The notes: generated from the letters alone by a model not told the origin. Counted from the stretch's first letter, positions 1 through 24,000 are shown. The stretch: 24,000 bases of DNA from Candidatus Desulfofervidaceae bacterium (GCA_027064585.1 JAMOPI010000036.1:41777-65776), one strand, 5' to 3'. A program made the numbers and translations.

Positions 1-618
1 GTAGATTTGGGCGGAGGCACTACAGACATTACCGTATTTGCCGATAACAGCATCAGACACGCGGCTATCTTGGCTGTAGGTGGTACTAATGTCACCAACG
101 ATATTGCCTTTGGGCTTCGCACTCCCTTTTCAGAGGCCGAAAAGATTAAGTTGAAGTATGGAATTGCCACTTCTTCTTTGATTGAGGAAGAGGAAGAAAT
201 TGAAATCCACAACGTGGGGGATAAGCGGGTAAGAAAGATCTCGCGTTCAGTTCTCGCCCAAATTATTGAGCCCAGAGTAGAAGAGATTTTGGGCCTAGTA
301 GATCATGAGCTTATTCAAAAGGATTTAAAGGACATGATTGCTTCGGGCGTAGTGATTACAGGTGGTTCTTCCCTTTTACCAGGCCTTGTTGAGTTGGCCG
401 AACAAATCTTTGGCCTTCCTACCCGGATTGGCTATACCAGGGGAGTAGGTGGTCTTTCTGATGTCACTCGCAATCCCATGTACGCCACAGCCGTGGGCCT
501 AGTAAAATATGGATTTAAAGCCCAGGGTGGAGGGGAGTTTTATAGTAGCTACCGAAAGCGTAGTACATGGCAAAGATTTATTGAAGGTATTAAAAGATGG
601 TTTAAAGAAGCCTTTTAA
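1..618 (+). CDS. ftsA: Cell division protein FtsA, C-terminal part (5' end lies outside the window)
   Basis: The frame is open from nt 1 (VDLGGGTTDITVF...), so the TTG at 7 is an ORF-caller artefact. It shows an actin/Hsp70-fold phosphate-2 type motif (DLGGGTTD), sits directly upstream of ftsZ, and ends in an amphipathic C-terminal tail (WQRFIEGIKRWFKEAF). Confidence 0.9.
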   Translation, partial: VDLGGGTTDITVFADNSIRHAAILAVGGTNVTNDIAFGLRTPFSEAEKIKLKYGIATSSLIEEEEEIEIHNVGDKRVRKISRSVLAQIIEPRVEEILGLVDHELIQKDLKDMIASGVVITGGSSLLPGLVELAEQIFGLPTRIGYTRGVGGLSDVTRNPMYATAVGLVKYGFKAQGGGEFYSSYRKRSTWQRFIEGIKRWFKEAF

Positions 619-633
619 TGAAGGAGGAAAATT

Positions 634-1782
634 ATGCGGATAGATTTAATAGAAGAGAATTTAACGGCTAAAATTAAAGTGATTGGTGTTGGCGGAGCGG
701 GTGGAAACGCCATTAATAATATGATTGCTTCTGGGCTAAAAAATGTCAATTTTATTGCCGCTAATACCGATCTGCAGGCCTTAGAGGCCAATCAGGCTCC
801 TATCAAGATCCAATTAGGCCCCAATGTTACCCGTGGCCTTGGGGCAGGGGCAAAACCAGAGATAGGCCGTCAGGCTGCCATGGAAAGTGTGGATCAGATA
901 AAAGAAGTATTAGAAGGTAGCGATATGGTCTTTATTACGGCCGGCATGGGAGGTGGTACAGGCACAGGGGCAGCCCCGGTTATAGCCCAGATTAGTAAGG
1001 AAATAGGGGCGCTTACCGTAGCTGTCGTTACAAAACCATTTAGGTTTGAGGGCAAAAAGCGCCTAGAAATTGCCTTAAATGGCATTGAACAATTAAAAGA
1101 AGTGGTAGACACCATCATCACCATTCCTAATGACCGCCTCTTTACTTCCTTACAAAAGACCCCTACCCTCATTCAGGCCTTTAAAAAGGCCGATGAGGTG
1201 CTTTACTATGCCGTTAAGGGTATTGCTGACTTGATTACTATTCCTGGGCTAATCAATGTGGACTTTGCCGATGTACGCACGATTATGGAAGAAAAGGGAT
1301 TGGCCCTCATGGGTACTGGTACGGCTAGTGGTGAAAATCGGGCGGTAGAGGCTGCCCAAAAGGCCATTAACAGTCCTCTCTTAGAGGATGTTTCCATTAA
1401 AGGAGCCAAGGGAGTGTTGATGAATATTACCGCCTCATCTGACATGACCCTGGAAGAAGTAGAGGCGGCCTCAAGCCTTATCTATGAAGAGGCGGCTGAG
1501 GATGCCAACATCATTTGGGGCACGGTCATTGATGACAATATTGGCGATAAGATGATGATCACCGTCATTGCTACAGGCATAAACAGGGATGCCAGCCAAG
1601 TAAAGCAAAAGGTGGAAAAACCTACTCAGGATGTTCCTTCCATTGAAGAATTTAAGGCCATCAAGGCAAAAGGCAAGGAGGTGAAAGAAAAAAAAGAAAA
1701 GAAGCAACGCAAGATCTTCCGTCTTCCTTTAGACGAAGACGATTTAGACATCCCTACCTTCATCCGCAAGCGGATGGATTGA
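634..1782 (+). CDS. ftsZ: Cell division GTPase FtsZ
   Basis: It has the tubulin signature GGGTGTGAAPVIA, the N-terminal VIGVGGAGGNA motif, and the conserved C-terminal peptide DDLDIPTFIRKR. A strong RBS (GAAGGAGGA) lies 6 nt upstream of the ATG. Confidence 0.97.
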   Translation: MRIDLIEENLTAKIKVIGVGGAGGNAINNMIASGLKNVNFIAANTDLQALEANQAPIKIQLGPNVTRGLGAGAKPEIGRQAAMESVDQIKEVLEGSDMVFITAGMGGGTGTGAAPVIAQISKEIGALTVAVVTKPFRFEGKKRLEIALNGIEQLKEVVDTIITIPNDRLFTSLQKTPTLIQAFKKADEVLYYAVKGIADLITIPGLINVDFADVRTIMEEKGLALMGTGTASGENRAVEAAQKAINSPLLEDVSIKGAKGVLMNITASSDMTLEEVEAASSLIYEEAAEDANIIWGTVIDDNIGDKMMITVIATGINRDASQVKQKVEKPTQDVPSIEEFKAIKAKGKEVKEKKEKKQRKIFRLPLDEDDLDIPTFIRKRMD

Positions 1783-1791
1783 AGAAATTAG

Positions 1792-3561
1792 ATGCCCTGG
1801 CCTTTAAGAGAGTTTTATCAGCGGCGTTTAAAGAGGGAAAAGGGCAATGTTTGGGTTAAGGATTGGGGAGGTAGGCTTCGCATTGCCCTGGCCTACCCCA
1901 ATGTCTATGCCGTAGGCATGTCCAATTTAGGTTTTCAAAGTGTCTATGGCATCCTCAATCAACGCCGTGATGTTGTTTGTGAGCGCGTCTTCTTACCAGA
2001 TCCAGAAGAGGAAGCCCTTTTAAAAAAATATAATTCCCCTCTTCTTTCTTATGAATCCCAAAGACCACTTAAGGAATTTGACCTTCTTGTTTTATCCATT
2101 TCCTTTGAAAATGACTACTTGAATGTTCTAAAGATCCTTCACCTTTCAGATATCCCCCTAAGAGCTAAAGAGCGGGATTCGTCCTTGCCCCTAATTGGGG
2201 CTGGTGGCGTGGCTACTTGGCTTAATCCCGAACCTTTAACTCCATTTTTAGACTTTTTCCTCATTGGTGAGGCTGAGGCCTTTTTAGATAAATTTTTAGA
2301 TAACTATTTTAAATACGCTGACCAAGAAAAAGATATCCTTTTGCAGCGTTTAGCACAATCTACCCCAGGTGTCTACGTCCCTACTGGTTACACCCCGGTG
2401 TATAAAAGTGATGGCATTCTAAAAGAGATTTTAGTCAAAGACGGCTTTCCCTTTCCCATTGTTAAACAACGGCTTAAGGATCTTCATGCTTCGGCCGCCC
2501 ACAGTCAGATTATTACTCCAGAAACCGAATTTTCCCAAATGTTTTTAATTGAGATAGAACGGGGATGCTTTCATGGTTGTCGTTTTTGTGGGGCCGGTTA
2601 CATCTACCGTCCTCCTCGTATGCGTCCCCTACCCTCTCTCCTAAAGACTATTGCGGCGGGTTTAAAATTCAGTTCCAAAATAGGCCTAATCGGGGCAGCC
2701 ATAAACGATTATCCCCACTTGGACCGGCTCCTAAAGTTTATCTTAGATCAAGGGGCCGTTTTTTCTGTTTCTTCCCTGCGGGCCGATAGGCTTAATGAAG
2801 AGTTACTTTCAGCCTTAAAAAGATGCCATCACAAGACCATTACCATAGCGCCCGAGGCCGGCACTCAAAGGCTGAGGAATGTAGTTAATAAAGGACTTTC
2901 TGAAGAGCAAATTTTACAGGCCGCAGCCCTGGTGTCTAAATTTGGCTTTAAGACCCTAAAACTTTACTTTATCATCGGACTGCCTACCGAAACTCAGACC
3001 GATTTAGAGGGCATCGTGGAACTCATAAAAAAGACGAAGAAGGTAATGCTAGCTGTGCATCATGGGCGTTTCTGCCCCCATATTCATTTAAGTGTGGCCT
3101 CTTTTGTGCCCAAACCCTTTACGCCCTTTCAGTGGCATTCCATGGACAGTGTGGAGAATTTAAAAAAGAAAATGAAGTGGTTAAAGACTGCTTTAAAAAA
3201 AGAAAAAGGGATAAGCGTAACTTGTGATTTGCCTAAGTGGGCTTATACCCAGGCCCTTCTCGCCCGTGGGGATAGACGAACCGGGAACATCCTTTATATG
3301 GCCTTTAAATACGGATGGCAGAAGGCCTTTAAATCAAGTGTTGTCAATCCAGACTTTTTTGTCTTACGGGAAAGAGAAAAAGAAGAGATGTTTCCTTGGG
3401 AGATTATTTCTCACGGCTTAAAGAAAGAATTTCTTTATGAAGAATATCAGCGTGCTCTTAAAGGCCAACCTTCTCTTTCCTGTCCGATGAAACAAGAATG
3501 TAGCTGGTGTGGAGTGTGTAAAAAAGCGAGCAGGGACAATACCCCACCCGCTTTGAGCTAA
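1792..3561 (+). CDS. Radical SAM protein with an N-terminal B12-binding-like domain; specific function unknown
   Basis: It carries the CxxxCxxC cluster CFHGCRFCGAGY. The N-terminal region (LRIALAYPNVYAVGMSNLGFQ) is typical of B12-binding-domain radical SAM proteins. The C-terminal tail is Cys-rich (CPMKQECSWCGVCKK). The gene starts 9 nt after the ftsZ stop. Confidence 0.8.
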   Translation: MPWPLREFYQRRLKREKGNVWVKDWGGRLRIALAYPNVYAVGMSNLGFQSVYGILNQRRDVVCERVFLPDPEEEALLKKYNSPLLSYESQRPLKEFDLLVLSISFENDYLNVLKILHLSDIPLRAKERDSSLPLIGAGGVATWLNPEPLTPFLDFFLIGEAEAFLDKFLDNYFKYADQEKDILLQRLAQSTPGVYVPTGYTPVYKSDGILKEILVKDGFPFPIVKQRLKDLHASAAHSQIITPETEFSQMFLIEIERGCFHGCRFCGAGYIYRPPRMRPLPSLLKTIAAGLKFSSKIGLIGAAINDYPHLDRLLKFILDQGAVFSVSSLRADRLNEELLSALKRCHHKTITIAPEAGTQRLRNVVNKGLSEEQILQAAALVSKFGFKTLKLYFIIGLPTETQTDLEGIVELIKKTKKVMLAVHHGRFCPHIHLSVASFVPKPFTPFQWHSMDSVENLKKKMKWLKTALKKEKGISVTCDLPKWAYTQALLARGDRRTGNILYMAFKYGWQKAFKSSVVNPDFFVLREREKEEMFPWEIISHGLKKEFLYEEYQRALKGQPSLSCPMKQECSWCGVCKKASRDNTPPALS

Positions 3562-3584
3562 TTAAATTTTGAGCTAATTAAATA
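3553..3584. repeat. Tandem 16-bp direct duplication (TTGAGCTAATTAAAT +1 nt, two copies, 15/16 identical)
   Basis: Read directly: 3553-3568 is ttgagctaattaaatt and 3569-3584 is ttgagctaattaaata. Copy 1 contains the radical SAM stop codon (3559-3561). Copy 2 contains the glnA stop codon (3578-3580, - strand). Confidence 0.85.
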
Positions 3585-4993
3585 TCGTAATACAGAGCGA
3601 ATTCCCAAGGATGAGGACGTAACTTAATGGCGTTGACTTCATTCTCTATCTTCCATTCAATCCATTTCTCAATGACATCCTCGGTGAAGACATTGCCCTT
3701 TAAGAGGAACTCATGATCCTCTTCTAAGGCCTTCAGTGCCTCTTCTAAAGAACCAGGCGTAGATGGCACATTGGCCAATTCCTCAGGACTTAAGGAATAG
3801 ATGTCTTTGTCAAGAGGTTCACCGGGATCAATCCTATTTTCAATACCATCTAATCCAGCCATTAACATAGCGGCAAAGGCAAGATAGCCATTGCAAGTAG
3901 GATCAGGAAATCTTACCTCAATTCTTTTTGCCTTAGGAGAAGGAGAATACATAGGAATTCTAACGGCTGCGCTTCTGTTTCGGCTACTATAAGCAAGATT
4001 TACTGGGGCTTCAAAGCCAGGTACTAACCGCTTGTAGGAATTGGTTGTAGGATTGGTAAAGGCACAAAGGGCAGGAGCATGCTTTAAGATACCACCAATG
4101 TAATAAAGAGCTAACTCACTTAATCCACCATACTTATCACCAGCAAAAAGGGGCTGTCCGTCTTTCCATAAGCTTTGATGTGTGTGCATACCAGAACCGT
4201 TGTCATTAAAGATAGGCTTAGGCATAAAGGTAACGGTAAATCCATTTTGTATTGCTACATTTTTGATGACATACTTATATTTCATCAAGTTATCACCCAT
4301 TTGTACCAGGGGAGCAAAGCGCACGCCTATTTCTGCCTGGCCAGCAGTGGCCACCTCATGGTGCTGACATTCAACCTGAACACCAAGCTCTTCCAGCTTT
4401 AAAACCATCTCTGTTCTCAAATCCTGAAAATAGTCAACAGGAGGCACAGGGAAATAGCCCTCTTTATATCTGGGCTTGTAACCCAAATTAGGGTTTTCTT
4501 CCCGTCCACTATTCCAACGGCCTTCAATAGAATCAATGAAATAATAACCACAGTGCTCATTCTGCTCAAAACGGATATCATCAAAGATGAAAAACTCGGC
4601 TTCTGGACCAAAGTAGGCTGTATCGGCAATACCTGTAGACTTTAAATAAGCTTCGGCCTTCTGGGCAATATAGCGAGGATCCCGAGTATAAGGCTCTCTG
4701 GTGATAGGGTCTACAACGTTGCAAATAAAGCTTACGGTAGGCTCTTCACAGAATGGATCCATGAAAACCGTATTAGGATCAGGCACAACAACCATATCAC
4801 TAGCATTGATAGCCTGCCATCCACGGATACTAGAGCCATCAAAACCAAGGCCTTCCTCAAAAACACTTTCATCTAGGCACCGAATAGGAATAGAAAAGTG
4901 CTGCCAGGTACCAAGAAAATCACAGAATTTTACATCTACCATCTTTGCTCCATGTTTCTTCGCAAATTCTAATGCCTCCTTAGGTGTCATCAC
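3578..4993 (-). CDS. glnA: Glutamine synthetase, type I
   Basis: A 471-aa ORF with GS-I hallmarks along its whole length (e.g. [49 protein letters not shown]). The RBS AAGGAGG lies upstream of the ATG. Confidence 0.96.
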
Positions 4994-5181
4994 AAACCTC
5001 CTTTGCTATTTTTTAACCCTTTTAAACACAGAAAAAATGCCCAGAATGTTCCCTAAAAATCTAGCTTTTAAAGCTAAAAATTTACAAAATTGTTAAAATA
5101 CGTACATTTTTGGAAATTCTCCTCTTTAGGTTAAGTAACTTTTGTTTCAAGCTGACTGACAATGTTACAAAACTCTTAACT

Positions 5182-6831
5182 TTAAAGTCTTTTTAATAGA
5201 TAATCCGTATACCTCTGCACAATAGGATAACGACGACCGTAGCCAAAGGCCTTGGTGGTAATTTTTAGTCCAGGAGGAGCCTGTTTGCGTTTATACTCAT
5301 TTTTATCTACCCTTCTGATGACTTCTTTTACAGTAGAAACAGGAAATCCCATCTCTATAATTTCGGTAACGCTGCGTCGGTTTTCAATATATTCCTTTAA
5401 AATGGCGTCTAAAACAGAATAAGGAGGCAGATCATCTTCATCCTTTTGGTTGGGCCTTAATTCGGCCGATGGTGGTTTGGTCAATATCCGATTAGGAATT
5501 ATTTCATTTTGCCGGTTAATATATTTAGCTAGGCGATAGACAAGAGTCTTAGGGACATCGGAAATAACGGCCAGACCTCCAGTAAGATCACCATATAGAG
5601 TACAGTAACCTACGGCCATTTCTGATTTGTTTCCAGTAGAAAGCACTAGATAACCAAACTTATTACTTAAGGCCATAAGAATATTGCCTCGGATGCGGGC
5701 TTGAATATTTTCCTCAGTCGCATTCCAAGGTAGATCGTCAAACATTGGTTTTAAGGAATTTAGATAGGTTTTAAAGATTTCTGTAATGGGGATGATTTCG
5801 TACCGAATACCTAAAATTTTAGCCAACTGAGCCGCATCCTCTAAACTGGTCTTAGAGGTATAGGGAGAAGGCATAGCTACACCTAAAACATTCTCTTTAC
5901 CGAAGGCCTTTACAGCAATATATGCGACCAGCGAACTATCCACACCTCCACTTAAGCCCACAACGGCCTTTTTAAAACCTGATTTATACGCATAATCCCG
6001 TGTTCCCATAATCAGGGCATCTAAAATTTCTGCTTCTTCCTGTGGAAATTTAGGAATAATACCACCTGACATTTTCATTTCTACTATGAGTAAGTCTTCA
6101 GAAAATGCCTTGGCCTGAGCCAAAAAGGTCTTATCAGGCAAGGCAATCGTGCTGTTGCCGTCATAGATGACATCGTCGTTTCCCCCCACTTGATTGACAT
6201 AGATAATGGGAAATCCGTATTTACAGGCCAAAAAACTAAGCATCTTCTGACGAAAGGCAGGTTTGCCAATGTGGTAAGGAGAAGCAGAGATATTTATAAG
6301 CATATCTATCTTTTGTTTGGCCAATTGTTCTACTGGGTCTAAAGTATATTGCCTACGTGAAAAGAGATCTTTGTCATTCCAAATGTCCTCACAGATAGTA
6401 AGACCCCATTTAAGCCCTTGCCATTCAAAAGAAGTTGGTCTTTGGCCAGGCGCAAAGTACCTAGTTTCATCAAAGATATCATAGCTAGGGAGAAGCATTT
6501 TATGGGCACGCGCCAGAATTTGACCGTCTTTAAAAAAGACAGCCGTATTTAAAAGAGGCTTGGCATGATCCTGGTAGCGTTCCACACACCCACAAATAAC
6601 GCCAATACCCTTTGTTTCTCTTACCAAGCCTTCTAGAACTTCTAGACTGTGACTGACGAAGGCATCTCTTTCTAAAAGGTCTTTGGGCGGATAGCCTATA
6701 AGTGTAAGTTCAGGGAAAATAATTAAATCGGCTTCCTTCTCTTTTGCTTCCTTAATAAAATGAGAAATTTTTTCTAAATTATAGTCAAAGGCCCCAATGA
6801 TAGGATTGGTTTGACCAATGGCAATTTTCAT
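5182..6831 (-). CDS. nadE: Glutamine-dependent NAD+ synthetase (N-terminal CN-hydrolase/glutaminase domain plus C-terminal NAD synthetase domain)
   Basis: A 549-aa ORF. The N-terminal half is nitrilase-like (FPELTLIGYPPKDL, ICEDIW). The C-terminal half carries the PP-loop GLSGGVDSS. Its start directly abuts the hisF stop. Confidence 0.93.
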   Translation of the reverse strand: MKIAIGQTNPIIGAFDYNLEKISHFIKEAKEKEADLIIFPELTLIGYPPKDLLERDAFVSHSLEVLEGLVRETKGIGVICGCVERYQDHAKPLLNTAVFFKDGQILARAHKMLLPSYDIFDETRYFAPGQRPTSFEWQGLKWGLTICEDIWNDKDLFSRRQYTLDPVEQLAKQKIDMLINISASPYHIGKPAFRQKMLSFLACKYGFPIIYVNQVGGNDDVIYDGNSTIALPDKTFLAQAKAFSEDLLIVEMKMSGGIIPKFPQEEAEILDALIMGTRDYAYKSGFKKAVVGLSGGVDSSLVAYIAVKAFGKENVLGVAMPSPYTSKTSLEDAAQLAKILGIRYEIIPITEIFKTYLNSLKPMFDDLPWNATEENIQARIRGNILMALSNKFGYLVLSTGNKSEMAVGYCTLYGDLTGGLAVISDVPKTLVYRLAKYINRQNEIIPNRILTKPPSAELRPNQKDEDDLPPYSVLDAILKEYIENRRSVTEIIEMGFPVSTVKEVIRRVDKNEYKRKQAPPGLKITTKAFGYGRRYPIVQRYTDYLLKRL

Positions 6832-7611
6832 CTACCATACCATCCTTACTTTTACACCTTTGTTATGGAGATATTTCTTAATTTCTCGGATGGTATATGT
6901 GCCATAGTGTACCATAGAGGCAATTAAGGCGGCATCCGCCTTGGCCGTGGTAAGGACCTCATAAAGATGTTCAGGCACCCCTGCCCCACCAGAGGCAATA
7001 ACTGGGATAGAGACATTTTCAGAGATGAGCTTGGTTAAATTAACTTCATAACCTGCCTGTGTTCCATCGGCATCAATAGAGTTCAAACAAATTTCACCAG
7101 CACCTAAGTTTTCGGCCTCTTTTGCCCACCACAAGGCATCTATACCTGTATAGGTTCGGCCACCGTGGATGACGATTTCATAACCAGAAGGAATTTTTTC
7201 GGTAGGAGTAACTTTTTTAACATCCATGCCTAAAACAATACACTGACTTCCAAAGGCCTTTGCCCCTTCTTCTATAATTTTGGGATTTAACACGGCCGCG
7301 GTGTTTACACTTACCTTCTCTGCCCCAGCGAGGAGCACCCGCCGCATATCGTCTAGGGTACGCACACCTCCACCGACAGAAAAGGGAATAAATATCTGTT
7401 GGGCCACCTTTTCTACAACATCTATCATAATATCCCGATATTCAGCCGAGGCTGTGATATCATAAAAGACGATTTCATCGGCCCCTTCTTCGTAATAAAC
7501 CTTAGCCATTTCCACCGGATCACCCACATCTACGTTATTTCTAAACTTAATGCCCTTAGTGGTGCGTCCGTTCTTAACATCTAGACAAACAATAATGCGT
7601 TTACTAAGCAT
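6832..7611 (-). CDS. hisF: Imidazole glycerol phosphate synthase, cyclase subunit HisF
   Basis: A 259-aa ORF with the typical HisF sequence ([12 protein letters not shown]..., [25 protein letters not shown]). It directly abuts hisH and nadE. Confidence 0.96.
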
Positions 7612-8241
7612 TTATGGTCTCCACTGACAAAAATTTTCTAAAATTTGAAGACCTGGTTTTCCACTCTTTTCAGGATGAAATTGCACAGCTACCAGCCCCC
7701 GATGGGCCACTACAGACACAAACTTAACGCCATAATCTGTAATCCCATAGATTAATTCTGTATATTTGGGTACAGGATGATAGCTGTGCACGAAATAAAA
7801 TTCGGCTCTTGGATCTATATTAGAAAAGACTGGATGGGGCTTAATTAGTTTTACACTATTCCACCCCATGTGGGGTACCTTAAGGCGCTCTTTAGTTTTA
7901 GGATCAATCAAGGGATCAGGAAAGGCCTTAACCGTACCTGGCAATATGCCCAAACACTCTGTGCCTCCCTCTTCACTCCTTTCAAAGATAATCTGAGTGC
8001 CCAAACAGATACCTAAAAGGGGAATTTTTCTTTTGTAGACCTCCTTTAACACCTCGGCCATGCCCGTTTTCTTCAAATCCTCCATGGCCGAAACAGCCGC
8101 TCCTACGCCCGGAAAGATCACCCGATCAGCGGCTAGCACTTCTTGAGGATCTGCCGTAATAACTGCCTCATAACCCAGATGACCAAGGGCCCTCTTTACG
8201 CTCGTTAAGTTACCTGCTTTATAGTCAATGATCGCAATCAT
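7612..8241 (-). CDS. hisH: Imidazole glycerol phosphate synthase, glutamine amidotransferase subunit HisH
   Basis: A class-I GATase with the nucleophile motif GICLGTQ and the C-terminal HPEKS. I moved the start from the track's TTG (8253) to the ATG at 8241 (MIAIIDYKAGN), which is preceded by GAGGT 5 nt upstream. Confidence 0.93.
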   Translation of the reverse strand: MIAIIDYKAGNLTSVKRALGHLGYEAVITADPQEVLAADRVIFPGVGAAVSAMEDLKKTGMAEVLKEVYKRKIPLLGICLGTQIIFERSEEGGTECLGILPGTVKAFPDPLIDPKTKERLKVPHMGWNSVKLIKPHPVFSNIDPRAEFYFVHSYHPVPKYTELIYGITDYGVKFVSVVAHRGLVAVQFHPEKSGKPGLQILENFCQWRP

Positions 8242-8268
8242 AATCAACCTCAAAGTTTTTATCTTTGT

Positions 8269-8297
8269 GTTGTAATAAATTAGTTAAGAGAAGTCAA
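8269..8297 (-). promoter_or_regulatory. Candidate sigma70-type promoter for hisH-hisF-nadE (TTGACT, 17 nt spacer, TACAAC)
   Basis: On the - strand the -35 TTGACT is at 8297-8292 and the -10 TACAAC is at 8274-8269, with an exact 17-nt spacer, about 28 nt upstream of the hisH ATG. This is a pattern match only. Confidence 0.35.
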
Positions 8298-8353
8298 CAC
8301 CCAAAATCTGCGCTTCTCCTACAAGAAACATCGCAAGTGGGCTATGATAAATT

Positions 8354-8556
8354 TGTAGAGGCCTTTTTCTTCAAGGTTCAATTATAATCGTAACGCCTTC
8401 GCCCGCTTAGCAGTCAAAGCCAAGCCCAAAGGGCGCAGCTTATGCCAAAGGGCAGGTCGCAGCGAGTAGCAAATGAAGAACCTTGACAGTATAAGCGAGG
8501 TCCTGGCATATGATTCTTTAAGAAGGAGTAATTCTGTTGTTCCTTCTTAATTTTTT
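8354..8556 (+). ncRNA. Candidate unassigned small RNA or structured element. The 5' end is uncertain and the family was not recognised.
   Basis: The patch is locally GC-rich (about 8395-8470) inside an AT-rich intergenic region. It contains short hairpins GCCC-AAA-GGGC and TGCC-AAAG-GGCA and a long-range pairing tcaaggttc/gaaccttga. It ends in a + strand intrinsic terminator. There is no + strand ORF and no convincing promoter. Confidence 0.2.
8520..8556 (+). terminator. Intrinsic terminator-like hairpin with a T-tract on the + strand
   Basis: The stem is aagaaggagtaa (8520-8531) paired with ttgttccttctt (8537-8548): 12 bp including two G-U pairs, with a 5-nt loop, followed by aattttttc. On the - strand (downstream of mgtE) the same hairpin has no U-tract, so its polarity favours the + strand. 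Confidence 0.5.
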
Positions 8557-8606
8557 CTCCTCTCAAATATCCTTTTCCCAAAAATCAATCACGGATTTGG
8601 GAGCAT

Positions 8607-9953
8607 TTATATCTTTAAAAGTAATTTGGCAATGTGAAAATATATGATTAGACCTGTAGCGTCACACAAAGTAGTAAGCAGAGGAGCACTAATTACTGCT
8701 GGGTCAAGTTTTAATTTAGTTAAAATAATAGGTAAAAGACTTCCCAACAAATTGGCCCATACAACAATGGCCACCATGGAGATACCTACAACTAGACCTA
8801 TTTCTGGTCCTCCTTTCCAGAAAAAACTGCGCAAAAAAAGGGCAACTCCGAGGGTTATACCCAAGAGAAGACCTGTAATCAATTCCTTTTTGACTACATC
8901 AAACCATCTTCGTATATTTAACTCACCTGTGGCAATGGCCCGAATGACGAGAGTAGCCGACTGGGAGGCAGTATTTCCACCGCTGTCAATAAGTACAGGT
9001 ATAAAAAAGGCTAAGGCAATAACCATACGTAAGGCGTCTTCAAAATGGGCAATCACGTTAGAGGAAAGAAAGTCTGCGACAAGAAGGAGTAACAGCCAGC
9101 CTGCTCTCTTTCGGTAGAGAAAGAAGGGCGAAGCCTTGATATAACTCTCCTCAAAGGGGATTATAGCCGATCCTTTTTGGAAGTCCTCAGTAACTTCTTC
9201 TTCTAATACGTCCAAGATATCATCAATCGTGACAATACCAATCAAAATTCCATCCTCATCCACTACTGGCAACACAGTAAGGTCATATTGTTGCATAATC
9301 TTTACTGCCTCCTCCTGATCGGCATAGGCAGATATGGAAATTACGTGGTAATCCATTAACATCTCTACTTTCTGTTCTGCATCGGCTAAAATAAAGCGTC
9401 TAATAGGTACGTCATCTAAGAGCCGCCAGTCATCGTTGACAACATAGATTATATCAATAGTCTCGGCATCTCGTCCCCGTTGACGTATGTGTTCAATGGC
9501 CTCTTTTACTGTCCAGTGAGAACGCACAGCCACATAATCAGGAGTCATCAAACGGCCAACACTATTTTTGGGATAGCCAAGCAGCTTTAAAACCTCCCTC
9601 CGGTCGTCAGAAGAAAGCATGTTAAGAAGTCTTTGCTGCAATTGACCTGGCAAGTCCTCAAAGAGTTCCGTCCTATCATCAGGAGGAAGCTCAGAGATAA
9701 TTTCTTTGATGCGCTGATCACTCATCATTTTAAGAAGTTTTTCCTGGGACTCTTTGTCCAACTCCGCAAACACATCTATGGCCTTGTCCTTGGGCAAAAG
9801 GCGAAAAATGATGATCATGTTTTTTTCGTCTATATTTTGGAGTAATTCGGCTACATCTGCTACTGGCCATTTAGAGAGAATGTCTTTTATTTTCTTCAAA
9901 CTTTTTTCTTCCAAATATGTCTGTATTACCTGTAAAAGTTCATCATTGAGCAT
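8607..9953 (-). CDS. mgtE: Magnesium transporter MgtE
   Basis: It has the MgtE N-domain, a CBS pair and the C-terminal TM domain (e.g. IPVLIDSGGNTASQSATLVIRA). I moved the start from 9998 to the ATG at 9953 (MLNDELLQ...), which has AAGGAG 6 nt upstream. Confidence 0.9.
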   Translation of the reverse strand: MLNDELLQVIQTYLEEKSLKKIKDILSKWPVADVAELLQNIDEKNMIIIFRLLPKDKAIDVFAELDKESQEKLLKMMSDQRIKEIISELPPDDRTELFEDLPGQLQQRLLNMLSSDDRREVLKLLGYPKNSVGRLMTPDYVAVRSHWTVKEAIEHIRQRGRDAETIDIIYVVNDDWRLLDDVPIRRFILADAEQKVEMLMDYHVISISAYADQEEAVKIMQQYDLTVLPVVDEDGILIGIVTIDDILDVLEEEVTEDFQKGSAIIPFEESYIKASPFFLYRKRAGWLLLLLVADFLSSNVIAHFEDALRMVIALAFFIPVLIDSGGNTASQSATLVIRAIATGELNIRRWFDVVKKELITGLLLGITLGVALFLRSFFWKGGPEIGLVVGISMVAIVVWANLLGSLLPIILTKLKLDPAVISAPLLTTLCDATGLIIYFHIAKLLLKI

Positions 9954-10032
9954 GCCCTTCTCCTTGTTATGATAAATTCTTCGTAAAATATAAAACAAAG
10001 GCCTTTACGGAAAAGTTAAGTCCAGCGTGTAA

Positions 10033-10395
10033 TTAACACCATAATAATAAAAGTAGACCCAAAGTATATATCACTATCCCCCAAATTTGGTAAGTCCTTT
10101 CTGACCTTTTTAGCCACCAATTACACATCTTTTGCATTAGATTAGGTTTTACAAAGAAAAGCACACCCTTTGCACAGATAAGTACGCCTAAAATGAGAGC
10201 AAATCCTTTAGCCGTCGTTTTAAAGGCCCCTATAATTAACAACAGACCTATAAAAATGGGGATAAGAGCAAAAAGGTAGTGTTTTTCTTGGCTAAGAAAC
10301 TTTTGTAAGTTTACCTTCAACTTCTGGGGATAGAGAATACTTCTTATCCCCATTAACATAAAAAGAATCCCAGCTACCCATACAAACCATCTCAT
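10033..10395 (-). CDS. Small hydrophobic membrane protein (about 4 predicted TM segments), function unknown
   Basis: A 120-aa ORF made of hydrophobic stretches separated by basic loops. Its ATG overlaps the rarA stop (ATGA), which implies translational coupling. I did not recognise a family. Confidence 0.6.
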   Translation of the reverse strand: MRWFVWVAGILFMLMGIRSILYPQKLKVNLQKFLSQEKHYLFALIPIFIGLLLIIGAFKTTAKGFALILGVLICAKGVLFFVKPNLMQKMCNWWLKRSERTYQIWGIVIYTLGLLLLLWC

Positions 10396-11681
10396 TTAAA
10401 CCCTCCTTTTATTTTCTCCAGCCGTCTTTTAATTTCGGCCTCCTTTCCCATATTACTAGGTAGGTAATATCTCCTTGTTTTTAATTTTTCAGGTAGATAG
10501 TTCTGCTTTACATATCCCCCTGGGTAGTTATGTGGATACCTATAGCCCTCGCCATAACCCAATTTCTTCATCAAACGCGTGGGGGCATTACGAAGATGTA
10601 ACGGAACAGGAAGACTACCGTAGGCCTTAATGTCTCTTTGGACTAGATGATGGGCCCTTAAAACAGCATTGCTTTTGGGGGCAGTGGCCAAATAAGTGGC
10701 GGCCTGAATCAAATTTAATACGCCCTCAGGCATACCAACGGCCTGAAAGGCATGCAAAGCGGCCACGGCTACTTGCAAGGCCTGGGGATCAGCGTTACCA
10801 ATATCCTCCGAGGCAAAGATAAGCATTCGTCTTAAAATAAAGAGAGGGTCTTCTCCAGCCGTAAGCATTCTCTCCAACCAGTAAACGGCCGCATCCGGAT
10901 CACTTCCTCGCATGCTTTTGATAAAGGCAGAAATGAGGTTGTAATGTTCTTCTCCTCTCCTGTCGTAACGTAAAGGAATTTCACTTAATACCCTTTTAAG
11001 CACTTCTTCAGAAATGACCTTTTGTCCTTCTTCCCAAGGGGCCATTTCAGTGGCCAATTCCAAGGTATTTAAGGCCACCCGGGCATCCCCTTGCGCCGCC
11101 TTGGCAATAAACCCAAGCAATTCAGGATTAATTTTTATCGGAGAATCAAAGCCCTTTTCTATGCCTCGTTTAAGAATCAAGGTCATTTCTTCTTGCGTAA
11201 AGGGATGAAACACCAACACCTTACACCGAGAAAGCAATGGGGCAGTGAGATAAAAAGATGGATTCTCAGTGGTTGTCGCTAGAAGAATTATAGTGCCCTT
11301 TTCCAAATAAGGCAAAAAGGCATCTTGTTGGGCCCGATTAAAACGATGAATTTCATCTATAAAAACAATCGTAGGAATCCCTTCTTTTTCCCAGTTCTGT
11401 TGCGCAGATTGCATAAATTCTTTGATTTCTTTTATACTTGTTGTTACAGCCGAAAAACTGGCCTGGGGATAGTTAAAGTATTGGGCAATAAGGAAGGCCA
11501 ATGTAGTCTTACCTGTGCCCGGTGGTCCCCAGAAGATGAGGGAAGGTAGCTTCTGGGAAGTGAAGATTTTATGAATTAAGTCAATTAAATGCCTTTGACC
11601 TATGAAATCAGACAAACTCCGAGGCCGAAGGCGTTCGGTCAAAGGAATAGTTTTTTTTGCTTTGGTTTTGAGATTTAACAT
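10392..11681 (-). CDS. rarA: Replication-associated recombination protein A (RarA/MgsA AAA+ ATPase)
   Basis: Walker A is GPPGTGKTT and Walker B is VFIDEIHRFN. The C-terminal MgsA region includes SMRGSDPDAAVYWL and the tail GYGEGYRYPH. The ATG at 11681 is preferred over the track's TTG at 11687, and it overlaps the nadK stop. Confidence 0.92.
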   Translation of the reverse strand: MLNLKTKAKKTIPLTERLRPRSLSDFIGQRHLIDLIHKIFTSQKLPSLIFWGPPGTGKTTLAFLIAQYFNYPQASFSAVTTSIKEIKEFMQSAQQNWEKEGIPTIVFIDEIHRFNRAQQDAFLPYLEKGTIILLATTTENPSFYLTAPLLSRCKVLVFHPFTQEEMTLILKRGIEKGFDSPIKINPELLGFIAKAAQGDARVALNTLELATEMAPWEEGQKVISEEVLKRVLSEIPLRYDRRGEEHYNLISAFIKSMRGSDPDAAVYWLERMLTAGEDPLFILRRMLIFASEDIGNADPQALQVAVAALHAFQAVGMPEGVLNLIQAATYLATAPKSNAVLRAHHLVQRDIKAYGSLPVPLHLRNAPTRLMKKLGYGEGYRYPHNYPGGYVKQNYLPEKLKTRRYYLPSNMGKEAEIKRRLEKIKGGFK

Positions 11682-12487
11682 CCCCAATTTAATTTCTGTC
11701 TTAAGGTGTGGAAATAAAGACCATGGTTGATCAGATAAATAGGGCGCTGTGACCGTTTTATCTCTACCCTATCACCTCCAGCCAGAGGGATAAACACCTG
11801 GCCATCAAAGATTACCCTTACTCCCTCCCCTCCTCTTTCTAAGGTTATTTCTACCGTGGCCTCTGGAAACAAAACCAAAGAACGGTGAACAAGGTGGAAA
11901 GGACAAATTGAAGTTATAATAAGGGCATCCAAGGCGGGATGGACAATAGGGCCACCGGCTGAAAGGGAATAGGCCGTAGAACCAGTAGGCGTAGCAACGA
12001 TAATTCCGTCAGCCCTCAGAGAAGTAACCTTTTGTCCATCTGCCTTTACCGAGAGGGTAATCAAATGGGTCCATGCTCCCCTTTCAATGGCTATTTCGTT
12101 GAGGGCCATAAAAGGTCCCTTTTTTTCATTCTGATTATAAATGATTCCCTCTATAACCATCCTCTTCTCTGCTCGAAACTTACCTTCTAAAACAGCCACA
12201 AGTATTTTCTTAGCCTCTTCTTTACTGACTGCACTCAGAAAGCCTAATTCTCCAAAATTGATCCCCAAGATAGGCACAGCCACAGGCCAAACCATGCGGG
12301 CGGCCTTAAGAAGCGAACCGTCTCCACCCAGGACAATAATAAGATCTAGAGAATAAGGAAAAGGAGGCCAAAAGACTGTAACTCCCTTTTGTTCTAACCA
12401 AGTAGCAATTTGTTCTGCCTCTTTCCTTGTAGTTGGGTCCTGACGATAATATATACCTATTTTCTGGATATCTGTTTTCTCAATCAC
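11675..12487 (-). CDS. nadK: NAD kinase
   Basis: It has the GGDGS motif (IIVLGGDGSLL), NFGELGFL, and TPTGSTAYSLSAGGPIV. The only in-frame start near the N-terminus is the GTG at 12487, so the start is less certain than the gene call. Confidence 0.88.
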   Translation of the reverse strand: MIEKTDIQKIGIYYRQDPTTRKEAEQIATWLEQKGVTVFWPPFPYSLDLIIVLGGDGSLLKAARMVWPVAVPILGINFGELGFLSAVSKEEAKKILVAVLEGKFRAEKRMVIEGIIYNQNEKKGPFMALNEIAIERGAWTHLITLSVKADGQKVTSLRADGIIVATPTGSTAYSLSAGGPIVHPALDALIITSICPFHLVHRSLVLFPEATVEITLERGGEGVRVIFDGQVFIPLAGGDRVEIKRSQRPIYLINHGLYFHTLRQKLNWGC

Positions 12488-12495
12488 AATGTGAT

Positions 12496-12524
12496 GATAT
12501 ACACAACAAGAGAGAGAAAGTCAA
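12496..12524 (-). promoter_or_regulatory. Candidate sigma70-type promoter for nadK-rarA-(membrane protein)-mgtE (TTGACT, 17 nt spacer, TATATC)
   Basis: On the - strand the -35 TTGACT is at 12524-12519 and the -10 TATATC is at 12501-12496, with a 17-nt spacer. The -10 ends only 8 nt before the GTG start. This is a pattern match only. Confidence 0.35.
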
Positions 12525-12525
12525 T

Positions 12526-12720
12526 AAACTTCACTCTGATCTGTAATCACTTTTCCATCTTCTGGTTGGAGGTATAATTTAAAACAGTTGGAAAGTTTGT
12601 GAGTTTATGGGTTTATGAGTTACCCATTAACGCATTAACACATTAACCCATTTCCAGTTGTGGTTAGGACTAGAGCTTTAGAAAGTTATTACAAAAGGTG
12701 ATTACAGATGAAACTTCACT
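12526..12720. mobile_element. MITE-like non-coding element: 10-bp direct repeats flank 12-bp perfect (15/16 extended) terminal inverted repeats and a roughly 150-bp core
   Basis: Read directly. The direct repeat aaacttcact occurs at 12526-12535 and 12711-12720. The inverted repeat is atctgtaatcac (12539-12550) and gtgattacagat (12698-12709). There is no ORF inside. The core contains an 8-nt-periodic palindromic array (12595-12650). Confidence 0.45.
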
Positions 12721-12725
12721 ATACT

Positions 12726-14678
12726 TTAAACGCCTTTGCTTTTATATTGCACCTTTACTTGCTTAGCCAATATTCTATAGTCTGTCCCGTTTATTTGCAC
12801 CCGTAAAGTTAAACGAATGGTATCAAGATAATCCAAAATGGCTACGGTATACTGGCGAGATAAATTCAGCAAGTTTTTAGCTTGGTTTAAATCCATTTTT
12901 TCATGGGTTAAAAGAAATGCTTTTACTTGTTTCCATGCCTTTTTTAGTAATTTTTGATGTAAAAAACGCCCGTTGTTAAGTTGAACAATGGCCTCTTTAT
13001 CTATTAAAAAGGTTAAAGCCTTTTTTACCTTTTTTTCTTCCGCATGCGGAAATGCCCTTTGAAGTAAAACAAAGGTAAAACCCCTTAAGTCACCGTTAAG
13101 GGCATATTCCTCAATCTTTTTACAAAGCTTTTCTTCCTCTCCCTTAAGAAATGGCAAGAAACCCTTGATATGATAACGCCCTTTCGTTCTATCAATTTTT
13201 CCTTCTTTAAGAAGGGAAACAATTGCTTCCTCAAATACCTTTTTATCAATTTCCCCCACAGATTGTTTTAACTCTTCTTTAGCCAGGCCAATTTTGTAAT
13301 AGAATTGCTGATGATAATTTTTAAGGCTGGATAAAATCTTTTCCTTTACTTCTCTAAAATTGTCAATATGGTAAAATCCATTACCAATTTGAATAATTTT
13401 TCCTTTCTTTAAAAGAGGATCAAGAAAAGAGTAGATTCTTTCTGTGCCTGTTTGTTTGAATAAGTTTATGGGCGTAACTGGGGTCACAAAATACTCTTTA
13501 ATAAGTGCCTCTATAAAATCTACATCTACTCCTTGACAAAATCTGTGATAACGAGGGATCAAAAACCGCATTTTTTGCCGAAATTTGCGTCTTGTTACCT
13601 CTACAACAATACCTCCCCCAATGGTATGGGCTGGGCTTAAACTGCGTACGACAAATCTATCTCCTGGCAGGGCAGCAACCGGAATTTTACATCTAAATTG
13701 AACAAAGCCTTTTTCTCCTGGCAAAAGTTTATCCCTTTCCATAAGCACAACTTTGGCTGTGGTTTCCATAGTGCCAAGGTATAAACGCACAACAGTGTAG
13801 TTGTCAAAAACCTGCTCATCAGGAGGTGTATACACAAAAAGGGCATTGACAAAGTGACTAGTTTCGAGCAAACCGTTCTCGGCCAAAATCATCCCTTTTT
13901 CTACCTTTAAATTATGTCCCGCCAGATTAATACCTACTCTCTGTCCTGCCCTTGCCTCCAATACTTCTTGCCGATGTACCTGAAGTCCCTTTATTTTTAC
14001 TAGCTTACCTTCTGGATAAATACTCAATACCTGCCCTACCCGGCAACTTCCACTTAAAACCGTGCCTGTTACGACTGTGCCTTGTCCTGGAATTTGTAAT
14101 ACCCGGTCAATAGGAAGTCGGAAGAAACCAGTGTCTGACCGAGGTGGAATTTTTTCGCATAAGGATTGCAGATAGGCGATAATTTCTTTTTCACCCTGTT
14201 TTGTCCAAGCAGAAAAGGGAATGATAGGACTATCTGCTAAAAAGCTATCTTTTACCAACTCTTTAATTTCTTCTATCGCCAAAAAACGAGTTTCTTCATC
14301 TACCAAGTCAACTTTAGACAAAACCACAAAGCCATAACGCACATCAAGAAATTTCAAAATTTGAAGATGCTCTCTTGTTTGGGGCATAACGCCGTCGTCT
14401 GCTGCTACTACCAAGATGGCTGCGTCTACACAGCTTGCTCCTCTGACCATGTTTTTGATAAAATCTTCATGACCTGGTAAATCAACAAAGGCAAGTAATT
14501 GCTTCTCTTCTGAATGGATATCTGAAGAAAGTTTAAAAGGAACAACCGTTGGTTCTATCGTCAGGCCCCTTTTCTTTTCCTCCTTTAAAACATCCGGATC
14601 AACACCTGTTAGGGTTTTAACCAAGCTAGATTTACCATGATCTACATGTCCAGCGGTAGCGATCGTATATTCAATCAT
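12726..14678 (-). CDS. selB: SelB-type (selenocysteine-specific-like) translation elongation factor, full length with C-terminal winged-helix mRNA-binding domains
   Basis: It has the SelB-style N-terminus MIEYTIATAGHVDHGKSSLVKTLTG, G3 DLPGHE and G4 SKVD. Domain II reads FRLPIDRVLQIPGQGTVVTGTVLSG. A long C-terminal extension ends in a SelB-like last winged helix (LNLSRQYTVAILDYLDTIRLT). The start is set at ATG 14678, not the track's TTG 14717, which would begin 4 nt after the tRNA. Confidence 0.85.
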   Translation of the reverse strand: MIEYTIATAGHVDHGKSSLVKTLTGVDPDVLKEEKKRGLTIEPTVVPFKLSSDIHSEEKQLLAFVDLPGHEDFIKNMVRGASCVDAAILVVAADDGVMPQTREHLQILKFLDVRYGFVVLSKVDLVDEETRFLAIEEIKELVKDSFLADSPIIPFSAWTKQGEKEIIAYLQSLCEKIPPRSDTGFFRLPIDRVLQIPGQGTVVTGTVLSGSCRVGQVLSIYPEGKLVKIKGLQVHRQEVLEARAGQRVGINLAGHNLKVEKGMILAENGLLETSHFVNALFVYTPPDEQVFDNYTVVRLYLGTMETTAKVVLMERDKLLPGEKGFVQFRCKIPVAALPGDRFVVRSLSPAHTIGGGIVVEVTRRKFRQKMRFLIPRYHRFCQGVDVDFIEALIKEYFVTPVTPINLFKQTGTERIYSFLDPLLKKGKIIQIGNGFYHIDNFREVKEKILSSLKNYHQQFYYKIGLAKEELKQSVGEIDKKVFEEAIVSLLKEGKIDRTKGRYHIKGFLPFLKGEEEKLCKKIEEYALNGDLRGFTFVLLQRAFPHAEEKKVKKALTFLIDKEAIVQLNNGRFLHQKLLKKAWKQVKAFLLTHEKMDLNQAKNLLNLSRQYTVAILDYLDTIRLTLRVQINGTDYRILAKQVKVQYKSKGV

Positions 14679-14721
14679 ATCCTTACCTAACAAACTCAAT
14701 AAATTTTTAAAACTCAAAATT

Positions 14722-14814
14722 TGGAGGGGGCAAGGGGAATTGAACCTCCTCTGGCCTTTTTAGGGCCAGCCAACGGGTTTGCAGCCCGCGGGGAGCACCA
14801 GCTCCATTGCCCCC
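14722..14814 (-). tRNA. tRNA with tRNA-Sec-like architecture but cysteine identity elements (anticodon GCA, discriminator U73); CCA is encoded
   Basis: Hand-folded from the - strand sequence GGGGGCAATGGAGCTGGTGCTCCCCGCGGGCTGCAAACCCGTTGGCTGGCCCTAAAAAGGCCAGAGGAGGTTCAATTCCCCTTGCCCCCTCCA. The acceptor stem is 8 bp (1-8 with 82-89). The D stem is 5 bp with the 4-nt loop UGGU. The anticodon stem is 5 bp with loop CUGCAAA (anticodon GCA, genomic 14782-14780). The extra arm is 6 bp with a 7-nt loop. The T stem is 4 bp (with one A-C mismatch) and the T loop is UUCAAUU. The discriminator is U (genomic 14725), followed by CCA. Confidence 0.85.
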
Positions 14815-14830
14815 TTTTTGGCAAAAATTA

Positions 14831-14859
14831 ATACTACATTGAAATAACAAATAAGTCAA
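14831..14859 (-). promoter_or_regulatory. Candidate sigma70-type promoter for the tRNA-selB unit (TTGACT, 17 nt spacer, TAGTAT)
   Basis: On the - strand the -35 TTGACT is at 14859-14854 and the -10 TAGTAT is at 14836-14831, with a 17-nt spacer. The -10 ends 16 nt before tRNA position 1. This is a pattern match only. Confidence 0.45.
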
Positions 14860-15157
14860 ATAGAAATTAGTTATAACAATCACAATTTTAAACAGGAAGG
14901 TTTATAAAATAATCATTTTAATAGTAACCGCTAAAGGGTAAGCAGTGAATGGGAAGGTAAGGAGTAGGACATACTTATCACTTTTCAGTAACTTTTCTAA
15001 CTCCTTGTACATCCTTTAACTTGAGTTTTATTCTTTTCATAGGTAGCTTCCTTTTATTTGGTTCTTGCTAAGTTTAGCTAGTCGTCCCTGAAAAACGATA
15101 TAACCTACCATTTTATCGCATATTTCCTTGATATTAGGGTGATACAAATACAGGGAT

Positions 15158-15338
15158 ATGTTAAAAATCGGCTCAAAATCTTACAATTTGGAACGTCAAA
15201 ATAAAAGGAAGAGGATCCGATAAAAGGCAATTAAGTTTGTTTCAGCAAAGGTTAAAAGAACAACTCAACCCAAAGCATCTCTTATACAAGATTTTTGAAC
15301 TATTGACACTATTTACAAACTATTTTAAAAGCCCTTAA
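15158..15338 (+). pseudogene. Remnant of the N-terminus of an IS5/IS1182-like (DDE, DUF772-type) transposase, frameshifted and truncated
   Basis: Two short frames were read: 15158-15223 (MLKIGSKSYNLERQNKRKRIR*) and 15219-15338 (DKRQLSLFQQRLKEQLNPKHLLYKIFELL...*). The pattern LF..L.E.LNP.H.L.K matches my recollection of InsH-type N-terminal domains. No catalytic domain follows. Confidence 0.35.
15303..15331 (+). promoter_or_regulatory. Candidate promoter for rgy (TTGACA, 17 nt spacer, TAAAAG)
   Basis: TTGACA is at 15303-15308 and TAAAAG at 15326-15331. The RBS AGGAG lies 6 nt before the ATG at 15365. The -10 is weak, and the -35 lies inside the transposase remnant. Confidence 0.3.
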
Positions 15339-15364
15339 ATAAGTTAAGTATTTTAGGAGTTTTT

Positions 15365-18300
15365 ATGTCTACTCCTGCGTTTTTTAAAACCGCCTATTTT
15401 GCAGAGAGTTGTCCTAATTGTGGAGGCATAATTGATGATCGGCGTCTTTCTTTAGGCCAGCCGTGTGAGAAGTGTTTGGAAACTCCCCGTGTTTGTGTTT
15501 GCAAGGCATTAAGGAATAAACAGTGTTTAAAGGAAATGGCCACAGCCTGTAGGGTCTGGGAGGAGACAGATCGGTTTAAGAGTTTTTTTACCCAAAAAGT
15601 AGGCTCTTCTCCTTGGGCATTACAGCTTACCTGGGCCAAACGGGCCTTTTTAAAAAAGTCTTTTGCTATTGTTGCGCCTACCGGTGTTGGCAAAACCACC
15701 TTTGGTCTAGTTTTTACAGCCTATCTTTCGCAGCCAAGCTATATTCTTTTGCCGACGAAACTATTGGTCAAACAGGCCTATGAACGTCTTTTAAAATTTC
15801 TTCCTCCTTCCCAAATTGCTGTCTATTTGGGCAAAAAGGATGAAAAGGAACGTATCGCTACGGCCAATTATAAGGTGCTTATCACCACGGTAAACTTTTT
15901 TTACCGTAATTTTGAGCTCATTCCCAAGCATTTTTTTAAATTTATCTTTGTAGACGACGTGGATGCGGTGTTAAAGTCTTCTAAAAATGTAGATTATCTT
16001 TTTAAACTCATGGGTTTTAGCGATGAGGACATAAAACTTGCGCTTAAACGCCAAAAGACAGAAGCCGAAAGAGAGCGCCTTAAGAAACTATCCGAACATA
16101 AAGATATAATCTTAATTGTCTCTTCGGCCACAGTGCAGCCAAAGACCAACCGGGTAATGCTCTTTCAGCAATTGCTTGGGTTTGAGGTGCAGCAGGCCCA
16201 AAGTAACCTGCGTAATATTGTAGACTTATGGCAGCAAGTAGAAAATGAAGATGAAGCTTTGCAAGAAGCCGCTGCTTTTATCCAGAGATATGGGGGAGGT
16301 TGTTTTCTGTTTGTATCTGCTGATAACGGCAAAGAAGGAGTAGAAAGAACTGTTTCTTTTTTAAATAAGCAGGGCATAAAGGCCACTGCCTATCATAAAG
16401 TTAATGATGCCCAGATAAAGGCCTTTTGTCAGGGAGAGCTTAAGGTCGTTGTGGGTATTTCTAATGCCTATAATCCCCTTGTGAGGGGAGTAGATTTGCC
16501 AGAAGCTGTGCGTTATGTCATTTTTTTAGACGTGCCCAAATTGATCTTTCCTACGGTCGTTTCCTTAAGGCCAAGCAGCCTTTTTGGCCTTTTGACCGCC
16601 CTAAAAGACCTCTTACCTGCTGAGAAACTTAACTCTTATCTTTCTTATGTGCGCAGGTATCTTAGTCTTTCTGAGACCCAAATAGACCGCTATCCCCGGA
16701 TCAAGACCCGCCTAGAAGAAATTGCTGCCTTTTTAGAAGCGCATTTAAACGATAAGGACTTTATTGAACGCATAAAAAAGGACGAAAATATTGGTTTAAA
16801 AGAAAAAAATGGTCAGCTCTATATTGTTGTTGGCGATACAAATGGCTATCTCCAGGCCTCTGGTCGGGCCTCACGCTTATTTGCCGGCGGCTTAAGTAAA
16901 GGCCTGGCCTTGACTCTTTATTGGGATAAAAAGGCTGCACGTAGTCTTTTTAAAAGAATGCGTTTTCAGGATAGTGTGCGTTTTGCTCAAATGGAAGAGG
17001 TAGATTTTAACGCCCTTTTTAAGGAGATAGACGCCGATCGCGAACGGATTAAGGCCATTAAGGCCGGCAAGGACTTGCCTGAGAAAAAGGACTTATTTAA
17101 AACCACGTTGGTAGTTGTGGAATCTCCCACCAAGGCCAAGACCATTGCCAGTCTCTTTGGACGACCTAGCCGTCGTCGGATTGGACATTTGCTGGTGTAT
17201 GAAATTAATTTGGAAGATCGCCTTCTCTGTATCACGGCCTCATTAGGACATGTGTATGACCTTACCATCTCTGATGGCTATTTTGGCGTAAAAAAAGAAG
17301 ACGGCCGGTTTTTACCTGTGTATGCGCCGATAAAATCATGCCTTGATTGTGGAGTGCAGACAACCGAAAATCTCTGTCCCCGCTGTCATAAGCCACTTTC
17401 ATTAAGCAAGGCTGAAGTTATCCAGGCCCTAAAGCAGATAGCCCTAGAAGTGGATGAAATTCTTATTGCCACTGACCCAGATACCGAGGGTGAAAAGATA
17501 GGCTGGGATATAAGCCTCCTTTTGCGCCCCTTTCATCCGGTGATCAAGCGGGCCGAGTTTCATGAGGTAACCCGCCGTGCCTTTTTAAAGGCCATCAAAA
17601 ATCTCCGCTCTCTTCATCTGCCTTTGGTTAAAGCCCAAATCCTGCGCCGCATTGCCGATCGCTGGGTAGGGTTTATCCTCTCGCAGCGTCTATGGGAGGC
17701 ATTTCAAAGACGCACTCTCTCGGCCGGACGCGTTCAGACCCCGGTACTTGGCTGGGTGATTGAAAGAGAAAAGGAACGTCGCCAAAAAAAGGCACGCATT
17801 AGTTTTTCCTTAGGCGGATTTTCCCTTTCCTTTGAAGAGTTGGACTTAGACAAGGCAAAAGAAATTTTTACCCGTTTAGAGCAGGCCAAGATAATCATCA
17901 GCGATGCCGGCGAAAAGACTATCTCTTCCCCTCCGCCCTATCACACTGGCCCCCTTTTAACCGATGCCTCACAGCTTTTATACCTAAGCGTCAGCCAGAC
18001 TATGCACCTTCTGCAGGAACTCTTTGAAAAAGGCATTATTACCTATCACCGCACAGATTCCATGCATGTGTCTGAAGTAGGTAGAGAGGTAGCTAAGGAA
18101 TATATTACAGCCAAATTTGGAGAAGAGGTTTTACAAAAAAGGACCTGGGCCAAAGAAGGCACACATGAATGTATCCGCCCTACCCGTCCCTTGGATGAAC
18201 AGGAAATAAGATATATGTTGGCCACAGGGACCTTAGAGTTAAGCAATCCCAAGCAGGCCTTAAGGCTTTACCGGCTGATCTTTAACCGGTTTATGGCTTC

Positions 18301-18847
18301 CCAGATGAAGGATGCCCAGGTAAAGGTAAAGGAATTAAAACTTTGCCTGCCTGAAATTGGGTGGGAGAAAGAGTGGGAGATTTATACAGAAGTAATAGAG
18401 CCAGGATTTAGCTTACTTAAGCCCTTAAAAATCACGCCATTAAAAGAAATAATAATTAAAGATAAGGAGCTTCGCCTTGTACCCAAGGCTATGCCTTATA
18501 CTGAGGGCAGTCTGGTAGAGGAAATGAAACAAAGAGGACTTGGCCGCCCCTCTACATACGCCAAGATTGTGTCGGTGCTCTTAGAGAGAAGATATCTTAT
18601 TTCTCATAAAAATTACCTCTTTCCTACCCGCTTAGGTAAAGAGGTGTTTACCTTTTTAGACAAGCATTACCATGAATATGTGAACGAAGAGTTTACAAGA
18701 CAACTGGAAGAAAAGATGGATGCCGTAGAAGAAAATAAACTTGATTACCAGCAGGTATTAACGGCCTTATTTAAGGAAGTAGTAGAAAAGGAATGGCAAG
18801 AGGACTTAAAGGAGGTAGAGGTCAGCTATGGCAGTTATTTGTCCTAA
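15365..18847 (+). CDS. rgy: Reverse gyrase (N-terminal SF2 helicase-like domain fused to a type IA topoisomerase)
   Basis: A 1160-aa ORF. It has an N-terminal zinc finger (CPNCGG...CEKC), Walker A APTGVGKT and a DDVD box. The Toprim region reads VVVESPTKAKTI and TDPDTEGEKI. An internal zinc ribbon reads CLDCG...CPRC. The catalytic Tyr context is ITYHRTDS. Confidence 0.96.
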   Translation: MSTPAFFKTAYFAESCPNCGGIIDDRRLSLGQPCEKCLETPRVCVCKALRNKQCLKEMATACRVWEETDRFKSFFTQKVGSSPWALQLTWAKRAFLKKSFAIVAPTGVGKTTFGLVFTAYLSQPSYILLPTKLLVKQAYERLLKFLPPSQIAVYLGKKDEKERIATANYKVLITTVNFFYRNFELIPKHFFKFIFVDDVDAVLKSSKNVDYLFKLMGFSDEDIKLALKRQKTEAERERLKKLSEHKDIILIVSSATVQPKTNRVMLFQQLLGFEVQQAQSNLRNIVDLWQQVENEDEALQEAAAFIQRYGGGCFLFVSADNGKEGVERTVSFLNKQGIKATAYHKVNDAQIKAFCQGELKVVVGISNAYNPLVRGVDLPEAVRYVIFLDVPKLIFPTVVSLRPSSLFGLLTALKDLLPAEKLNSYLSYVRRYLSLSETQIDRYPRIKTRLEEIAAFLEAHLNDKDFIERIKKDENIGLKEKNGQLYIVVGDTNGYLQASGRASRLFAGGLSKGLALTLYWDKKAARSLFKRMRFQDSVRFAQMEEVDFNALFKEIDADRERIKAIKAGKDLPEKKDLFKTTLVVVESPTKAKTIASLFGRPSRRRIGHLLVYEINLEDRLLCITASLGHVYDLTISDGYFGVKKEDGRFLPVYAPIKSCLDCGVQTTENLCPRCHKPLSLSKAEVIQALKQIALEVDEILIATDPDTEGEKIGWDISLLLRPFHPVIKRAEFHEVTRRAFLKAIKNLRSLHLPLVKAQILRRIADRWVGFILSQRLWEAFQRRTLSAGRVQTPVLGWVIEREKERRQKKARISFSLGGFSLSFEELDLDKAKEIFTRLEQAKIIISDAGEKTISSPPPYHTGPLLTDASQLLYLSVSQTMHLLQELFEKGIITYHRTDSMHVSEVGREVAKEYITAKFGEEVLQKRTWAKEGTHECIRPTRPLDEQEIRYMLATGTLELSNPKQALRLYRLIFNRFMASQMKDAQVKVKELKLCLPEIGWEKEWEIYTEVIEPGFSLLKPLKITPLKEIIIKDKELRLVPKAMPYTEGSLVEEMKQRGLGRPSTYAKIVSVLLERRYLISHKNYLFPTRLGKEVFTFLDKHYHEYVNEEFTRQLEEKMDAVEENKLDYQQVLTALFKEVVEKEWQEDLKEVEVSYGSYLS

Positions 18848-19721
18848 GTGTGGGCGGCAGTATGATGTGATTTTATTTGATTTTCGGGATATTCTTTTGT
18901 GTGAATGCGGTTATAAGATTAGCAAAGATGACCTTCACCGGCGTTATGTCAAAGAGGCAGACATTTATGTTATCATTCCTGCCCGGTATGCAGCCAAGCG
19001 CTTTCCTGGGAAGCCACTTGCCTTGTGGCAAGAAAGGCCTTTAATTCAACATGTATATGAGTGTGCTTGTAAATCTTCTTTGCCCAAGGCGGTTGTTATC
19101 GCAACGGATGATGAACGTATTGCCCAGTGTGTAGAAGGGTTTGGGGGTAAAGTAGTCATGACTGCCCCTGACCATGCTTCTGGCACAGACAGACTGGCCG
19201 AGGCCGCCAATTTGCTTGGGCTTAAAGCAGAAGATATTATCGTCAATGTGCAAGGAGATATGCCCTATTTTCACCCAGAGATTATTGCTGAGGTCAGTCA
19301 GCCCCTTTTAGAAGATCCCCTTTTACCCATGTCCACTCTTGCCCAAAGGATTAGTTTAAAAGAAGAAATAGCCGATCCTAATTGCGTTAAGGTGGTCTTT
19401 AGCCCTACAGGCAGGGCCATTTATTTTTCCCGTTCTCCCATTCCCTACGATCGGGACAAAAAGGGCATCACCTATTACAAACACCTTGGCATTTATGGCT
19501 ACAGAAAGGCCTTTTTAGATAAATTTGTCAAATTAGAACAAACACCTTTAGAGAAAATAGAAAAGCTGGAACAGTTAAGGGCCTTGGAGCACGGTTATTC
19601 CATCTTTGTAACAGAAACCAAGCACACGGCTATAGATGTGAATGTACCAGAAGATCTGGAAAAATTGGAAAAAGTAGTTGGTGAAGGAAAGGAGGCGCAA
19701 GGAGGCAATAATGGGAAATAA
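18828..19721 (+). CDS. kdsB: 3-deoxy-manno-octulosonate cytidylyltransferase (CMP-KDO synthetase) with a roughly 45-aa N-terminal Cys-rich extension
   Basis: The KdsB core runs from VIIPARYAAKRFPGKPL to the end (NVQGDMPY, LEQLRALEHGY). The N-terminal extension is MAVICPKCGRQYDV...LLCECGYK (CxxC...CxC). The ATG has a GGAGG/AGAGG region upstream and overlaps the rgy 3' end by 20 nt. Confidence 0.85.
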   Translation: MAVICPKCGRQYDVILFDFRDILLCECGYKISKDDLHRRYVKEADIYVIIPARYAAKRFPGKPLALWQERPLIQHVYECACKSSLPKAVVIATDDERIAQCVEGFGGKVVMTAPDHASGTDRLAEAANLLGLKAEDIIVNVQGDMPYFHPEIIAEVSQPLLEDPLLPMSTLAQRISLKEEIADPNCVKVVFSPTGRAIYFSRSPIPYDRDKKGITYYKHLGIYGYRKAFLDKFVKLEQTPLEKIEKLEQLRALEHGYSIFVTETKHTAIDVNVPEDLEKLEKVVGEGKEAQGGNNGK

Positions 19722-20790
19722 AGAGCAAAAATTTTACTCAACTTTAGAAGATTTATTCGTTGGGGCAAAATTGGAAGGACAGAGTGGATATGTGAATTTA
19801 ATGAATATAAAAACGGAATATTTTGAGAAAATAAGACACTTAATTAAAGAAAAGATTTGGGAAGAATTTAGCGAAGATGAAGAAAATGAACTTTTTGATA
19901 AACTTTACACCTTTTTTGACAGTTACTTCAGTGATGGAGGTGCTATCTTCTTTTCATCTACGCCAGTTTATAAAAACATATATGCCAAGATTTATTCTGA
20001 TAGAGAGGATGTTTCTCTTTTTTGGAAGACACGTGATCTTTATTATGTGAAAACTGAAGTTAATTATCAATCCATTAAAAATATGATTTTAGATGAATAT
20101 GACTATTTTAAATTTAATTTTGATGCCAGCCAACTGCAACATAAAAAAGCAAATGAAAAAAAAGAACTTGCTTTTTACTTTGTAGGGTTAGAAAAAACGG
20201 ATGATAATAAGTTTGTTTTAGAATTTAAAGTAAAATATAAAGAATCTGCCAAATATGATAGATTGAAAGAAATATTGCATGTCAACCATACACAGGAATT
20301 AAAAAAATATCTGCAAGAGAATTTAGAGAATTTAGACGATCCTCGCATACGAATTCTTAAAAATAAACTGGACATCTCCCTGCTAAATTTTAAGAATAGG
20401 AATAAAAATACAGTCAAAGCAGAATTTTTAATCACAGAAAAAGAAGATGATATATTTAAAGGCGTAACGATAGAACCCGTCATAACCGATACCCAAGAAA
20501 TTATAAAGTATTGTAATAAAAAGGGCCTGATTGCTATCCATGAGGAAAACATTTTAAAAGCCTTTAGCCTTTATAAAAGGCAAAATGAAATTGACTATTT
20601 TATTCACAAAGACGCACGGAAATTTTTAAAAGAACAATTTGACCTTTACATTTATCAATACCTTGCCAACGACCTTGATACTATATTTGACCAAAAACGG
20701 CTTGATACTGTCAGAAAAATAAAAGAAATTGCCTATTTTGTAATAGAATTGACCCACCGTTTAACACAGGAGAAGATTTTGCTTACATAG
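19711..20790 (+). CDS. mod: N-terminal portion of a Type III-like DNA methyltransferase (Mod), out of frame with the catalytic portion; probably a pseudogene fragment
   Basis: The start is set at ATG 19711 (MGNKEQKFYSTLEDLFVGAKLEGQSGYVNLM...), with AAGGAGG 5 nt upstream. The motifs FVGAK.EG.SGY.NLM, LFWKT..LYYVKTE and NEIDYFIHKD...FLKEQFDLYIYQYL match my recollection of the N-terminal domain of a Mod / N6-adenine MTase family. The sequence is AT-rich, unlike the core genome. Confidence 0.6.
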   Translation: MGNKEQKFYSTLEDLFVGAKLEGQSGYVNLMNIKTEYFEKIRHLIKEKIWEEFSEDEENELFDKLYTFFDSYFSDGGAIFFSSTPVYKNIYAKIYSDREDVSLFWKTRDLYYVKTEVNYQSIKNMILDEYDYFKFNFDASQLQHKKANEKKELAFYFVGLEKTDDNKFVLEFKVKYKESAKYDRLKEILHVNHTQELKKYLQENLENLDDPRIRILKNKLDISLLNFKNRNKNTVKAEFLITEKEDDIFKGVTIEPVITDTQEIIKYCNKKGLIAIHEENILKAFSLYKRQNEIDYFIHKDARKFLKEQFDLYIYQYLANDLDTIFDQKRLDTVRKIKEIAYFVIELTHRLTQEKILLT

Positions 20791-20822
20791 ATAAGTTTCA
20801 AGATTCCACATGGCTTACTCTA

Positions 20823-21857
20823 ATGGAGAATAGATTAGAATTGGCAAAGGAATTGCTAAAAGGAGATGGAAGTTTGTTTTTACATTTGGATTATAATGCA
20901 AACTTTTATGGAAGGATATTACTAAACTCAATATTAGGTGAAAATAATTTCAGAAATGAAATTATCTGGGCTTACAGGACGGGTGGGAGTCCTTCTAAAA
21001 ATAATCCTCTTGCCAGCAAGCATGATACAATTTTCTACTATTCTAAGTCTGATAATCTATTTTTTAAAAAGTTTAAAGAAAAAGTGATTTATGAAAAACC
21101 ATTTTTTACCACACAGAAAGACGAAAATGGTAATTACTACGCTTTAGTTAATCTTAGAGATATTTTTGAAGGCATTTATACTATATTTGAAGGAGATAGA
21201 AAAATAACATTAAATGTAAAGCCTGTAATTAATGTCTCGGCAGAGAGAATAGAAAATTTTCTTACGCAGAAGCCAGAAGGATTGCTTAAACAAATAATCC
21301 TTCTTAGCACAAGAGAAGGAAATTTAATTATGGATTTTTTCTCAGGAACGGGAACAACATTGACGACAGCTCATAAAATGAAAAGAAAATGGATAGGAGT
21401 AGAGTGTGAAGAATATTTTGAAAAAATAATTTTGCCAAGAATGAAAGAAGTGTTAGCAGGTAGAGGAAATCACGAACCTTGTGGTATTTCTGAAGAAGTA
21501 AACTGGCAAGGTGGCGGTTTCTTCAAATACTATGAACTTGAACAATTTGAAGATACTCTTAGAAAAGCTGTTTATAAACCAAAGGATGACAAGATAGAAA
21601 ACATTGAGTTTAATCTTGATATTAAGCTTGCAAAAGATGGATTAGAAATAGATTATGAAAAGAAATTTGCTAAATATACATTTGAAAAGCTATATCCTGA
21701 TGTTGATATTCCAGAAACCATTTCGAATTTAATTGGGAAGAAAATTAAAAAGATTACAAGAGACAAAGTAGTATTTGAAGACGATTTTGAAGTTGACTTA
21801 AATAATCTCACTTTTGAAAAGTATCCATTTTTAAAACCTCTTATTTGGTGGGAGTGA
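20823..21857 (+). CDS. mod: Catalytic portion of a beta-class N6/N4 DNA methyltransferase (Type III Mod-like). The track ORF starts after motif IV. Same-frame homology extends upstream to about 20748.
   Basis: In this frame, open from 20706, nt 20748-20822 read IDPPFNTGEDFAYIDKFQDSTWLTL before MENRLELAKELLKGDGSLFLHLD. Motif IV DPPF is at 20751-20762 and motif I DFFSGTGTT at 21333-21359. The order IV, then TRD, then I is that of beta-class MTases. GGGFFKYYELEQFEDTLRK is also present. Confidence 0.75.
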   Translation: MENRLELAKELLKGDGSLFLHLDYNANFYGRILLNSILGENNFRNEIIWAYRTGGSPSKNNPLASKHDTIFYYSKSDNLFFKKFKEKVIYEKPFFTTQKDENGNYYALVNLRDIFEGIYTIFEGDRKITLNVKPVINVSAERIENFLTQKPEGLLKQIILLSTREGNLIMDFFSGTGTTLTTAHKMKRKWIGVECEEYFEKIILPRMKEVLAGRGNHEPCGISEEVNWQGGGFFKYYELEQFEDTLRKAVYKPKDDKIENIEFNLDIKLAKDGLEIDYEKKFAKYTFEKLYPDVDIPETISNLIGKKIKKITRDKVVFEDDFEVDLNNLTFEKYPFLKPLIWWE

Positions 21858-21858
21858 A

Positions 21859-24000
21859 ATGAGTAGAAAAAATATTATCTTGCAAAGAATAGTCGAAAAT
21901 TATGCAAATGATATTCCTAGCGAGTGGTTTTTACCCCAAGTAAAACAATTTGGCATAAATTGGAAATTGTTTGACTATCAAGTAAGAGCAATAGAATACA
22001 TATCAAAAGCACTTTATTTATATTACACCAGAGGAATAGATGAGTTTTACGAATATTACCAGAAGGAAGGTTTATCTTCAGATTTAGAAGAAAAATTATC
22101 TGTAAAAAAAGAAGACGAAAATTTTAGGATACTCTCTGAGTATTATCAGGTAGTAGAGGATAATAAAATTTCTTTTAAGCAATTCCTAAATAGAGCCTCA
22201 TTCTGGATGGCTACGGGAAGTGGAAAAACGCTTATTATGGTAAAACTCATAGAACTTTTACATTATTTAATGAAAAAGAAACTCATTCCACAAAAAGATA
22301 TTCTTATTTTAGCTCCGAAGGATGAGATATTAAATCAAATTAAAAAACATATTGATATTTATAATCAGAATGTAAGTTTACAAATAGAAATGAGAAATCT
22401 CAAAGAATGGGAAAAAATGAAAGGACAAGTTTCTCTTTTTAATGAAAGCGAGATAACAGTTTTTTACTACAGAGCCGATAATATAACAGAAGAAAATAAA
22501 GATAAGCAGATTAATTATAAGACTTTTTATAACAATGGAAATTGGTATCTCATACTTGATGAAGCCCACAAAGGCGAGAAATCAACTTCTAAAAGACAGC
22601 AGCACTATACAATACTTTCAAAAAATGGGTTTCTTTTTAATTTTTCCGCTACTTTTACAGATGATATAGACATAATAACCACAGTTTTTGATTTTAAGCT
22701 GGATACTTTTTTAAAAGAAGGATATGGTAAAAAAATCTATATAGCAAATAGTGAGTTTAAAAATTTTAAACCACAAAAAAAGAACAGAAAAATCTTAAAT
22801 GACTTTACAGACGAAGAAAAAAAAGAAATTGTTATACAAACATTAATTCTTTTATCTATTGTTAGAAAGCATTATAAAAAAATAAAAAGCATAAGAAGTA
22901 ATTTATATCACGCACCATTGCTTATCACCTTGGCGAATAGCGTCCATGTAGAAGATGCTGACCTAAAAATCTTTTATCAAATATTAGCGGACATCGCACA
23001 GGGAAATTTCAATTTTAAAGCAAGTAAGAAGAGGCTATACCAAAATTTGATGCAGAATTTAGATTATTTATTTGGGTTAGATAAAATAGACGATTCTATT
23101 CTCCAAGGAGTTCAAGATTTAACCAAAGAGGACTTTTTTGAAAATGTTTTTAACACTACCCAGTCTGGCAATATAGAAGTATTGAAAATAAAAGGAAACA
23201 CCAGAGAATTAGCTTTCAAACTTAAAAATGCAAATGTGCCGTTTATGTTAATTGTAGCAAGTGATATTGTTAAGTGGGAAGATAATGTATTGGATGGTTA
23301 TGAATTTGGTGAAACGGTAGAAGAAAGCTTATTTGAAAATATCAATGAAAAAGTTCGGGATAATATAAGCATACTTTTAGGAAGTCGTATTTTTGCAGAA
23401 GGGTGGGATAGTAACAGGCCAAATATAATCAATTTTATTAACATAGGTGTTGATGAAAAGGCTAAAAAATTCGTGCTTCAAGCAATAGGTAGAGGTATAA
23501 GAATTGAGCCTATCAAAAATAATAGGAGAAGATTTGATTATATAGATAAATATGACTTTAGTCCTGAAGACACAAAAAAAATTAGGCAATTTAATAAACT
23601 GCTTGAGACGTTATTTGTTTTTGCAACCAATAAAGAAGTAGTAAAAAACATTTTAGAAGAATTGGAGACGCAGGCTTCTGTCTGGGTGAAAGTAAACGGT
23701 ATTAAGAAAAATGAAAAAATAAATGAAGTTGATTTACCCCTCCTTGTGCCTGAATTTGATTATCAGGGCTTGAATGACAAACCATTTAAAGTCAACAAAG
23801 ATGATTTTAAGCAACTTGAGGATTTTATGGCAAAAGTAGAAGATGAGGTATTGCTTTTAAAAGAAAACATAAAAGTAAGGACATTAAATAAGTTGAAGGA
23901 TAAAAAAACTAACTTTATCTTGGAAGGTAAAAAGAAAAACTATAAACCTGAAGTGTTGTTGAGACATATTGATAACTTCTTCAATAAGCCAGTAAGAAGA
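21859..24000 (+). CDS. res: Type III restriction enzyme Res-like SF2 helicase subunit (3' end lies beyond the window); not in the supplied ORF track
   Basis: I translated it by hand and found 714 codons from ATG 21859 to 24000 with no stop. Motif I ATGSGKT is at 22210-22230, motif II DEAH at 22558-22569, an SAT motif (FNFSATF) is present, and motif VI QAIGRGIR is at 23479-23502. The ATG is 1 nt after the mod stop, giving the mod-then-res order. Confidence 0.8.
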   Translation, partial: MSRKNIILQRIVENYANDIPSEWFLPQVKQFGINWKLFDYQVRAIEYISKALYLYYTRGIDEFYEYYQKEGLSSDLEEKLSVKKEDENFRILSEYYQVVEDNKISFKQFLNRASFWMATGSGKTLIMVKLIELLHYLMKKKLIPQKDILILAPKDEILNQIKKHIDIYNQNVSLQIEMRNLKEWEKMKGQVSLFNESEITVFYYRADNITEENKDKQINYKTFYNNGNWYLILDEAHKGEKSTSKRQQHYTILSKNGFLFNFSATFTDDIDIITTVFDFKLDTFLKEGYGKKIYIANSEFKNFKPQKKNRKILNDFTDEEKKEIVIQTLILLSIVRKHYKKIKSIRSNLYHAPLLITLANSVHVEDADLKIFYQILADIAQGNFNFKASKKRLYQNLMQNLDYLFGLDKIDDSILQGVQDLTKEDFFENVFNTTQSGNIEVLKIKGNTRELAFKLKNANVPFMLIVASDIVKWEDNVLDGYEFGETVEESLFENINEKVRDNISILLGSRIFAEGWDSNRPNIINFINIGVDEKAKKFVLQAIGRGIRIEPIKNNRRRFDYIDKYDFSPEDTKKIRQFNKLLETLFVFATNKEVVKNILEELETQASVWVKVNGIKKNEKINEVDLPLLVPEFDYQGLNDKPFKVNKDDFKQLEDFMAKVEDEVLLLKENIKVRTLNKLKDKKTNFILEGKKKNYKPEVLLRHIDNFFNKPVRR

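Follow-up and report, generated by a model that had tools for sequence, protein, structure and literature searches.

The 24,000-nucleotide stretch of Candidatus Desulfofervidaceae DNA analysed here (hereafter the window) carries a selC*/selB* module, namely a selenocysteine-tRNA-like cysteine tRNA of the tRNA-ReC class and a dedicated SelB paralogue, which most likely places cysteine at UGA selenocysteine (Sec) codons as a selenium-independent backup or bootstrap, a reading to which we give a probability of about 0.6. This is a known system in a new lineage, not a new system. The pairing was named selC* tRNA-Cys with selB* by Mukai et al. 2017 (NAR, PMC5389517), whose text describes selB*, in Syntrophobacterales and Desulfobacterales, as an additional SelB copy located downstream of selC*. 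The host studied here belongs to another order and class (class Ca. Desulfofervidia), and the main text of that article does not list it among its taxa. An earlier note on this DNA had correctly mentioned reports of such tRNAs from around 2016-2017. The locus is organized as follows:

12718..15080, no strand assigned: tRNA-selB* block of 2.4 kb, comprising selB*, the spacer, the tRNA and its upstream region, and conserved in one piece in related genomes whose flanking sequences vary.
14831..14859, minus strand: promoter-like site TTGACT-17-TAGTAT, with 9/12 matches in a consensus scan (weak evidence).
14722..14814, minus strand: selC*/tRNA-ReC, a 93-nt Sec-like tRNA-Cys with an encoded CCA (ARAGORN, Rfam, covariation, two assemblies).
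14679..14721, minus strand: tRNA-selB* spacer of 43 nt, in which AGGUAAGGA, resembling a Shine-Dalgarno sequence, stands immediately ahead of the ATG.
12726..14678, minus strand: selB*, encoding a SelB paralogue of 650 aa that combines EF-Tu-like domains 1-3 with winged-helix domains (Pfam/NCBIfam, PDB alignments, clade analysis).
14535..14561, minus strand: switch-I segment TIEPTVVPF of SelB*, residues 40-48 (alignment of 144 SelBs; pocket roles from PMC4605307).
12795..12920, minus strand: C-terminal winged-helix domain of SelB*, residues ~587-628 (Pfam SelB-wing_3, E = 1e-10; alignment to A. aeolicus WHD4; comparison of group consensuses).

A single tRNA was called in the window by ARAGORN, a tRNA-Cys(GCA), and the Rfam tRNA-Sec model (RF01852) matched it over the full model with 65.8 bits (gathering score 47, E = 3e-13). 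Read directly from the sequence, the anticodon occupies positions 14782-14780 within the loop CUGCAAA, with G34 at 14782, and the discriminator U73 is position 14725. The tRNA has GCA and U73 in place of the UCA and G73 of a canonical selC, and these two features together with G1:C72 are the main CysRS identity elements. The acceptor stem counts 8 bp (GGGGGCAA/UUGCCCCC), the D arm combines a 5-bp stem with the 4-nt loop UGGU (3 nt in most of the collected relatives), the extra arm is 6 bp long, and the T stem, GG(A)GG/CCCC, consists of four G-C pairs and one bulged A, an arrangement known as the 'modified 8/4' form. The earlier note had presented 8/4 as a hallmark of bacterial tRNA-Sec; the 8/4 geometry itself is present, with the bulged A, but canonical bacterial tRNA-Sec is 8/5. 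The bulge is of the delta-proteobacterial type described for selC* as 'A51a' (PMC5389517). U73 with a GCA or UCA anticodon is the operational definition of selC* given in PMC13582414 and PMC5389517; the window tRNA falls within it, and its 93 nt (at least 80 being expected), tRNA-Sec model match and long extra arm also agree with selC* tRNA-Cys. On sequence grounds, the gene is a real cysteine tRNA with a selenocysteine-tRNA shape, as the earlier note had proposed from its Sec-like fold, Cys identity, 4-nt D loop and 6-bp extra arm.

The fold was strongly conserved among 20 distinct relatives, in which the cloverleaf was paired at 98.8%, 8 pairs were changed on both sides, and the covariation score was reached by none of 500 shuffles; five covarying pairs back the extra arm. 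The eighth acceptor pair (8:82) was AU in 15 of these sequences, GC in 3 and unpaired in 2, amounting to three compensatory A-U to G-C changes, and the pair required by the alternative 7/5 arrangement (65:82) was AU in 15 and broken in the 5 others. In one relative, the universal U33 is replaced by C33. U73 and GCA are conserved in the family, with GCA alternating with UCA on the same scaffold at loci L108, L134 and L116. An ordinary selC/selB pair whose anticodon and discriminator had been misread or misassembled, an eventuality that the earlier note had raised for positions 14782 and 14725, would need two base changes alone to restore UCA and G73; its probability is nevertheless close to nil. 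An NCBI metagenome-assembled genome (MAG) and a Logan assembly made independently contain the tRNA base for base, and GCA and U73 persist in about 20 relatives despite compensatory stem changes, which rules out a sequencing error; in addition, the associated SelB falls in a clade of its own, apart from canonical SelB.

The ATG of selB* (14678-14676) lies 43 nt from the tRNA 3' end (14722) on the same strand, where the earlier note had correctly located a SelB-type factor. The encoded protein scores 303 bits against the NCBIfam selB equivalog TIGR00475 (cut-off 242), displays the full SelB architecture in Pfam (GTP_EFTU, GTP_EFTU_D2, Beta-barrel_SelB, SelB-wing_2 and SelB-wing_3), and has intact GTPase motifs (GHVDHGKS, DLPG, SKVD and SAW). 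The exact protein is recorded in GCA_053990095.1. A TTG start yielding a 663-aa ORF was discarded, being absent from the records, whereas the ATG start is backed by gene calls and homologues. Alignment to the PDB SelB structures of E. coli and A. aeolicus revealed that the pocket core D191/R192/H235/R247 is kept. By contrast, switch I reads TIEPTVV in place of the canonical TI[DE]LGFA; the L/I form of the motif, TI[DE][LI]GFA, was present at all 77 canonical loci and is lacking in selB*, Pro43 being a marker of the SelB* clade. Val45 takes the place of an aromatic side chain stacking on the arginine of the pocket (pocket roles from PMC4605307), and in the Desulfofervidaceae SelB* both Arg30 and Phe45, pocket-adjacent residues implicated in selenolate binding, are replaced by Val. 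In the C-terminal winged helix, the hairpin-binding motif NLSRQYTVAILDYLDTIRLTLR retains its core with clade-specific changes, for example from the canonical SRK to SRQ.

These substitutions are not peculiar to the window. The tRNA-linked SelBs form one neighbour-joining clade of 74 tips, with no canonical L-type protein inside, and the window protein groups there. About 18 near-diagnostic substitutions set this clade off from canonical SelB, including columns 43 (P/S versus L), 79 (R versus A), 95 (D versus E), 249 (G versus A), 278 (N versus D), 300 (Y versus H), 571 (R versus L) and 609 (T/N/S/Q versus K), and the window SelB* has the clade state at every one of those listed. Column 249 (A249G) is located two residues past the pocket Arg, R192Q occurs in a third of the SelB* members, and the hairpin-binding helix of the clade changes from SRK to SR-T/N/S/Q. 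The nearest SelB homologues with available context all have a Sec-like U73 tRNA upstream, mostly with GCA. The tRNA lies directly upstream of SelB at L001, L002, L080-L085, L105, L107, L108, L124, L125, L128 and L190, and the two apparent exceptions, L154 and L191, have SelB* ~1.2 kb downstream of the tRNA after two small inserted genes. A Sec-like tRNA-Cys was found upstream of none of the 77 canonical SelB loci checked. Across these hosts the tRNA is nearly invariant, with compensatory stem changes, while the SelB* proteins are only 39-60% identical.

The pair is also conserved as a self-contained block: a blastn comparison with L002 gave 92% identity over exactly the 12718..15080 block, and similarity to L001 begins exactly at the tRNA 5' end, with unrelated flanking genes. 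In the window, selB* is followed by nadK (NAD kinase), and the dcw cluster is all that a further ~9 kb on the left side contains. Among the flanking genes examined in the Desulfofervidaceae lineage, none next to the module was a selenium gene. A NiFeSe-family hydrogenase gene upstream of the L001 tRNA was considered as a Sec gene and rejected, as the Cys of its DPCLACAVH motif is encoded by an ordinary UGU and the gene has a TAG stop and a separate terminator hairpin. Co-transcription of the tRNA and selB* is suggested by their conserved adjacency and by the absence of a terminator-like hairpin on the selB* strand of the 43-nt spacer, and the short tRNA-to-SelB spacing recurs among relatives. 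The near-consensus promoter of the earlier note was only partly borne out: the TTGACT-17-TAGTAT site does precede the 5' end of the mature tRNA by ~10 nt, but it is only moderately close to consensus, and promoter-like sites in the region are not above chance (5 found versus 7.8 expected in shuffles). The site is kept in L002 and L206 and not in L001 (kept in a 93% relative and not in a 60% one).

The weak promoter evidence, the variable genomic context of the module, the C33 of one relative and the fact that no target was identified could all be accommodated by a decaying selC/selB duplicate, or by a non-translational role such as SelB titration, a sensor of Cys charging or a regulatory RNA. 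We consider this very unlikely in view of the near invariance and compensatory stem changes of a tRNA whose partner proteins have diverged so far, of a full-length SelB* with intact GTPase, pocket and WHD4 motifs, of a pairing kept across the 74-tip clade, and of the encoded CCA and intact identity elements.

Published work supports a decoding function for this type of tRNA. Vargas-Rodriguez et al. 2018 (RNA Biol), as related in PMC11415595 and PMC13582414, used the name tRNA-ReC for a tRNA charged by CysRS and carried by SelB, inserting Cys at a UGA followed by a SECIS hairpin. The same two articles describe the Sec-like tRNA-Cys(GCA) of Desulfotomaculum nigrificans as charged by CysRS, ignored by EF-Tu and carried by SelB, converting UGA plus SECIS into Cys. 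In the accounts consulted, the reading of UGA by GCA, which involves a G:A wobble mismatch, is documented solely by E. coli reporter assays that combined a clostridial tRNA with canonical SelB, and not with any SelB*. The earlier note had regarded the function of such pairs as experimentally unresolved, which is fair for the in vivo role only, charging, SelB carriage and UGA recoding having been published according to these sources. The partitioning between tRNA-Sec and tRNA-ReC 'remains unclear' according to a 2026 paper.

By analogy with these heterologous demonstrations, made by others, of CysRS charging, SelB dependence and UGA-to-Cys recoding, the window module would operate as follows. 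Ordinary CysRS would charge the tRNA with Cys through U73, GCA and G1:C72, and the 8-bp acceptor stem and Sec-like shape would keep it off EF-Tu and steer it towards the SelB* encoded alongside, which is probably the carrier here rather than canonical SelB. SelB*-GTP would hold the Cys-tRNA in a pocket whose Asp/Arg/His/Arg core suits a selenolate or thiolate side chain, while its C-terminal winged-helix domains would bind a SECIS-type mRNA hairpin. The tRNA would then be delivered to the codon just upstream of this hairpin, most likely a UGA Sec codon, near-cognate for GCA, so that Cys would be placed where Sec would otherwise go. The likely benefit would be a selenium-independent backup or bootstrap for selenoprotein genes, including selD, whose product is needed for Sec-tRNA. 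Such a backup role presupposes canonical selA, selB, selC and selD as well as selenoprotein genes in the host genome, and the selC* isolate genomes covered by PMC5389517 all possess the complete canonical set too.

The earlier note had offered two other functions for the pair. According to the first, SelB* would deliver Cys-tRNA(GCA) cognately to chosen hairpin-marked UGC/UGU codons, for instance against stalling or for metal-site Cys residues. GCA is indeed cognate for UGC/UGU without any mismatch, the module has no selenium-gene linkage in the Desulfofervidaceae lineage, and the hairpin domain of SelB*, kept with clade-specific substitutions, could bind hairpins other than canonical SECIS. 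Ordinary Cys-tRNA and EF-Tu, however, already read these codons and insert an identical residue, which leaves such a route without an obvious selective advantage. Moreover, the UCA members built on the same scaffold cannot read UGY, the alternation of GCA and UCA fitting a UGA target better than a UGY one; the published assays, those on D. nigrificans included, report UGA recoding to Cys in the accounts consulted; and no hairpin-marked UGY site was identified. Delivery to Cys codons is thus decidedly unlikely.

The second proposal, that SerRS would also or instead serylate the tRNA and SelA convert it to Sec-tRNA, with Sec inserted at UGC/UGU as in the Aeromonas tRNA-Sec(GCA), appears highly improbable. 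Its 8-bp acceptor, 5-bp D stem with 4-nt loop and long extra arm are compatible with such a route, the extra arm with charging by SerRS, and the selenolate-binding Arg/Asp/His residues are kept in the SelB* pocket. A Pelotomaculum derivative of the tRNA-ReC class that has lost the Cys identity elements is reportedly able to insert Sec. U73 is also described as compatible with SerRS in allo-tRNAs (PMC5389517). Against this, U73, GCA and G1:C72 form a strong CysRS identity set conserved in the family, and the Desulfofervidaceae SelB* has Val in place of both Arg30 and Phe45. The homologues tested, as described for D. nigrificans in the articles cited above, were cysteinylated by CysRS and inserted Cys, at UGA. 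Finally, the tRNA-Sec(GCA) of Aeromonas salmonicida (Mukai et al. 2016, as cited in PMC11415595) resembles ours in being a Sec-type tRNA with GCA that works with SelB and a hairpin, but it has G73 and Ser/Sec identity and carries Sec at UGC, while the window tRNA has Cys identity elements.

The module can be compared with other known systems. With selC*/tRNA-ReC, the window tRNA shares the Sec-like cloverleaf matching the tRNA-Sec model, U73, GCA, the long extra arm, the 8-bp acceptor, the 4-bp T stem with bulged A and an anaerobic sulfate-reducer host lineage. With the selB* of Mukai et al. 2017, its protein shares full length, a same-strand location immediately 3' of selC*, and membership of the clade of tRNA-linked SelBs, but it has the most derived switch I of that clade (EPTVVP, with Arg30 and Phe45 lost). 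The cysS* variant of a Desulfobacterales subgroup differs in having UCA, A1:U72 and a gene for a truncated CysRS* after selB*; in the window, GCA, G1:C72 and a downstream NAD kinase are found, and the absence of cysS* is consistent with the fact that G1:C72 and GCA need no special CysRS. Canonical selC/selB have in common with the module the tRNA shape, SelB domains, GTPase motifs, pocket Asp/Arg/His/Arg, hairpin-binding winged helix and a score above the NCBIfam selB cut-off, but differ by UCA/G73, conferring Ser/Sec rather than Cys identity, by 8/5 rather than bulged 8/4 acceptor/T stems, and by a separate SelB clade. The archaeal aSelBL/MM1309 (PMC4329189, PMC3037878) is likewise a SelB-family GTPase that binds Cys-tRNA-Cys and not Sec-tRNA, but it can be set apart by its description, being archaeal, without the bacterial SECIS-binding winged helices and without a Sec-like tRNA partner.

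A link to selenium came from relatives. At L080-L082, selB* is followed by a selD whose catalytic position is an in-frame UGA (SRTCG*AAKIGP); 16 nt beyond this UGA lies a conserved hairpin of 8 bp, and the loci sit within a YedE/YedF/Se-carrier cluster. For the window organism, no target gene with a hairpin-marked UGA or UGY was found, and a scan of the window for TGA codons flanked by open frame yielded three sites alone, all antisense to real genes and none plausible. A literature search for selenocysteine usage in Desulfofervidus/HotSeep-1 turned up nothing pertinent. The codons and hairpins addressed in this organism, and the physiological role of its module, are inferred. The self-contained 2.4-kb block, away from selenium genes, might also act without the canonical Sec system or on non-Sec hairpin-marked codons, and the clade substitutions near the aminoacyl pocket and in the hairpin helix, with the loss of Arg30 and Phe45, could mean that SelB* is not simply a redundant SelB. 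A SelB* specialized for Cys, guided by hairpins with its own mRNA-element specificity and forming a third channel beside EF-Tu and SelB, is a tentative and on the whole unlikely extension of these observations.

The selC*/selB* module represents a rare natural example of a private elongation factor taking a sense-type aminoacyl-tRNA to codons marked on the mRNA, and its in vivo role was still called unclear in 2026. Our results extend this tRNA and factor pair to a thermophilic class comprising the hydrogenotrophic, methane-oxidation-partner Desulfofervidus group. The SelB* clade signature provides a simple sequence rule for distinguishing SelB* from SelB, which databases both call 'selenocysteine-specific elongation factor', and points to residues that may bear on Cys versus Sec and on hairpin specificity. 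For genome annotation, UGA in genomes with a selC*/selB* module may encode Cys rather than Sec, and the selC*-selB*-selD(UGA) operons of relatives suggest a function in which selenium-free synthesis of SelD would allow the Sec pathway to get under way.

The Sec-like cysteine tRNA of the window and the SelB paralogue gene next to it constitute a real and well-conserved selC*/selB* module, a system described in 2017–2018. The features of the window that bear on it are the following:

14859-14831, minus strand: promoter-like TTGACT-17-TAGTAT, 9/12 consensus match
14722..14814, minus strand: selC* tRNA-Cys(GCA), 93 nt, CCA encoded (ARAGORN)
12726..14678, minus strand: selB*
12718-15080: conserved tRNA and selB* block, 2.4 kb, 92% identical to the locus of the closest relative (L002)
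15365-18847, plus strand: reverse gyrase (TIGR01054, 1301 bits)
18828-19721, plus strand: kdsB homologue
19678-24000: restriction-modification/defence-like islet, window right end
20823-21857: N6/N4 DNA methyltransferase

This tRNA-Cys(GCA) was the single tRNA found by ARAGORN in the whole window, and its match to the Rfam selenocysteine tRNA model covered the full model, at 65.8 bits (E = 3e-13) over a gathering score of 47. Read from the sequence, the acceptor stem (GGGGGCAA/UUGCCCCC) is 8 bp long, the D stem 5 bp with a UGGU loop, and the extra arm 6 bp; the anticodon loop reads CUGCAAA (G34 at 14782), the T stem (GG-A-GG/CCCC) consists of four G-C pairs and a single bulged A, and the discriminator (14725) is U. 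The 3' end of the tRNA lies 43 nt from the ATG (14678) of a 650-aa ORF with EF-Tu GTPase, domain 2, SelB beta-barrel and SelB winged-helix domains, scoring 303 bits against the NCBIfam selB equivalog (cut-off 242). Both the Sec-type fold with GCA anticodon and U discriminator and the full-length SelB homologue 43 nt downstream, claimed in the earlier note, are thereby borne out.

The window tRNA is neither an error nor a product of chance. A sequencing error at the anticodon or discriminator, the weak point that the earlier note had singled out, is refuted by the identical tRNA in two independent assemblies (NCBI GCA_053990095.1 and the Logan assembly of SRR7968125), leaving this explanation of GCA/U73 a virtually nil probability. 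A metagenome scan with the anticodon arm as query recovered about 20 distinct tRNAs, with a common scaffold (GGGGGCA...) and U73 in all. Across their alignment, the cloverleaf was 98.8% paired, eight pairs had changed on both sides, and the covariation score was 0.211 versus 0.090 in shuffles, 0/500 of which attained 0.211. Pair 8:82 of the 8/4 fold was A-U in 15 tRNAs, G-C in three and unpaired in two, whereas pair 65:82 of the 7/5 alternative was unpaired in five and compensated in none, which favours the predicted 8/4 architecture. The same tRNA stands directly 5' of the SelB gene in both Desulfofervidaceae relatives (L001 and L002), near-invariant and with a single compensatory substitution in its extra arm. 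It is very doubtful, given this conservation pattern, that the tRNA/SelB pair is a non-decoding or decaying element. At position 33, where U is near-universal, the L002 tRNA (L002:3100-3192) has C, which gives the anticodon loop CCGCAAA; being known from one MAG, this base may reflect faulty assembly or be a true variant.

In three tRNAs (L108:1821-1912, L134:3136-3227 and L116:663-753), the U73 scaffold of the window family bears UCA (opal) as its anticodon; a SelB* of SIESGVAP type follows the tRNA of L108, and an 884-aa FdhA/NuoG-like ORF takes the place of SelB* in L116. A second family of Sec-like tRNA-Cys (GCA, U73, acceptor GGCCGG...) has an anticodon arm identical to that of the window family and no SelB gene downstream, i.e. 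selC* without selB* (e.g. L113, L126, L147, L150, L158, L167, L169 and L180).

The window SelB has only two close relatives (93% and 56% identity), all others being at most 42% identical, and the next-nearest homologues have a 92-nt Sec-like tRNA-Cys(GCA) immediately 5' in every context. In an alignment of 144 SelB sequences, one switch I column divided the set: 66 sequences had the canonical state (TI[DE]-L-GFA), and Pro or Ser was found in 11/11 tRNA-linked proteins and 58 other database hits. Together with six V/A variants, this P/S group formed a single 74-tip clade in a neighbour-joining tree, with no canonical sequence inside. The 77 canonical control loci, a phylogenetically narrow set of mostly Chloroflexota, all carried the L/I motif; none had a Sec-like tRNA-Cys 5' of SelB, and one had a canonical tRNA-Sec(UCA) upstream. 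Many further columns came close to being diagnostic, and at every one of them the window protein shows the state of the clade. By sequence, the window SelB is placed in a distinct, tRNA-linked clade. In L154:9198-11600 and L191:129-1653, two genes lie between tRNA and SelB*, one MvhD-like and the other a small conserved ORF (MADI[IV].L.[CS]HK...); the SelB* frames there seem broken up, by frameshifts or by poor assembly quality.

Near-diagnostic positions of SelB (window numbering, counted from the ATG at 14678)
43: SelB* clade P/S; canonical SelB L
79: SelB* clade R; canonical SelB A/S
95: SelB* clade D; canonical SelB E
249: SelB* clade G; canonical SelB A
278: SelB* clade N; canonical SelB D
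300: SelB* clade Y; canonical SelB H
571: SelB* clade R; canonical SelB L/I/V
609: SelB* clade T/N/S/Q; canonical SelB K

The GTPase motifs of SelB* are intact. Within the pocket described in A. aeolicus and E. coli SelB as holding the Sec side chain (cysteine in the crystal; PMC4605307), D191 and R192 (E. coli D180, R181), H235 (A. aeolicus H229) and R247 (E. coli R236) are kept, while Val45 replaces the aromatic A. aeolicus Phe45, which stacks on the pocket arginine, and Val30 replaces Arg30 of switch I, for which a role as third selenolate partner has been proposed; only the Desulfofervidaceae subclade, or some members of the SelB* clade, show these two losses. In the C-terminal winged helix, the central part of the hairpin-binding motif is conserved, with differences at positions specific to the clade (G.GRt...YLD..fT.R versus canonical G.SRKy.IPL.EyfD..k.T.R). 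SelB* is thus predicted to be an active translational GTPase still binding a thiolate/selenolate-type aminoacyl group and an mRNA hairpin, with a specificity probably adjusted for both.

The nearest genomes, both MAGs, carry the label Candidatus Desulfofervidaceae (phylum Thermodesulfobacteriota, class Ca. Desulfofervidia), and their SelB proteins are 93% (L002) and 60% (L001) identical to that of the window; NCBI cluster mates bear this label too. The tRNA-selB* block (window 12718-15080, compared with L002:2822-5176 and L001:9872-11125) lies amid unrelated genes in the three genomes, flanked by reverse gyrase and nadK in the window, by toxin-antitoxin and thiamine-binding protein genes in L002, and by a [NiFe] hydrogenase and feeM in L001, with no selenium genes nearby in any of them. 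Such a discrete block in differing contexts suggests module translocation, or MAG chimerism. The L001 hydrogenase large subunit (L001:8281-9786) has its own terminator hairpin and ends 85 nt 5' of the tRNA; a Sec codon in it was ruled out, the Cys form (DPCLACAVH) being encoded. On the strand of the module, a terminator scan found no terminator-like hairpin between tRNA and SelB ORF. The promoter proposed for the tRNA is present as a site, but such matches are no commoner in the region than in shuffles, and the site is conserved only in L002. The remainder of the window is housekeeping (ftsZ, glnA, nadE, hisF/H-like genes, mgtE, rarA, nadK). Reverse gyrase, separated from the divergently transcribed tRNA by 550 nt of AT-rich intergenic DNA, fits a thermophilic host; its 3' end is overlapped by 20 nt by the start of the kdsB homologue, which has an N-terminal extension of ~45 aa (zinc-ribbon-like, CPKCG...CECG). 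The right end looks like a restriction-modification or defence islet, with an unannotated 370-aa ORF, the N6/N4 DNA methyltransferase gene and a ResIII/DEAD helicase-like gene running past the window.

In some other relatives, selenium genes adjoin the module. The selC*-selB*-selD loci (L080:5994-9135; L081 and L082:5890-9027) share the order HGD-D, BcrAD, selC*, selB*, selD. The catalytic Cys/Sec codon of this selD is an in-frame UGA (SRTCG*AAKIGP); a conserved 8-bp hairpin begins 16 nt past it, and TusA/DsrE, YedE/YedF-type and Se/S-carrier genes lie 3' of selD. These clusters also include a Carb_kinase gene, and the tRNA begins 5 nt past the BcrAD-like ORF. Cysteine at the selD UGA would, as this arrangement suggests, let SelD be made without Sec-tRNA, the synthesis of which requires SelD's product.

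Mukai et al. 2017 (PMC5389517) gave the name 'selC* tRNA-Cys' to Sec-like cysteine tRNAs with U73 and a GCA or UCA anticodon, which they reported from Clostridia, Bacilli, Thermodesulfobacteria, Thermodesulfovibrio and delta-proteobacteria, and described a modified 8/4 fold in which A51a is bulged. In Syntrophobacterales and Desulfobacterales, they reported a second selB copy, selB*, 3' of selC*, after which a truncated cysS* sometimes comes. According to summaries of Vargas-Rodriguez et al. 2018 (PMC11415595, PMC13582414), the Sec-like tRNA-Cys(GCA) of D. nigrificans relies for its delivery on SelB rather than EF-Tu and reads UGA Sec codons as Cys if a SECIS follows, GCA and UCA forms alike. 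Essentially the same calling criteria as those of the 2026 tRNA-ReC paper (a length of 80 nt or more, GCA or UCA, U as discriminator) pick out the window tRNA; for that paper, the division of labour between tRNA-Sec and tRNA-ReC 'remains unclear' (PMC13582414).

We give a probability of roughly 0.6 to a route in which CysRS would charge the window tRNA, the Sec-like shape would steer it away from EF-Tu to SelB*, and SelB*, docked on a SECIS-type hairpin, would insert Cys at the UGA preceding it. Delivery of Cys to hairpin-marked UGY codons, put forward in the earlier note, appears quite unlikely: it offers no evident benefit, and the UCA members on the same scaffold (L108, L134, L116) are easier to reconcile with a UGA target. 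Its other proposal, Sec at UGY through SerRS and SelA, is highly improbable given the invariant Cys identity set and the Cys carried by the homologues tested, as summarised. That SelB* is a Cys-specialised, hairpin-guided elongation factor, a third channel beside EF-Tu and SelB, is a tentative and rather unlikely idea.

To these published descriptions, our results add a new host lineage, a SelB* clade signature and the selD(UGA) operons of relatives. If the genome has canonical selA/B/C/D or UGA/SECIS genes, a backup model would be natural; if both are absent, the module would represent a Cys system guided by hairpins and free of Sec, a far more interesting case.
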